Position numbers and translations under genes: made by a program. 64,000 nt of DNA, taken from assembly GCA_963665655.1 (NCBI GenBank), contig OY762429.1, positions 624,503-688,502 on the forward strand, read 5' to 3'. Below are positions 1-64,000 of this stretch, piece after piece. The DNA is from Terriglobia bacterium. Its GTDB lineage: Bacteria; Acidobacteriota; Terriglobia; Versatilivoradales; Versatilivoraceae. How positions within the stretch are numbered: position 1 is the stretch's first letter; the number at the start of each line of letters is the position of its first letter. Under the pieces are notes generated by a model that was given only the letters and a program-made list of their open reading frames with translations, ran no database searches and was not told the DNA's origin.

Positions 1-92
1 GGCGAGCGTGTCGCCGGGCCGGGCATAGTCGAACAGCGCAGCGAGTCCTGGCCGGTCGAAGGGCCGTGCCAGGGCTCGGCGTGAAGCGGCCA
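1..92 (-). pseudogene. Possible serine-recombinase (resolvase) internal fragment. The translation contains RPGLAALFDYARPGDTLA, which resembles the resolvase catalytic-domain motif. An upstream stop means no intact N-terminus.
   Basis: Hand translation of the minus strand at the window edge. Motif resemblance only. Confidence 0.2.
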
Positions 93-259
93 TGGCACTC
101 CATGACGCAATGACCGAAGAACAACGCAACCGCCTACAGGCGTTGCTTGCGAATGATGCGCCGCTCGGCCAGTCACACCTGACATGGTTGTGAGGCTTTC
201 CCATTTCGACCAACCCCACCAGCCTGCACGCCCTTGTCGAACGACTGAGGTACAAGCTG

Positions 260-628
260 TTACACTCCGGTCAGTGCGGCAGAACGCTCCCACAAAGCCG
301 CAGCCAGTGTTTTGTCTTCGGCTGATTTCGCCGGGGCCTTCGCCATTGGCGCCCCACGCATCGACAGGAACCCGTCTGGCGTGAAATAGTCGCCTCCTGC
401 CGCCGCCGGGTCCGTCGCGGCGCGTAAAACGGGCCAGGCTCCCTCGGCCGTTGGAATCATCAAAACGTCTGTGATGGCATCGACGAAGCGGCACAGGACA
501 CCATTGGAAATTGACTGAATGGCTTGCTGAGCCCCATCCGATTTCGTTGGACCAGGGCCTGCGGCAACACTCACAGCATCGGTGCCCTCGCGCTCAAACT
601 TGCGTTGCAACTGTAGCATGAACAACAT
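260..628 (-). pseudogene. C-terminal ~120 aa of an SDR-family oxidoreductase (retinol-dehydrogenase-like tail: ...TAEGAW..L.AA.DP....GDYF.PDG...AP.A.DK.LAAALWERSAAL.GV). The 5' part of the gene is missing and is replaced by G/A-rich non-coding DNA next to the IS end.
   Basis: ORF 260..628(-). Its C-terminal motif pattern matches the SDR RDH-like tail. The upstream region 629-749 is low-complexity and non-coding. Confidence 0.4.
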
Positions 629-749
629 ATTCTCGCCAGCTTACTGTTTGCGAATCAGCAGTTTCGGAACTTGGAGCCGAGAGGGTATTGGAGTGGAGAA
701 GGGATGAGGGGGAATGGGTCTGGAGAGGAGGGATGAGAGGAGAGAGCTG

Positions 750-2048
750 TTATTGGGGGAAAGCTCTCCCTGTCGGGCGGTGGCCCGAGGAGAGGATTGG
801 GAGATGAGTAGGGCGCTGACTGAGGTGGAGGGACAGATCCATGGGGGCGTGGGTCAACTGGAATCGTAGGGGGGGCTTGGACCCGAGGCTGAGGCGGAGG
901 GCGCGGACCAGTTCGATGGCGGTGGGCGGCTGATGGGACCCGCGATGCAGATAGCGGAGGCGGTAGAGCCGCTTGATGGTCATGGCCAGAATCATCAGAA
1001 GCCAGGTGATCAGGACGGCGTTGGTGTGATGGTGGGCAATGTGCTCCATGCCGTAGCGGTTCTTGGCGTCATTGAATCCCTGGTTTTCGATCTCCCAGCG
1101 ACTCTTGCTCAGGGGCCATAGCGACCGACTCCCGACCCGGGAGGTGGAGAAGTTGGTCAACCAATAGGCTTCCGCAACCAGCCGATTCCCTTGGTACTGT
1201 CGATAACGGATCACGCGAACACTCTCCCAGCGGAGCGATTCCCAGGGATCGAAATCCTCGGCGTCCCACACCTCAATGCGGTCCGAACCGCAGTGGAAAA
1301 CCCCCTGCGGCCGCTGAGACTCGAATCGCTTCCGGGCCGCCTGGAACAAGTCGGGAAGATTCGACTTCAACCGGGCCACCACCTTCAGGCCCAACTCATC
1401 GACCGCGTGGAGAAACGGCGCGCTGGCGAACTTGGCGTCCACCACCACGTAATCGGCAAAACGCCGCCCCAGCCGACCGACGGCGCGGCCCAGAACCCGT
1501 TGTCCGGCGCCATACTCGCTGTCGCCTTCAGCCCAGGGCTCGACATCGACCGGCAGCGTCAGTCCGCTGCCCACCACCGCCACCATGACCAGGTGATGGC
1601 CATGACACCCCACCTCACCCTTGTCATTGCGGACGGGAACACACCACTGACAGCGGCGCTGCCGCGATCTTCCCGCTCCGGTGCCGTCAATGGCCAACCC
1701 AATGAAGCGACTGTTGTCAAAGGCCTTGTTGCGTTTCGCCTGACGGCAGGCCGTCGCCAACGCCTGACGGGTCGGCTCCGGGTCCAGCCGTTGCGTGAAG
1801 TACCCCAGTGCGTCATCCCCAAACCCTCGCCCCACCGCCATCGCCCGCCGCGCCCGCGACCTCACCAGCCACTCCACCCCATGGTAACTGTGCTCCCGAA
1901 GCACATACCCCAACAGCAGCCCCCACAGCAGGTGCCGGGCTCCAATCTGCGGCCGCACCCGACCATCCCCAGGATGCCTCAGGTACCCCTTCAACCGCAG
2001 ACATCGGCTCGCATACTTCAGTATGCCCCGCGCCCTCGGTCCCCTCAT
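750..2048 (-). CDS. IS4-family DDE transposase. The likely true start is the internal Met at ~2048 (MRGPRARGILKY...). The 5' 230 nt of the supplied 510-aa ORF is a low-complexity extension.
   Basis: Catalytic motifs are present: IDGTG, VVVDAKFAS and the C-terminal SRWEIENQGFNDAKNRYGMEH (IS4 Y-R-E-K signature). Confidence 0.7.
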   Translation of the reverse strand: MRGPRARGILKYASRCLRLKGYLRHPGDGRVRPQIGARHLLWGLLLGYVLREHSYHGVEWLVRSRARRAMAVGRGFGDDALGYFTQRLDPEPTRQALATACRQAKRNKAFDNSRFIGLAIDGTGAGRSRQRRCQWCVPVRNDKGEVGCHGHHLVMVAVVGSGLTLPVDVEPWAEGDSEYGAGQRVLGRAVGRLGRRFADYVVVDAKFASAPFLHAVDELGLKVVARLKSNLPDLFQAARKRFESQRPQGVFHCGSDRIEVWDAEDFDPWESLRWESVRVIRYRQYQGNRLVAEAYWLTNFSTSRVGSRSLWPLSKSRWEIENQGFNDAKNRYGMEHIAHHHTNAVLITWLLMILAMTIKRLYRLRYLHRGSHQPPTAIELVRALRLSLGSKPPLRFQLTHAPMDLSLHLSQRPTHLPILSSGHRPTGRAFPQ

Positions 2049-2317
2049 CGCTTCGTCCGCTTCCGTCGCTGACGCCGCTCCAAGGCCAGCAGTTGCGCAT
2101 TCGCTGCCAGAACCTCCCGCACCGCCTGCTGATACTCTCGGCCCGCCTCCACACGCTGCCGCACTTCTTCCACCCACTCCCGCGGAATCCGTTCCACCCG
2201 CTTGCGCCCCTCCACCATGAACGTCAAGGTCCATCCCGAATGCCCCCGATCGGTCGCGCAGTGGCAGGTCGGCTTTCCACACCGATAGTGGCTCTCCGAC
2301 AGTGACCCCGGCAGCAT
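2045..2317 (-). CDS. Small IS-associated Cys-rich protein (YRCGKPTCHCA...GHSGWTLTFMVEGRK..., DUF6788-like zinc ribbon). Its stop overlaps the transposase start, so it is taken as OrfA.
   Basis: ORF 2045..2317(-) of 90 aa. CxxxxC-H-C motif, followed by a basic helical tail. Confidence 0.5.
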   Translation of the reverse strand: MLPGSLSESHYRCGKPTCHCATDRGHSGWTLTFMVEGRKRVERIPREWVEEVRQRVEAGREYQQAVREVLAANAQLLALERRQRRKRTKR

Positions 2318-2389
2318 CTGCTCCGGTATCGGAAACTGGCGCAGCCGTTGGTACTTGCGCTGCCGGAGTCGGGAGGCCTCGGGCCCCTT

Positions 2390-2620
2390 GGCCAGGGTGA
2401 TCCCACGCTACCAGATTCAGGGGACATGGGGGTCAAGGGTCCCGAATCACGCCCGGATTCCGTTTGGGTCTGTAGGGGCAACCCTTGTGGTTGCCCCTAC
2501 CATACCCTGCGGGCGTCCCTTGTGGGTTCCCAAACCGGGGATGACCGGGCGAATGCGAACGACGGGCAACCACAAGGGTTGCCCCTACAGTGGGAGGGGT
2601 AGCGTGGGATCACCCTGGCC
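2390..2620. repeat. 231-bp composite palindrome, MITE-like. Perfect 23-bp terminal inverted repeats (GGCCAGGGTGATCCCACGCTACC at 2390-2412; its reverse complement at 2598-2620). Two near-identical internal perfect hairpins (GTAGGGGCAACCCTTGTGGTTGCCCCTAC at 2472-2500; GGGCAACCACAAGGGTTGCCC at 2563-2589).
   Basis: Direct reading of the sequence. No coding capacity. Confidence 0.65.
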
Positions 2621-2644
2621 CCTTGGCTTGGTCCCCTTTCATGG

Positions 2645-3223
2645 CTAGTTGTAATAATACATCCAGAGGGGAATGCGCACGATGCGACCGTAGGCGCCCG
2701 CCCGGGTGCCCGCTGCCCGGTAGCAGAGTTGCCGGCCCTGGCAGAAGTCGCCATAGGCCGCCGCCGGACAGCGGTACTTCAGCGTCCCCCGCCTGGCCTC
2801 GAAGCCCTGGAAGGCCATCGGGCGCTGCCGACCGGTCCGGGGACACAGGCAGCACACCTCTCCCTTCTCGGTATGCACGATGGTATCGGCCCGGTCCGGA
2901 TACAGCGGCCGGGTGATGGCGCGGCTGGGGTCATGGCCTCCCTCCTGCCTCTCCTGCTTCCACAACTCCCGAGGCTCGATCAGGGGGCGAATGCCGTACT
3001 GGTCCCACAACTTCTCCTTCAACCCTCCGCTGTCGAGACCCCGGTCGGCGCTGAAGTCCCGGCACCGCTTCGCCAACTCCGGCGTCTCCTCGAACAACTC
3101 CTCGCTCATCTCCTCCTGTTGCTTCACCTCCGACTCCGAGGCCCGCCTCACCCGGCAGGCCACCGGTATCTCATGGCGGGTGTCGGCAATCAGGTGCACC
3201 CGGTAGCCGAACCAGCTCTTCAC
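2645..3223 (-). pseudogene. IS5/IS4-type (DDE_Tnp_1) transposase, C-terminal two-thirds (KSWFGYRVHLIADTRHEIPVA...ASESEV). The N-terminal part (3224-3540) is in another frame, so it is frameshifted or degraded.
   Basis: ORF 2645..3223(-). Hand translation of the upstream frames gives broken transposase-like text, with stops before the KSWFGY segment. Confidence 0.5.
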
Positions 3224-3556
3224 CCGGCTCCACAGCTTCCCCGTCCTGCGGTCCTTCCCCCCGTCTCGTGCTTGCCCCAGTCCGCCTCCCTATTCGACGC
3301 CTTCCCTGTCTTCCGGCTCTTCCGCCCGGTCGAATGGCTCTCGAGAGCCTTCCCGTCATAGCCCAAGTGCTCCCCGAAGTCCTCCACCTTTGGTGTCAGG
3401 TCGCCATGCAGGCTTCCATTCTCGGCTTGATCACGACTGTTCCGAGCGCGCTCATCACTGAGGTAACGGGGAGCCCGGCAAACAGCGCGCGTCGCCAGGC
3501 GTCAGCAGATCCGTTGCCAAACCCCTGAAGCTGAGTTGATTCGGGCAATCGGCCAA

Positions 3557-4015
3557 CTATGGATCCACCACCTGAATTTTGGGAGGGACAATCCGGGAAT
3601 AATCGGCGGCATCCTCCGATTTCTTCGACTCTTCCGGTGGAAGGGCTTGGCGAATCGCCTGGCGAAGGTGGGCCACGTCGATGCCCAGGAAGAGATCCGG
3701 GAACAGCACCAGTCGTTCCTGAGACCGGCGCAGGTGGATGAGGAAGCCCCGGTAGATCCGGCGGCGCAACTGGTGGTAGGCGGCCGCCAACTGGATGAGC
3801 CCCTGGATGAAGAAACGCCCGTCTTCGGGGTGGCGCAGCCAGACCACCTCCCAGGCCTCGTGGGCTTCCCAGAACCTGGCCTGGTTGAACAGCCGGATTC
3901 CCTTGTGGAAGTCCCTTCGGTCCCGGGGTGTCAGGGTGAAGTGGGTGAGAGTCGCAAGGTCCAGTTCCGACAGGGACTTCTTGCGAATGGGGCGGTCTGG
4001 CTCGGATCGGTCCAC
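3557..4015 (-). CDS. DUF309-domain protein (LFNQARFWEAHEAWEVVW motif).
   Basis: ORF 3557..4015(-) of 152 aa. Confidence 0.7.
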   Translation of the reverse strand: MDRSEPDRPIRKKSLSELDLATLTHFTLTPRDRRDFHKGIRLFNQARFWEAHEAWEVVWLRHPEDGRFFIQGLIQLAAAYHQLRRRIYRGFLIHLRRSQERLVLFPDLFLGIDVAHLRQAIRQALPPEESKKSEDAADYSRIVPPKIQVVDP

Positions 4016-4018
4016 CGG

Positions 4019-5029
4019 TCACAGCTTGCCGGCAATGACGGCGGCCAGGTCGGCGGTTCGGCAGGCATAGCCCCACTCGTTGTCGTACCAGGCGACCACC
4101 TTGACCAGGTTGTCGATCACAATGGTGTCCACCGCGCTGAAGACGGAGGAGAAGGTGCTGCCCTTCAAGTCGGTCGAGACCAGGGGCTCGTCGGTCACCT
4201 CCAGGATGCCCTTCATGGAGTCCTGGGAGTAGTCGAGCATGGCCTGGCGGAGCTGGTCCCCGGTAGCCGACTGCTCCAGCACGGCCGTGAAATCGATGAC
4301 CGAGACGGTTGGGGTCGGCACCCGGAAGGCCATGCCCCCGAACTTCCCCTGAAGCTCCGGGATGACCAGCCCCACCGCCTTGGCGGCTCCGGTGGCCGCC
4401 GGCACGATGTTCTGGCCGGCTGAGCGGGCGTCCCTCATGTCCTTGGCCGCCAGATCCTGCAGCCGTTGGCTGTTGGTGTAGGCGTGCACGGTGGTCAGCA
4501 GCCCCTTCTGGATGCCGAAGCGGTCATAGAGGACCTTGGCGACCGGGGCCAGCCCGTTGGTGGTGCAGGAAGCGTTGGAGACCACCCGATGATTCTCGGG
4601 GTCGTATCGGTCTCCGTTGACCCCGAGCACGATGGTGATGTCCTCGTTCTTGGCCGGGGCGGAGATGATCACCTTCCTGGCGCCGCCCGATTCGATGTGG
4701 GCCTTGGCCTTGTTGGCGTCGGTGAAGACCCCGGTGGACTCGATCACCACCTCCACCCCCAGATCGGCCCAGCCGATGGCTGCCGGATCCCTCTCGGCCA
4801 GGATCCTGATCCTGCGGCCGTCCACCACCAGGGAACCGTTGTCGGCCGCGACCGCCCCCGGAAAAGGCCCGTAGGTGGAATCGTATTTCAGCAGATGAGC
4901 ATTGGTCTCGGCGGGAAACAGATCGTTGACGGCCGCCACCTCGATAGACTCCGGATGCCTCTCCAGAATCGCCCGGAGAACCTGCCGTCCAATCCTGCCG
5001 AATCCGTTGATGCCGATCTTTCTTGCCAT
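4019..5029 (-). CDS. gap: Type I glyceraldehyde-3-phosphate dehydrogenase.
   Basis: [12 protein letters not shown]-binding motif and ASCTTN active site, at full length (336 aa). Confidence 0.95.
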
Positions 5030-5279
5030 AGTTGCAGTCTCCTCAAAAAGTATTCAAAAAGGCTCGCGAAAACCTCCCCATTCTAACAGCAGAACCCATC
5101 GGCTTCGGTCTCATTGCGGAAGAAAACGATTTTAGTTGTGCGCCGGGACCGACTTGAAGGATGATCTCGTTCGTCTCCGCGGTCCGCAGTCCGGAACGGG
5201 GAGGCTGACCCATTTTTCTCACTCGGGGCCGGCCCCGGTCGGCTCCTCCCACTCCTTGGCGGCGTTCTGCCGGAATCTC

Positions 5280-5960
5280 ATGAGTGACTCCAGTCCCACA
5301 ACCCGTCGGGTGGCCGTCTTCAGCGACTTCGACGGGACCATCGGCCATCCCGACACCATCAACCTGCTGGCGGAAACCTTCGGGGGCGTGGAGTTTCGCA
5401 GGGACATCGGCGGCAAGATCGCCAGCGGAGAAATATCCCTCCGCGACGGAATCGCGGCCGAGGTGGCCACCATACGGGGCGACCTCGATCAAGTGCTGGA
5501 CTTTCTCAGGCAGCGGGTCAAGATCGACGAATCCTTTCCACCCTTTGCCCAATGGTGCCGGCAGAGGGACATTCCCCTGACCATCCTGAGTGCCGGCATC
5601 AAGGACGTCATCGAGCGACTGCTGGCGCCCTTCGAGCTCGATCACGTGCAGCTGCTGGCCAATCCCCTGGAGATCATCGACCACCGCTGGACCTTGCGTT
5701 TCCTGGACGACACCCCCTGGGGCCACGACAAGGCCGCGGCCCTGGTCCAGGCCCGCTCGGAAGGTTTTGCCACCGCTTTCCTGGGAGACGGGCTGTCCGA
5801 TCTGCGCGCCGCCAACCAGGCTGACATGGTCTTTGCCCGGAGCAGGCTGGCCAATCTCTGCCGGCAGAAACAGGTGCCGTTCTTCCCCCTGGACGATTTC
5901 TCCACGGTGGGCGCCACCATTACCCGGCACCTGATCCAAGGCAACGGCATCGGGCTCTGA
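5280..5960 (+). CDS. HAD-superfamily phosphatase, MtnX-like (2-hydroxy-3-keto-5-methylthiopentenyl-1-phosphate phosphatase family). Contains DFDGTI, a cap region and GDGLSDLRAANQADMVFAR.
   Basis: The ORF as supplied runs 5136..5960. The start was trimmed to the ATG at 5280 that precedes the VAVFSDFDGT motif I. Confidence 0.7.
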   Translation: MSDSSPTTRRVAVFSDFDGTIGHPDTINLLAETFGGVEFRRDIGGKIASGEISLRDGIAAEVATIRGDLDQVLDFLRQRVKIDESFPPFAQWCRQRDIPLTILSAGIKDVIERLLAPFELDHVQLLANPLEIIDHRWTLRFLDDTPWGHDKAAALVQARSEGFATAFLGDGLSDLRAANQADMVFARSRLANLCRQKQVPFFPLDDFSTVGATITRHLIQGNGIGL

Positions 5961-6032
5961 AGGCATTGAGCCCCTGCCTCCCGGATAGCCCAAGGGGTCC
6001 TGGCGAATCCTGAATCGGAGGTTGCGGAAGCC

Positions 6033-7430
6033 TTGAAAACACCGTTCAAGCCCCCCTCTCAAGGAAAGGCATCACTGATCCCTGGCGTCGCCAAGCGAAT
6101 CCCTCGGGTGGCGAGTCTTTGCTGGTTCTCCCTCCTGCTGATCGGGTCGGGATTGGCGCAGCCATCCGAGTCGGATCGCTCCTGGATCCCTCCCAGGGTC
6201 GATCGCGAATTCCCGTCCCTGTTCGAGCTCTACCGGCACCTGCACGCCAACCCCGAGATCGCCTTTCAAGAGGTCCGGACCGCTCAGCGCATGGCTCGGG
6301 AGCTGGAGGCCTCGGGCTTCGAGGTCAGCCGGGCCATCGGAGGGCACGGCGTCGTGGGTCTTCTCAGGAACGGAGAGGGGCCCACCCTCATGCTCAGAAC
6401 CGACCTGGACGGACTACCCATCACCGAGGAGACCGGCCTGGAATATGCCAGCAAGGTCCGCATTCAGGACCCCGCCGGACAATCCATCGGCCTCATGCAC
6501 GCCTGCGGCCACGATGTCCACATGACCTGCTTCGTGGGGGCGGCCCGGATTCTGAGCCGGGAGAAGAGTCGTTGGAAGGGCACCCTGCTGATGGTGGCTC
6601 AACCCGCCGAGGAACGCGGAGCCGGGGCCAGGGCCATGCTGGCCGACGGATTGTTCGAGAAGTTTCCGCTCCCCGACTACGCCATCGCGCTCCACAACCA
6701 CGCCGGCATGCAGGCGGGCCGGGTGGGAGTCTGCAGCGGCTATGCGCTGGCGGGTGTCGACTCCATCGATCTGACCGTTCGGGGCGTATCGGGACACGGC
6801 GGCTATCCTTCCACCACCAAGGATCCCGTGGTCATGGCCGCCCAGACCGTGCTGTCGCTCCAGACCATAGTCAGCCGGGAAATTCCGGCCATCGACCCGG
6901 CGGTGGTCACGGTGGGATCCATCCACGGGGGCAGCAAGCACAGCATCATTCCCGACGAGGTGCGGCTTCAGCTCACCGTCCGCTACTACACCGACGAAAC
7001 CCGCGACAGAATCCGCGACGGCATCGGGCGGATCTCGGAGGGGATCGCCCGCGCCGCCGGGATGCCCGCCAACCGTCTCCCGCTGATGTCGATTCTGGAC
7101 AGCACTCCACCCACCTACAACGATCCGGCGCTGGCCGTGCGGGCCAGCCAAGCCATGGCCCGGGTGCTGGGCAAGGACAATGTGCTGGATCTGAAGCCGG
7201 TGATGGGAGGCGAGGATTTCGGCCTCTACGGAAGGACCCCTCAGAAGGTGCCGGTCTGCATGTTCTGGCTGGGCGCCGTTGCCCCCAAGAAGATGGAAGC
7301 CAGCCGGAAACCGGGAGCCTCTCCCCTGCCCTCGCTCCACTCCAGCCGCTACGCGCCCGACCCGGAGCCCACCCTCAAGACGGGCGTCAAGGCCTTGACG
7401 GCCATAGCCCTGGATTTGCTGCAGCCTTGA
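6033..7430 (+). CDS. M20D-family amidohydrolase (N-acyl-amino-acid / hippurate hydrolase type) with an N-terminal signal peptide.
   Basis: HACGHDVHMT and the wider M20 architecture. 465 aa. Confidence 0.85.
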   Translation: MKTPFKPPSQGKASLIPGVAKRIPRVASLCWFSLLLIGSGLAQPSESDRSWIPPRVDREFPSLFELYRHLHANPEIAFQEVRTAQRMARELEASGFEVSRAIGGHGVVGLLRNGEGPTLMLRTDLDGLPITEETGLEYASKVRIQDPAGQSIGLMHACGHDVHMTCFVGAARILSREKSRWKGTLLMVAQPAEERGAGARAMLADGLFEKFPLPDYAIALHNHAGMQAGRVGVCSGYALAGVDSIDLTVRGVSGHGGYPSTTKDPVVMAAQTVLSLQTIVSREIPAIDPAVVTVGSIHGGSKHSIIPDEVRLQLTVRYYTDETRDRIRDGIGRISEGIARAAGMPANRLPLMSILDSTPPTYNDPALAVRASQAMARVLGKDNVLDLKPVMGGEDFGLYGRTPQKVPVCMFWLGAVAPKKMEASRKPGASPLPSLHSSRYAPDPEPTLKTGVKALTAIALDLLQP

Positions 7431-7487
7431 AGCACCGGGGGTAGCCGGACTATGGGGTCGAAGTGGATTCGACCGCATCGAGCACTG

Positions 7488-7889
7488 TCAGGAGAAGAAA
7501 GCGATCTTCAGCAGAAGCAGGATGACGGCAGGCGCGAACAGAAACTTGAAGATCTTGAAATCAGACTTCAGCCCGGCGATCTCCTGCTCCAGGGTGGCGA
7601 TATTGCCCTTGAGCTCGGCCCTGAGAGTGGCGATATCGCCCTTGAGCTCGGCCCTGAGAGCGGCGATATCGGCTTTGAGCTCGGCCCTGAGAGCGGCGAT
7701 ATCGGCTTTGAGGGCGGCAATATCGCCCTTGAGCTCGGTCTTGACTTCGGCAAGGTCCGCTTTGGTGGCAACCGTATCGTCGAAGGCCTCAGACAAGGTA
7801 TCGACAACGGCCTTGGCCTGACCGGATTCCATGCCTGCGGCTTCAAGCTTGCTGAAGGCTTTCAGGGTGTCGAAAACGGCAGTGGTCAT
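7488..7889 (-). CDS. DUF1640-like coiled-coil protein with a C-terminal transmembrane segment. The central region is built of 11-aa repeats (ADIAALRAELK).
   Basis: ORF of 133 aa. The N-terminus MTTAVFDTLKAF...AFDDTVATKADL is typical of DUF1640. Hydrophobic tail. Confidence 0.6.
   Translation of the reverse strand: MTTAVFDTLKAFSKLEAAGMESGQAKAVVDTLSEAFDDTVATKADLAEVKTELKGDIAALKADIAALRAELKADIAALRAELKGDIATLRAELKGNIATLEQEIAGLKSDFKIFKFLFAPAVILLLLKIAFFS
7593..7763. repeat. Five tandem 33-bp units (GAGCTCGGCCCTGAGAGYGGCGATATCGSCYTT), lying inside the DUF1640-like CDS.
   Basis: Direct reading of the sequence. Confidence 0.75.
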
Positions 7890-7916
7890 GGTGTTGTTGT
7901 CCCTTGCCTGGTGGGC

Positions 7917-8798
7917 CTAGACGAATTCCTCCATCAGGTCGTCAAAGAGCTCCTTTTCCATTCCGAGCTTCTGATGAACCAGGGGACCGTCCTTCATGGC
8001 CGGTTCGCTCTCCTCGTAGGTCGGCTGCTCCTCCCGGTAGAAGAGGCCCAGGGGAATGCGATCCCCCCACTCGTAGGCCCGGGTCAAGGCTCCCTGATGG
8101 TCGGTGGCATCGTAGTCCGGGTCATCCTCCAGCTTGTAGACCCGCTTCTTGAACCAGGGGTAGGTGTTGATCTTGTTGTAGGTCACGCAGGGACTGAAGA
8201 CATCCACCAGGGCGAATCCCTTGTGGGCGATGCCGCCGGCGATGACGTCGGCCATGTGTCTGGGCTCCCCCGAAAAGGCCCGGGAAACGTAGGTGGCGCC
8301 GGAGACGATGGCCAGCGCGATGGGGTTGATCGGCATTTCGGCGTTGCCCCGGGGGGTGGACTTGGTGCGTACCTCCTTCATGGTGGTGGGGGAGGCCTGG
8401 CCGGTCGTCAACCCGTAGATCTGATTGTTCATGACGATGTAGGTGAGGTCCAGGTTGCGGCGCATGGCGTGCACGAAGTGACCCAGACCGATGCCGTACC
8501 CGTCGCCGTCCCCGCCGGTGATCACCACGTTCATGTCCTGGTTGGCGAACTTGATCCCGGAAGCCACGGCCACGGCCCGGCCGTGCAGGCTGTGGACGCC
8601 ATAGGCATGGATGTAGCCCGGCAGGTTGGAAGAGCAACCGATCCCGGAGACGGTGAACAGTTCCTCGGGCTTGATGCCCAGCTTTCCGGCCGCCATCTTG
8701 ACGCCCCTGAGAACACCGAAATCGCCACAGCCCGGACACCAGTCCGGATCGATGATGCTTTCATAGGTGCTGATGGGTAAAGAAATCGTCATTTCCAT
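7917..8798 (-). CDS. korB: 2-oxoacid:ferredoxin oxidoreductase, beta (TPP-binding) subunit.
   Basis: CPGCGDFGVL motif and a TPP-binding GDG region. 293 aa. Confidence 0.9.
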   Translation of the reverse strand: MEMTISLPISTYESIIDPDWCPGCGDFGVLRGVKMAAGKLGIKPEELFTVSGIGCSSNLPGYIHAYGVHSLHGRAVAVASGIKFANQDMNVVITGGDGDGYGIGLGHFVHAMRRNLDLTYIVMNNQIYGLTTGQASPTTMKEVRTKSTPRGNAEMPINPIALAIVSGATYVSRAFSGEPRHMADVIAGGIAHKGFALVDVFSPCVTYNKINTYPWFKKRVYKLEDDPDYDATDHQGALTRAYEWGDRIPLGLFYREEQPTYEESEPAMKDGPLVHQKLGMEKELFDDLMEEFV

Positions 8799-8920
8799 AG
8801 GGTGTTAAGCCTCTCCGTTCTCCCCGCGCCCGTTCAGCCGGCGCGGAACCTCAAATCCAAAGCGATTCCAAACCCGATCGATCAGTCGGTCGTGTCGCCG
8901 ACTTCCGTCGGTTGTCCCTC

Positions 8921-10915
8921 TCATTCGGCGGATACCGTCGAGACCGGCTGCCAGGCATAGGTGGATCCGGTTCGCTGCCCGACGAACAGGTCTCCGGTCT
9001 TTTCACCGCCCTTCCGGTTCACCAGTTCGATGCACCAGGTGGGCTCTTCCGCCGACACCCCGTTCCCCACCTGCATGGAGGCCGGACGCACGGCGTTGCC
9101 CAAATGGGTTCGAATGTAGTGGTAGGCGATCTCCTGGGCTTCCTCCCGAGTCACCTCCAGCGACAGCGGCTCGCCTCCTACGATCTCCTTGACCCGGTTC
9201 ACGATGAAGGCCGGCTCGAATGGCTCCCCGTCATACTTCAGGACCATGTCATCCAGGGAGAAGCCGGTCTCGGACCTCAAGTGCTTGGCGAACTGCCCCG
9301 TGTAGTTCACCTCCACGCCTATGGTCTTCCTGCATCCATTCAGGATTTCCAGGGCCTCCTTGGCGTGAAACGGCAGCAGGTACTTGAAATGGAGCTGATT
9401 GGCGGCAATGCCTTCCGATCTCAGGATCTCGGCGGCCTCCCGGATCACGCCCCTGCAGGACCCCCAGCCGACCAGGGTGACGTCCGCATCCTCCGGACCC
9501 TCGATTTGCGGAGGCGGCAGCTCCTTCAGGGCTCCTTCCAGCTTCCTCATGCGCTTTTCCTGCACCTTGCGCCGCACCGGTGGACTGGTGTACTCGTCGC
9601 TGATCAGAATCCCTTCCTCGTCGTGGTCATCGGTGGGAGAAACGTAGACCGTGTTCTTGGTCCCGGGCAGGGCTCGGGGGGATATTCCCGACTCGGTGAA
9701 AGCGTAGCGCTTGTAGGTGCCGTTGCCTTCCGGCCACTCGGTCACCAGTTGGCCCCGGTCGATCACCAGATCGGGCTTGAGCGCATCCCTCTCGATGGTC
9801 TCGGGATGTTCCGAGAGCAGCAGATCGGAGAGAATGATCACCGGGAGCTGGTACTTGTCCGCCAGGTTCAGGGCCTCGGCGGCGGTATAGTAGGCTTCGG
9901 TCACGTCCGCCGGAGCCATGATGATGCGGGGGAAATCCCCTTGGGAAGCCCCCAGCGCCTGGTTCAGATCGGCCTGTTCGGTCTTGGTGGGAATCCCGGT
10001 CGAAGGACCGCCGCGCTGGACCGTGATGAACACGACCGGCGCTTCGATCATGCCGGCCTGACCCACGGCCTCGGTCATCAGGGCAAACCCGCCGCCCGAG
10101 GTGGCGCACATGGAGCGGGCCCCGGCCAGGCCGGCGCCGACAGCCATGTTGGCGACCGCAATTTCGTCCTCGCACTGCTTGACCACGATCCCGCAGCGGT
10201 CGGCATGAGCCACCATCCAGTGCAGGATGGTGGAAGCGGGCGTCATGGGGTAGGCGGAATAGAACTTGCAGCCGGCGGCGACCGCACCCAGGGCCATGGC
10301 TTCGTTTCCGGTGATGAAGGGTCTGCGGATGCGGCTGAAGTTCCATTCATACCCCAGGGGCACGAATTTTTCCTTGGCGTAGTTGTATCCCGCCTTGGCC
10401 ACCTGGACGTTCTGGTTGACCACTTCCCGGCCCTTGTGCTGGAAGGTGTCGGCCAGGACTTCGGCCATCATCTCGAAATCCAGTCCCAGCAGGAAGATGG
10501 CCGCGCCCAGAGATACCGTGTTCTGCATGACGGGAAGCGTTTTCCCCAGCGGCTTCAGCAACTCCCGCACGGGCATCGGCACCGGCAGGACCTGACTCTC
10601 GAAAAGCGAGGAGTCCAGGGTCAGCTTGTCGGAATTGAACAGGACAGCTCCGCCGGGCTCCACTTCTCGGGCATGCCTTTCCAGGGTGTCCTGATTGAGA
10701 GCGATCAGCAGATTCAGGTGGTCTCCGTGAGAGTAGACCTTTTCCTCACCCATCCTCACGCGCAACCAGATGTGGCCCCCGCGGATGATGGACTGGTAAC
10801 TGTTGTAGGCATAGAGATACAGCCCCAAGCGGGAGGCGGTCTTGGCGAAGGTGTCGCCGGTCTTGTCCAGCCCGTCGCCGGCGGCTCCTCCTATTCCCAA
10901 GGTCACTTCTTTCAT
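8921..10915 (-). CDS. korA: 2-oxoacid:ferredoxin oxidoreductase, alpha subunit with the gamma domain fused at the N-terminus (two-subunit OFOR type).
   Basis: 664 aa. The N-terminal gamma-like GIGGAAGDG is followed by the alpha domain. Sits directly upstream of korB. Confidence 0.9.
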   Translation of the reverse strand: MKEVTLGIGGAAGDGLDKTGDTFAKTASRLGLYLYAYNSYQSIIRGGHIWLRVRMGEEKVYSHGDHLNLLIALNQDTLERHAREVEPGGAVLFNSDKLTLDSSLFESQVLPVPMPVRELLKPLGKTLPVMQNTVSLGAAIFLLGLDFEMMAEVLADTFQHKGREVVNQNVQVAKAGYNYAKEKFVPLGYEWNFSRIRRPFITGNEAMALGAVAAGCKFYSAYPMTPASTILHWMVAHADRCGIVVKQCEDEIAVANMAVGAGLAGARSMCATSGGGFALMTEAVGQAGMIEAPVVFITVQRGGPSTGIPTKTEQADLNQALGASQGDFPRIIMAPADVTEAYYTAAEALNLADKYQLPVIILSDLLLSEHPETIERDALKPDLVIDRGQLVTEWPEGNGTYKRYAFTESGISPRALPGTKNTVYVSPTDDHDEEGILISDEYTSPPVRRKVQEKRMRKLEGALKELPPPQIEGPEDADVTLVGWGSCRGVIREAAEILRSEGIAANQLHFKYLLPFHAKEALEILNGCRKTIGVEVNYTGQFAKHLRSETGFSLDDMVLKYDGEPFEPAFIVNRVKEIVGGEPLSLEVTREEAQEIAYHYIRTHLGNAVRPASMQVGNGVSAEEPTWCIELVNRKGGEKTGDLFVGQRTGSTYAWQPVSTVSAE

Positions 10916-11229
10916 GATTCTCCTTTCAAAGCCTGCAACCGGCCGTGCCCGTCACCATGGCGCCGGACCCTCCTGTCCCCGGAGGGCTTCCCAGGCGTCC
11001 ATGGCTTTCCAAAGGAAGACTCCTCGAGCCGTCCACGAGCCGGAAATTCCCACTGCGAAATGTCAGAGTATTCTGAATTAAATATCGTGTGTTCCGGTAA
11101 TGCCGTCGAACCGGGCGGCCTTGCTGTTCCCGAATGATTGCCGGAGCGCCGCCGGCGAAATGAGTTGCCGGGCCATCAAACGCGCTACCCGCGCCGTGTA
11201 TCAGAATATCAGAGATGCCCGTCACGTCG

Positions 11230-11841
11230 CTAACAATAAATCAGCGTCTTCCTCAATCGGTGCGCCGACTCGGCCAGCGAGGGTTGCAGGTATGCCACCG
11301 GCTCCCCCTTCCGGCTGCGCGAAAGCGGACCCTCGGACCCGGGTTCGACCCGCACGGCCACGAACACCGGACCGGGTTCCCGGAGAATCGCGGGGAGGCT
11401 CCGGGCATAGAGCGCCGGATCATCGAAAGCGTAGGCCCTGCCAAACCCCGCCGCCCGGGCCATCCCGGCGAAGTCCATCCGGCCGGCGCCTGCAATGGCT
11501 TGATTTCCGGTAATTTCGTAGGTCCGATTCTCGACCGTGAAGAGGATCAGGTTGGGAGCTCCCGCCTCCACCACCGTCGCCAGGGAACCCAGAGTCATCA
11601 GGAGGCTGCCGTCACCGTTCAGGCAGATGACCCTGCGTTGGGGCTGGGCCAGGGCAATGCCCAGGGCCAGATCGGCAACGTGGCCCATGGCGCTGTCCGC
11701 CGAGGCGAAGTCCAACGGACTGTCCGAGAACCTGGACCAGGGCCGCACCACGCCCATGGTGGTCACCACCACCTCGTCCGTTCTCAGCGACGCCAGGGGT
11801 TGCAGCAATTCCTGCTTGGTCAACACGATCAGGCTCCGCAA
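11230..11841 (-). CDS. TPP-dependent decarboxylase, beta (C-terminal, TPP-binding) subunit, in the family of sulfopyruvate decarboxylase ComE and split phosphonopyruvate decarboxylase.
   Basis: ICLNGDGSLLM..., ~200 aa, no N-terminal pyrimidine-binding (PYR) domain. 13-bp overlap with the upstream gene. Confidence 0.75.
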   Translation of the reverse strand: MRSLIVLTKQELLQPLASLRTDEVVVTTMGVVRPWSRFSDSPLDFASADSAMGHVADLALGIALAQPQRRVICLNGDGSLLMTLGSLATVVEAGAPNLILFTVENRTYEITGNQAIAGAGRMDFAGMARAAGFGRAYAFDDPALYARSLPAILREPGPVFVAVRVEPGSEGPLSRSRKGEPVAYLQPSLAESAHRLRKTLIYC

Positions 11842-13061
11842 AAACAGGATTTGGCGGAGGGCTGGTACTCCAGCGTCAGTTCCGGAGTCTCCAGAGTGAG
11901 GCCTCCCTTGTTTTTGGATTCCACCCAGCGATCCAGAATGCCGGCGGCAATCCAGGCCCGTTCCGGTCGAACCGGACTTCGCGTGGATTGAATCAGGTCC
12001 TCGATCCGGGCGGCCAGGCAGGCCGAGCCGGCACGGTTGGGTTCAGGGGGAAGAAGGAACTGGGTCGATGCCACCCCGGAAACGTCGCGCAGACGGGCCG
12101 CAAAGGTGAAGTCCCCCACGGCTCCGTTGAGCATCAGCACCGCAGCCCTCACCCCGTCGGCATAGTCCACCAGGCAGGCTTCCGGGTGTTCGACCAGCCG
12201 GGGCAATTCCCCGCTGTTGACCAGGTCCCGGGGACGCCCGTCCTTCAAGGTCTCTCCCTGCAGGGAGTCGGAACGGGCCACGGCTGCTTGCAGCAGTTCC
12301 CGGGACCAACGACCGCTGCTGCCGGAGCGCCACACGGCTTGGCCACCCACCCATTGCACCGAACGTACTCCCGTTTCGCCGCCCCTGCGCCGCTCCACCA
12401 TGGCCTGCAGGGTTTCCAGGGCCCGGTAGCGATCGGAGCGCCCGAAGCCGATGCCAACCATCAGGGCCTGCTCCACCCGGCAGCCTGCCGGCAACTCCAG
12501 AGGCGGCAGCCTCCAGGTCATCGGCAGGGAGGATCCGGCCAGCACCGGGAACCCCAGTCGCCGGGAGGTCTCCACCATCTTGCGGGCCTGAGCCAGTCCG
12601 AGCGGTTCATCCCAATAGACCGGAACGGCCCGGCGGTCCTCCTCGAAGACCTTGAGCATCGGCTCGAGCAAGTCGGAGCCTGAAGGACCGCTGCCCGAAT
12701 CCTCTCCCTGGCCGGCGAGCATCAGCACCCCGTCCACGGCCAGCCGGTCCCCGCCGCAACGCAGGGTTTGGGCGACGGAAGGATAGATCCTGAAGCCGAA
12801 CTCGGCGGCGCGTTCCCGGCTCTGGTCCGCTTCAGGCGTGCGGTCCACATGGAGAGAGACCACATCCATGGCGGGCTGGTGCCACTTGCCCTCGCGCGGA
12901 TAGCCGATCAGGAAGCGGTCTGCGACCTGGCGGGCCGGCGAGCCGGGGGTCCAGCGGGAAGCCAGGATGGCCAACCTCATGGCGCCTGGCCGGGTTCGGA
13001 ACGGCAAACCGGCCACCGGGACAGCCGAGGCGGAATTCAGGAAGGTGCGCCTGCCCGTCAC
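11829..13061 (-). CDS. Tat-signal secreted protein of unknown family, paralog B of the next gene. Predicted to start at the GTG at 13059-13061 (TGRRTFLNSASAVPVAGL twin-arginine motif).
   Basis: Shares blocks with paralog A (PAMDVVSL, LAVDGVL, AGSSLPxxWRLPPLE.P, MVERRRGGETGV, EYADG). The GTGA stop/start overlap with paralog A was located by hand. Confidence 0.6.
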   Translation of the reverse strand: MTGRRTFLNSASAVPVAGLPFRTRPGAMRLAILASRWTPGSPARQVADRFLIGYPREGKWHQPAMDVVSLHVDRTPEADQSRERAAEFGFRIYPSVAQTLRCGGDRLAVDGVLMLAGQGEDSGSGPSGSDLLEPMLKVFEEDRRAVPVYWDEPLGLAQARKMVETSRRLGFPVLAGSSLPMTWRLPPLELPAGCRVEQALMVGIGFGRSDRYRALETLQAMVERRRGGETGVRSVQWVGGQAVWRSGSSGRWSRELLQAAVARSDSLQGETLKDGRPRDLVNSGELPRLVEHPEACLVDYADGVRAAVLMLNGAVGDFTFAARLRDVSGVASTQFLLPPEPNRAGSACLAARIEDLIQSTRSPVRPERAWIAAGILDRWVESKNKGGLTLETPELTLEYQPSAKSCFCGA

Positions 13062-14398
13062 GAGTGTCTCCGATAGGTGGGTTCGGGAGTGGGTCGATAG
13101 CGAACCGACAGGTGGGGCGTTTCGACTCGATGCTGGCCCCGCCACAGGGAATCCACGCCGGCCTCGGTCATTCCGCTGGTCAGCAGGGTCCGCTCCACCG
13201 GGTAGGTTGCCCTGCCGGTCAGAAACATCTTCTCGACGCCGTTCACCAGCGGGCTGAAGAAGTTGGCTTCGGCGCCCCCGCCCAACCCGCGCACCGGAAG
13301 GTAAAAGTGTGTTGAAACCAGTCGTTGCGGGTTTTTCAGACGGGCCGCAAAGGTCCAACCCATGGAGAGGCCTTCCAAAAGGAGCAGCGTGGCCTGCATC
13401 CCGTCGGCATATTCGCAGCGGAAGGCCAGAGGCTGATCCAGTTGAGGGCCGGAGTCGGTGACCCGGTCCTTGACCAGCCCGGGTATTTCCTCCAGGGACG
13501 GGTAGCTGTGGTCGAAGCCCTCCCGGGTCGAGGTCAGGGCCAGGCTGCGGCACAGGCAGGCCTCGAAGAGCTCGGGGGCCCAGCCTCCCCGGTCCCAGGA
13601 TCCCGCCCGCAGCGCCTCCCACACCTTGGGGCCGCGGACCGCTTGCAGCGCCGCCACACCGGTTTCACCTCCCCGCCGCCGCTCGACCATGCACTGCATC
13701 GCCTCGAATCCGTGAAAGCCGTAGCTGTCGGCCCCGCCGCCGGCGCCGATCACCATGGCCTCTTCCACCTCGGCGTCCGAGGGAATCTCCAACGGGGGAA
13801 GGCGCCAGGCCACGGGAATGCTGGAACCGGCCATCAAGGCAAAGTCCAGCTCCCTGGCCGTTTCCACCATCTCCTCGGCCCATTCCCATTTCCAGGAAAG
13901 ATGCTTGTCGTTGAACACCGGCGCGCCCCGGCCGCTTGCCCGGAAGACTTCCACGATCTGCCGGAAGAACTCGTAGCGCGGATACAGGGTCTGCCCCTTC
14001 TCGTTCCGGGGGTAGCTCCCGTGCTCTCCGATCAGCAGGACCCCGTCCACCGCCAGTCTGTCTCCACCCCGCGTCAAGGCTTCGGCGATGGTGGGATAGA
14101 TCTTCATGGAGGGATATTGGCGGGCCCGATCGCGGCTGAGATCGCTCTCCCGGACCTGTTCCACGTAGAGCGACACCACATCCATGGGGGGGCGGTGAAA
14201 TCGCCCGCCCCAGTTGTAGCCGCCCAGGAAGCGGTCCACGATATGCTGGCCGTGGGCCCGGCGGCGGTATTCGGTGACCAGGGCGGCGATCTTGGGGCGT
14301 TCGGGCTGCCCGGCGCGGCAGCCCGTGAGCAGCAGCGCCGCGGGAATCCCCGCCATCACCGTTCTGCGGGAAATCATTGGAAGCCGGGAAGAGGTCAT
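13058..14398 (-). CDS. Tat-signal (SRRTVMAGIPAALLLTGC, possible lipoprotein) secreted protein of unknown family, paralog A.
   Basis: 446-aa ORF. ATGA overlap with the upstream MBL gene. No recognisable named domain. Confidence 0.65.
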   Translation of the reverse strand: MTSSRLPMISRRTVMAGIPAALLLTGCRAGQPERPKIAALVTEYRRRAHGQHIVDRFLGGYNWGGRFHRPPMDVVSLYVEQVRESDLSRDRARQYPSMKIYPTIAEALTRGGDRLAVDGVLLIGEHGSYPRNEKGQTLYPRYEFFRQIVEVFRASGRGAPVFNDKHLSWKWEWAEEMVETARELDFALMAGSSIPVAWRLPPLEIPSDAEVEEAMVIGAGGGADSYGFHGFEAMQCMVERRRGGETGVAALQAVRGPKVWEALRAGSWDRGGWAPELFEACLCRSLALTSTREGFDHSYPSLEEIPGLVKDRVTDSGPQLDQPLAFRCEYADGMQATLLLLEGLSMGWTFAARLKNPQRLVSTHFYLPVRGLGGGAEANFFSPLVNGVEKMFLTGRATYPVERTLLTSGMTEAGVDSLWRGQHRVETPHLSVRYRPTPEPTYRRHS

Positions 14399-15366
14399 GG
14401 TCCGCCCAGAATTTCTCCGTGCGGCTTGCCCTCGGCGAGTTCCGCGTACCGCACCCGCACCTGTTCCGCAAACCGATTGCCGACCCAGTTGCCGACGTCG
14501 TCCGACAATTCCACGGTCGTGGCCACGCCGGCTCCGTCCTCCACCGTCACCAGGTCTTCCAAGGGCGTCTTGTCCTCAAAGGCCTTCTCCACGGCGGCGT
14601 TGATTTCCTGGAGGAACTGCCGCTGCCCTTCGGCAACCTCTCGCCCTCCCGAGGGGCCGTGGCCCGGCAGGATGGTTTCGAAGTCCAGCTCCAGGGCCTC
14701 GCTGACCACATTCGGCCAGTTGCCCGTGTTGCCGTCGCCGGTGTAGTTGAAGGGCCCGTTCACGATCGCGTCGCCCGTGCACAGGATCTTTTCGTCCGGC
14801 AGATAGACCATGCCGTCCCCGCGCGTGTGGGCCCATCCGAAGTGATGAAACTCCACCCGCCGGCCGGCTCCTTCCAGCACGTGCGGAACCCGGCTGAATG
14901 TCTCTTGCGGGGGTTGCACCGTATCCTCGCCCACGGCAGCCACATCCTCGCGGTTCCGCGCGGCTTGTTGCCAGCGGGCAGGCTCGTAGCGCTTCATCTC
15001 TTCGGCCACGCCGACATGTGCCAGCGTGGTGGCGCCGGCCCGGGTCCAGACCGCGTTGGCATAGGCATGGTCCCCGTGATGGTGGGTGCCGAACACGTAG
15101 CTGACCGGCTTGGTGGTGACCTGCCTGATATCCGCCATGAGCGCCCGGGCGCCGCTTGGGAAGTTGGCATCCACGACCAGCAGACCTTCTCCGATGTCGA
15201 TGACCACGTTGTTGCAGTGTCCGTGCTCTCGCTCGCCCATCCGGAACCAGACCCCGTCCGTAATCAGCTTGAGGGTGTCGGTCTCGGAAGGAAGCGGCGG
15301 ATCGGAGGCACAGTTCCAGGCCACGCAAAGGCCGATCGCGGTGACGGCTATGAGGACGATTCGCAT
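14395..15366 (-). CDS. MBL-fold metallo-hydrolase with a signal peptide.
   Basis: THHHGDHAYANAVW (HxHxDH) motif. 323 aa. Confidence 0.8.
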   Translation of the reverse strand: MRIVLIAVTAIGLCVAWNCASDPPLPSETDTLKLITDGVWFRMGEREHGHCNNVVIDIGEGLLVVDANFPSGARALMADIRQVTTKPVSYVFGTHHHGDHAYANAVWTRAGATTLAHVGVAEEMKRYEPARWQQAARNREDVAAVGEDTVQPPQETFSRVPHVLEGAGRRVEFHHFGWAHTRGDGMVYLPDEKILCTGDAIVNGPFNYTGDGNTGNWPNVVSEALELDFETILPGHGPSGGREVAEGQRQFLQEINAAVEKAFEDKTPLEDLVTVEDGAGVATTVELSDDVGNWVGNRFAEQVRVRYAELAEGKPHGEILGGP

Positions 15367-15447
15367 GGATCAGTCTCCCTCCGACAGTCTCGTCGTGGTT
15401 CCAAGTGGCACCGATTGTACGCCCTGAGTACCGCAGGTACAAGGATA

Positions 15448-15631
15448 GTGGAGAGTGGAGAGTGGAGAGTGATTAGTGGCTAGTTCTTGATCGACGCGTA
15501 AAGCATCTTGTTGGTCTCGGCAAAATCTTTCAAAGAGCCCACCCAAGTCATCAGGCGCTTGCCTGCTCCAGGAACCCTTGGCTGACAACTCTTCACTCTC
15601 CACTCTTCACTCTCCACTCTCCACTCTCCAC
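15448..15631. repeat. Inverted heptamer microsatellites. (GTGGAGA)3 lies at 15448-15471 and (CACTCTY)5-6 at 15588-15631. They are separated by ~115 bp and could form a long imperfect stem.
   Basis: Direct reading of the sequence. Confidence 0.65.
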
Positions 15632-15698
15632 TTGAACCGTTCAGCCCCCGGGGTATCCGTTCCGCCCAATCGATCCTCGCATTGACCGTCCCCCACTC

Positions 15699-15985
15699 TC
15701 AGGCCACCCAGATGTCCCGGCTGATGATCGACTCCGGTGTCAGAATCTCAGGGCCGGTTTCCTTCACCAGCACCACGTCCTCCAGTCCGTACTTGTTGCT
15801 CACCTCCCAGAGGGGATACCCCCCCGGTGGTAGAAGAAGGGCTCGATGCATAGCAGCAGGCCGTCAACACCGGACCGCTCCATCTCTTCCTGGAGCCGTC
15901 CCAGGCGCCGCTCGAACTCCCGCCGGCTGCAGTCGGCGAAAAATCCGCTTCGTTTCTGGGGGGTGATCTTCGGGCTGTCCGGCAT
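15699..15985 (-). pseudogene. M24 (Xaa-Pro aminopeptidase / creatinase-fold) peptidase remnant. The N-terminal ~45 aa (RRLGRLQEEMERSGVDGLLLCIEPFFYH) is joined out of frame to the C-terminal ~40 aa (GLEDVVLVKETGPEILT). The whole catalytic core is deleted.
   Basis: Hand translation of the two minus-strand frames. Confidence 0.45.
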
Positions 15986-16056
15986 GGATTCTCCCGGGCA
16001 ACAGGATGCAAGGGAGATCGTTGGATGGATTGGGACCGCCTGGGGCGGTCTCAATC

Positions 16057-16590
16057 TCAGGTCATGTCCCGGGTTACCAGCAGGGCGACCGGAGTCGACA
16101 AACGATGGGCCTTCTCGACCCAGGCGTTGACCTTGGGAACGTCCTCATCGCCATGGAGGTAATCGAAGGGCAACCCCCAGGCCTGCAAGGTGGGCTCGGT
16201 GAGCAGCGCCGCCGAGTCCAGGTCGGGACGGCTCAGCAGTAGCGGGTCGGGTTCGCCGGAGCGGTGCCTGACGCGTTCCAGCTTGGCATAGCCCCGAAAG
16301 GTGATCAGACAGAGAAGGGGGATCCTCATCCGCAGGACCGTGCCGCGAAAGCTGTCCCCGCTCTCGAGCAAGCCGGTGTTCTGAATCAGGACGGCCGGGG
16401 CCCGGCCTCCCATCCAAAGCCCGGCTGCCATGGCGAAAGCCTCCCCTTCACGGGTGACCAGGCGGATAACGGGCTCTCCGCCCTCCTTCAGAAGGGAGAA
16501 CAGGGCCGCCGAGCTGTTGTCGGGCAATCCCACCAGGTCGGTGACTCCCGCCCTGCAGAGCGCCCCGACAATGGACCGGGCCTTGGCCAT
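16057..16590 (-). CDS. TPP-dependent decarboxylase, alpha (N-terminal, pyrimidine-binding) subunit, in the family of sulfopyruvate decarboxylase ComD and split phosphonopyruvate decarboxylase.
   Basis: 177 aa with a PYR-domain pattern (TDLVGLPDNSSAALF..., EGEAFAMAAGLW). Sits 4 bp downstream of the PQQ-propeller gene. Confidence 0.75.
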   Translation of the reverse strand: MAKARSIVGALCRAGVTDLVGLPDNSSAALFSLLKEGGEPVIRLVTREGEAFAMAAGLWMGGRAPAVLIQNTGLLESGDSFRGTVLRMRIPLLCLITFRGYAKLERVRHRSGEPDPLLLSRPDLDSAALLTEPTLQAWGLPFDYLHGDEDVPKVNAWVEKAHRLSTPVALLVTRDMT

Positions 16591-16594
16591 GACG

Positions 16595-17929
16595 CTATCT
16601 CAAAGCCAGGTCGAAGCAAGCCATTTCCTGGGAATTTCGAACCAGCAGCAACCCTTCGGAGATGGCCGGGTGATTCCAGGTCCTGCCCCGAATCGCGGAG
16701 AAGCGGGCCAGCTCCTGCTGCCGCTCGGGGTCGGCCTCGACCAGCACCAGTTCGCCCGACTCGGTCAGGACGATCAGGTGATCTCCAGCCAGCAGAAGCT
16801 GTCCATGCCCGTAGCGGCCCCCCTTCCACCTGAGTTCGCCGGTCTCGGCCCGGATGCAGGCCAGGATGCCTTCGTCCAGCCCGTAGATAAACCCGTCCTT
16901 CAGCACCGAGCAGGTGAACTTGTTCTTCATGCGGCGATTCTGCCACAAGGCGCTGGCCGCAAGACCTCCGGAAGTCCGTTGCACCTGCACCACCGCCGCG
17001 CCGTGGCCGTAGCCCGCCGAGATGAAGACCCGATCCTGTCCCAACAGGATCGGTTGGGCGACGTTGACGTCATAGTCGGTGATCCAGGGAAAATCCCAGA
17101 GGAGAGACCCATCCTCGCCCGAGAGCCCCATCATCCGCCTGGCGCTCACAATCAGAAGCTGGGGTTGTCCGGCCAGGGTCACCCACATGGGCGAGGTGTA
17201 GGCCTGCTTGTCACTCAGCGATTTCCACAAGGCATTCCCCGTCTCCTTGTGGTAGGCCGCCACCGATCTGCCGCGGGAACCTCCCGGCAGGACAATGACC
17301 TTCTCACCCACGATCAGGGGCGAAGCCGACATGCCCCAGGTCAGGTTCCTGGCCCGACTGTCCCGCAGAATGTTTCGAGACCAGACCAGGTGCCCCTCGG
17401 AGGCATCCAGGCAGTGCAGCTCTCCGGTGGCTCCCAGCGCGTAGAGTCGGCCCTGGTGCCAGGTGGGAGTGGCCCGGGGCCCGTCCCCACCCAGGGACTC
17501 GTCGAAGAAGGCCTCCCAGGCATGGGTCCAGATCTCATCTCCCGTCCGTAACTCGTAAGCCGCCACCACTTCCCGGGCGCCGCGCTGCTCGATGGTGAAG
17601 GCCCGCCCCTCGGCCAGAACAAAGGAGGCATACCCCCCGCCGACGGTTCGGCGCCAGAGGGGTTTCAGCCCCTGCTCGGGCCAACGGGTGAGGATGGGGG
17701 CTCCCCGATATTGGCCGTCGCGCCTCGGCCCCCTGAAATCGGTCCATTCCTCGGCTGTCGAGGGGGCCGCCGATGCGGTCCCCGCAATGCCGGCAATGGC
17801 AGGAGGCAGAGCAGCCCCCGATGGCCTGGTCTCACTCTCCTTCCAAAACGGGATCAATGCCAAGGGAGCCAGCGCCCCACATGCCAGACCCCGCATCAGG
17901 CTCGAACGCATCCAGGCTTTCAGGATCAT
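16595..17929 (-). CDS. PQQ-like beta-propeller repeat protein (BamB-like) with a signal peptide.
   Basis: Repeated W-propeller blades. 444 aa. Confidence 0.75.
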   Translation of the reverse strand: MILKAWMRSSLMRGLACGALAPLALIPFWKESETRPSGAALPPAIAGIAGTASAAPSTAEEWTDFRGPRRDGQYRGAPILTRWPEQGLKPLWRRTVGGGYASFVLAEGRAFTIEQRGAREVVAAYELRTGDEIWTHAWEAFFDESLGGDGPRATPTWHQGRLYALGATGELHCLDASEGHLVWSRNILRDSRARNLTWGMSASPLIVGEKVIVLPGGSRGRSVAAYHKETGNALWKSLSDKQAYTSPMWVTLAGQPQLLIVSARRMMGLSGEDGSLLWDFPWITDYDVNVAQPILLGQDRVFISAGYGHGAAVVQVQRTSGGLAASALWQNRRMKNKFTCSVLKDGFIYGLDEGILACIRAETGELRWKGGRYGHGQLLLAGDHLIVLTESGELVLVEADPERQQELARFSAIRGRTWNHPAISEGLLLVRNSQEMACFDLALR

Positions 17930-18008
17930 GTCGCCTCCTCAGCCCGGGGCCGCTGGCCCCAGGTTGCCCTGAAGATATCCCAGAGTCTCGGTCAGGCCAA
18001 CCGGAAAA

Positions 18009-18022
18009 AATCCTGTGCATCC
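18009..18022 (+). promoter_or_regulatory. Copy 1 of the 14-mer AATCCTGTGCATCC. It lies within the longer motif AAAAAATCCTGTGCATCCTGCGCATCCATGTTAAAAAA, about 200 bp upstream of the 18224 gene.
   Basis: Exact 14-mer, found three times in the window. Confidence 0.4.
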
Positions 18023-18223
18023 TGCGCATCCATGTTAAAAAACCATCTACACCATGCTTGACTTTGAACCGGTTTCCAGCTTCCAGGCGCAGGCGTTTGT
18101 TTCAGGTAAGCGGCGCCCCTGCCCTGCCGGGCGGATCCTGCGAGAAAGAAACAGGGAAGGCGTCAGCATCGGCATCCATTATTTTCAACAGGTTGCACAA
18201 TCTGTTTCAAATCGGGCCCGATC

Positions 18224-20839
18224 ATGAACCCGGCACCCCGCATGTCTGCTCTCCTCTGGATCTTGCTGCTGGCCCTGGGAAGCCTGGCCTCCACCGGCTG
18301 TTCCCGCCACCCTCAACCTCCGGACTCGGCGCGGCAAACAGCACCCCGGGCCGGCGGGACCTATGCCGCAGCCAAGCACGGCGGCGGCTACATGCACAAC
18401 TACTACCTCCCGCCAACGCCTTCGTCCATGCCCTGGGCCCCCGCCTGGTCTCCGGACGGCAAGCAGATCGCCGTTGGTCTTCATGGCTCCATCTGGCGGA
18501 TCGACCTGGCGAGCTCGGAAGCCTTTGAACTGACCTACGACGAGCACTATCACTCGTCTCCCGACTGGTCCTCCGACGGCAGGTGGATCGTCTACACCGC
18601 CGACCACGGGGGCGACACCATTCAGCTTCAAATCCTGAACCTGGAAACGGGACAGTCCCACGTACTGACCGACGACGCCCACCTCTATGCCGATCCCGTC
18701 TTTTCCCCGGACGGAAACCGGTTGGCCTACGTCTCCACCGAGCCCAGCGGGTACTTCAACATCTACGTGCGTCCCATCCGGGAGGGGCGCTGGGCCGGAC
18801 CGGCCACCGCCCTCACCCGGGACCACTCCTATGGCAAGAATCGCCTCTACTTCGGGGAGTGGGACATGCACATTCAACCCGCCTGGACCCCGGACGGGAA
18901 AGAACTGCTCGTCCTTTCCAACCGGGGCGTCCCCCTGGGATCGGGGCACGTGTGGCGCATGTCGGCCGAAGGGCCGGGCATGGCCAGGGCCGAGCCCATC
19001 CTCAAGGAGCAGAGTCTCTACCGGACCCGCCCCCACGTCTCGCACGATGGAAAGCGCTTCATCTATTCTTCCACCGGCGGGGCCGCAGACCAGTTCAGCC
19101 ACCTCTACGTGCTCCCCATAAACGGCGGGGCACCTTACAAGCTGACCTTCGGAGGCTACGACCACTTCCATCCCCGCTGGTCGCCGGACGGAGAGCGGAT
19201 TGCTTACATCTCGAACCGGCCCCCGCTTCCATCCGGTCCCGGTTTGCCCCGATTGTGGCTGATGGAGACTTACGGAGGCCGCAAGGAGAGAGTGCAGCCT
19301 CGGAAATACCACTGGAAGCGTCCCATGGGCATCCTCCGGGCGGAGGTGCTGGACAGAAGCACCGGCCGCAAGACGGCCGCCCGGATCTACGGGCGAGCGG
19401 CCGACGGAAAGCTTTATCCCCCCGGAGACAGCTACGCTCGCGTCAGCATCTCGGGAGAGCCTCTGTTCCATACCGGCGGAGAATTCGAGATGACTCTGCC
19501 CCCGGGGAAAATGACCGTGGAGGCGGTCAAGGGATTGGAGTACCGCCCGGCCCGGCAGGAGGTGGAGGTTCGGGCCGGCGAGGTCTCCCGGGTCAGCCTG
19601 GTGCTGTCGCCCATGGTCGATATGGCTGCGCGGGGATGGTACAGCGGATCCACCCACGTGCACATGAACTACGGCGGAAACCTGCGGAACACGCTGGAGA
19701 ACCTGATGTTCCTGGCCAGAGCCGAGGATCAGGACGTGGTCTGCGAGCTGATCGCCAACAAGGACAACCGCATCCTGGACTGGGACGCCTTCGTTCCCGA
19801 CCGGATCGAACACCCGGTCTCCATGTCCGATCCCGACCTGGTGGTGATCGTGGGAGAGGAGTACCGCCCGCCCTTTCACGGCCACGTCTCTCTGCTGGGG
19901 CTTCGAGACCATCTCATCTCACCCTTCACCACCGGCTACGAGGGCACCGCCATTGAAAGCCTCTATCCCAGCAACACCGACATGTTCCGCAAGGCCAGGG
20001 CTCAAGGGGCGCTGGTCGGATATGTTCACGCCTATTCCGGAGAAACCGATCCTCTGGAAAGGGGCCTGACCCACGCCAGGACTTTTCCGGTGGATGCGGC
20101 CCTGGGCACGGTCGATACCCTGGAGTGGTCCTCGCCCAACTTGGCCACCCTGCGAGTCTGGCACCATACCCTGAACAATGATCTGGGCATCACCCCGGTG
20201 GGGGGCGAGGACGCCATCACCGACCTGCACCGGTCCACCCTGCCCGGGGCCTTCAGGACCTACGCCCACCTGAAAGGCAAGCTGTCGGCGGAATCCTGGA
20301 TCGAGTCGGTCCGTCAGGGAAGGACCTTCATCAGCAGCGGTCCGCTGCTGGACTTCCGCATCGACGGCCGGATTCCGGGGGACCGGTTGGAACTGCCCCG
20401 CGAAGGAGGCACCATCCGTCTGGAGGCCTCAGTCCGGTCCATCGCTCCTCTGGAAAGGGTGACCCTCTTTCGCAACGGCGAGGTGCTCAAGGAGTTGCCT
20501 CTCACCAAAGGACAGTCGGCGGTCTCCATCGAGGAGGCGCTCGATGTCAGGAAAAGCGGATGGTTCAGCCTGACGGCCATCGGGCCCCGCCGTTCCCGTC
20601 CCCTGGAGACCGGCTACCCCCTGGCCGCTACCAATGCCATCCGGGTCTACGTCGGTGACGGCAAGATTCGCAGCCGTCGCTCGGCCGAGTACTTCATACG
20701 ATGGATCGACCGCCTCAAGCAGCAGGCCGGGGAATGGCCGGATTGGAGATCATCCGAAGAGAAAGCCCACGTTCTGGGGCAGTTCGATGAGGCCAGGGGT
20801 GTCTACGAACGGCTGGCCGAGGAGGCGGATGGGAATTGA
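18224..20839 (+). CDS. Secreted fusion protein. The N-terminus is a TolB-like WD40 beta-propeller. The C-terminus is a PHP-type (CehA/McbA-like) metallohydrolase domain.
   Basis: Signal peptide. SPDG propeller repeats. GSTHVHMNYGGN in the C-terminal half. 871 aa. Confidence 0.75.
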   Translation: MNPAPRMSALLWILLLALGSLASTGCSRHPQPPDSARQTAPRAGGTYAAAKHGGGYMHNYYLPPTPSSMPWAPAWSPDGKQIAVGLHGSIWRIDLASSEAFELTYDEHYHSSPDWSSDGRWIVYTADHGGDTIQLQILNLETGQSHVLTDDAHLYADPVFSPDGNRLAYVSTEPSGYFNIYVRPIREGRWAGPATALTRDHSYGKNRLYFGEWDMHIQPAWTPDGKELLVLSNRGVPLGSGHVWRMSAEGPGMARAEPILKEQSLYRTRPHVSHDGKRFIYSSTGGAADQFSHLYVLPINGGAPYKLTFGGYDHFHPRWSPDGERIAYISNRPPLPSGPGLPRLWLMETYGGRKERVQPRKYHWKRPMGILRAEVLDRSTGRKTAARIYGRAADGKLYPPGDSYARVSISGEPLFHTGGEFEMTLPPGKMTVEAVKGLEYRPARQEVEVRAGEVSRVSLVLSPMVDMAARGWYSGSTHVHMNYGGNLRNTLENLMFLARAEDQDVVCELIANKDNRILDWDAFVPDRIEHPVSMSDPDLVVIVGEEYRPPFHGHVSLLGLRDHLISPFTTGYEGTAIESLYPSNTDMFRKARAQGALVGYVHAYSGETDPLERGLTHARTFPVDAALGTVDTLEWSSPNLATLRVWHHTLNNDLGITPVGGEDAITDLHRSTLPGAFRTYAHLKGKLSAESWIESVRQGRTFISSGPLLDFRIDGRIPGDRLELPREGGTIRLEASVRSIAPLERVTLFRNGEVLKELPLTKGQSAVSIEEALDVRKSGWFSLTAIGPRRSRPLETGYPLAATNAIRVYVGDGKIRSRRSAEYFIRWIDRLKQQAGEWPDWRSSEEKAHVLGQFDEARGVYERLAEEADGN

Positions 20840-20998
20840 AGGGGCCCTCCCCTTCAATTCCCGGCGGAGGCGGCGTCCGGCCAGGCGGTGAGGTCACCCA
20901 CGCGATTGGCGCCGGGGAAGCCCGCGGCGGTTCTGCTTTCTCTCCCAGGGGTTTCCGGATACAATGGCGCTCCAATCAAGACAGGAGGTAGCCCCGCG

Positions 20999-21904
20999 AT
21001 GCCAGAGTGCATGGTTCAGGAACAGGAAATTCCCCCGGAAATCGTCGGCGAACTGAGCGACAGCTCCTCCTGTCTGGACGATCTCGGCGAGTTGCAGCGG
21101 CGGCTCCGCAACGATGGATACCTGCTGCTGCGGCAGGCGCTGGACTACGAGCAGGTGATGGCCGCCCGCCGGGAGACCCTGGAAGCCCTGGTGGAGGTCG
21201 GCGAGATCCATCCTCCGGCCATCGAGGGCATCTTTACCGGGACCAGCCGGAGGGAGGAGCGGCCTGAAGGTTTGGGGGCCTTCTGGAAGTCGGTCAGCGA
21301 AGGCCCGGGGATTCGGCGGGTGACCCACGGCGGAGAGCTCGGCTGGATCATGGACAAAGTGCTGGGGGAACCCAGCAGAGCTCACGACTACATCTTCCTC
21401 CGGGTGGCCGTGCCGGGCCGCTCCACCGGGCTTCACTACGACCACCCCTTCTTTGCCAGGGGCTCCCAACGGATACACACCGTGTGGCTGGCCCTGGGCG
21501 AGGTGACCGTCGAGGAGGGCCCCCTGGTGGTGGTGGAGGGTTCCAACCGGTTCTCGGACCTGATCGAGAGAGCCAGCGCCATCGACTATTCTTCCACTTC
21601 TTCGCCCAAAGTGATGGTGGACCCACACCCGGTGGAGCTGGCCCGGCAGCGTGAGGCCAGGCTGCTGACCGCCGACTTTCGCCCGGGGGACCTGGTTGTC
21701 TTCGGCATGCACACTCTGCACGGTTCCCTGGACAACCGGTCGCGGGCCGGACGGGTGCGGGTCTCCTGCGACATCCGCTTTCAGCCGGCCGCCGATCCCC
21801 TGGACGACCGCTACTTCGGTCCCGATCCCAAGGGAACCACCGGTATCGGCTACGGCGAGCTGAACAGCGCCAAACCCCTGACCCTGCCCTGGCACATGCG
21901 CTGA
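20999..21904 (+). CDS. Phytanoyl-CoA dioxygenase (PhyH) family Fe(II)/2-oxoglutarate oxygenase.
   Basis: HYDHPFF ... HTLHGS pattern. ATG at 20999, preceded by AGGAGG. Confidence 0.65.
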   Translation: MPECMVQEQEIPPEIVGELSDSSSCLDDLGELQRRLRNDGYLLLRQALDYEQVMAARRETLEALVEVGEIHPPAIEGIFTGTSRREERPEGLGAFWKSVSEGPGIRRVTHGGELGWIMDKVLGEPSRAHDYIFLRVAVPGRSTGLHYDHPFFARGSQRIHTVWLALGEVTVEEGPLVVVEGSNRFSDLIERASAIDYSSTSSPKVMVDPHPVELARQREARLLTADFRPGDLVVFGMHTLHGSLDNRSRAGRVRVSCDIRFQPAADPLDDRYFGPDPKGTTGIGYGELNSAKPLTLPWHMR

Positions 21905-21911
21905 CGCCCGT

Positions 21912-23291
21912 TTGCGGCAGCCAACGCAAGACACCATGAGAACTCCCTTCCCTTTCCAAAAGTCCGGTTCCGCCCTGCTCCTGCTGGCGATCTGGCTGGT
22001 CACTCCGAGCCGGGCCGCGGACTGGCCCGAATGGCGGGGCAAGGGACGATCGGGGGTCTGGCGCGAAGACGGCATTCTGCAGCGATTTCCCCCGTCGGGC
22101 CTGCAGGTTAAGTGGCGGGAACCCCTGGGTAGCGGCTACGCCGGGCCTGCCGTGGCCGAGGGCCGCGTCTTCGTGCTGGATTTTGCGGCCGAAACCGCCC
22201 GCAAGGGAACCGAACGGGTGCTGGCCCTGGATGAAAACAGCGGGCGCCGCTTATGGACCCGTTCCTGGAAAGCCGACTACTCCGGGCTTTCCGGAAGCTA
22301 TGCCATCGGCCCCCGGGCCACTCCCACGGTGGACGGCAGTCGAGTCTACGTCCTGGGAGCCAAGGGGGCGCTCTATTGCCTCCGTACCGACAACGGCGAG
22401 ATCCTGTGGCAAAAGGACTTCGTGCGGGATTATGGAACCGAGGTCCCCGTCTGGGGCATGGTGGGAGCCCCCCTGGTGGACGGCCCCCGTCTGATTGCCG
22501 TGGTGGGCGGGCAGGACGGAGCCAAGGTGGCGGCCTTCGACAAGCGGACCGGCCGAGAGCTCTGGCGTGCGCTGCCTTCGGACTCGGAACCCGGTTACGC
22601 CCCCCCGATTCTCATCTCAGCCGGCGGACGCCGTCAACTGATCGTCTGGCACCCCAAGGCGGTAAGCGCTCTCGATCCCCGAACGGGTGAGCTCCTCTGG
22701 CAACAGCCTTTTCGGTCGGACAAGGGCCTGTCGGTGGCCACCCCCGTGTTCAGCGGCTCGCGACTCCTGGTCAGCGCCTTTGTGAACGGATCCATGATGC
22801 TGGATCTGGACCGGGAGTCCCCGGCAGCCCGACTGCTCTGGCGAGGCAAGAGCGACAGCGAGATCGACACCGACACGCTCCACTCCCTCATCAGCACACC
22901 GGTCATCGACGGGGACACCCTCTATGGGGTTTGCAGCTATGGGCACCTCAGGGGGCTGAGCGCCGGCACCGGCAAGCGGCTGTGGGAAACACTGGCGGTG
23001 ACCGGGGAGAAGGCGCGCTGGGCCACGGCCTTTCTGGTTCGCCACCAGGATCGATACTTCATCTCCAACGACCGGGGCGAGCTGATCATCGCCAGGCTGT
23101 CGCCCTCGGGCTACCGTGAGATCGACCGGACCCACCTGATCGCTCCCACCTCCCGCAGGGGAATCGGCCGGCGCCAGGCCGGCGCCGTCAACTGGTCCCA
23201 CCCCGCCTACGCCAACCGCCACATCCTCGCCCGCAACGACCGGGAGATCCTCCGCGCCTCCCTGGCACGGACCGCTACCGAGTCGGAGTGA
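21912..23291 (+). CDS. PQQ-like beta-propeller repeat protein with a signal peptide. It is a paralogous type to 16595..17929.
   Basis: 459 aa with W-propeller blades. Confidence 0.75.
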   Translation: MRQPTQDTMRTPFPFQKSGSALLLLAIWLVTPSRAADWPEWRGKGRSGVWREDGILQRFPPSGLQVKWREPLGSGYAGPAVAEGRVFVLDFAAETARKGTERVLALDENSGRRLWTRSWKADYSGLSGSYAIGPRATPTVDGSRVYVLGAKGALYCLRTDNGEILWQKDFVRDYGTEVPVWGMVGAPLVDGPRLIAVVGGQDGAKVAAFDKRTGRELWRALPSDSEPGYAPPILISAGGRRQLIVWHPKAVSALDPRTGELLWQQPFRSDKGLSVATPVFSGSRLLVSAFVNGSMMLDLDRESPAARLLWRGKSDSEIDTDTLHSLISTPVIDGDTLYGVCSYGHLRGLSAGTGKRLWETLAVTGEKARWATAFLVRHQDRYFISNDRGELIIARLSPSGYREIDRTHLIAPTSRRGIGRRQAGAVNWSHPAYANRHILARNDREILRASLARTATESE

Positions 23292-23394
23292 GCGCCACGA
23301 GATGCGATGGTGGGGGGCAGACGCCGAGGTTGCCGGACTGCGCCGCCCGGCCATGCCAATGCCCCTTCGCAGATACTCCGTGCTCCGGACTGTC

Positions 23395-24378
23395 CTACCA
23401 CTTCCAGGTTTCACGGACGGCCGGATTGGCCACCGCTGCGGCCGGCCACCCGCCGCCATAGAGCTCCACGATGTTCCGGGCCGCCTCCACGGCCATGGCC
23501 TCCACCGAGCGGGTGTCGATGCCGGCCGTGTGATCGCTGACCAGGACGTTGTCCAGGTCCAGCAGGGGATGGTCCCGCTGGATGGGCTCCTGCGCAAAGA
23601 CGTCCAGTCCGGCCCCGCCCAGGCGGCCGCTCTTCAATGCATCCACCAGGTCTTCCTCGACCACCAGCCCGCCGCGGGAGGTGTTGACCAGGAGGGCTCC
23701 CGGCTTCATGCGTGCAAGGGTCCGCCGGTTGATCAGGCCGCGGGTCTCTCCGGTCAGGGGAACGTGCAGGCTCACGTAGTCGGAACGGGCCAGCAGGGTG
23801 TCCAGGTCCACCAGCTCGATGCCGTGTCTTCGAGCGAATTCCCGATCGGGAAAGGCCTCGTGGGCCAGCAGCCGCATCCGGAAGGCCTCGGCCCTCACCG
23901 CCACGCTCCGGCCGATGCGTCCCAGGCCGACGATGCCCAGGGTCTTTTCCCGAAGGGGCAGCGAACATCGTCGCTCCCAAAGGCCCCGGTGGATTTCGTC
24001 GTTCCTCTGGGCCAGGAAGCGGCTCACCGCCAGCAGCAGCGCCACCGCATGCTCGGCCACCGCCTCGTGATTGGCGGAGGGAGTGATGGTGACGACGGCG
24101 TTGCTACGGGTCGCCGCCTCCAGATCGACGCGGTCGACGCCCACTCCCCAGCGGGAGATCACTCTCAGATCGGGCAGGGCGGCCATCACCCGACGGCTGT
24201 AGGGCTCTCCGCCGGCGATGGTGGCCGAGATCCCCTGCAGCACCCGGACGTTCTCTTCCTCGTCGGTGATGTCCGGCCTGGGGGGGAAACGGACCTCCAG
24301 CCCGGCCTGGCGCAGCAATTCCACATGGGGGCCGTCGGGGTCTTGCAGAAACTGGATGAAGATCATGACGCTGGGCAC
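23395..24378 (-). CDS. D-isomer-specific 2-hydroxyacid dehydrogenase (NAD-binding, phosphoglycerate-dehydrogenase-like).
   Basis: GIVGLGRIGRSVA Rossmann motif. 327 aa. Confidence 0.85.
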   Translation of the reverse strand: MPSVMIFIQFLQDPDGPHVELLRQAGLEVRFPPRPDITDEEENVRVLQGISATIAGGEPYSRRVMAALPDLRVISRWGVGVDRVDLEAATRSNAVVTITPSANHEAVAEHAVALLLAVSRFLAQRNDEIHRGLWERRCSLPLREKTLGIVGLGRIGRSVAVRAEAFRMRLLAHEAFPDREFARRHGIELVDLDTLLARSDYVSLHVPLTGETRGLINRRTLARMKPGALLVNTSRGGLVVEEDLVDALKSGRLGGAGLDVFAQEPIQRDHPLLDLDNVLVSDHTAGIDTRSVEAMAVEAARNIVELYGGGWPAAAVANPAVRETWKW

Positions 24379-24516
24379 GGGGCAACCTCCTGGAATTGAA
24401 GCAACCGGCGGATTTCCGTATTATGGCACGGTGCGCCGGTGCGGGGACGGAAACCTGGTTGGTGCGGAGACGCCGGCCGGTCTCGGTCCCGGACTGAAAC
24501 GACAGAAAAGAGTCAT

Positions 24517-24563
24517 CCACGAAGTTACACGAAGGACCACGAAGACACACGAAGAAAGACGGG
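24517..24563. repeat. Array of four CACGAAG-type heptamers (CCACGAAGTTACACGAAGGACCACGAAGACACACGAAGAAAGACGG).
   Basis: Direct reading. A similar array, reverse-complemented, lies at 63763-63798. Confidence 0.5.
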
Positions 24564-24716
24564 GTTCTTGACCCGCTCAATGAGTCCGCCCCCCGGTTCG
24601 GGTGAAGGGAAACGGGTTTGAGGAATAGTCCACCCAGGACAGGAAATGACACCCTGTGATTCCCGGGGCCGGGGTTCCGCCTCCAGAGCGAAACGATTGA
24701 TTGACATGGATGAACA

Positions 24717-24730
24717 GGATGCACAGGATT
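24717..24730 (-). promoter_or_regulatory. Copy 2 of the 14-mer AATCCTGTGCATCC, in inverted orientation.
   Basis: Exact 14-mer. Confidence 0.4.
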
Positions 24731-24837
24731 TTTTCAGAAAACGGCTGGCTCCCAATCCTGAGCATCTGCAAACCCGTACCGGATCATCGCCCCAGCCGGC
24801 TTCCGGTGCAGGAACCTCTCGTCTTGCGAATCCTGTT

Positions 24838-24851
24838 AATCCTGTGCATCC
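24838..24851 (+). promoter_or_regulatory. Copy 3 of the 14-mer AATCCTGTGCATCC. The context (GAATCCTGTTAATCCTGTGCATCCATGTTCACAAAAAA) sits ~130-190 bp upstream of fhs.
   Basis: Exact 14-mer. It shares the CATCCATGTT-A-rich tail with copy 1. Confidence 0.4.
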
Positions 24852-24981
24852 ATGTTCACAAAAAATAGAGTGCAACCACGTCACAGGGCACTTGCCTGCT
24901 CCCGGAACCTGCAACTTGTTGTAAAACAACCCTGTTTGACCCTCGTATGACCCGCCCCGTCGTCGGGGGGCGGGGGAATAC

Positions 24982-26724
24982 TTGTCCCAATCCGTTGAAC
25001 CCCGATCGAGGGATGCCCCCGATCGGACTGGAGGACCGTCGCCTGTGCAAACCGACCTCGAGATCGCCCGCCGGGCCAGGCTGAGAAACGTGGTGGAGCT
25101 GGCCAGGGAACAGTTCCGGATTCCGGTGGACCACCTGGAACCCCATGGCCACTACAAGGCCAAGCTGTCGCCGAACGCCCTGGACTCCAGTCGCCGTGAC
25201 TCGGAGAAGGGGAAGCTCATCCTGGTGACGGCCGTTTCGCCCACGCCGGCGGGAGAAGGCAAGACCACCACCGTGGTCGGGCTGGGGGACGCGCTCAACC
25301 GCCTGGGCAAAAAAGCCTTGATCTGCCTGCGCGAACCCTCCCTGGGACCCTGCTTCGGCATGAAGGGGGGCGCCGCCGGGGGCGGGATGGCCCAGGTGGT
25401 TCCCATGGAAGACATCAACCTGCACTTTACCGGTGATTTTCACGCCCTGGCCCTGGCGCACAATCTTCTGGCCGCCATGCTGGACAACCACATCCACCAG
25501 GGGAACCGCCTGGACGTGGACCTTCGCCGGGTAACCTGGAATCGGGTGGTGGACCTCAACGACCGCGCCCTGCGTCGAATCGTCCTGGGTCTGGGAGGCG
25601 TGGGCAACAGCTATCCCAGGGAAGGCGGCTTTGAAATCGTGGCGGCCTCGGAAGTGATGGCCATTCTCTGCCTCTCCCGTTCACTGCAGGAGCTCAAGCA
25701 GCGGCTGGGCAACATCACCGTCGGCTACAACCATGCCAGGGAACCCATCCGGGCCGCCGACCTGGAGGCCCATGGAGCCATGGCCGTGCTTCTCAAGGAG
25801 GCCCTCAAGCCCAACCTGGTCCAGACGCTGGAAAACAACCTGGCCCTGGTGCATGGAGGACCCTTCGCCAATATCGCCCACGGCTGCAACTCGGTAATCG
25901 CCACCCTCACCGGATTGGGGCTGGCCGACTACCTGGTGACCGAGGCCGGGTTCGGAGCCGATCTGGGCGCCGAGAAATTCGTGGACATCAAGTGCCGCAA
26001 GGCCGGACTCCGCCCCGACCTGGTGGTGCTGGTAGCCACCCTGCGCGCGCTCAAGTATCACGGGGGAGCCGACAAGAACGCCTTGGAGCGGGAAGACCTG
26101 GAGAGCCTGGAACGGGGAATCCCCAACCTCGAACGCCACCTCAACAACATCCGCAACCACTACGGCCTGCCCTGCGTGGTGGCCATCAATCGATTCAGCC
26201 ACGACACCCCGGCAGAGATCGCGCTCCTCAAGAACCGCATCGACCACCACTCGGTGCCGGTGGTGGCTTGCGACCACTGGGCCCGGGGCAGCCAGGGATC
26301 CCTGGACCTGGCGCAGACGGTGGTGGAGACCATCGCCGGCACTGGAGCCAACTTCAAGTTCGTCTACGACGAGCAGGACTCCCTATGGGAAAAGATCACC
26401 AAGGTGGCTACCCGGATCTACGGCGCCTCCGAGGTGGTCGCCGACACCCGGATCCGGGCCAGGATCCGGCGCTACCAGAAGGAAGGATTCGGGCACTTTC
26501 CGGTCTGCATCGCCAAGACCCAGTACTCCTTCTCCACCGACCCGCTGCTGAGAGGCGCTCCCTCGGGCCACGTCCTGCCGGTCAAGGATGTGCGCCTGGC
26601 CACCGGAGCCGAATTCCTGGTGGTGATTTGCGGTGACATTCTGACCATGCCGGGTCTCCCCAGACAGCCCGCCGCCAACCAGATCGATCTGGATGAAGAA
26701 GGAAGGGTGGTGGGGCTCTTCTAG
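24982..26724 (+). CDS. fhs: Formate--tetrahydrofolate ligase. The true start may be the GTG at 25045, just before the conserved VQTDLEIA N-terminus.
   Basis: [12 protein letters not shown]-loop and FTHFS architecture. 580 aa. Confidence 0.9.
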
Positions 26725-26767
26725 TCGCCCGTTTGATCCTGCCGGGGTGATTGCGCCGCGGATGCGC

Positions 26768-27273
26768 TTACAGCGCCTTCAGGCTGTCGACCCCCATGTA
26801 GCGCGATCCGAAGAAGACCAGAGGCGGCCGGGAATCGTCCAGGTTCAGGCCGACCACCTCCCCCAGGAATAGCGTGTGGGTTCCGCCGTCGTAGGCCCGG
26901 GCCACCCGGCAGTCCAGGTACCCCTGGGTCCCCTCCAGGATCGGCGCCCCGGTAACCGCCGTGGTCCACTCGATACCCTCGAAGCGGTCGTCGTCCTTGT
27001 CGCGGTGACGTCCGGCAAAGCGATCGGAGATCAAGGTCTGGTCTTCGCTCAACACGTTGACGGCGAAGACCCGGCTCCGGTCGATGAGGGGCCAGGAACG
27101 GGCGTCCTTGGCCACGCTCACCAGGACCGTGCAGGGGTTCAGCGAGATGGAGCAGAAGGCGTTGCAGGTGAGCCCGTGGACATCCTCCCCCGACCGGGTG
27201 GTGACCACGGTGACACCGGTGGCGAAGCGCGACATGATCCTGCGAAATTGAGAGGCGTCGATTGGAGTTTGCA
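26768..27273 (-). CDS. Flavin reductase-like (FMN-binding split-barrel) protein.
   Basis: FATGVTVVTT ... GLTCNAF pattern. Start trimmed to MQTPIDA. Confidence 0.75.
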
Positions 27274-27612
27274 TGAATTCCCCGCTGGATCTGTTTAGCC
27301 GAAACGACGTTGACCGATGAGTCAAGGTTGGCCGATGGATCGAGTACAGACGGCCATTGCGTTTCTACCGTCCGGCGCAAGCGCTTCAGGCGGCACCAAG
27401 ATGAGAAGTGAACCAGGAATGGACACCAATGAACACGAATACCCTTTGAATCATCATGAAGATAACGCAACCCGGAGTCGGCTTGATCCTTGATTTCAAG
27501 GACCCACGCCTTGAACGAGAGAGGAGGGATCTACGACATCATTCGTGTCTATTCGTGGTTCCATTCTCCCATAAGCCGAGTGCCTTGCCCGGCGGCCGCG
27601 GGCAGGTCTTCA

Positions 27613-28338
27613 TCACAGCGGCGTCTGGTTGCAAATCCGCATGGCGGGGGTCACTTCCTCGTAGATGGCCAGCATGGCTTCCACCAGGTCGGTTCCGGAA
27701 GTTCCCCGGACGGCATCCTCGTCCATGGGAAAATAGAGCAGGAATCCGGCCCAGGCATTCCCAGGGGCCTGCTCCAGGCCGGCCCGCAACCGGGACACCG
27801 GGGGAAGGGTTGACTTGGAGTAGCGAAACAGATCGGAGTGCCAACCGCCGGCCTGCACCTGGAAGCCCTCCCGCAACACCAGCCGCTTCAGTTCCCGTTC
27901 CATGCTCCCCCTGGGCTTCAGCGCCTGCATCAGCCGGTGCCAGTCCCAGTCGTCCCTCAATTGGAAGCGTTCCTGTCCGGGGGGAGCCTCCAGCAGGCCC
28001 CGCTCCACCTGCAGGCCGCACTTGAAGCGCCCCTCATCGGTATCGACCATGAGGAAGAACTTGGCGCACCCGAAGCTGACCTTGGAGGAGAGGGGCTTGG
28101 CGGCCCGATTGGCTTTGGCCAGGAAACCGATCCACTGCCAGTAGACCCCGCGGCCCCAGCGCTCGGTGACGAAGGGCTGCCGGTACCGCGCCTCCAGGGC
28201 GACCTTCAGAATGCGGGTGATGCGTTCGTCGTCATCCAGATTTCCGACCCGAATCCCCCGGCGAAAGTCCAGGAACTCCGGCCGGAAACGAGTGCGCCGA
28301 GGGGAGAACCCCTCTGAGCGAGGCAATGGAGGGGCCAT
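27613..28338 (-). CDS. Hypothetical protein of 241 aa. It lies immediately downstream of the TPP enzyme.
   Basis: Only the 3' 726 nt of the supplied ORF 27613..29388 is credible. The rest of that ORF overlaps the TPP gene out of frame. Confidence 0.45.
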   Translation of the reverse strand: MAPPLPRSEGFSPRRTRFRPEFLDFRRGIRVGNLDDDERITRILKVALEARYRQPFVTERWGRGVYWQWIGFLAKANRAAKPLSSKVSFGCAKFFLMVDTDEGRFKCGLQVERGLLEAPPGQERFQLRDDWDWHRLMQALKPRGSMERELKRLVLREGFQVQAGGWHSDLFRYSKSTLPPVSRLRAGLEQAPGNAWAGFLLYFPMDEDAVRGTSGTDLVEAMLAIYEEVTPAMRICNQTPL

Positions 28339-28358
28339 GTCTTCCTCACTCGCTCCCG

Positions 28359-29972
28359 TCAGCCCATCCCCACGGTGCGGCCGAAGCTGTCCTGGTAGAT
28401 CCGCGGGTCCACCCGAGCGTCGATGAGGGTCCCGCAACCGGCGCTCATGGCGGCTCGCAGCTCCCGCTCGAAATCCTCGGGCGTGTCCACGGTGGCCGCC
28501 TTCAGTCCGCAGGCCCTGGCCACCTCGGCAAACTGCACCGGATGCAGGTCCAGCCCATAGTCGGGCAGGCTGCGAATTCTCTGGCGGGCTTTCATGGTCC
28601 CCAGGGCCTGATCGTTCACGATCACCAAGGGCACGGTGCCACCGGTGCGGGCCAGCACTTCCAGTTCTCCCAGGCGCATCAGGAGACTGCCGTCGGCTCC
28701 CAGACCGATCATGGGTGTTTCGGGATCGGCCAGGCGGGCGCCGCAGATGGCCGGCAGGGTCAGTCCCATGGTGCGGCCTCCCGAAGTCCCATAGTAGGTT
28801 TCCGGCTTTTCCGCCTGCCAGAGATGCTCCAGCATGCAGATGAAGACTCCCGTCTCGGAAATGAGGATTCCATCCGAAGGCAGCACCCTTCGGCAGATCT
28901 CGATAATGTCCTGGGCGGCCAATCGGGCTCGGCCGGGCCGCTTGAAGGCGGGCAGGACCTCCTGGCGCAGCGCCCGGACCTCGCGGCTGCGAAAGCCGGC
29001 CCGGGCCTGGGGCGCCAGCGCCGGCAGCACGCTCTTGAGGTTGCCGTTGACCCGGACCCCGGGCTGCCGGGACAGGGATCGGTACTCGGGAGAGCTGAGC
29101 ACTTCCGCCGTGGGCAGGTCGCATGTCCAGGGTCCGTGGGTCATGAGGGCATCCACACCCAGCAGCAGCACTCCATCGGCTTTCTCGAAGGCCCTGGACT
29201 CGATGATTCCCGGGGAGTAGATTCCCACAAAGACCCCGGCCCAGCGATCGTGCGATTCGGGAAAGACGCCGCGGGCTTCCATGGTCACCAGGACTGCGGC
29301 TCCCAGGTTCTCCACCAGGGAGAGCAGTTCCCCGGAGGCATCGTCCCGCACCACGTCGGCCCCGGCAATGACCAGCGGCTTGCGCCACTTGGAAAGCAGC
29401 TCCCTGCAGGCCGCGATTTCATGCTCCGGCGCGGGAGCTGCCGGGGTGTGGGCCCGCGGCGGGAGCGGCGGACCGCACTCGGTGCTGCCCAGGTCGGCGG
29501 GAAAGTTGAGCAGGGCCGGCCCCGGCCGACCCTCGGTGGCGCGGTAGCTGGCCTCCTGAACCGCCAGCGGCGCATTCTCGGTGGAAAGCGTCTCCCGATA
29601 GCGTTCAATGCCGCTGAAGAGGCTCAACTGGTCGCAGTGCTGAACCATCTCGTAGCCGGCGGTGGCCGGCGGGCAGGTCTCGCAAACCGCCACCATGGGA
29701 GCCCGTTCGAAGTGAATGTTGGCGGCGCCCCCCACCAGGTTGGCGGCCCCCACCCCTCGAATGGTCAGGGCCAGCCCGGCCGTATCCTTCATCAGGCCGT
29801 AATAGGCGGCCATGATGGCGGCCGAGGACTCGTGGTTCACGCTGACGAAATCCACCCCCAGCTTGCGGCCGGCCTCCATCAGGTCCAAGGGACTGCCGCC
29901 TCCGGGAATGCCAAAGAAATGGCGCAGGTCGCGGGCTCGCGCATCCTCCATGATCAGTTCGGCAATGGTCAT
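28359..29972 (-). CDS. Thiamine-pyrophosphate-dependent enzyme, acetolactate-synthase / benzoylformate-decarboxylase-like. One polypeptide carries the three-domain architecture.
   Basis: 537 aa. N-terminal PYR domain (GIPGGG). C-terminal TPP motif (GADGS...N). Confidence 0.85.
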   Translation of the reverse strand: MTIAELIMEDARARDLRHFFGIPGGGSPLDLMEAGRKLGVDFVSVNHESSAAIMAAYYGLMKDTAGLALTIRGVGAANLVGGAANIHFERAPMVAVCETCPPATAGYEMVQHCDQLSLFSGIERYRETLSTENAPLAVQEASYRATEGRPGPALLNFPADLGSTECGPPLPPRAHTPAAPAPEHEIAACRELLSKWRKPLVIAGADVVRDDASGELLSLVENLGAAVLVTMEARGVFPESHDRWAGVFVGIYSPGIIESRAFEKADGVLLLGVDALMTHGPWTCDLPTAEVLSSPEYRSLSRQPGVRVNGNLKSVLPALAPQARAGFRSREVRALRQEVLPAFKRPGRARLAAQDIIEICRRVLPSDGILISETGVFICMLEHLWQAEKPETYYGTSGGRTMGLTLPAICGARLADPETPMIGLGADGSLLMRLGELEVLARTGGTVPLVIVNDQALGTMKARQRIRSLPDYGLDLHPVQFAEVARACGLKAATVDTPEDFERELRAAMSAGCGTLIDARVDPRIYQDSFGRTVGMG

Positions 29973-30400
29973 TGTCCAATCCTCGGTCGGTGAAGGGTTC
30001 GGTCAGGCGTTGGACCATCCGTAGGGTCAGGCATTTGTCTCATTTTTGGGAATCTTTGTAAAGGGCGCCGTCGGGCAACCGCAGGACTATCCCACGCCAA
30101 GTTTTCTCTCTCCGGGAGGGCCGATTCCAGTCGATTTGGGTGGTTTGCAAGCGGTTCGCGCCTGGAAAATGGGCCTGATGCGGGGGCTCCGACCCGCAGG
30201 CCAGCCTGAGTCCGGCAGTCTGGCCCCCCCGCGGAGCCGAAAGTCATTCATCACTCATCATTCATCATTAGTCCCCTGAATCTGGTAGCGCGGGATCACC
30301 CTGCCGCGGCCCCCGGCGCCTCTTGACCCCTCCCCGCCAAATGCCATAGCATCCCTCAAACTCGACGTCGGATGAAGCCCGAAGAAAGAAGCGTGAATCC

Positions 30401-33214
30401 ATGAAACCCTTGCTGAGCATTGTCATCCTGATCTTCCTCTGCTGGCCCCTCGGGACCTCCGGGGGCGAGTCCCACCAGGCCTGGCTGCACCATACCGACT
30501 TCGCCGACTTCGCCGGTGGAACGCTCGAGGACGGCGGGGCCAACCTCTACGTCACCCGCTCGGGCTCGGTGCGCATGATCCACACCCTGGACCTGAACAA
30601 CGACGGCTACCTCGACATCTTCGTGGCCCAGGACCACAACCAGTTGGAGAACGAAGACCTCCTGATCTACTGGGGAACCCCGCAGGGCCCCCGGTCGATT
30701 CTGCCGCCCCTGCCCGACCAGCAGCCGCTGGGCAAGCTGTTGCGGGAAATCCGCGCCCGCGACGGCGGCGTCACCCGGCTCCCCACCGATGGAGGAGGAC
30801 CCTCGCTGCTGGCCGACCTCAACGGAGACGGCTACCTGGAGATCGTCTTCTGCAACTTCATCCACAACTACTCGGTCCACATGCAGGCCCTGATCTACTG
30901 GGGAAGCGCCGAGGGCTATGGGCCGGAGCGGCGGACGGAGCTGCCCACCCTGATGGCCTCCGACGTGGAAGCCGCCGACTTCAACCGGGACGGCACCCTG
31001 GACCTGGTCTTCGCCAACAACGGCACCGAGGGGGGTGAGCGCCACGGACACGCCCACCACCTGGAATCCTACATCTACTGGAACGGCCCCACCGGGTTCT
31101 CCGCAGAGCGCCGCAGCTCCATCCCCAGCATCAGCGCCGTGGACTGCGAAGCCGGGGACCTGAACGGCGACGGCTACCCGGAACTGGTTTTCCTCAACAA
31201 CAACGCCAAGGAGAAGAGCCTCTACCTCTATTGGGGAGGCGCCGAGGGGTTTTCGGAGTCCCGCCGCCAGGTCCACCGGTGGGGCGACCTGCTGGGGGCC
31301 GAGCTGGCCGACCTGAACGGCGACGGCTCCCTCGACCTGGCTGTGACCCACCGGGACAACCGGGCCGAAGTCCGCCGGGGCAACGCCCAGGGGTTCGAGG
31401 AGGAGGCCTGGCGCCAATACCCCACCCGGGGGGCAACCACCCTCGGCGTGACCGACTTCAATCGGGACGGATTCGCCGACCTGGTCTTCCCCAACCGGAA
31501 GGGGGAGTTCTCCTACATCTATTGGGGGAGCGCCACCGGACCCTCCACTCGGGACATGCTCAAGCTTCCCACCCTGCATGCGGCGGCGGCCGCCTTCCGG
31601 GACTTCAACGGCGACGGGTGGGTCGACCTGGCCTTCGCCAACGAACAGGACGGCCGCACCTATGACGTCAACTCCTACATCTACTGGAACGGTCCCGAGA
31701 GCTTTGACCCCGCCCACCGCCTGGAACTGCAGGGGTTCGGCGCGGTCAGCCTGCAGGCCGACGACCTGAACCTCGACGGCCACGCCGACCTGGTCCTGGT
31801 CAACCGCAACAGCGGCAGCGAAACCTCCATCCCCACCCTCATCTACTGGGGCAACCCCAACCACCACTACTCGCAGGCAGCGCTGTCGATACTTCCCTTC
31901 TCCATGTCGGCGCCGGCCATTGCCGACCTGGATCAGGACGGCTGGGTGGACGTGGCCTTCCCCAGCGGCCGGATCTACTGGGGGGGACACCAGGGCTACA
32001 GCCAGGGGCACAGCCAGGACCTGTCCGTCCCCTCGGGATACGGCGCGGCCACCGCCGACCTGAACCGGGACGGCTATCTGGACCTGGTGATTGCCGCCGG
32101 CACGGCCTACAGGGAGCCCAAACCGAAGGGCATTATCCTGTGGGGAGGAGAGGCCGGCTACGACTGGTCACGGCGAAGCGAGCTGAAGCTCAACACCCTG
32201 ATCAGCCAGAGCCCTACCATCGCCGACCTGAACAAGGACGGCGTCCTGGACCTGGTCTTCTGCGACGTGGACGGCCCCCAGGTGGAGATTTTCTGGGGAA
32301 CGGACCAAGGCGCCTTCAGCCGGGACCATCATTCCTCGCTCCAGGTCCAGCCTTCCTCCACGGTGGAAGTCGCCGACCTGAATGCCGACGGCTGGCTGGA
32401 CATGATCGTGGGCGGCGGCTGGGACTCGGAGCAGTTCGGCCGTCCGACGCAACACATCTCGATCCTGTGGGGAGGCCGGGAGGGCTATTCCGAGGAGCGG
32501 ATGGTTCGCCTGGAGGGCTACGATCCCCTGGAACACGCCGTGGCCGACCTCAACAAGGACGGGTTCCTGGACATCGTCACCAGCAACTACCACGCCTACT
32601 TCACCCGCAGCATCCCTGCCTTCATCTACTGGGGCTCGTCGGAGGGAAGCTACAGCGAGTCCCGCCGCAGCCACCTGCCCGCCGAATCCTCGGGAGCCCT
32701 GACGGTGGCCGACCTCAACCAGGACGGCTGGTACGACATCGTGGTCTTCAACCACCTGGACCAGGGCGACCACGGCGCCGGCGCCCACATCTACTGGGGC
32801 AGCCCCCAGGGCTACTCCGCCGACCGGCGCCACTGGATCCAGACCTTCGGCCCCCACTTCGGGGCCCGCAAGGATATCGGGAACATCTATGACCGCAAGC
32901 TCCGGGAATCCTTCCGTTCGGCCGCCGTTCAACTGCCGGAGGGCAAGCAGGCCGCACGTCTGCGCTGGGAAGCCTCCACTCCCCACGGGACCGGGGTCCT
33001 GCTGCAGGTGCGTAGCGCCGCCTCGGAAGCGGGGCTGACGGATGCCGCCTGGACCGGACCCGACGGCAAGGACGGTCACTTCAGGAATTCGGGAGCCGCC
33101 CTGAACCTGCCCGCAACCCACCGCTGGCTCCAGTACCGCGCCACCCTCACCACCCCCAACGGGGGCAGCACCCCGGTGCTGGAAGCCGTGCATGTCGATG
33201 TGCGCGAGGAATGA
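30401..33214 (+). CDS. Large secreted FG-GAP / VCBS-type beta-propeller repeat protein (937 aa).
   Basis: Signal peptide. More than 12 DxNxDGxxD calcium-binding-like repeats, each followed by an (I/L)YWG...G(F/Y)S..RR module. Confidence 0.8.
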   Translation: MKPLLSIVILIFLCWPLGTSGGESHQAWLHHTDFADFAGGTLEDGGANLYVTRSGSVRMIHTLDLNNDGYLDIFVAQDHNQLENEDLLIYWGTPQGPRSILPPLPDQQPLGKLLREIRARDGGVTRLPTDGGGPSLLADLNGDGYLEIVFCNFIHNYSVHMQALIYWGSAEGYGPERRTELPTLMASDVEAADFNRDGTLDLVFANNGTEGGERHGHAHHLESYIYWNGPTGFSAERRSSIPSISAVDCEAGDLNGDGYPELVFLNNNAKEKSLYLYWGGAEGFSESRRQVHRWGDLLGAELADLNGDGSLDLAVTHRDNRAEVRRGNAQGFEEEAWRQYPTRGATTLGVTDFNRDGFADLVFPNRKGEFSYIYWGSATGPSTRDMLKLPTLHAAAAAFRDFNGDGWVDLAFANEQDGRTYDVNSYIYWNGPESFDPAHRLELQGFGAVSLQADDLNLDGHADLVLVNRNSGSETSIPTLIYWGNPNHHYSQAALSILPFSMSAPAIADLDQDGWVDVAFPSGRIYWGGHQGYSQGHSQDLSVPSGYGAATADLNRDGYLDLVIAAGTAYREPKPKGIILWGGEAGYDWSRRSELKLNTLISQSPTIADLNKDGVLDLVFCDVDGPQVEIFWGTDQGAFSRDHHSSLQVQPSSTVEVADLNADGWLDMIVGGGWDSEQFGRPTQHISILWGGREGYSEERMVRLEGYDPLEHAVADLNKDGFLDIVTSNYHAYFTRSIPAFIYWGSSEGSYSESRRSHLPAESSGALTVADLNQDGWYDIVVFNHLDQGDHGAGAHIYWGSPQGYSADRRHWIQTFGPHFGARKDIGNIYDRKLRESFRSAAVQLPEGKQAARLRWEASTPHGTGVLLQVRSAASEAGLTDAAWTGPDGKDGHFRNSGAALNLPATHRWLQYRATLTTPNGGSTPVLEAVHVDVREE

Positions 33215-33221
33215 TGCAAGC

Positions 33222-34037
33222 CTAGTGCTGATCGCGCCGTGGCAGGATGGGGGTGGCCTTGAGCTCCCGGATCAGCTCGATCAAGCCTTCAATGGCAGCC
33301 TCCAGGAACTGCTCCCCCTTCTCGACCGTGGCCCGGGTGGCGTCCCCCTTGACCCCGCTGGCGCTCTGGGAGCTCCAGTAAGGCACCAGGTTGGCTACCG
33401 ACCCCTTGGGGTGGCTTCCGGCCAGCAGGTCGCTCTGGAAGCTGGGAGGGAGCGGCGACCGTTCGTCCACGGCCTGGTCCATCTCCACCAGCTCCGGCTT
33501 CAGGGCCAGGTAGAGCGAGGTCTCGTATTCCCCGGCGTGGGAGGTGCCCCCGTGGTCGGACTCCCGCAGCCTGGCGCCCAGCTCCCTCGCCTTGCGCAGA
33601 CCCCAGTGGTTCACGGTGGCGCAGAGAATCTTCCCCTCGTATTCCAGGTTGGACAGCCGGGCGGAAAGATCCAGGGGGGAGGTGTTGCTGCCGTGGCCGT
33701 TGACCACCAGGATGCGCTTGAAGCCGTGGTGGGCCAGGCTGCAGCAGACATCCTTCACATAGCGGATGAAGGTGTCCCAGCCGATGGTGAGGGTGCCGTG
33801 GAAATCCATGTGGTGGGGGCTGTAGCCGTGGGGCACGGCCGGCACCAGCAGGGATTCGGAGGGAATGCGGGCCACGGCCCGCTCGCAGATCTCGGTGCAC
33901 AGCCTGACATCCACATCCACCGGCAGGTGGGGCCCGTGGTCCTCGTAGGTGGCCACCGGCAGCACCGCCACCCGATCCTGCCTGGCGGCCTCCCGAATCT
34001 CGTACCAGATCATCTCGGCGAAGCGGTACTTTGCCAT
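33222..34037 (-). CDS. Creatininase (creatinine amidohydrolase) family protein.
   Basis: Start trimmed to MAKYRF. HGPHLP... and HGG pattern. Confidence 0.8.
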   Translation of the reverse strand: MAKYRFAEMIWYEIREAARQDRVAVLPVATYEDHGPHLPVDVDVRLCTEICERAVARIPSESLLVPAVPHGYSPHHMDFHGTLTIGWDTFIRYVKDVCCSLAHHGFKRILVVNGHGSNTSPLDLSARLSNLEYEGKILCATVNHWGLRKARELGARLRESDHGGTSHAGEYETSLYLALKPELVEMDQAVDERSPLPPSFQSDLLAGSHPKGSVANLVPYWSSQSASGVKGDATRATVEKGEQFLEAAIEGLIELIRELKATPILPRRDQH

Positions 34038-34150
34038 GGCCCCTCCTGAGGCGCCGGTGAAGGCGTTTCGCAACCGAACTCGTTCCCTTCCCAAGTCGAG
34101 GGAGCAGGAACCGGTGGATTGGGGACGCGGGATGGTCGCGGCAGTCCCCG

Positions 34151-35263
34151 CTATCGCCAGGCCTCTCGGAAGAGGCGCAGGGCGTTGCCGCTCAGGATGC
34201 CCTCCACGACCTCCTCGCCGTAACCGGCCTTTCCGAGTACGGCCGGAAAGCCCTGCAGGTCGGCGATGGTGTCCACGTCGGTGGGAGTGACCTCGGCCCC
34301 GAAGCCCCCGTCCATGTCGGTCCCGATGGCGATGTTGTCCAGCGAGCCGCCGGCCAGTTCCCCGATGTGCTCGATATGGGGGATCAGCCCCTCCATGCCG
34401 TACTTGGAGACATAAGTCGATCGGTCGGGCTTGTTCTCCCACACCACCTCGGGATCGATGAACATCTGGCAGAACACCATGCCGATGATGCCGTCCCGGC
34501 GCACCAGCTCCCGGATCATGTCGTCGGTGAGGTGGCGCTGCCCCCTCACCACCGATCGACAGACGCAGTGGGAAGCCATCACCGGGCCGTCCCAGATCTC
34601 GAAGGATTCCCAGACGGCCTTATCGGCCATGTGGGTGATGTCCAGGATCATCCCCGCCTCTCGCATGGCTCGGTAAAGCTCCTTGGCCGGCGGCTTCAGG
34701 CCGCCCACGGTGTTGGTGCCGTGGATGTAGGTGTTGTGGCCGAAGTGAGCCGGTCCCACCACGCGAAGCCCCGCATCCCACCAGAACTCCACGTCATCGG
34801 GATCGATGATGGGGTCGGCGCTCTCCATGGAGAGCACGTGGTAGATGGGGGTGTCGTCCTTGGGGTGCTTCCAGGCCTCCACGGCTTCGTTCAGGTCCTG
34901 AAGGGACTTGACCGGCTTGATCTGGCCCCGTCGAGCCATCATCTGGTAGTAGGCCAGGTGGCCGCGGCCCATGCCGATGGCCTGCTCCTGGGTTCTCATG
35001 CCGTCGCGCATGGCGCCCCGCCGCCCGTCGATCCGCGACATGATGGTGCTGAGCATGATCCCCACGCTGCCACGGCGCATCTCCGGGAAGGTGACCGTGC
35101 ACAGACCCACGTTGTAGTCGGAAGCCACCTGGGGAGGCTCACCGGCCTCCTGTCGCCTCACCTGGTGGGCGGTCAGGGTGAGGTTTCGATTCCAGAAAAG
35201 GGCATCCCAGGCCAGGTCCAGGTGCAAATCGATGATCAAGGGTTGAGACATGAGCTCTCCAAA
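34151..35263 (-). CDS. Membrane dipeptidase, peptidase family M19.
   Basis: Start trimmed to MSQPLIIDLHLDL. Renal-dipeptidase-like motifs. Confidence 0.8.
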   Translation of the reverse strand, partial: FGELMSQPLIIDLHLDLAWDALFWNRNLTLTAHQVRRQEAGEPPQVASDYNVGLCTVTFPEMRRGSVGIMLSTIMSRIDGRRGAMRDGMRTQEQAIGMGRGHLAYYQMMARRGQIKPVKSLQDLNEAVEAWKHPKDDTPIYHVLSMESADPIIDPDDVEFWWDAGLRVVGPAHFGHNTYIHGTNTVGGLKPPAKELYRAMREAGMILDITHMADKAVWESFEIWDGPVMASHCVCRSVVRGQRHLTDDMIRELVRRDGIIGMVFCQMFIDPEVVWENKPDRSTYVSKYGMEGLIPHIEHIGELAGGSLDNIAIGTDMDGGFGAEVTPTDVDTIADLQGFPAVLGKAGYGEEVVEGILSGNALRLFREAWR

Positions 35264-35600
35264 GAAGGGTCGGACTGGAAGAGAACGGGGCACGCAAGGG
35301 ACAGCGCTTGACAACCATCTGCTACGCCCCTCGACGGACTGGTTGGAGATTTTCACACAAGGCCACGGGCGATGCAAATGGGACGCCCGTCCGGATGGCG
35401 GGATGGCCCCCCCGGGAACGCGGGCGTCCCGCCCGCATCCGTTTCCCGCCAACGCCCCCTCCCCCGTCAGACCCCGGCCGTCCCGGCTCCTCGTTGAGTC
35501 CTCCGCCGGAGGCACTGTGGTAAGATTTTCCCCTCCAGGCAGCAGGACAGTTTATTCCAGTAATTCAACAACGTCCCCTTTGGGACAAGGAAGTCTCACC

Positions 35601-36761
35601 ATGATTGCCGGAAAGCCATGCCAGGGCTTCAGATCGCGGTTGGGGGGAACCCTGCGGCCCCTCTGCCTCTGCAGCGCAGCCCTCCTGCTTGTCTCCCAGG
35701 GCTGGACGCCGGCGGCCCCGGCAGAGGAGGTTCACCTGTTCCGGTCCCTGAAGGCCGACCGGACCCGGATCTACCAGGGATCGCCGGGCAGCGGCGGAGG
35801 CCATCCCCTGGTCTGCCAGCTGGGCAACGGCGAGGTCCTGGCCGTTTTTCAGGCGTGGGAGGCGGATTCGGACTGGCGGATTCTATCGTCTCGATCCGGG
35901 GACGGAGGGCTTCGCTGGAGCGAGCCCCGGGTACTGGTGGACGGACCGGACAGCGAGGGGAACCTGGCCCTGGGGGTGCTGCGGGACGGCACCGTGCTCC
36001 TGGGCTATGAGACCTTCCAAATCCTGCGAGGCAAGGACGAACCGCCGGCCCGCTATCTTGCCTACCAGGTCATGCGCTCTACCGACCGCGGCAGGAGCTG
36101 GAGCTCTCCGGTAAAGATCCCCGACGATCCCGACTCGCTGGCCCTGGCTTCCTATTCCTCCATCCTCCAGCTTCCCGACGGGACCGTTCTGATGCCTCTC
36201 TACGCTTACGTTGAGGACGAGGAAGGCGAGACCGGTCAGCAGTCATCCCCCAGGCACTTCAGCTACGTGTACCGCTCCGACGACGGCGGTCGGAGCTGGG
36301 GAGACCGCAGCCTGATTGCGGCCGGCTTCAACGAGACCAACCTGGTCCATCTGAAGTCGGGGAAGCTGCTGGCGGCGATGCGGGAAGAACAGAAGCCCCC
36401 CGGACGCAGCGCCCTGGCCGAATCGAACGACGGGGGCCGCCACTGGAGCCGGCCGCGATACGTCACGGGAGCCAGCCAGCACCCGGCCGGCCTCCTGCAG
36501 ATGCCCGAAGGCACCGTGGTTCTGAGCCACGGGGTGCGCCACCCACCCTATGGCGCCCAGGCGCTGCTGAGTCGCGACGACGGCCGGACCTGGGACCGGA
36601 CCCGAAAGATCATGCTCGGGTACCACTCCTGGGGCGGCGGCGGGTATCCCTGCACCATCCGCCTGGACTCGGGCCATCTGCTGACCCTCTACTACGGCAA
36701 CTCACACCAGGGTGGGCAAAGTTTCCCATTTGTGGAGGCCGTGCGCTGGAAGCTGCCGTGA
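35601..36761 (+). CDS. BNR/Asp-box repeat exo-alpha-sialidase-like glycosidase, secreted.
   Basis: Five S-x-D-x-G-x-(T/S/R/H)-W Asp-boxes. Signal peptide. Confidence 0.75.
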   Translation: MIAGKPCQGFRSRLGGTLRPLCLCSAALLLVSQGWTPAAPAEEVHLFRSLKADRTRIYQGSPGSGGGHPLVCQLGNGEVLAVFQAWEADSDWRILSSRSGDGGLRWSEPRVLVDGPDSEGNLALGVLRDGTVLLGYETFQILRGKDEPPARYLAYQVMRSTDRGRSWSSPVKIPDDPDSLALASYSSILQLPDGTVLMPLYAYVEDEEGETGQQSSPRHFSYVYRSDDGGRSWGDRSLIAAGFNETNLVHLKSGKLLAAMREEQKPPGRSALAESNDGGRHWSRPRYVTGASQHPAGLLQMPEGTVVLSHGVRHPPYGAQALLSRDDGRTWDRTRKIMLGYHSWGGGGYPCTIRLDSGHLLTLYYGNSHQGGQSFPFVEAVRWKLP

Positions 36762-36807
36762 TCTACCCCTCTTCTCCGCTGGTCAGACCATTCCGGGAGA
36801 GTCAACC

Positions 36808-37962
36808 GTGAAAATCACCGATCTGAAAGTGTTCCACATGGCCGGAGGTCACGCCAACTGGATCTTCGTGAAGCTCTATACCAACGTGGGCTTGACCGGC
36901 GTGGGGGAGTCCTCCATGGAGCGCCACGACCCTCTGCTGATCCGGGCGCTGGAGTCCTTCAGAGACTTCCTCATCGGCAAGGATCCCCATCGGATCGAGT
37001 TGATCTGGAACTCCCTCTACAAGCAGACCTTCTGGTACGGGCAGCTCATCCAACTGGCCGCCTTGAGCGGGGTGGAGCAGGCCCTGTGGGACATCAAGGG
37101 CAAGGCCCTGGGGGTTCCCGTCCACGAGCTGCTGGGAGGGCGCCTGAGGGACCGGGTTCGGGCCTACGCCAATGCCTGGGCTTTCCAGGGGGTGGTGACC
37201 GAGACCAAGTCCGAGGACACCCCCGCATCGGTGGCCCGCCAGGCCCAGGCCATGGTGGACCGGGGATTCACGGCCATGAAATGGGATCCTTTCCGCGACG
37301 GCGGACAGGTCATCTCCAAGAGCGAAGAGAAATACGCACTCGAATCGGTCCAGGCGGTTCGGGAGGCGGTAGGCCCCGACATCGATCTGCTCATCGAATG
37401 CCACGGCCGATTCAACATGTGGAGCGCCATTCGCATCGCCCACAAGCTGGAGCCGCTGGACCCGTTCTTCTACGAGGAACCCATTCCGCCCGACAACATC
37501 GACGCCATGGCCGAGGTGCAGCGGGCCATCCGCATCCCTGTCGCCACGGGCGAGCGCCTCTACACCCGCTGGGACTTCCGGCCGCTGCTGGAAAAGCAGG
37601 CCGCCCGCATCATCCAGCCCGACATCTGCCACGCCGGAGGCATCCTGGAGCTGAAGAAAATCGCCGCCATGGCCGAGACCTACTACGTCAGCGTCCAGCC
37701 CCACAACTCCAACGGCCCCCTGTCCACCGTGGCCAGCCTGCACCTGGACGCCTGCATCCCCAACGTCCAGATCCAGGAGTTCTTCTACCCCTACCTGGAG
37801 CGCTACAACCAGGTCCTCACCGAGCCCATCGAGTACCGCGACGGCTACCTCACCATCCCCCAGGGTCCCGGGCTGGGCACCGACATCGACGAAGAGGCCA
37901 TCCGCAGGTATCCCCCCATGAAGATTCCCCAGGAAGCCACCTGGATGGGCTCCTACTGGTAG
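36808..37962 (+). CDS. Enolase-superfamily dehydratase (mandelate racemase / D-galactonate dehydratase-like).
   Basis: GTG start at 36808 (VKITDLKVFH). The MR/MLE N- and C-terminal domains are present. Confidence 0.8.
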   Translation: MKITDLKVFHMAGGHANWIFVKLYTNVGLTGVGESSMERHDPLLIRALESFRDFLIGKDPHRIELIWNSLYKQTFWYGQLIQLAALSGVEQALWDIKGKALGVPVHELLGGRLRDRVRAYANAWAFQGVVTETKSEDTPASVARQAQAMVDRGFTAMKWDPFRDGGQVISKSEEKYALESVQAVREAVGPDIDLLIECHGRFNMWSAIRIAHKLEPLDPFFYEEPIPPDNIDAMAEVQRAIRIPVATGERLYTRWDFRPLLEKQAARIIQPDICHAGGILELKKIAAMAETYYVSVQPHNSNGPLSTVASLHLDACIPNVQIQEFFYPYLERYNQVLTEPIEYRDGYLTIPQGPGLGTDIDEEAIRRYPPMKIPQEATWMGSYW

Positions 37963-38007
37963 GGAGCGGGCAGAGCTCAAAGGCGGCGCTTCCTTGGCTG
38001 AACACCG

Positions 38008-38298
38008 TCACCTTCGGACGTCGTACCGTTTCCAATCGGGCAGGTGGGCCGTCATCAGCGCCTTGAAGAGCTTGCCGTGGTTGGGAACGCGCAGGTGCAG
38101 CAACTCATGAGCAATGACGAAATTCTGGAAGTCCGTGTCCTGATCGGCCAGGTCGGCAGCCAGGGTGACGATTCCCGACGTGGAACAGGAACCCCACTTT
38201 CGCGTCATGCGCTGAACGCGAACCAGCCGCGGGCGCACATTCAGGCGTTGCGCCCAGTGCTCTACGCGACCGCGAATGGCTTTGCGCTGATCGTTCAT
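38008..38298 (-). CDS. Short YgjP-like M48/DUF45 zinc metallohydrolase (96 aa, C-terminal HELLH half only). It is translationally coupled (ATGA) to the hsdR stop.
   Basis: KWGSCS...[13 protein letters not shown] motif. Confidence 0.65.
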
Positions 38299-41267
38299 GC
38301 GTCGGCATCGGCGCTTGCGCCCAGGAGAATCGCGAGTATGTCCTCTACGACACGGCTCCGTTTGTCTTTGTCCAGTCTTAGAAGCGGTTGATAGAGGGCC
38401 GCCCGCAACCGCCTCTGCTCGTCCCCGTTGACCGTTGCGTTGGGGAAGCGCCCCAGGAGTGCATCGGCCTGCTTCCCAAGATCCTCGGCACCGACCTCAG
38501 CCATCCTCAACCGTTTGTCGTCCTTGAGCGCCCAATAGACGCCGAACCCACGCGGGGAAAGGCCACTATTTCTGGCCGCTACAACGGCCGCTTCCTTCTC
38601 CCGAGCGATTACCGCCAGCCGGTCCATGGCCTCAAGACCGGTGGCCTTGCGCTCCTCAAGGTCTTTCAGGATGCGCTCGGCGCGCTCCTTCAAGGGGAGC
38701 AGCACAGGCTCCAGGTCCGGCTCGCTGCTGATTTCGTGCCGGAGGCCGCGCACGAGGTTGAATACCTTTGCCTCGTCCGAACCCGACTCGCCTCGAAGGG
38801 CTTCGAGAGTGCTCACGTCGAACGTCACCGTTTTACTTGAGCGGCCGAGGCCTCCCTGGGCCGCGCTCTCCTGCACCATCAGGCGCGTCTTGTTCCCCAG
38901 GTCGATCGCGTAGTTGACCCGCGTGGCATAGGCATTGCGGACGGCTGCATAGAGATGAGCCAGGCGTTTGAAGGTCGAGATATGGTCCCGCAGCTCGGGT
39001 GACGGCGACAGGATCTCCCAAAGCGCCTCGATCTCCTTGTAGGCTTCGAAAAACGCCGTGCGCGATTCCAATTCCAGAAAGCGCCCATAGACGATGTGCT
39101 CCAGGCGCTCGTCTTGCCCGCCGGCCCCCTCGTCTTCGAGATATTCCGCCTTGGCCTTGGCGATCTTGAGATGGAAGTCTCTCATCAGCACATCCAGATC
39201 CTCGATCACCCCGCTTACGTCGGAGGAATCGAACTGCAGCGCCTTCTTCAACTCCCGGAGCACCCCCACGAAGTCGACGACCAGGCCAATGCGTTTGCGT
39301 CCACCGGCGGCGTCCACGTAGGGCCGGTTCACGCGGGCAATCGCCTGCAAAAGCACGTGGTCGCGCATCGGCTTGTCCAGGTACATGCAGTACAGCAGCG
39401 GCGCATCGTAGCCGGTCAGCAGCTTGTCGGTCACGATGAGGATCTTCGGATCCTCGTCCGCCTTCTTGAACATGAGCCGCATGTCCGCCTCCCGTTCGGG
39501 CGAGAGCTGAAGCTCTGCGACCAGCGGCCGGTCGACGATGTCGGCAGGGTTGTCGGTATAGACCGGCGCGGTCCATTCGGGCGGCAGCAGCTTGTCGAGG
39601 GCGCGTTTGTACTTGGCGCAGGCTTCGCGGTTCACCCCAACCAGGAACGCCTTGTAGCCGAGCGGAAAAACGTTCTCCCTGAAATGTTCGGCGACGAAAG
39701 CAGCGACTTTCTCGATCCGGTCGTCGGCGGTGAGGAAAGTCCTGAGACCCACGGCTTTGTCGAGGACGCGGTTCAGCTCATCGATGTCGGTGACCCCTTC
39801 CATCTCGGCCAGGGCGAAGAACTCCTTGTCCAGACGATCGACCGGAACGGTCATGCGGCCAGGCGCCATGGTATGGCGGATCGGCAAGGTGGTTTCGTCC
39901 TCGATCGATTCGGCAATGGTGTACTTGTCGAGATATCCCTGTTCGTCATCGGCGCCAAAAATCTTGAAGGTCCCCTCTCCATGCTCCGTTCGTGCAATGG
40001 GGGTGCCGGTGAAGCCGATGATGGTTGCATTGGGTACGGCCGCCATCAGGTAGGTGCCCAGGTCCTTGGCAACCGATCGGTGCGCCTCGTCGATGAAAAC
40101 GTAGATGTTGCCCCGCACATTGGCGTCTTTCTCGATGCCCTCGAACTTGTGGATCATCGAGAGGATCAAACCCCGCTTGTCGGTTTGGAGCATTTCTCGG
40201 AGATCGGCCCTGGAGTCGGCGCGCCAGACAGGGATGTCCTGCTGCTGCATCTCCCCGAGAAGCCGTTCCACCCAGCCTGCGAGCTGGCCCTCCAGATCGG
40301 TTCGGTCCACCACCACAACCACCGTCGGCGTGTGGAACTTGGCCTTGGCTTCCAGGATCAATCGTGCGGCCGTCAGCAGAGTGAAGGTCTTGCCGGATCC
40401 CTGGGTGTGCCAGACCAGACCGCGGCGCCTTGCCGGCTCGGAGCAGCGTTCCACAATGCGCCCCACCGCCCGGCGCTGGTGTTGGCGAAGCACGGACTTG
40501 CGCGTCTCGCCGTCCTCGACGTAGAAGAGGATCCAGTCGCGTAGCGTTCGAAGAAAGTCGGTCGGCTCGAAGAAGGACTGGACGGCGAACCGATAGCTTT
40601 CCTCGGGCTGCTCCTTCCAGCGCGCCATGAAGCGGCGTGAGACGTTCCAGGTGACGCCATACCAGTAGTCGAGCAGATGGGTAACGTTGAAGAGCTGGGC
40701 CGCACCCATCAGCTCGGGCGTCTCCTTCTCATAGCGCCGCAACTGTGTGAGGCCCTTCTCGATGGCATCCGCGTCCGTGGGGTTCTTGTGTTCGACGATG
40801 GCCGCCGGCACGCCGTTGACCACGAACATCACGTCCGCACGGTTGCCCTTGCGCGCCGGTGGCTTGAGCTTCCATTCCCAGGTGACGTGCAACAGGTTGG
40901 ACGCCGGCCTCTCAAAATCGACGATTTGGACAGGCCGGTGACGCTGCTCGGCCTCGTCGTACCACTGCCGCTCCCCGCGCAGCCAGGCAAGCATCTCGCG
41001 GTTCCCCTCGATGGTCGGCGGGAGTGCTTCGAGTCGTTCCGCGACGGCGCGGACGGCGCCGTCTGTCAACCAGGGATTGAACCGGTGCAGGGCAACTTCG
41101 AGTTCGCCTTGAAACAGCAGCCCTGCTTCACCGCCTCGCTTCTGCCGAGCATCCTGCGGCGAGATCGGCGTCCAGCCAATTTCCTCGGCGTGACGTACCA
41201 TCGGGAACTGCACGGAGCCGGCTTCAGTGATGTGGAGGGTGGTCACCAATGACTCTCCGCTTAACAA
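38295..41267 (-). CDS. hsdR: Type I restriction enzyme, R (helicase-nuclease) subunit.
   Basis: 990 aa. Typical N-terminus. TQGSGKT Walker A. SF2 helicase motifs. Confidence 0.95.
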
Positions 41268-41318
41268 TTCCCCTTGTTGGCTGTATCTTTATCTAATTGG
41301 TTTCCCAAGGGGTTGGCG

Positions 41319-41552
41319 ATGATCACCGTGAATGTCCGTGAAGCAAAAACCAACCTGTCCCGCCTGCTGGCGCAAGTCGAGGCAGGCGAGGAGGTCATCA
41401 TCGCCCGCAACGGCAAGCCGGTGGCGCGCCTGGCGCCACTCCAAGAGCGGGGCAGGCCCCAACCCGATGTCTTCAAGGGAAAATTCGTCCTCCCGGACAG
41501 TTTCTTCGACCCGCTGCCTGAGGAAGAGTTGAAAGCGTGGGAAGGTGGTTGA
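41319..41552 (+). CDS. Phd/YefM-family antitoxin, copy 1.
   Basis: MITVNVREAKTNLSRLL... 77 aa. Confidence 0.8.
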   Translation: MITVNVREAKTNLSRLLAQVEAGEEVIIARNGKPVARLAPLQERGRPQPDVFKGKFVLPDSFFDPLPEEELKAWEGG

Positions 41553-41555
41553 GAT

Positions 41556-41625
41556 TGCGACTGCTGCTCGACACCCATGCCCTCATTTGGTGGCTCACCG
41601 AAAGCAGGCGCCTTGGTGTTCCCGC
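41556..41625 (+). pseudogene. vapC (PIN toxin) 5' remnant. Only ~21 codons remain (MRLLLDTHALIWWLTESRRLG) before the sequence runs into R-repeat copy 1.
   Basis: Homologous to the N-terminus of the intact VapC at 42247. Confidence 0.55.
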
Positions 41626-41708
41626 TTGTCGATCATCTATGAACATCAAAGTGCGTTGTCGATCATTTTCTTGAGAAAGTGATCGACAAAGAGCGTTGCT
41701 TGTCATAG
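41611..41708. repeat. R-family repeat, copy 1 (~100 bp). It holds TTGTCGATCA twice in direct orientation and once inverted. These form a hairpin with a 15-bp stem and a 4-nt loop (TTGTCGATCATTTTC-TTGA-GAAAGTGATCGACAA).
   Basis: Direct reading. Copies 2 and 3 lie at 42643-42762 and 44661-44770. Confidence 0.7.
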
Positions 41709-41715
41709 CTCCATG

Positions 41716-41955
41716 TCACAGCTTGTCATGGCTTGGGACCAGGCTACCCCTCGTCATCCAGGGATTGAACCAGTGGAGTGCTCCTTCCAACTCGCTTGGA
41801 AACAACAGCCCGGCTTCGCCGCCTCTCATGGCGAGGGCTTCCCGCGACGAGATCGGCGTCCAGCCAATTCCCTGGGCGTGACGCGCCATCGGGAACTGCA
41901 CGGAGTTGGCTTCGGCGATGTGGAAGTCCGTCACCGCCCGTCCTCCGTTTGACAA
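41716..41955 (-). pseudogene. Duplicated fragment of the hsdR 5' end (first ~70 codons, ~75% identical to the real hsdR N-terminus).
   Basis: ORF 41716..41955(-) aligned against the HsdR N-terminus. Confidence 0.7.
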
Positions 41956-42006
41956 GCCGAGGCATTAGTCATATCATTAGCTAAACTGACCGGAGAGGAG
42001 CAAGCA

Positions 42007-42243
42007 ATGGTAACGGTGAACGTCCACGATGCGAAGACCCACCTGTCGCGCCTCCTGGTCCAGGTCGAAGCAGGGGAGGAGGTCATCATCGCCCGCAACG
42101 GAAACCCTGTAGCCCGGCTGGTGAGCTGCAAGAAGCACCGTAAGCGAAAACCCGGTTCCATGACAGGGCTTTTTACGGTACCCGACAGCTTCTTTGATCC
42201 ACTGCCCGAAGAGGAGTTGGCCGCATGGGAAGGGAACCCATAG
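42007..42243 (+). CDS. Phd/YefM-family antitoxin, copy 2.
   Basis: MVTVNVHDAKTHLSRLL... 78 aa. Confidence 0.8.
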   Translation: MVTVNVHDAKTHLSRLLVQVEAGEEVIIARNGNPVARLVSCKKHRKRKPGSMTGLFTVPDSFFDPLPEEELAAWEGNP

Positions 42244-42246
42244 CGG

Positions 42247-42633
42247 ATGCGGCTACTTTTGGACACCCACGCCTTTCTGTGGTGGATCATCAATGACGAC
42301 CGGTTGTCACAGGCTGCCAGGCGGGCAATAGCGGACGACGATAACGACGTGCTGGTCAGTGCAGTTTCCACCTGGGAGATTACGACCAAGCACCGAACCG
42401 GTAAACTGCCCGCGGCAGAGCCACTGGCCGAGAATATCGTTCGGGCGATAGGTCTCGAAGGCTTCGGGGAGCTGCCCATCACCGTAGACGAAGCCGCCCG
42501 CGCGGGCGCGCTTCCCGGCCCCCTCCGTGACCCGTTCGACAGGATGCTCATCGCCCAGGCGCTGGCCCGCAACTTGGTCCTCCTATCCAACGAGTCTCTT
42601 TTCGACCGCTACGACGTCCGCCGCTTGTGGTGA
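42247..42633 (+). CDS. vapC: VapC PIN-domain toxin, intact.
   Basis: LLDTHAFLWW ... PIN acidic residues. 128 aa. Confidence 0.85.
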   Translation: MRLLLDTHAFLWWIINDDRLSQAARRAIADDDNDVLVSAVSTWEITTKHRTGKLPAAEPLAENIVRAIGLEGFGELPITVDEAARAGALPGPLRDPFDRMLIAQALARNLVLLSNESLFDRYDVRRLW

Positions 42634-42642
42634 CGCGCGCCC

Positions 42643-42762
42643 TTTGGTGTTCCCACTTGTCGATCATCTATGAGCATCAAAGTGCGTTGTCGATCATTTT
42701 CTTGCGAAAGTGATCGACAAAGAGCGTTGCTTGTCATAGATGATCGTCAAAATACTTCCCCA
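42643..42762. repeat. R-family repeat, copy 2. It includes a 3' extension, GATGATCGTCAAAATACTTCCCC.
   Basis: Direct reading. Hairpin loop is TTGC. Confidence 0.7.
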
Positions 42763-42827
42763 CCTTCCGCGCCGTTCAAGCGATGGTCTTCACCTGACAG
42801 TCGACTATCTGCTGTACCAGTTGCCAT
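42747..42827 (-). pseudogene. Fic 3'-end remnant (…LNGAEGGEVF*). It abuts R copy 2 in the same way the intact fic abuts R copy 3.
   Basis: Hand translation. C-terminal identity to the Fic tail LLNIAEGGEVF. Confidence 0.4.
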
Positions 42828-42855
42828 GGACTCCTGCACCGTCACGTGCTACTGT

Positions 42856-42942
42856 CCATCCAAAGGTTCCCCCCCGATGACAAGAGTGCCACGGGTGCTC
42901 TCTTTGGAAACAGAGTAGTCGGGGGGGTCGCTTTCTCGGCTG
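42856..42942. repeat. P-family repeat, copy A (GGTTCCCCCCCGATGACAAG ... GTAGTCGGGGGGGTCGCTTT). It has C7/G7 inverted termini and an internal hairpin.
   Basis: Direct reading. Confidence 0.6.
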
Positions 42943-43205
42943 ACTCTACCCCTGGAAGTCAGCACTTCTTCTCTTTTCTCACCGCCGGCTTGATTTGCTC
43001 GTACCAACTACTTTCTCCTTACGATTGCTTCCGCTCGCGCCGAAGTCGAAGTTTCCAGATTCGTCGAGAAAGATGTAAGCGCAACGGTTCATTCAGTTGT
43101 TTCGGCCCCACACGGTGGACGCCGCGGTTCAGCTCTCCCGTGATTCCGTGGTCACTCATCCCAGCCTGTCACAGCTCCATGTCACAGCTTGTCATAGCTC
43201 GGAGC

Positions 43206-43346
43206 CAGGCTACCCCTCATTGAACACGTATCGCTTGCCGGGATCGGTCGGACTCGTTGCCTCTACTTCCAAGATCCCTTGTTCGATCATGGCTCGCATG
43301 TCTCTCTGTAGTGACCGGCGATTGACGTTGGGATAAAGACGCTCGA
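43206..43346 (-). pseudogene. Second divergent Fic-like C-terminal remnant (…FERLYPNVNRRSLQRDMRAMIEQGILEVEATSPTDPGKRYVFNEG*). It ends exactly at the S-repeat junction CCAGGCTACCCCTC.
   Basis: Hand translation. No start codon. Confidence 0.35.
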
Positions 43347-43477
43347 AGTCCTTAAATGAGCGTTAGGTGTACTGCCCTAACCGTCTTGGCAACCACGCGG
43401 GCCGTACCGGCAGAATCCCTGGAACTTCCGCGTTTCGGATTCCACAGCAATGACAAGTATCGTGATTGGGTTGGCTA

Positions 43478-43843
43478 TCATGAGTCGGATTCACTCCGCA
43501 GTATTTCTTCCAGACTCGCGATCAGCACCGGCAGGTCCTGTCGCACGGTCTGCCAAACGATATCGAGGTTGATGTTGAAATACGCGTGAACGAGGCGGTT
43601 TCGCATAGCTACAATTTCCTGCCAGGGGATTTCCGGTGTCTGGGTTCGCCCGGATTCAGTTATTCGGACCGCAGCCTCACCCACGATCTCAATGTCCTTG
43701 ACCAACGACAGCACCAGTTGGCGGTCGGTCTCCAGGTCGGCGCGGGCTCGGCCTCGCGTGAACGACACGGCTTCGAGCGCCGCGTCCAGCATATGGCGCA
43801 AACGGATTTCGTCAGCCCTGTGCATACTGAACCTCGGCCGCAT
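43478..43843 (-). CDS. hepT: HepT-like HEPN toxin (DUF86). Contains the RNRLVHAY Rx4-6H motif.
   Basis: 121 aa. Overlaps the mntA stop. Confidence 0.8.
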
Positions 43844-44123
43844 CTAACACGTCCTGTCGAAAATAGTGGCTCAGGTCCTCAGGCGTCCTTAAATCAACCT
43901 TGCGGCCCGAAAACAGGTCTGACAACTCCAACTCCATACCAGCCACGCCCAGCAGTCCGGGTATGCGATCGGGTTCGAACTCGACAAGCACGTCAATGTC
44001 GCTCTCCGGCCCAAAATCCTCCCTTAAAGCCGAGCCAAAGAGGGCGAGCCATTTGATTCCGTGCTCTTGGCAGAAAGACGCAAGGGCGGTCGTGGATATC
44101 GATATCTGTGGGTTCATTGCCAT
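43812..44123 (-). CDS. mntA: MntA nucleotidyltransferase antitoxin (GS...DID motif).
   Basis: 103 aa, with [22 protein letters not shown]. Confidence 0.8.
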
Positions 44124-44465
44124 GCCTTCATGTTATGCCAAGGAGTGCTCCTGGCGCTCAACTGCTCAATGGTCGTTTACCTGATAGTCCACCAAATACC
44201 CCGACTCCGTTGCTTTGCGGATCGTTCGTCTTCAGCGCAGTCCACTCATTCCCGGGTCATCTTCGAGATGCCGTCTGACTTGTCATTTGCAGAGTAAACA
44301 ACAGGTTTACTCAGTACGCTTATCCGAATTCGCCTGGAGCAAGTCGGGAACATTGGTGAATTACCGGGGTTCAGGTTTCGCCGATCCAAGTTATTCCAGT
44401 TATTCGACCACGCCCTCTTGTGTTTGCTTGTCGATATGGACTGCCAGACATTGACATGTTATGGT

Positions 44466-44552
44466 GAGATCAAAGGTTCCCCCCCGATGACAAGTGCTCC
44501 AGGTGAGCACTCTCCAGAAATGGAGTAGTCGGGGGGGTCGCTTTTTCGGACA
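44466..44552. repeat. P-family repeat, copy B.
   Basis: Direct reading. The internal stem is changed in a compensatory way relative to copy A. Confidence 0.6.
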
Positions 44553-44660
44553 AGTTTTCCATCGCCTCTAACCTGCCATTCCACGGGATCAAATCTCGAA
44601 CTCGATGCACACGGCAGACTTGATTAGGAGACCTTGTTTCCTTGCATCTATTGGCAGTCT

Positions 44661-44770
44661 GCTTGTCGATCATCTATGAACACCTAAGCGCGTTGTCGAT
44701 CATTTTATCGTAAAAGTGATCGACAAAGAGCGTTGCCTGTCACCGATGATCGTCAAAAAACCTCCCCCCC
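44661..44770. repeat. R-family repeat, copy 3. It overlaps the fic 3' end. The hairpin loop is altered to TCG.
   Basis: Direct reading. Confidence 0.7.
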
Positions 44771-45868
44771 TTCTGCGATGTTCAGGAGAGCCGGAAAAAG
44801 GAACATGCTGGCCCGTCGGCCGCGGCCGGGCCTGGCAAGTTTCAGAATCTCGCCTTCTCGAAGTACGACGAGAAACCGACGAGCGGTGGGCTCCGGGATG
44901 CCTGCACCCTGCACAAAGTGGGTGCTGGTGAAAATCGGATAGGCGAAAATCCAATCCAGAGCCCGAAGGGCGTACTGCGAGCGGGTCAACTCCGCCACGC
45001 GCTGCTTCATGCGGCCGTAGAGATCGATAATGCCTTGAGCCTTGTCCAGGTTCTCCTCGGCCTGAACCCGCACCGCCTCAAGGAAGAACCGGCACCACCC
45101 TGTCCAGTCGTCGTCGCGGGAGACGGCAAGCAACCCATCGTAATAGGAATCGCGGCGGGCTTCGAAGTAGGCGCTGATGTAGAACCGGGGCGCCCTGATG
45201 AGCCCGGCGTGCCACAGGAACAGCGGCACCAGCATGCGCCCGAGGCGGCCATTGCCATCCAGGAACGGATGCAGCGCCTCGAATTCGGCGTGGAGGATGG
45301 CGAGTTGCACCAAGGGGTCGGGTGCGTCACGGTGGATGTCGCGCTCCCACGCGCCCATTGCGCCAGGAAGCTTGTCTGCCCGGATCGGCACGAAGGTGGC
45401 CTGGTCGACCGTGCAGCCGGGCGGCCCGATCCAGTTGGGGACCCGGCGATACTCACCGGGCGACTTTCCCTCGCCTCGCACGCCGCTCAGTAGTACCCGA
45501 TGGGCCTCGCGAATCACTCGCAGGGACAGTGGCAGATCTTTCAGCATGTTTTCCGCGCGCCGCATGGCGGAGCGATAGTTGATAACCTCGTGGATGTCTT
45601 CCCGACGAGCGGCTGATTCCGGTTCTCGTCCAGCCTCGTACTCCAGTACTTCACCCATGGTGGCCTGAGTGCCTTCGATGCGTGAAGAGAGCACCGCTTC
45701 CCGGGTGGTCAGCGGAGCAAGCAAAACATCGGGATTAGGAGTGGCTCCAAGCAACCCGTCGTAGCGAGCCACTGCTGCGGCAGCGCGGCCGATGAGCGGG
45801 ATCAGCTTCGACCAGTCGAGACGCTCCTCTGGCGGGAATTTACCCTCGTGATAGTAAACGGGTGGCAT
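44753..45868 (-). CDS. fic: Fic/DOC family protein (HPFLDGNGRLGR motif).
   Basis: 371 aa. Confidence 0.85.
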   Translation of the reverse strand: MPPVYYHEGKFPPEERLDWSKLIPLIGRAAAAVARYDGLLGATPNPDVLLAPLTTREAVLSSRIEGTQATMGEVLEYEAGREPESAARREDIHEVINYRSAMRRAENMLKDLPLSLRVIREAHRVLLSGVRGEGKSPGEYRRVPNWIGPPGCTVDQATFVPIRADKLPGAMGAWERDIHRDAPDPLVQLAILHAEFEALHPFLDGNGRLGRMLVPLFLWHAGLIRAPRFYISAYFEARRDSYYDGLLAVSRDDDWTGWCRFFLEAVRVQAEENLDKAQGIIDLYGRMKQRVAELTRSQYALRALDWIFAYPIFTSTHFVQGAGIPEPTARRFLVVLREGEILKLARPGRGRRASMFLFPALLNIAEGGEVF

Positions 45869-45907
45869 TAATGCCTTCCAAGGGGGCGAGCGGGCGCTCG
45901 AATTACA

Positions 45908-46133
45908 TTATCCCTGAGCATGTTGAACCGTTTCCGTGTCCAATAACTCCTGGCGGAAGCAGGTGTTGCCATCAACCTTGATTGTCACTTTTCGGCTTCC
46001 AGCGAGCAATGACCCGCCCTTCCGTCTTTCTCGCCTCATTGGCCGGCTCAGGCCAAGTGAATCTGGCTCCTTCCTTACGGAAGAGAGCACCAAGCTGTCT
46101 CGGAACAGATTCGTCAAGCAGCAGCTTCATCCG
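45908..46133 (-). pseudogene. DUF5615 (PIN-like) protein, frameshifted. Frame 1 reads MKLLLDESVPRQLGALFRKEGA. Frame 2 reads ...GSRKVTIKVDGNT.
   Basis: Two overlapping ORFs (45908..46117 and 45972..46223), each of which matches half of a DUF5615. Confidence 0.45.
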
Positions 46134-46338
46134 AATTCCCGGCAAGCACAGCCTTAGCCTGTTCGAGCACTTCAACCGCCTGTCTTCGCGATACCGTGGG
46201 ATAGCTCTCCAGGAAATCGTCAAGCCGGTCGCCTGCCTCCAAATACTCGATCAGGATACGTACGGGGACCCTGGTCCCGCGAAAAACCGGCGTCCAGCCA
46301 AGGATATCGGCGTCTGTATCGATTACCGTGTCTTTCAT
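46114..46338 (-). CDS. DUF433-domain protein, the usual partner of DUF5615.
   Basis: 74 aa, with a WTPVFRGTRVPV motif. Confidence 0.7.
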   Translation of the reverse strand: MKDTVIDTDADILGWTPVFRGTRVPVRILIEYLEAGDRLDDFLESYPTVSRRQAVEVLEQAKAVLAGNSDEAAA

Positions 46339-46525
46339 TGGTCACGCCTCGGTTTCGAGATCGAATTCATCGCAATCAGGGAATAAGCAGGGAATGTTGT
46401 TGAATTTCCTGAATTTAGAAGCCGCCGATCCAAGTTATTCCAGTAATTCAACAACGTCCCCTTGTTTCCCTCCGACGCTACCTGAAGCCAGCGTTGTCGC
46501 GAGAACCAAGCACAACCACAGGGAA

Positions 46526-47761
46526 TTACGCGACTTTCTTGAATGTAAGAACTACCTCACGTCGGATGCGGCCATCAAGCGCTGCCGGCTTTCGTTGTTT
46601 GGATGGCGGTGGCAGGTAGCGACGGTTCGCTGGTAAGTCTCTCGAACGGCGGGCAATGCAGTGGAGACCCACTCTGTTGGCAATCTCCTCTACTATCAAG
46701 GAATTAGGAACAAATGTGCCGCGCACGGTGTTTTCGCCAACCACATACACAGCCTTTCCACGCTCAGTGAGCACTCTAGCCGTCTCCCCCACGGCAAGCC
46801 ACATATCGTCGATGTACCGGACCAGAATTGATTCCCACCTCCTTTGCAGTTTAGGTTGTAGATTCAGTTGGAGGAGAATTCTGTGGACATCATTGTTGTC
46901 GTCCGCACCTTTACCGACTTCCGTGCCCACGATGGTTGACCTAAGACGGCGCACCTCTCTGATGGAATAACCCATCCAGACCAACGAGAACTTACTGCAC
47001 CGTAAGTAGTCGATAGCGTTCAAGTACGGTGGAGATGTAAGTACCAGGTCGATAGAGCCGTCGTCTATGGGAAGACTGCGTGCATCGCCCCGATGCACGC
47101 ACGCAATCGGGCCGGTATTAGGGAGACTGATGTTGATGCAGTTGTTGGCAACACGTTCTACAGACAACCGGAACTTGGAGAAGGGCTTTAGCGGGGCTCG
47201 CTCAAATGCCTTGTGCGGTCGGCTGTGAGAAAGGTCCCTTGCCAGCGAGGCACCGGACTGCTTGGCAATGATCAGACGAGAGAAGGCACACCACAAAGCA
47301 TCTCGGATTTTCTCATCACGAACATCCTGGATTGCCGTGGCGAGTGAAGCAAGTTGGCGTCGCACATAGTCATCGAACCAGAATCTTATGAACTTTCGAG
47401 TCTCGTCGTCTGCATTCTCAGGGTATGCGTCGCGTGTGCGTAATGACGAGAACAATTGACGCGCGAGTTCAAGTACCTCGGTGCCTTTCTCCTGCAAGGC
47501 TGCTGAGTCAATTGCAGTCGTCCAGACCCTCGAAATGAGCACTGCCAGAGGGTCAATGTCAATACCGATTGCATGGTGTCCCTTTGCACGCGCAATTGCG
47601 AGCACCGTTCCCGATCCCGACATCGGATCGAGAACCCGAAGGGAATCTTTGTGATCTTCGACTACGTCTAGAGCAAGGTCTGGCGCCATCCGAGCCGGAA
47701 ACGGATGGACCGCCCCCCGACCTAGGATCTCGTAGGCGTTCCTACTGTTTGATCGGTTCAT
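46526..47761 (-). CDS. N4/N6 DNA methyltransferase, alpha-like motif order. Motif I (DPMSGSGT) is near the N-terminus. Motif IV (TSPPY) is at ~aa 262.
   Basis: 411 aa. Its start lies 7 bp downstream of the GHKL-nuclease stop. Confidence 0.85.
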   Translation of the reverse strand: MNRSNSRNAYEILGRGAVHPFPARMAPDLALDVVEDHKDSLRVLDPMSGSGTVLAIARAKGHHAIGIDIDPLAVLISRVWTTAIDSAALQEKGTEVLELARQLFSSLRTRDAYPENADDETRKFIRFWFDDYVRRQLASLATAIQDVRDEKIRDALWCAFSRLIIAKQSGASLARDLSHSRPHKAFERAPLKPFSKFRLSVERVANNCINISLPNTGPIACVHRGDARSLPIDDGSIDLVLTSPPYLNAIDYLRCSKFSLVWMGYSIREVRRLRSTIVGTEVGKGADDNNDVHRILLQLNLQPKLQRRWESILVRYIDDMWLAVGETARVLTERGKAVYVVGENTVRGTFVPNSLIVEEIANRVGLHCIARRSRDLPANRRYLPPPSKQRKPAALDGRIRREVVLTFKKVA

Positions 47762-47767
47762 AATCTC

Positions 47768-50350
47768 TCACCCCTGATATCGTTCATCAGATGGATAATC
47801 CTGCAAAGCTGTTTCGATGGCGCCAATCACGTTCTCCGCACTCTGGTCGAGTTCTACCTTCTCTGACGTAGCGAAAATAGCACCAGGTGCCATCTGGGTC
47901 ATCGCTCTACAGAGGTCGCAGAGTTCGTCATCCGTTTGGTACTCGATGGGAGGCCGAAGATGAGAGAGCTCGACCCGGAGGGCAGAGTAGCGTACCGACG
48001 CTTTGTTGAACTTCTTCTGCAACTGGGCGATAGTCTCAACGATCTTGCGATAGGGAGGATTTTCGACAGACGACTTGCGGATAGATTCGACCCAATCAAA
48101 ACTCTGGTTGGGGAGGCTGCATTCTCTGAAAAGCTCACGTATCTTCCGAAGTCCTACCTGTTTGACGGGGCGCAACCGGACGAGCCGGGCAAGATCATCC
48201 ACTGTGAGGAGGGTAATTGTGCGGTTTTCTCCTGCAGCAGCTGACTTGCGCCTATCATCCTTGATAGATTGTCCGAGCGCTGAATTGTCCCCTTCAGAGG
48301 TTGGAAACGCCGGTCCTACAACAAGGGCATGATCGCATTTGTATTGGTCACGATGCCTAATTACTGCCGCGATGTCAGTATCTTTTGCGGAGGCCTTCGT
48401 GTTGCTCCTCTCTTTGCTCTTTGCCTCCAGGCTCACGGTGTAACGCTGAGGATTACCCTTGTCATCTGCCGGCAGGTGTGCGGTCGCCGCTCCGTCGGGG
48501 CGCCCCTTTTTGCCAAGAGGTGTCACGTCGAACCCGAGGCTGCGGAATGCGTTGCAAACGCTTTCCTCCAGACGGTCCGGGCTGTTGCGCGCTTCCAACA
48601 GCGTGTTGGCGACGGATAGTGCGCTCTTATGGCCTGACTCGTTGGCAAGATGGCGTAGAAGCTGATCGCGTGCTGAGAGAAATTCATCAATCTCGCTTGC
48701 CCTCACGGCGATCGAATGGAGATACGCTTCGGCAAGGACCTCAGCCATTGCAAACATCTCCAGTGGTTGTCCCAGTTTCTTGTTGGTGAATTCGTCATGG
48801 AACGTGGCTACGAAAGGGTGCCATCCATTCAATCGTAAAGCGCCCGATTCCGTGTCGAACCTGACGATCCCGTCGCGTGATGAACCTCCAAAGTCAATCG
48901 TGACACCTGTGACGAATCGCTCCGCGTTGGACGCCCGTTGCTCAAGGTCAAAGAGAAATGCTTCCCGCTCCTCCCTTGATTCGTGCCTCGGGACCATCAG
49001 GTGGCGGGCCTTACTCTTGCACTCCGCAACAGCTCGCGAGAGCTCAATGATCGGCCTACGTGTCAAGCTGGCCGGACTAGCGGCGAGCTTGCGAGCAAGC
49101 TTCTCACCTGGCTCTTCACCCTGATCGTGAATCTCGATCGCAGGACGCACCGCATTGAAGATCGCCCTAAGTACGTCCTGGGCCCTTTCGAGTAGCGGGC
49201 CCTCGCTAACTGCTTCCCGGTTCGACCGGAGCCCATCGTCCAGTCCGTCCATATGAACAACGAGACGGAAGCGCCCGAACGTACCGTGTCTCAACTCGTT
49301 AGGCGAAATTCCGAAGTGTCCATCGGAAACGTTGAGGAGCCGTCCGTAAACGTAAACAAAGAATCCATGACTCCGGCTGATTTCGTCCGATTTTCCAGTC
49401 AGCAGGTCCTTATACGCCTCTGCGTACCCTGTGATGCGCCCTAGTCCTGGGACATTGAGCCCGAAGCGATGCTCGCTAATCTCAGGCAGGCTCTTGTCCG
49501 GCGACTCCGTTATTCCCTTGGGGCTCGGACGCGGAAGTTCTACCAAGTCCTGCCCAAGGACCCAGCGCTTAAGTAAACCCTTACCTTGCTTGCTTGGTTC
49601 GAGCTTCTCGCCGTCTAACCAGATGCTGAAGTCAGGTCGCAAGGGCAGTGCAGTCCGCAAGACCCATCGGAGTACCCCCGGCCTTATCTCGTGGACCTTG
49701 TCTTTCAAAGCAGACATGATCCCAATCGTCCAAGAATCTGGACTGCCCTTCCCAAAGAGTACGGTATTTGCAGCCTGGAATGCGGGAGACTGAGTCCATG
49801 GGCTGACAGCCTGCTCCGCTTGAGCAGGGGTCAACTCGCGGAGCGCGATCCTTACCGGTGTCTTCGGCTCGACATTGTCATCAACACGCCTATCGATCTT
49901 GCGGTAGTTCATGGATGTGGAGTAGTATCTCGTGCCTCTCTTGCTGATGTGGGTCAAACGATTCGCAAGCACATAGGTCGCGAGCTTACCGATTCCAAAC
50001 TTCCCGATCTGCTGCCTACCGCGCGGCAGCACAGAACGCCGGCGTTTCCTGCTGACGCCAATCAGCCAGTGCTGCCTGAGTCCCTGCTGATTCATCCCTT
50101 CGCCATCATCAATCACCGCAATCGTCGCATCCTGCCTATGAAGGTTCGGTGAAAGAATCACATGCACGCCCAGAGCACCCGCGTCGAAGGAATTCGCCAC
50201 CAGTTCCTCTATGGCTTTGTTGGGACTGGTATACAAGCCTTCGGAGAACAACTCGACGATCCTATAGCTAAGGCGGACGTCGATTTTGCCGGTCTCGCTA
50301 CCAATGGAGGCAAATGTAGGCGCATTATCCAATTGAAACTCCTCCATCAC
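47768..50350 (-). CDS. GHKL (Bergerat-fold, MutL/Hsp90/MORC-like) ATPase fused to a C-terminal Mrr-like PD-(D/E)xK restriction-endonuclease domain.
   Basis: The N-terminus has EELVANSFDAGA...VIDDGEGM...GKFGIGK. The C-terminus has FRSLGFDV...RPDGAA...YTVSLEAKSK...ALVVGPAF. 860 aa. Confidence 0.8.
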   Translation of the reverse strand: MMEEFQLDNAPTFASIGSETGKIDVRLSYRIVELFSEGLYTSPNKAIEELVANSFDAGALGVHVILSPNLHRQDATIAVIDDGEGMNQQGLRQHWLIGVSRKRRRSVLPRGRQQIGKFGIGKLATYVLANRLTHISKRGTRYYSTSMNYRKIDRRVDDNVEPKTPVRIALRELTPAQAEQAVSPWTQSPAFQAANTVLFGKGSPDSWTIGIMSALKDKVHEIRPGVLRWVLRTALPLRPDFSIWLDGEKLEPSKQGKGLLKRWVLGQDLVELPRPSPKGITESPDKSLPEISEHRFGLNVPGLGRITGYAEAYKDLLTGKSDEISRSHGFFVYVYGRLLNVSDGHFGISPNELRHGTFGRFRLVVHMDGLDDGLRSNREAVSEGPLLERAQDVLRAIFNAVRPAIEIHDQGEEPGEKLARKLAASPASLTRRPIIELSRAVAECKSKARHLMVPRHESREEREAFLFDLEQRASNAERFVTGVTIDFGGSSRDGIVRFDTESGALRLNGWHPFVATFHDEFTNKKLGQPLEMFAMAEVLAEAYLHSIAVRASEIDEFLSARDQLLRHLANESGHKSALSVANTLLEARNSPDRLEESVCNAFRSLGFDVTPLGKKGRPDGAATAHLPADDKGNPQRYTVSLEAKSKERSNTKASAKDTDIAAVIRHRDQYKCDHALVVGPAFPTSEGDNSALGQSIKDDRRKSAAAGENRTITLLTVDDLARLVRLRPVKQVGLRKIRELFRECSLPNQSFDWVESIRKSSVENPPYRKIVETIAQLQKKFNKASVRYSALRVELSHLRPPIEYQTDDELCDLCRAMTQMAPGAIFATSEKVELDQSAENVIGAIETALQDYPSDERYQG

Positions 50351-51506
50351 TCAGGAGACTCAGTTTTTTCACCTGAACCTCCCCTGTCATCAGTTTGTAC
50401 AGTAGTGCCTTGAAAAGATCGCAGAGCACTGCGCTCTTTCTTCGGTGCAAGTTAATCTTGCGGTCAATAGCCTCAAGGACCGCGGCGATTTCGCGCTGCT
50501 CGTCAATTCGCGGTAGCGGGATTTTGTGCTCATTAATCACGCCTTGCGTTATCAGCGGTTGCCCCGCCATTCGCCTGAATCGGTTGAGATTGTAATATTC
50601 GAGAAAAGCCGCAATAAACGCTACGTCCGCATTGTAGTTATGCCACTCCTTCGCGTAGAGCGCATTATCAGTCACCCAAACTTTGCCGGATGCAATATGC
50701 ACCGCACCGCAGTACTCACCTACTCGTCCAATGATAAGGGCCTGCGGCACATCCAAATACCATTCGCTGGCGAACCCCATCACGCCATTGCCACCAAGAA
50801 CAGGAAACGGCTTCTCATCATTCGGGAGATTCGACAAGGTACTCGGCCGCTTTTTTCCACTTGTTAGTCTGAAAATCTGGTCACAAGGAGTTAATATCCA
50901 ACTCTTCGGTATCAGCCCGATTTCGGTTCCCTTCTGCGGCTCGCCCCGCAGGCCGCTCGTGAACAGCGTCTGCACTGCGGCGCGTTTGAGGGTCTGGCCT
51001 TGCTCGACCAACTTCTCTGATCGGCGGATCGCCTCATGGGCGAGCCAAAGCAGGTCGGCAATCCGCCGCTGTTCATCGACCGTGAAGGCGGGCACTTCAA
51101 AGTTGCGTACGTGCGCCCATGACGTTCTCGGATGCTGGACGCCCGTAGTTCCCGCGACGGCGTGCTCCAGGAAGCCATCTGAATGAGCAACCGTAGCCAA
51201 GAATCTCGGGTTCACATCCTCTTTGGCCCGGAGCACCAGCAACTCCGTCGTGCAGACACCCGGCTCGTCAGCCAATATGGCCTTGTCGAGATAGGGACGG
51301 AGCTTTCCGTATAGCACGTCACCGGGTTGGAACGCGGAGGTGGCGCTTCGCATCTCCGAGGCCCGACCGCCGCCAATTCGAACCAGCCGCCCGGAAGCAA
51401 GATTTTCCAGACCAAGATAGAGCGCATCCGGCCGCTCACCGGGTTTGACCGGCTCCCTGACCAGGTCGCACAGGTCAGCGAGGCGAACCGTTTTCCTTGC
51501 AGTCAC
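50325..51506 (-). CDS. hsdS: Type I R-M specificity subunit, with two target-recognition domains.
   Basis: 393 aa with a typical HsdS N-terminus and central conserved region. Confidence 0.85.
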   Translation of the reverse strand: MTARKTVRLADLCDLVREPVKPGERPDALYLGLENLASGRLVRIGGGRASEMRSATSAFQPGDVLYGKLRPYLDKAILADEPGVCTTELLVLRAKEDVNPRFLATVAHSDGFLEHAVAGTTGVQHPRTSWAHVRNFEVPAFTVDEQRRIADLLWLAHEAIRRSEKLVEQGQTLKRAAVQTLFTSGLRGEPQKGTEIGLIPKSWILTPCDQIFRLTSGKKRPSTLSNLPNDEKPFPVLGGNGVMGFASEWYLDVPQALIIGRVGEYCGAVHIASGKVWVTDNALYAKEWHNYNADVAFIAAFLEYYNLNRFRRMAGQPLITQGVINEHKIPLPRIDEQREIAAVLEAIDRKINLHRRKSAVLCDLFKALLYKLMTGEVQVKKLSLLSDGGVSIG

Positions 51507-51874
51507 GCCAGCCCCTTCAACCGCACGGCCGGCAGTCTATTCAACTGCTGACTTCGCGGGTCCACCTCGATGCCGACGGACTCCAGCGCCGTCACGCCCA
51601 GCAGCGGCTCTGCGTCAGATTCGCCGAAGATGACTGTCCCGCCGACGAATTCACCCATGAACTCAATCTTGGCGACGGTGACATCCACCGTGATCTCGCT
51701 CCCATCGGCCAGTTCATAGATGCGCTTCCCCTCTGGCTTGAGGCCAATGGCTTCCAGGTGAGGCCTAGGCACCAAGGAATCGGTGACCCCTGTGTCAACC
51801 AGAAACAGACCCTCCCAAAACCGGTCCGGCTCCGCGGGGTTGGTAATCCTGACCGTTACGTGCGTCGCTCCCAT
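51503..51874 (-). CDS. Retropepsin-like (clan AA) aspartic protease (LVDTGVTDSLV), 123 aa. It lies between hsdM and hsdS with a 4-bp overlap.
   Basis: DTG motif in a small single-domain protein. Confidence 0.65.
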   Translation of the reverse strand: MGATHVTVRITNPAEPDRFWEGLFLVDTGVTDSLVPRPHLEAIGLKPEGKRIYELADGSEITVDVTVAKIEFMGEFVGGTVIFGESDAEPLLGVTALESVGIEVDPRSQQLNRLPAVRLKGLA

Positions 51875-51909
51875 GTTCCTTCCTCCCTTCGCTCCCGAGT
51901 ATCCATAGT

Positions 51910-53742
<1,833 letters not shown>

Positions 53743-53994
53743 ATATGCTTTATAACAAATATAGCAGAGTTTGCCAAGAGATTTTCTTCGAGCCAAGGAT
53801 GAGCGCCGAAGGGGATATCGGCGTGGACAGAATGCGGGCGGGACGCCCGCGCTCCCGGGGGATACCGCCCGTCGGGCACTTCTCAAAGACCTGACGCGGC
53901 ACACGAGCGTCCCGGCATTGATAATCCCGGGCGTTGCTGCCATAATGGCGGCGTCGTGCATGTGCTTTGGGGGATTGTTCAGGGAGGTTTCTCG

Positions 53995-54393
53995 ATGGCG
54001 GGTCCGATGATCGACGAGGTGGAGGAAATCGTTGCCAACGCGGGTTACGAGGTGGTCAAGGTCGAGGGCGATACCCTTCAGATCAGGGACATCGAGAGCG
54101 GGATCTCGGTCTCCTGCGTGCTGGAGCAGGACATTCTCTACAACACGGTCTCCTGCCGGGTGGTGGATGCGGGCTCGGTCACCCCTGCCTTGATGGCCCG
54201 CATGCTGGATGCCCAGAACGGCATCTCCACCTCCAGCTTCCAGCTTTACGACCTGGGGAACGGCAAGACGGCCATCACCCTGAACAACTTTGCCAAGCTG
54301 CAGAGCCTGGGCGAGGACGATCGGGACGACATCCTCTCCTGCATCAGCTTCCTGGTCGGTGATGTCTGCGAGGCCAGGGACCTGCTGGAATAG
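53995..54393 (+). CDS. Small YbjN-like / putative sensory-transduction-regulator domain protein. It lies directly upstream of pspA.
   Basis: 133 aa. ATG at 53995, preceded by AGGGAGG. Confidence 0.5.
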
Positions 54394-54440
54394 CCTCGGA
54401 GCGCCCGGCCCGCATTTCATACCATAAGGAGTCGACAACC

Positions 54441-55127
54441 ATGGGGATCCTGGACAGATTGTTTCGAGTCAGCAAGGGCAAGCTCAACGAAGGCGTCGAC
54501 AAGCTGGAGGACGCCACCTTCGAGTCGACCTTGCGGCAGAGCATTCGGGACATGGAGGACCAGCTTCACCGGGTGATCCGGTCCGCCGCCGATGCCATGA
54601 GCAACTGCAATCGCCTCGAAGCCGAGTACGGCAAGCACCTGCAGCAGTCCAAGGACTGGGAAGGCAAGGCCAGGAAGGCCCTGCTGGCCGGTAACGAGGA
54701 CCTGGCCAGGAAGGCCCTGGCCAAGAAGACCGAATGCGACCAGCAGGCGGCATCTCTCAAGGATGCGGTGGATCAGGGCGTGGCCGCCCGCGACAAGCTC
54801 AAGAACCAGGTGGAGCAGCTCCGCCGCAAGATCGACGAGTCCAAGCGCAAGGCCAGCACGCTGATCGCCAGAAAGAACGCCGCCAACGCCCAGAAGAAGA
54901 TGGCCCAGGTGATGAGCGGTCTGGGAACCGATGACAACGCCTTTGCGTCCATTTCGCGGTTCGAGGAGGCCGTCAACAAGGAAGAAGCCACCGCCAAGGC
55001 CTATGAGAACATGTCGGTCGGCGCCGACCCCGATCTGGAAAAAGAGTTTGCCGCCCTGGACGTCTCCACCACCGACAGCGAACTGGACAGGCTGAAGGCC
55101 GAAGTGGAGGCCTCCAAGAGGCCTTAG
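54441..55127 (+). CDS. pspA: PspA/IM30 family protein (phage-shock protein A / Vipp1-like).
   Basis: Long coiled coils with the typical [11 protein letters not shown]-terminus. 228 aa. Confidence 0.9.
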
Positions 55128-55140
55128 CCCGCATCTCGCC

Positions 55141-55758
55141 ATGACCGAAGTCCTCATCCTGATCCTGCTGGGCCTGGCGGGCTATCTCCTCTACAGGGCG
55201 CTTCGCAGGAAAAAGCCCAAGGCGGAGGCCTTGCCTCACAGAGCCGACCTGGCCAACCTCACCATCAAGGATGCAACCCGGGGGGACAACATCATCCTTT
55301 CCGGAGCCGGCCAGTCCTACGAAGACCTCTCCTTTACCGTGGACCGGCTGAACCGCTACGAGTCCGACGGCGAGCAGTGGTTCGAGTTGAGCGGCTTCAG
55401 CGCCGGCAAGAGGGTTTTCCTGGAGTGGTCCGAGGACGACGAACTGGAAGTCACCCTTCAAAGGCAGGGCGGTCTGCACCTGGAAGCCATCGGGGTCACC
55501 GAGGAAGACCTGGCCCAAATGGACGAGGAGAGGTCGCGGTCCCGATTCATCGAGTATCAGGGCAAGCGATGGAACTACCGGGAAAGCGCCGAGGCCGGTT
55601 ACTTCAAGGACGACGGGCCGGATGGCGAGGGCTTCTACTACTGGAAGTTTGACTGCGACGAGCTTCAGCTCTTCATCGAGAAGTACGAGGGCGACCCCTT
55701 CGAGGCCGGCATCTCGGAAAGGATCGACGCCGGCCGGGTCAGAATCTTCCGGGCCTAG
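55141..55758 (+). CDS. DUF4178-domain protein with an N-terminal transmembrane helix.
   Basis: 205 aa. It matches the known PspA-neighbourhood partner. Confidence 0.7.
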   Translation: MTEVLILILLGLAGYLLYRALRRKKPKAEALPHRADLANLTIKDATRGDNIILSGAGQSYEDLSFTVDRLNRYESDGEQWFELSGFSAGKRVFLEWSEDDELEVTLQRQGGLHLEAIGVTEEDLAQMDEERSRSRFIEYQGKRWNYRESAEAGYFKDDGPDGEGFYYWKFDCDELQLFIEKYEGDPFEAGISERIDAGRVRIFRA

Positions 55759-55779
55759 CCGGTTATTGCCACCGGCAGG

Positions 55780-56430
55780 GTGCGACCGCCACGGTCTCTA
55801 CCCCGCAGACTTCACCACAGGAATCGAGAGACGGTGCAGCAATCATCTTCCCTGTCATGCGCCGGGCGACCGGCTGAGCATTACGGTCCGGCGCTCGCCT
55901 TACCCTACCAGGACACCTCGCACCGGAACCTGCGACTCTGCCTGTTTCGGGGAGCCATCGACCTCACCCGCTTCAAGGTCGTATCCTCGGCCGTCCTGCG
56001 CCACCTCGACATGGACTTCGAGGTTCATGTGATCGGGGCCAGCCACCTGGTACGCTGCGGGCGCTGGTCGGAACTGCTCTCCTGCGCCGGCGGCAGCGAG
56101 ATGGCGCCTGTCTTTGCCCTGGGACCGGACTTCTCCGGCCGGCAACCCTTCCGCTACCTGGACGGGAACCTCCGCTTCGAGTTCGAGATCGGGCTCCTGT
56201 CGACCGGAGGGGCCTCGGGGCCGGATCGGCTGGATCGAGCGCAGGCCCGGATCAGCCGCTATCCGGTCCACCTGGCTTCGGAGTTTGCGGCCGAAAGTGC
56301 CGGCCACCGCCCGCCGCTGACCTGCCTGGGGGTGCGCCCACTGGAGCGGGGGCTGGAAGTGAGTTCCCTGCACTACTATCCCCAGGAGTCCACGGGGGTC
56401 TTGAGCCTGTCGGTGACGACGGTTCGGTAG
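55780..56430 (+). CDS. Hypothetical protein. Strong GC3 bias supports coding. The start is uncertain (annotated GTG at 55780; an alternative ATG near 56008).
   Basis: GC3-rich frame. The stop lies 10 bp before the next gene, which has a GGAGGAG ribosome-binding site. Confidence 0.4.
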   Translation: MRPPRSLPRRLHHRNRETVQQSSSLSCAGRPAEHYGPALALPYQDTSHRNLRLCLFRGAIDLTRFKVVSSAVLRHLDMDFEVHVIGASHLVRCGRWSELLSCAGGSEMAPVFALGPDFSGRQPFRYLDGNLRFEFEIGLLSTGGASGPDRLDRAQARISRYPVHLASEFAAESAGHRPPLTCLGVRPLERGLEVSSLHYYPQESTGVLSLSVTTVR

Positions 56431-56440
56431 GAGGAGAACC

Positions 56441-57880
56441 ATGGACAGACAATCCCTGCTCTACGCCTCGGCCGGAATAGCCGTGCTGGCTCTCCTGGTG
56501 GTGGTTCTCACCTACGCGGGCGGAGGGTTGAACCCGCAGACCCAAGCCGGCCTGGCCACGGCGGAGCAGTTGCTGAACACCTCGCGGGCCAATGTTGGCG
56601 AGCTGAGCCGCGAGGCACGCTCCCTGATCGACTCCATGACCGGGCTGCCCCGGTCCAGGCGGGAGCAGTGGATGGCCCGACTGAACCAATCGGAAAAGGA
56701 CCTGGAATCTGCCGCCAACGAGCTGGCACAGGCCGCGGAACTGGCCGCCCAGGACGACGATGAACTGCGGGTGGAGATCGAACGCCGCACCGACCAGGCC
56801 AGGCAGAAGCGGACCCAGGCATTGCAGGCCGCCAGCGAGATACTGGATGTGGCCAGGACCGTCAGCGAGGTGGACAAGAATCGCAGCCGCTACGTCGGGG
56901 AGGCTCGTGCCGGCTATCGCCAGATCGCCGCCTACCGCCCCGCCAGCATCGCCGGCGCTCGGAGAGCCATGATCGACTGGCCCGAGAAAAAAGCCGACTT
57001 GAGCCAGGCCGTCCAACAGATGGCTGACGTCAAGGCCCGGTCGGAGTCCCTGTGGAAGGAACGCTCCCGGGCCATCGCTGCCCCTGACGCCGATGCCTTG
57101 CTGATTCTGGAGACCCGCCAGAACCTCGAGGCCGACGGGCTGCAACTGGCGCGGCTGGACAGCCAGCTCGGCCAGAAGGTGGGTCAGCTCTACCTCTCCT
57201 GGGACAGGATCCTGGTGGACATGGACATCCGGGAAGGGGAGACCCTGACCCTGCACCACAAGTACAAGACGGTGACGGTTCAAATCCAGGATCCCCAGAA
57301 GAAGCAAGGCGCCCACTCCGAAAGCGAGGCCTGGGTCCAGGTTTCCAAAGCCACCTTCGACGCCCTGGAAGACAAGCTGGGGATGTCGGTAGCCCGCAAG
57401 CCGGCCGGGAAATACGAGGAAGAAGCCGAATCCCTGGCCCAGCCGGCCGGTTATTCCTACCTGGCGCCCCCGGGGCAGAGCAACCAGTACGGGCAATGGC
57501 GCCGGGACAGCCACGGCGGTTCCTTCTGGGTCTTTTACGGCCAGTACATGTTCATGCGCTCCATGTTCTGGGGACCCGCCTACCAGCCCATCCTGCCCCG
57601 TGACTACACGGACTATCGCCGATCCTACACCTCGGGCAGAACCTGGTACGGCCGCACCGCCGCCGGTCGTCCTCGCTACGGCACCAACAGCCGGACGACG
57701 GCTTCCACCTATCGCTCCTCCCGCTACGTGCGGAGCGGGGGCTATCGAAACTCCTATTACAAGCGGAGCGGCGGCAACCTCAGGGGGTATCGATCTTCTC
57801 GATATCGCGCCGCCGGCGCCGGCGGACGGGGCGGCTCCTATCGTTCTCGGGGCAGTCGCTCCTTTTTTGGAGGCAAGTGA
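56441..57880 (+). CDS. Membrane-anchored coiled-coil protein with a C-terminal low-complexity tail rich in R, Y, S and G (…RYGTNSRTTASTYRSSRYVRSGGYRNSYYKRSGGNLRGYRSSRYRAAGAGGRGGSYRSRGSRSFFGGK).
   Basis: 479 aa. N-terminal transmembrane segment. Q/E/A-rich helices. Unassigned family. Confidence 0.55.
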   Translation: MDRQSLLYASAGIAVLALLVVVLTYAGGGLNPQTQAGLATAEQLLNTSRANVGELSREARSLIDSMTGLPRSRREQWMARLNQSEKDLESAANELAQAAELAAQDDDELRVEIERRTDQARQKRTQALQAASEILDVARTVSEVDKNRSRYVGEARAGYRQIAAYRPASIAGARRAMIDWPEKKADLSQAVQQMADVKARSESLWKERSRAIAAPDADALLILETRQNLEADGLQLARLDSQLGQKVGQLYLSWDRILVDMDIREGETLTLHHKYKTVTVQIQDPQKKQGAHSESEAWVQVSKATFDALEDKLGMSVARKPAGKYEEEAESLAQPAGYSYLAPPGQSNQYGQWRRDSHGGSFWVFYGQYMFMRSMFWGPAYQPILPRDYTDYRRSYTSGRTWYGRTAAGRPRYGTNSRTTASTYRSSRYVRSGGYRNSYYKRSGGNLRGYRSSRYRAAGAGGRGGSYRSRGSRSFFGGK

Positions 57881-58767
57881 CCATGGACTGGATCGAACTG
57901 GGAGTCAGCCTGTGCTACGTGGTTCTCGGCGCGGTCATTCTGATGATCGCCAAGTTCGTCAACGACCTGCTCACGCCCTACCCCCTCGACGAGGAGCTGA
58001 CGGTCCGGGACAACCCCGCCATCGGGCTGAGCCTGACCGGCTATTACGCCGGGGTCATGATCATCTTCCTGGGCGCCTCCAGCGGAACCGAGGCCGACCT
58101 GCTCAATCTCGACCGGCTTCTTCCCGAACTGGGGGTGGTGGCCGCCTACGCCCTGGGCGGAATCGCCCTCCTCAATCTGGGCAGAAAGCTCCTGGACAGG
58201 CTGGTGCTGCGCCAATTCAGCATCTACCAGGAACTGGTCCGAGACAGAAACGTCGGGACCGGAGCCGTGCTGTGCGGGGCCTATATCGCCACCGCTCTCA
58301 TCCTGGCGGGAGGGATCTACGGCGAGATTCCCCCCGAATCCGCCTTTGCCGGAGCCTGGACCGGTCCCATCACCGCCCTGTGCTACTTCGTTGCAGGCCA
58401 GGTGACACTGGTCCTCTTCTCCATCTTCTACCAGTGGATCACCCGCTACGACATTCACGACGAGATCGAGAAGGACAACCCGGCGGCGGGGGTGGCTTTC
58501 GGCGGCAACATGGTCGCCCTGGGCATCCTGCTGCTCAAGGCAAGCGCCCACCACTTCGAATCCTTCAGCGCCAGTCTCACCGAATACGCCAGCCTGGCGG
58601 CGGTCGGCTTCGTGGCCCTCTTCCTGTTGCGTGAACTGGTCGACCACGCGCTGCTGCCGCGGACCCGCATCGCCCACGAAATCGCGGTCGACAGAAACCT
58701 GGGAGCCGCCTGGATCGAGGCGGTGGTGGCCATCGGCATGGCGTCCATCCTCTTTTTCATGCTGTAG
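57877..58767 (+). CDS. Tandem DUF350-domain integral membrane protein.
   Basis: 296 aa with two repeats of the DUF350 four-transmembrane unit. ATGA overlap with the upstream gene. Confidence 0.75.
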   Translation: MTMDWIELGVSLCYVVLGAVILMIAKFVNDLLTPYPLDEELTVRDNPAIGLSLTGYYAGVMIIFLGASSGTEADLLNLDRLLPELGVVAAYALGGIALLNLGRKLLDRLVLRQFSIYQELVRDRNVGTGAVLCGAYIATALILAGGIYGEIPPESAFAGAWTGPITALCYFVAGQVTLVLFSIFYQWITRYDIHDEIEKDNPAAGVAFGGNMVALGILLLKASAHHFESFSASLTEYASLAAVGFVALFLLRELVDHALLPRTRIAHEIAVDRNLGAAWIEAVVAIGMASILFFML

Positions 58768-58821
58768 CCCGCACGGCACCGGCCGCCCGGCGAGCCATGC
58801 AGGGTAGACCCTTATTTCACC

Positions 58822-60471
58822 ATGAACCGATTCCGACACGCCCGGAAGGTGCTGGCGGCGTCCATGTTCGTCATGGGGGCCTGCGGGATTGCCTACGAGT
58901 ACACCCTGGGGGCGCTGGGCAACAACCTGATGGGTTCCTCCCACGAGCAGATCTTCGTGGTCATCGGGTTGATGATGTTCGCCATGGGCCTGGGGGCCAC
59001 CCTGCAGAAGCACATCAACGGCAACCTGGTGGACAAGTTCCTGCTGGTGGAGATCCTGCTGGGGCTGACGGGAGGGATCAGCGCCCTGGTCATCTACCTG
59101 GCCTACATCTACTCCACCAGCTACATGCTGCTGCTGTGGGGATTCTCGCTGGGGATCGGCATCCTCATCGGCCTCGAAATCCCCCTGCTGATCCGCATCA
59201 ACCGCGAGTATTCGGCCAGTCTCAAGACCAACCTGTCCGAGATCCTGAGCATGGATTACGTGGGCGCGCTGGTGGGAGCCCTGCTGTTCACCTTCGTCCT
59301 CTTCGCCAACCTGTCCGTCAACCAGATCGCCGTGGCACTGGGATGCGCCAACCTCCTGCTGGCCCTGCTGGGGCTGGCCTACTTCCGCCCCCTGCTGCGC
59401 CACTTCAGGAAGCTTCTGCTGCTCTCCTGCGCCGGTGCGGCGCTGCTGGGCTGCCTGCTGGCCCTGTCGGAGGACTGGCGGGTTTCGCTGGAGCAGCGGA
59501 CCTACAGCGATCCCATCATCTACAGCCACACCTCCAGGTACCAGCACATCGTCATGACCCGACGGAACGACCGGCTCAGCCTCTTCATCAACGGCCACCT
59601 GCAGTTCAATTCCCGGGACGAGCGGATCTACCACGAGATGCTGGTCCACGTTCCCTTTGCGGTGGCTTCCACCCGTGCCAGGGTGCTGATTCTCGGGGGA
59701 GGCGACGGCCTGGCGCTCAGGGAGGTGCTGAAATACGACGGGGTGCGGCGGGTGGACCTGGTGGACATCGATCCCTCCATGACCGAGCTGGCAGCCACCC
59801 ATCCCGACCTGGTTCGACTCAACCGGGGAGCCCTGCTGGACGAACGGGTCAGGTTGCGTCCGGCGATGGGCGTCTCCGAGGGAGAAATTCAGACCGTCTC
59901 CCGGCCCAGCAAGCTGGCCCCCTCCCTGCTCAGCGACACCGTCTATCCCCAGGCCAGGGTCCGGGTGGTCAACCTGGACGCCGACCTCTTCGTTCGCAGC
60001 CTGCAGGGGCCCTACGATCTGGTGATCATCGACTTTCCCGATCCGAAATCGGTGGGCACGGCCAAGCTCTACTCCCTGGATTTCTATCGCAGGCTGGCCC
60101 GCCAACTGGGTCCCAGCGGCCTGGTGGCGGTGCAATCCACCTCGCCCTACCACTCCCGGGAGATGTTCCTGTGCATCGGGAAAACGCTGCGGGCCGCCGG
60201 CTTCCGGGCCCTGCCCTACCGGCAGAACGTCCCCAGCTTCGGGGAGTGGGGGTGGCACCTGGCCTGGCTGCACGAAGCCAGCCAGCCAGCCATGAAGGAA
60301 GCGCTGGAGGGGCTGACATCCCTCGGGGTCCCGACCGGCTATCTCACCGCGGCCCTGGTGTCCAACGCCACCGCCTTCGGCAAGCGCTGGCTCGACGACG
60401 CCCATATCGAGATCAACACCAAGTTCCGGCCCACCATTCTCCAATACCACCGGCAGTCCTGGAGAAACTGA
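58822..60471 (+). CDS. Membrane-bound spermidine-synthase-like aminopropyltransferase (N-terminal polytopic domain plus a SpeE catalytic domain).
   Basis: LILGGGDGLALREVLKY ... DLVDIDP pattern. 549 aa. Confidence 0.8.
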   Translation: MNRFRHARKVLAASMFVMGACGIAYEYTLGALGNNLMGSSHEQIFVVIGLMMFAMGLGATLQKHINGNLVDKFLLVEILLGLTGGISALVIYLAYIYSTSYMLLLWGFSLGIGILIGLEIPLLIRINREYSASLKTNLSEILSMDYVGALVGALLFTFVLFANLSVNQIAVALGCANLLLALLGLAYFRPLLRHFRKLLLLSCAGAALLGCLLALSEDWRVSLEQRTYSDPIIYSHTSRYQHIVMTRRNDRLSLFINGHLQFNSRDERIYHEMLVHVPFAVASTRARVLILGGGDGLALREVLKYDGVRRVDLVDIDPSMTELAATHPDLVRLNRGALLDERVRLRPAMGVSEGEIQTVSRPSKLAPSLLSDTVYPQARVRVVNLDADLFVRSLQGPYDLVIIDFPDPKSVGTAKLYSLDFYRRLARQLGPSGLVAVQSTSPYHSREMFLCIGKTLRAAGFRALPYRQNVPSFGEWGWHLAWLHEASQPAMKEALEGLTSLGVPTGYLTAALVSNATAFGKRWLDDAHIEINTKFRPTILQYHRQSWRN

Positions 60472-60538
60472 CAGCGACTCTTTATACTTTGCCCTGTTTT
60501 GCATCGATTCGACACGGTTCACGGGGAGGGAGGCCAGC

Positions 60539-61744
60539 ATGCGGACCACCTGGAGTTTTCATACTGCCGGAGCCATTCACTTCGGCAGAGGCGCCACCGA
60601 CCAACTGGGTGAAATTGCTCGGGAACTGGGAGCCGGGCATGCCCTGGTGGTCACCGACAAGGCTCTGGTGAAAGCGGGTCTGGCCGACCAGGTGCAGTCC
60701 CGGCTGACTTCCGGGGGCGTGCGGGTGACCCTATTCGACGGCGGGGAGCCGGAGCCTTCCATCGCCGCCCTGCTCCGCTGCCACGACTTCGCCTCCCGGC
60801 ACAAACCGGACCTGCTGGTGGGACTGGGAGGCGGCAGCAACATGGACCTGGCCAAGACCGTGGGGGTCCTGCTCACCTACGGAGGCGAGCCCCGGGACTA
60901 CATGGGCGAAGGAAAGGTTCCGGGCCCCATCCTGCCGCTGATCGCCGTGCCCACCACGGCGGGAACCGGCTCCGAAGTCACCCATGCGGGAATCCTGACC
61001 GACACCGAGAACAACATCAAGGTGGCCATCGCCAGCAACTATCTGAGGCCCCGGGCGGCGGTGGTGGACCCGCTCATGACCGTGACCTGCCCTCCCAAGG
61101 CCACGGCAGACAGTGGGATCGACGCACTCACCCACGCCGTGGAAGCCTTCATGGCCACCGACAGCTCCCAACTTGAAATTCCGGAAGGCGAAATTTCCAT
61201 CTACCAGGGCCGCAATCCCCTGGGGAACGCCATGGTGGAGCCAGCGGTCAGCCTCATCGCAAGCCATCTTGCCGACGCCGTCAGGGACGGCCGAAACCTG
61301 GCGGCCCGAGAGGGCATGCACCTGGCGGCACTCATCGCCGGAATGGGATTCAGCAACGTGGGCGTCGGCGCGGTCCACGCGCTGGAATACCCCATCGGCG
61401 GAGCCGTGCACTGCTCCCACGGCTGCGGCAACGGCCTGCTCCTGCCTTATGTGATGGAGTTCAACAAACCGGCCCGGGTGGAGGCTCTGGCCCGCCTGGC
61501 CGAACTCATGGGCCTCCAGGTGGAGGGCCTGTCCGCCGAGGCCGCCGCCGACGCCGCCATCGAGCGGGTGCGGGCCTTGAGAAAGGAAATCGGCATCCCC
61601 GACAAGCTCCGGGAAATCGGAGTGCAGGAACACCAGCTCCGCTCCTTCGCCGAGGCGGCCTTCGGGATCAAGCGGCTCATGCGCAGCAATCCCCGTCAGG
61701 CCGCGGTGGATGACCTGGAGGGCATCCTGCAGGCGGCCTTTTAG
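60539..61744 (+). CDS. Iron-containing (group III) alcohol dehydrogenase.
   Basis: GGGSNMDLAK and the metal-binding His cluster. 401 aa. Confidence 0.85.
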   Translation: MRTTWSFHTAGAIHFGRGATDQLGEIARELGAGHALVVTDKALVKAGLADQVQSRLTSGGVRVTLFDGGEPEPSIAALLRCHDFASRHKPDLLVGLGGGSNMDLAKTVGVLLTYGGEPRDYMGEGKVPGPILPLIAVPTTAGTGSEVTHAGILTDTENNIKVAIASNYLRPRAAVVDPLMTVTCPPKATADSGIDALTHAVEAFMATDSSQLEIPEGEISIYQGRNPLGNAMVEPAVSLIASHLADAVRDGRNLAAREGMHLAALIAGMGFSNVGVGAVHALEYPIGGAVHCSHGCGNGLLLPYVMEFNKPARVEALARLAELMGLQVEGLSAEAAADAAIERVRALRKEIGIPDKLREIGVQEHQLRSFAEAAFGIKRLMRSNPRQAAVDDLEGILQAAF

Positions 61745-61770
61745 GGAAACAGGGAAGGAAGTTCCAGCGG

Positions 61771-63105
61771 TTACACCAGCTCGTGGAGCGGCTGCCCCAT
61801 GACGTCGTCGATGGAGTTGGCGATGTAGAGGGGACGGCCTCCGGGGTTGACGTACTCCTTGGTCCAATCGATGCCCATGGCCTTGTAGATGGTGGCGAAG
61901 AGGTCGCCCATGGTGACCCTGCGTTCCGCCACCTGGGCCCCCTGCTCGTCGCTGGCGCCCACCACTCGCCCGCCCTGAATGCCTCCACCTCCCAGAATCA
62001 ACGACCAGCAGTCCGGATAGTGATCCCGGCCGTTGTTGGCGTTCAGGTGGGGGGTGCGACCGAACTCGCCCATGGCCAGCACCACGGTGGAGTCCAGCAG
62101 TCCGCGCTGCTGCAGGTCCTCCAGCAAGACCGAAAGGGTCTGGTCCAGGGTGGGGGCCAGCTTGTCCCGCAGCCTCCGGTCGTTGTCCTGGTGGGTGTCC
62201 CAAGCCCCGTGAGCGTATCCGGAGGTGGTCACAAAGCGGCAGCCCGCCTCCACCAGGCGGCGAGCCAGCAGCACGCTTTGACCGACCCGGTTGCGCCCGT
62301 AGGCCTCCTTGGTCCGGTCCGACTCCTGGGACAGATCGAAGGCCTGCTTGACGCTGGGCGAAAGCAGCATGGTCAGAGCCTGGTTGGTGAAGCGGTCCAT
62401 CCTGCCGAATTCGGCGTGCTTCTCCTTCTGGCGGAACCCCCGATCCACCGCCTGCAGAAACGACCGGCGGTCGGCAATATCGGCAGCCGTCAGGGTATCG
62501 GGCAAGGACAGGTCCGGAATCTGAAAGGACTCCTGGCTGGGATCGGGCATGATGATGGGATCGTATTCCGAGCCCAGAAAGGCCGAGGTGTAGGCGTCAA
62601 TATAGGAGAAAAAGTCCGTCTCCTGGTGCTCCGGGACCATGATGTAGGGTGGGAGGTTGTTCCTCGGACCCAGTTCCTTGGAGATGATCGAACCCAGGCT
62701 GGGAAACTTCAGGGCCGGATTGGGGCGGTGGCCGGTCAGGGCGTAGTGGGTGCCCTGGGGGTGGTTGTTCTCCTCGGTGTGCATGGAGCGGACAATGGCC
62801 AGCTTGTCCATGTGGCCGGCGACCCGGGGAAAGAGCTCCGAGATCCGGATGCCGTCGGCCCGGGTGGGAATGGCATTGAACCGGCTGTGGGGCTTGGGGT
62901 CCCAGGTGTCGATCTGGGAGGGCCCTCCCTCCAGCCACAGCAGAATGCAGGCCTGGGCCTTTTGCTTCGAACGGGCGGCGGCCGGAGTGGCCGCTTCCAG
63001 GGCCAGGTACTGCCTCAGGTTCAGGCCCAGCAGGCTGAGAGCACCGACTCTGAGGAATTCCCGGCGTGGCCGACAACAACGAGTGTGATCAGCATGTTCT
63101 TTCAT
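61771..63105 (-). CDS. DUF1501-domain (sulfatase-fold) protein with a Tat signal (RREFLRVGALSLLGL).
   Basis: Start trimmed to MKEHADH. Planctomycete-type DUF1501. Confidence 0.8.
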   Translation of the reverse strand: MKEHADHTRCCRPRREFLRVGALSLLGLNLRQYLALEAATPAAARSKQKAQACILLWLEGGPSQIDTWDPKPHSRFNAIPTRADGIRISELFPRVAGHMDKLAIVRSMHTEENNHPQGTHYALTGHRPNPALKFPSLGSIISKELGPRNNLPPYIMVPEHQETDFFSYIDAYTSAFLGSEYDPIIMPDPSQESFQIPDLSLPDTLTAADIADRRSFLQAVDRGFRQKEKHAEFGRMDRFTNQALTMLLSPSVKQAFDLSQESDRTKEAYGRNRVGQSVLLARRLVEAGCRFVTTSGYAHGAWDTHQDNDRRLRDKLAPTLDQTLSVLLEDLQQRGLLDSTVVLAMGEFGRTPHLNANNGRDHYPDCWSLILGGGGIQGGRVVGASDEQGAQVAERRVTMGDLFATIYKAMGIDWTKEYVNPGGRPLYIANSIDDVMGQPLHELV

Positions 63106-63194
63106 GAACGCGTCCCTGGTACTTTTCCAATCCAACCAGCGGTAATACAACTCAGTAAATTTGCCGTCCAGTGCAGCGTCTTGTTGGGTGATGC

Positions 63195-63401
63195 TTACCG
63201 GTCGGATTCTTCAATGCTCGCGATTTTCATCAAATGTTTTTGCAAACCTGCTTTCAATGGTTTGTTTCCATGCACAGGTACTGCAATACGAGCATCGATA
63301 CCTGTCTTGGTATAGATATGATGGCTTCCGCTAATTCTCCTTGGCTCCCACCCTTTGCCTTCGAGCAGACGGCAGAATTTCTTGCCGCTTACCGTCTTCA
63401 A
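63195..63401 (-). CDS. hicA: HicA-family mRNA interferase toxin.
   Basis: SGKKFCRLLEGKGWEPRRISGSHHIY. 68 aa. Confidence 0.8.
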   Translation of the reverse strand: MKTVSGKKFCRLLEGKGWEPRRISGSHHIYTKTGIDARIAVPVHGNKPLKAGLQKHLMKIASIEESDR

Positions 63402-63601
63402 ATGGCTATCTCCATCACCCTATCGTTCTCAGATAGATCAATGTGTTGAACATCCACAGACAAGCAACCCTCAATAGCTTCATACAGATTGCTTAGCAGC
63501 TCATCAAAGCTATCGCCCTGTGTGGCACAACCAGAGATAGACGGCACTTCAGCCCAGTACCCCCCTTCTTCCGCTTCATGAATGACGACCTTAAGCTTCA
63601 T
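63398..63601 (-). CDS. hicB: HicB-family antitoxin (UPF0150). Start trimmed to MKLKVVIHEAEEGGYWAEV.
   Basis: 67 aa. 4-bp overlap with hicA. Confidence 0.7.
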   Translation of the reverse strand: MKLKVVIHEAEEGGYWAEVPSISGCATQGDSFDELLSNLYEAIEGCLSVDVQHIDLSENDRVMEIAI

Positions 63602-63762
63602 CAAAAATTTCCTGAGTTCGATTGATGTCCAGCTACATCTCTTGAGTCGAGACGACATTGACAAATGAGTCAAGTACCATGGATTTCGAATTGAAGATGG
63701 ATTTGAGGCAACATCAGTTGTCACCCCCCAAATCGACAATCAGCAATCAACCATTCATCAAT

Positions 63763-63798
63763 CCGTCCCTTCGTGGTTCTTCGTGCCCCTTCGTGGAT
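63763..63798. repeat. Second CACGAAG-type heptamer array, reverse-complemented (CCGTCCCTTCGTGGTTCTTCGTGCCCCTTCGTGGAT). It lies ~160 bp upstream of hicB.
   Basis: Direct reading. Confidence 0.5.
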
Positions 63799-64000
63799 AT
63801 CTTCTTTCCCTTCACCACTTGTCGGTCTGAGGCACTGCCTCCCTAATGATTGTAAGTGAACTGCCGCGAGGCCAGCAACCCCCAGGCCAGATTTTCCACA
63901 CCCTTCCGGCGAGAAGGAGCGCCCACGATCAGGGCTTGGAGCCGGGTTTCCTCTTCAGCCGTCGGATAGCGGGAAAGGGCCGCCAGGTAGAGTTCCCGGA

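Follow-up and report, generated by a model that had tools for sequence, protein, structure and literature searches.

The hsdM and hsdS genes of type I R-M systems normally abut or overlap. Restriction by EcoKI is subject to ClpXP-dependent alleviation, and in the ImmR/ImmA and CapH/CapP pairs a protease of the zinc-metallo class cuts an HTH repressor. Type I loci may also contain embedded guest genes, i. e. non-Hsd genes that lie inside the hsd genes, are co-expressed with them and vary between strains. The gene that we describe here resembles such guests as a strain-variable, probably co-expressed non-Hsd gene, but it is located between hsdM and hsdS and codes for a protease rather than for a nuclease or an ATPase. 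It also resembles the ImmR/ImmA and CapH/CapP pairs in that a protease gene is the neighbour of an HTH_3 domain with which a defence operon begins, and in that this operon carries an operator-like palindrome. In contrast to these pairs, however, the protease is an aspartic enzyme, the HTH domain is fused to an enzyme, and HTH domain and protease do not co-occur consistently.

Characterised retropepsin-like enzymes from bacteria are APRc/ApRick of Rickettsia (PMC4140852; PDB 5c9d), RimB (PMC11957791) and the secreted Rlo of P. aeruginosa (PMC12239564). Like the protease studied here, they are bacterial single-lobe aspartic proteases, and they belong to the same clan. They are reported to be membrane-anchored or secreted, or to act in ribosome modification, and none of them is known to be described within an R-M operon. 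The family of our protease, TIGR03698, comprises about 2,000 clusters at 50% identity; we found no characterised member, and a literature search on the accession gave no papers. Our literature searches brought up bacterial retropepsin-like enzymes, none of them in an R-M or defence context, nothing on TIGR03698 and no published description of an hsdM-protease-hsdS arrangement. Embedded guest genes of type I loci and the protease family are already known; the arrangement of methylase, protease and specificity genes and its breadth are undescribed.

Results

A protease gene between hsdM and hsdS

The window, i. e. the whole stretch of 64,000 nucleotides that was analysed, contains a type I R-M locus with the following features:

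53749-53777, minus strand: putative operon promoter, read from the sequence, with -35 TTGGCA (53772-53777), a 17-nt spacer and -10 TATAAA (53749-53754)
53737-53763, no strand assigned: imperfect palindrome, made up of inverted repeats I1 and I3 and extending across the -10 element and the start codon of hsdM
51910-53742, minus strand: hsdM, type I methylase of 610 aa; Pfam HTH_3/HTH_31, HsdM_N and N6_Mtase; PADLOC MTase_I with 504 bits
51875-51909, minus strand: spacer of 35 nt between hsdM and the protease gene, from the sequence
51503-51874, minus strand: retropepsin-like clan AA aspartic protease of 123 aa with D27-T28-G29, assigned by family profiles, conservation and model
50325-51506, minus strand: hsdS, specificity subunit of 393 aa with a GTG start; Pfam Methylase_S, PADLOC Specificity_I
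47768-50350, minus strand: HATPase_c_3 protein of 860 aa with a weak Mrr_cat-like region, inserted after hsdS (context)
46526-47761, minus strand: type II-like DNA methyltransferase of 411 aa, partner of the HATPase_c_3 gene (context)
38295-41267, minus strand: hsdR, restriction subunit of 990 aa; Pfam HSDR_N, SWI2_SNF2, ResIII and T1R_D3-like

On the minus strand, hsdM, the protease gene and hsdS are followed by the genes for the HATPase_c_3 protein and the type II-like methyltransferase, then by DUF433, Fic, MNT/HepT and Phd/PIN modules together with a remnant of the hsdR 5' end, by hsdR itself and by a short YgjP-like peptidase ORF. HsdM, HsdS and HsdR, the subunits of a type I R-M system, are thus all encoded at the locus, with hsdR beyond the inserted genes, about 9 kb downstream of hsdS and past an island of toxin-antitoxin and Fic genes. 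The HATPase_c_3 gene likewise follows hsdS in the related loci L042 and L172, and L042 also carries a 71% identical copy of the 411-aa methyltransferase. A guest-gene island between hsdS and hsdR is familiar for type I R-M systems; what is out of the ordinary is the gene that separates hsdM from hsdS.

The protease gene is an ATG-started ORF that encodes an intact clan AA aspartic protease with the motif LVDTGVTDSLV at residues 25-35. Its TGA stop codon (51503-51505) and the GTG start codon of hsdS (51506-51504) overlap by 4 nt, and the N-terminus of HsdS deduced from this start, MTARKTVRLADL, agrees with those of homologous hsdS genes. On the other side, the hsdM stop codon ends at 51910, leaving the 35-nt gap, and a Shine-Dalgarno sequence, GGAGG, is present at 51882-51886, 7 nt ahead of the protease ATG. 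A promoter and terminator scan found no promoter- or terminator-like site on the coding strand between hsdM and hsdS. The ribosome-binding site of its own, the overlap with hsdS and the uninterrupted stretch between the two hsd genes support the view that the protease gene is built into the operon: it is probably transcribed with hsdM and hsdS from the hsdM promoter, and the overlap couples its translation to that of hsdS. The initial annotation had described a 123-aa ORF with this motif that overlaps hsdS by 4 bp and is part of the operon, and our analysis agrees in each of these points; the position close downstream of hsdM also holds, but the distance is 35 nt instead of 36 bp. The assignment of the flanking genes as hsdM and hsdS is borne out by their domains (HsdM_N and N6_Mtase plus HTH_3, and Methylase_S, respectively).

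HsdM starts at 53742 with an N-terminal HTH_3 domain, which is followed by an acidic, Arg-rich linker and then by HsdM_N and N6_Mtase. All of the 120 best HsdM homologues (120/120) are HTH-fused. The -10 hexamer of the putative promoter ends 6 nt before the hsdM ATG, a leaderless-like arrangement, and most of 37 related loci have kept an equivalent TTGAC(A)-17-TATAnT element ahead of hsdM. The promoter scan did not flag this element because its -10 hexamer ends in A; it probably functions as the promoter of the operon. The palindrome that overlaps it is imperfect in the window, and a clearer one, CTGTTATA-N16-TATAACAG, is found at the equivalent place in most related loci. It is a candidate operator to which the HTH domain of HsdM may bind.

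Family, fold and active site of the protease

The protease matches the NCBIfam profile TIGR03698 (clan_AA_DTGF) with 83.1 bits (cut-off 57.35) over all of its length (positions 1-107 of 107), and Pfam Asp_protease_2 with 30.5 bits (cut-off 24.3). In common with TIGR03698, it is small, cytosolic-looking, single-domain and equipped with the D-T-G motif; in contrast to the name of the family, the motif continues with V in the window protein (DTGV) and with A in its close relatives (DTGA) instead of the F of DTGF. None of 40 close homologues deviates at D27, T28, G58, P90, L91, L92 or G93; G29 is kept in 39, the remaining one having DTR. In a set of 12 homologues with identities down to about 31%, the invariant residues are F24, D27, T28, G29, G58, P90, L92 and G93. 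Some more distant members of the family lack the D-T-G motif.

An AlphaFold2 model based on a deeper alignment (pLDDT 91.4, pTM 0.83) has the single-lobe retropepsin fold with a flap hairpin at about residues 49-72, which contains A56-D57-G58, and with the P90-L-L-G93 motif further on. In a Foldseek search against the PDB, the best 50 matches were all HIV-1 protease (probability 1.0, TM up to 0.75 as normalised to the target, rmsd 2.5 A). A first model from a shallow alignment (pLDDT 70), now superseded, had already matched the SIV and HIV proteases. The protease thus shares with the HIV-1 and SIV enzymes (MEROPS A2) the predicted fold, the D-T-G site, the flap hairpin and the hydrophobic-hydrophobic-Gly motif, but its identity to retroviral proteases is only about 20%, and it is encoded by a free-standing bacterial gene rather than excised from a Gag-Pol polyprotein. 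At the sequence level, its best match in the PDB is ApRick, a marginal hit (E = 0.6) with an alignment that spans the DTG and LLG motifs. By analogy, the protein is probably a homodimeric, active aspartic protease. A single-domain retropepsin-like protease had been proposed from the outset, with a structure prediction suggested as the check, and the family match, the conserved D27 and the retention of the fold in the confident model are all in line with this proposal.

Recurrence of the arrangement and selection on the gene

Homologues of the protease are numerous (6,528), and the best 120 of them are all more than 80% identical. In reference contigs with one genome per species, 431 stretches contain a relative of the protease, and we examined the best 80 of these 431. 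The order hsdM-protease-hsdS is found in about 40 of the best 80 homologue loci from roughly seven phyla, with representatives in Chloroflexota, Acidobacteriota (Ca. Versatilivorator), Latescibacterota, Nitrospirota, Gemmatimonadota, Ca. Entotheonella and Gammaproteobacteria; many of these loci are located on closed chromosomes. The initial annotation had made its proposal dependent on a conserved linkage to hsdM and hsdS, and with its presence in about 40 reference genomes the arrangement is not unique to the window. In the R-M-linked loci, HsdM is 80-94% identical to that of the window and always HTH-fused, the gap between hsdM and the protease gene is 21-35 nt in most cases, and the overlap with hsdS is 4 nt in most. 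By comparison, hsdS is merely 28-69% identical between related loci, which is consistent with the swapping of target-recognition domains. The overlap has been kept through these swaps, and so tight an integration could mean a functional tie.

The protease ORF is intact in 79 of the 80 examined loci. According to the method of Nei and Gojobori, its dN/dS is 0.080 (dS about 0.9) as compared to 0.079 for the core of hsdM, 0.12 for the HTH domain and 0.29 for the linker; protease copies outside R-M loci have a dN/dS of 0.076. The low dN/dS, the intact ORFs and the recurrence indicate strong purifying selection on the encoded protein and an arrangement that is old and widespread.

Optional presence in a recombining module

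In an hsdM-side sample of six loci with hsdM 84-91% identical to that of the window, the protease gene is present in two, and hsdM overlaps hsdS directly in the four others (L168, L169, L171 and L172). The protease is thus no obligatory component of this R-M family, and it looks like an optional add-on rather than a core part of the system. Of the loci that lack the protease gene, L168 and L172 occupy the same chromosomal locus, adjacent to PspA/DUF4178, as the window and L167, which possess it. L167 and L168 share 97.4% identity along 4,717 bp; this similarity ends about 120 nt before the hsdM stop codon, and the sequences are unrelated beyond. This break places the protease gene in a recombining module that consists of the hsdM 3' tail, the protease gene, if present, and hsdS. 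In line with such module swapping, L004 and L037 have fragments of the hsdM 3' end after the protease gene, and L170 has a remnant of the hsdS 5' end. The count that underlies the optional presence rests on the six hsdM-side loci.

Two possible traces of insertion were rejected. The C-terminal tail of the protease resembles the tail of hsdM more than controls do in just 7 of 37 loci, a feature of a subset; in the window, the control fraction was 0.055, just short of the 0.05 cut-off. As for mobile-element ends, the flanks of 42 loci without an hsdM match share merely a Shine-Dalgarno-like motif, and neither common repeats nor att-like sites were found in them.

Hma islands, solo copies and the divergent subfamily

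A second context was found in at least seven genome loci: here, the protease gene directly follows a gene for a helicase of about 1,200 aa with HTH_3, SNF2 and NOV_C domains, and a DUF1156 methylase and an AAA_15/21 ATPase are encoded nearby. The helicase matches HmaA of PADLOC (E = 4e-172), which identifies this context as the Hma helicase-methylase-ATPase system. The HTH_3 domains of the HmaA-type helicase and of HsdM are homologous. In a sampling from the helicase side, two of three HTH-fused helicases (L161 and L165) lack the protease, and the third (L163) has an intact copy 2.2 kb downstream; all three HTH-less helicases are accompanied by the protease or its remnants, an intact gene in L162, two fragments in L166 and one fragment in L164. 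The protease gene is a repeated member of Hma islands, in some of which it has decayed. A pair of HTH repressor and protease was rejected on these figures taken together with the four of six HTH-fused hsdM loci without protease: the link to the HTH domain is not supported.

In a neighbour-joining tree, most R-M-linked copies group together in a single clade that also includes a few nested non-R-M copies, which suggests one or a few capture events. Three MAGs hold both an R-M-linked and a solo copy (L013/L069, L011/L075 and L017/L080). The immediate neighbours of 40 non-R-M genome copies are diverse and mostly unrelated to defence (e. g. ABC-2 permeases, ClpX and enolase-superfamily proteins), and some solo copies stand among housekeeping genes. 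In 80 metagenome loci of a divergent subfamily (42-57% identical to the window protein), there is neither hsdM or hsdS nearby nor a recurrent neighbour. A toxin-antitoxin or two-gene Abi partner was also considered and rejected, since neighbour clustering of the 40 non-R-M and 80 divergent loci revealed no recurrent partner. No defence family of PADLOC-DB 2.0 matches the protease at E <= 0.01, and no homologues were found among PLSDB plasmids and INPHARED phages. Fusions to AbiJ_NTD4 or HATPase_c_4 domains were seen in two relatives.

In the initial annotation, the protease had been regarded as a possible accessory effector, for example one that processes a subunit. The idea of a required partner or a subunit-processing enzyme loses ground with the four of six sister loci in which hsdM runs straight into hsdS, and it is further weakened by HTH-fused genes without the protease, by the protease next to HTH-less genes and by the solo occurrence of the wider family.

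Discussion

The reading that we tentatively prefer is that of a functional, co-expressed and autonomous cargo protease riding a mobile specificity module; we would give it a probability of roughly 45%. The protease would act as a retropepsin-type homodimer, with each chain giving one D-T-G as in all retropepsins. A type I R-M cassette that spreads horizontally and has an HTH-fused HsdM would have taken up the protease gene as a third, optional cistron. The gene would be part of the recombining specificity module, with transcription from the hsdM promoter and with the 4-nt overlap coupling its translation to that of hsdS. The protease would be no core subunit, and the maturation of the R-M enzyme would be independent of it: most likely, the protease works on its own, as the solo paralogues do, and its substrate is no part of the R-M complex. 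The linkage to the hsd genes would go back to one or a few insertions; it would have been maintained by the mobile hsdS module, which carries the gene along, and by selection on the gene itself. Dimeric activity, co-transcription and autonomous function are those parts of this reading that we infer. The initial annotation had also mentioned a passenger, and this idea comes closer to the evidence; a decaying passenger, however, does not agree with a dN/dS of 0.08, i. e. with a strongly selected and functional gene.

An alternative that we consider unlikely is that the protease is an accessory regulator: it might cleave HsdR or another subunit and thus damp restriction while a specificity module that has just been acquired or swapped methylates the chromosome. 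If so, it could be likened, with the same reserve, to a portable version of the ClpXP-dependent alleviation known for EcoKI. Since the protease gene is inside the swapped module of hsdM tail and hsdS, it travels with each new specificity, and such a role would also suit the translational coupling to hsdS, the presence of the protease in Hma as a second methylase-plus-helicase system, and the spread of the cassette across about seven phyla, a setting in which help with establishment would pay. On the other hand, four of the six sister loci of the same HsdM clade lack the protease, among them loci at the same chromosomal site in related genomes. Moreover, many copies are solo among housekeeping genes, the divergent subfamily is not linked to R-M genes at all, and R-M-linked and solo copies have equal dN/dS and show no sign of specialisation in sequence.

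It is also conceivable, although doubtful, that the protease itself serves defence or abortive infection as an effector, or as a sensor and effector in one, and that it cleaves phage or host proteins upon infection. Its gene is located in type I R-M and Hma islands, with AAA_15/21, SIR2 and toxin-antitoxin genes as neighbours, relatives carry fused AbiJ_NTD4 and HATPase_c_4 domains, and the other guest genes of the window locus are of defence or toxin-antitoxin types. However, the protease matches no PADLOC family, about 30 of the 80 close copies and essentially all of the 80 divergent ones lie outside recognisable defence contexts, and a partner or immunity gene recurs nowhere among the examined loci. 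The phage and plasmid collections lack homologues, and there is thus no signal of an arms race.

We regard it as rather improbable that the methylase-based type I R-M and Hma systems have in the protease a dedicated, portable controller. It would move together with the specificity module and, by proteolysis, hold back or reset the restriction motor or eliminate anti-restriction proteins of phages. Were this controller at work, cassettes and new specificities could establish themselves in unrelated hosts independently of the host ClpXP.

A further possibility is that the protease processes the HTH-linker-enzyme fusions in the manner of a polyprotein, as in ImmA/ImmR or CapP/CapH, and that it thereby frees an HTH domain that autoregulates the operon. 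In 40 R-M and at least seven Hma loci, the gene directly upstream starts with a homologous HTH_3 domain, this domain is followed by a fast-evolving linker (dN/dS 0.29), and a conserved palindrome extends over the hsdM promoter and start codon. Yet presence of the HTH domain and of the protease disagree in both systems (HTH-HsdM without protease in 4/6 loci, HTH-helicase without it in 2/3, HTH-less helicase with the protease or its remnants in 3/3), and solo copies have no HTH neighbour. This makes the processing of HTH fusions very unlikely.

Finally, a chance ORF or decaying pseudogene, which the many spurious ORFs in all six frames of the GC-rich window and the gene fragments in L164, L166 and L033 might suggest, is refuted by the TIGR03698 score above the curated cut-off, the 6,528 homologues, the in-frame dN/dS of 0.08, the intact catalytic motif and the confident structure model.

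A strongly conserved third cistron between hsdM and hsdS in about seven phyla is an undescribed variant of the operon, and it provides the first genomic handle on the protease family TIGR03698. If the protease touches the R-M machinery, it would stand for a new, self-contained way in which restriction is controlled when systems are transferred horizontally or switch their specificity. Otherwise, the locus is a clean case of a highly constrained single-gene cargo on a recombining specificity module. The natural pairs of presence and absence at one chromosomal locus are ready experimental material.

Some observations stand apart from the cargo reading. Type I R-M and Hma islands are two different restriction-like systems that are based on methylases, and the repeated presence of the gene in both counts against mere cargo; as judged from raw counts, this recurrence seems higher than expected for a randomly landing gene. 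The fusions of relatives to the defence-type domains AbiJ_NTD4 and HATPase_c_4 point in the same direction. With respect to the origin of the R-M-linked loci, the taxa and the names of the isolates suggest sponge-associated communities.

Putative autoregulation and possible late acquisition of distal modules in the operon

Ahead of hsdM in the window, and in compared loci within the range L001-L072, lies this element:

53737-53777: promoter-like TTGAC(A)-17-TATAnT with a palindrome

The promoter-like TTGAC(A)-17-TATAnT is kept ahead of hsdM in most of the 37 aligned loci, and the hsdM ATG lies only 6-7 nt downstream of it, so that a leaderless-type mRNA would result. In most loci, the palindrome CTGTTATA-N16-TATAACAG spans the -10 element and the first hsdM codons; the copy in the window is weaker than in most loci. 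This arrangement suggests that the HTH domain fused to HsdM acts as an autoregulator of the C-protein type.

Immediately 3' of hsdS, and overlapping its 3' end, lies a pair of genes:

46526-50350, minus strand: HATPase_c_3 protein (860 aa, with a weak Mrr_cat-like region) and type II-like methyltransferase (411 aa)

The pair appears to form a second R-M-like module, embedded in the locus. The same pair is present in the protease-carrying R-M locus L042 (74% and 71% identity), and a HATPase_c_3 gene likewise follows hsdS in L172, a locus that was sampled via its hsdM homologue and lacks the protease. Along the operon (50325-53742), GC3 drops stepwise from 0.84 in hsdM to 0.76 in the protease gene and 0.62 in hsdS; it is 0.62 and 0.57 in the HATPase_c_3 and methyltransferase genes, respectively, and 0.86-0.89 in host genes. 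This stepwise fall is consistent with a more recent acquisition of the distal operon modules.

Surroundings of hsdR

Two further features flank the intact hsdR gene:

41716-41955: 79-aa remnant, a duplicate of the hsdR 5' end (60% identical to HsdR residues 3-79), within region 41274-42633
38008-38298, minus strand: YgjP-like metallopeptidase ORF overlapping the hsdR stop

Just 5' of hsdR, and flanked by two Phd-like antitoxin genes and a PIN toxin gene, the remnant is a putative insertion or recombination scar. The YgjP-like ORF is short or truncated, as its match is confined to positions 113-200 of the 207 in the profile; L060 and L070 have YgjP-like genes of full length just upstream of the protease gene.

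Variants and other genomic settings of the protease family

In longer family members (P0128, P0156, P0132 and P0222), the protease domain is fused to further regions; a domain scan of the first three gave:

P0128: fused to AbiJ_NTD4
P0156: fused to HATPase_c_4, a Pfam domain named for the RecG C-terminus
P0132: protease domain with an unannotated C-terminal region

The catalytic D-T-G is gone in several divergent members (P0139, P0163, P0192, P0210 and P0156, with AGTG, DHRT, AGIG, NTG and DGS in its place), and some branches are thus probably inactive pseudo-proteases.

L146 (1670-5243) and L157 (1664-5237) each carry three paralogues within about 3.6 kb (66%, 46% and 29% identity to the window protein). 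At about 4680-6380 in L056 and L078, clpX is followed after 10 bp by the start of the protease gene. The unfoldase ClpX mediates restriction alleviation in E. coli; this adjacency may be a coincidence. Finally, in the Vicinamibacterales locus L064 (5968-11158), the protease gene directly precedes a type I hsdM of another kind, which lacks the HTH domain (27% identical); next come a 249-aa ORF, TIR-like by sequence appearance, and then hsdS. Here, the protease may have joined a type I locus independently.
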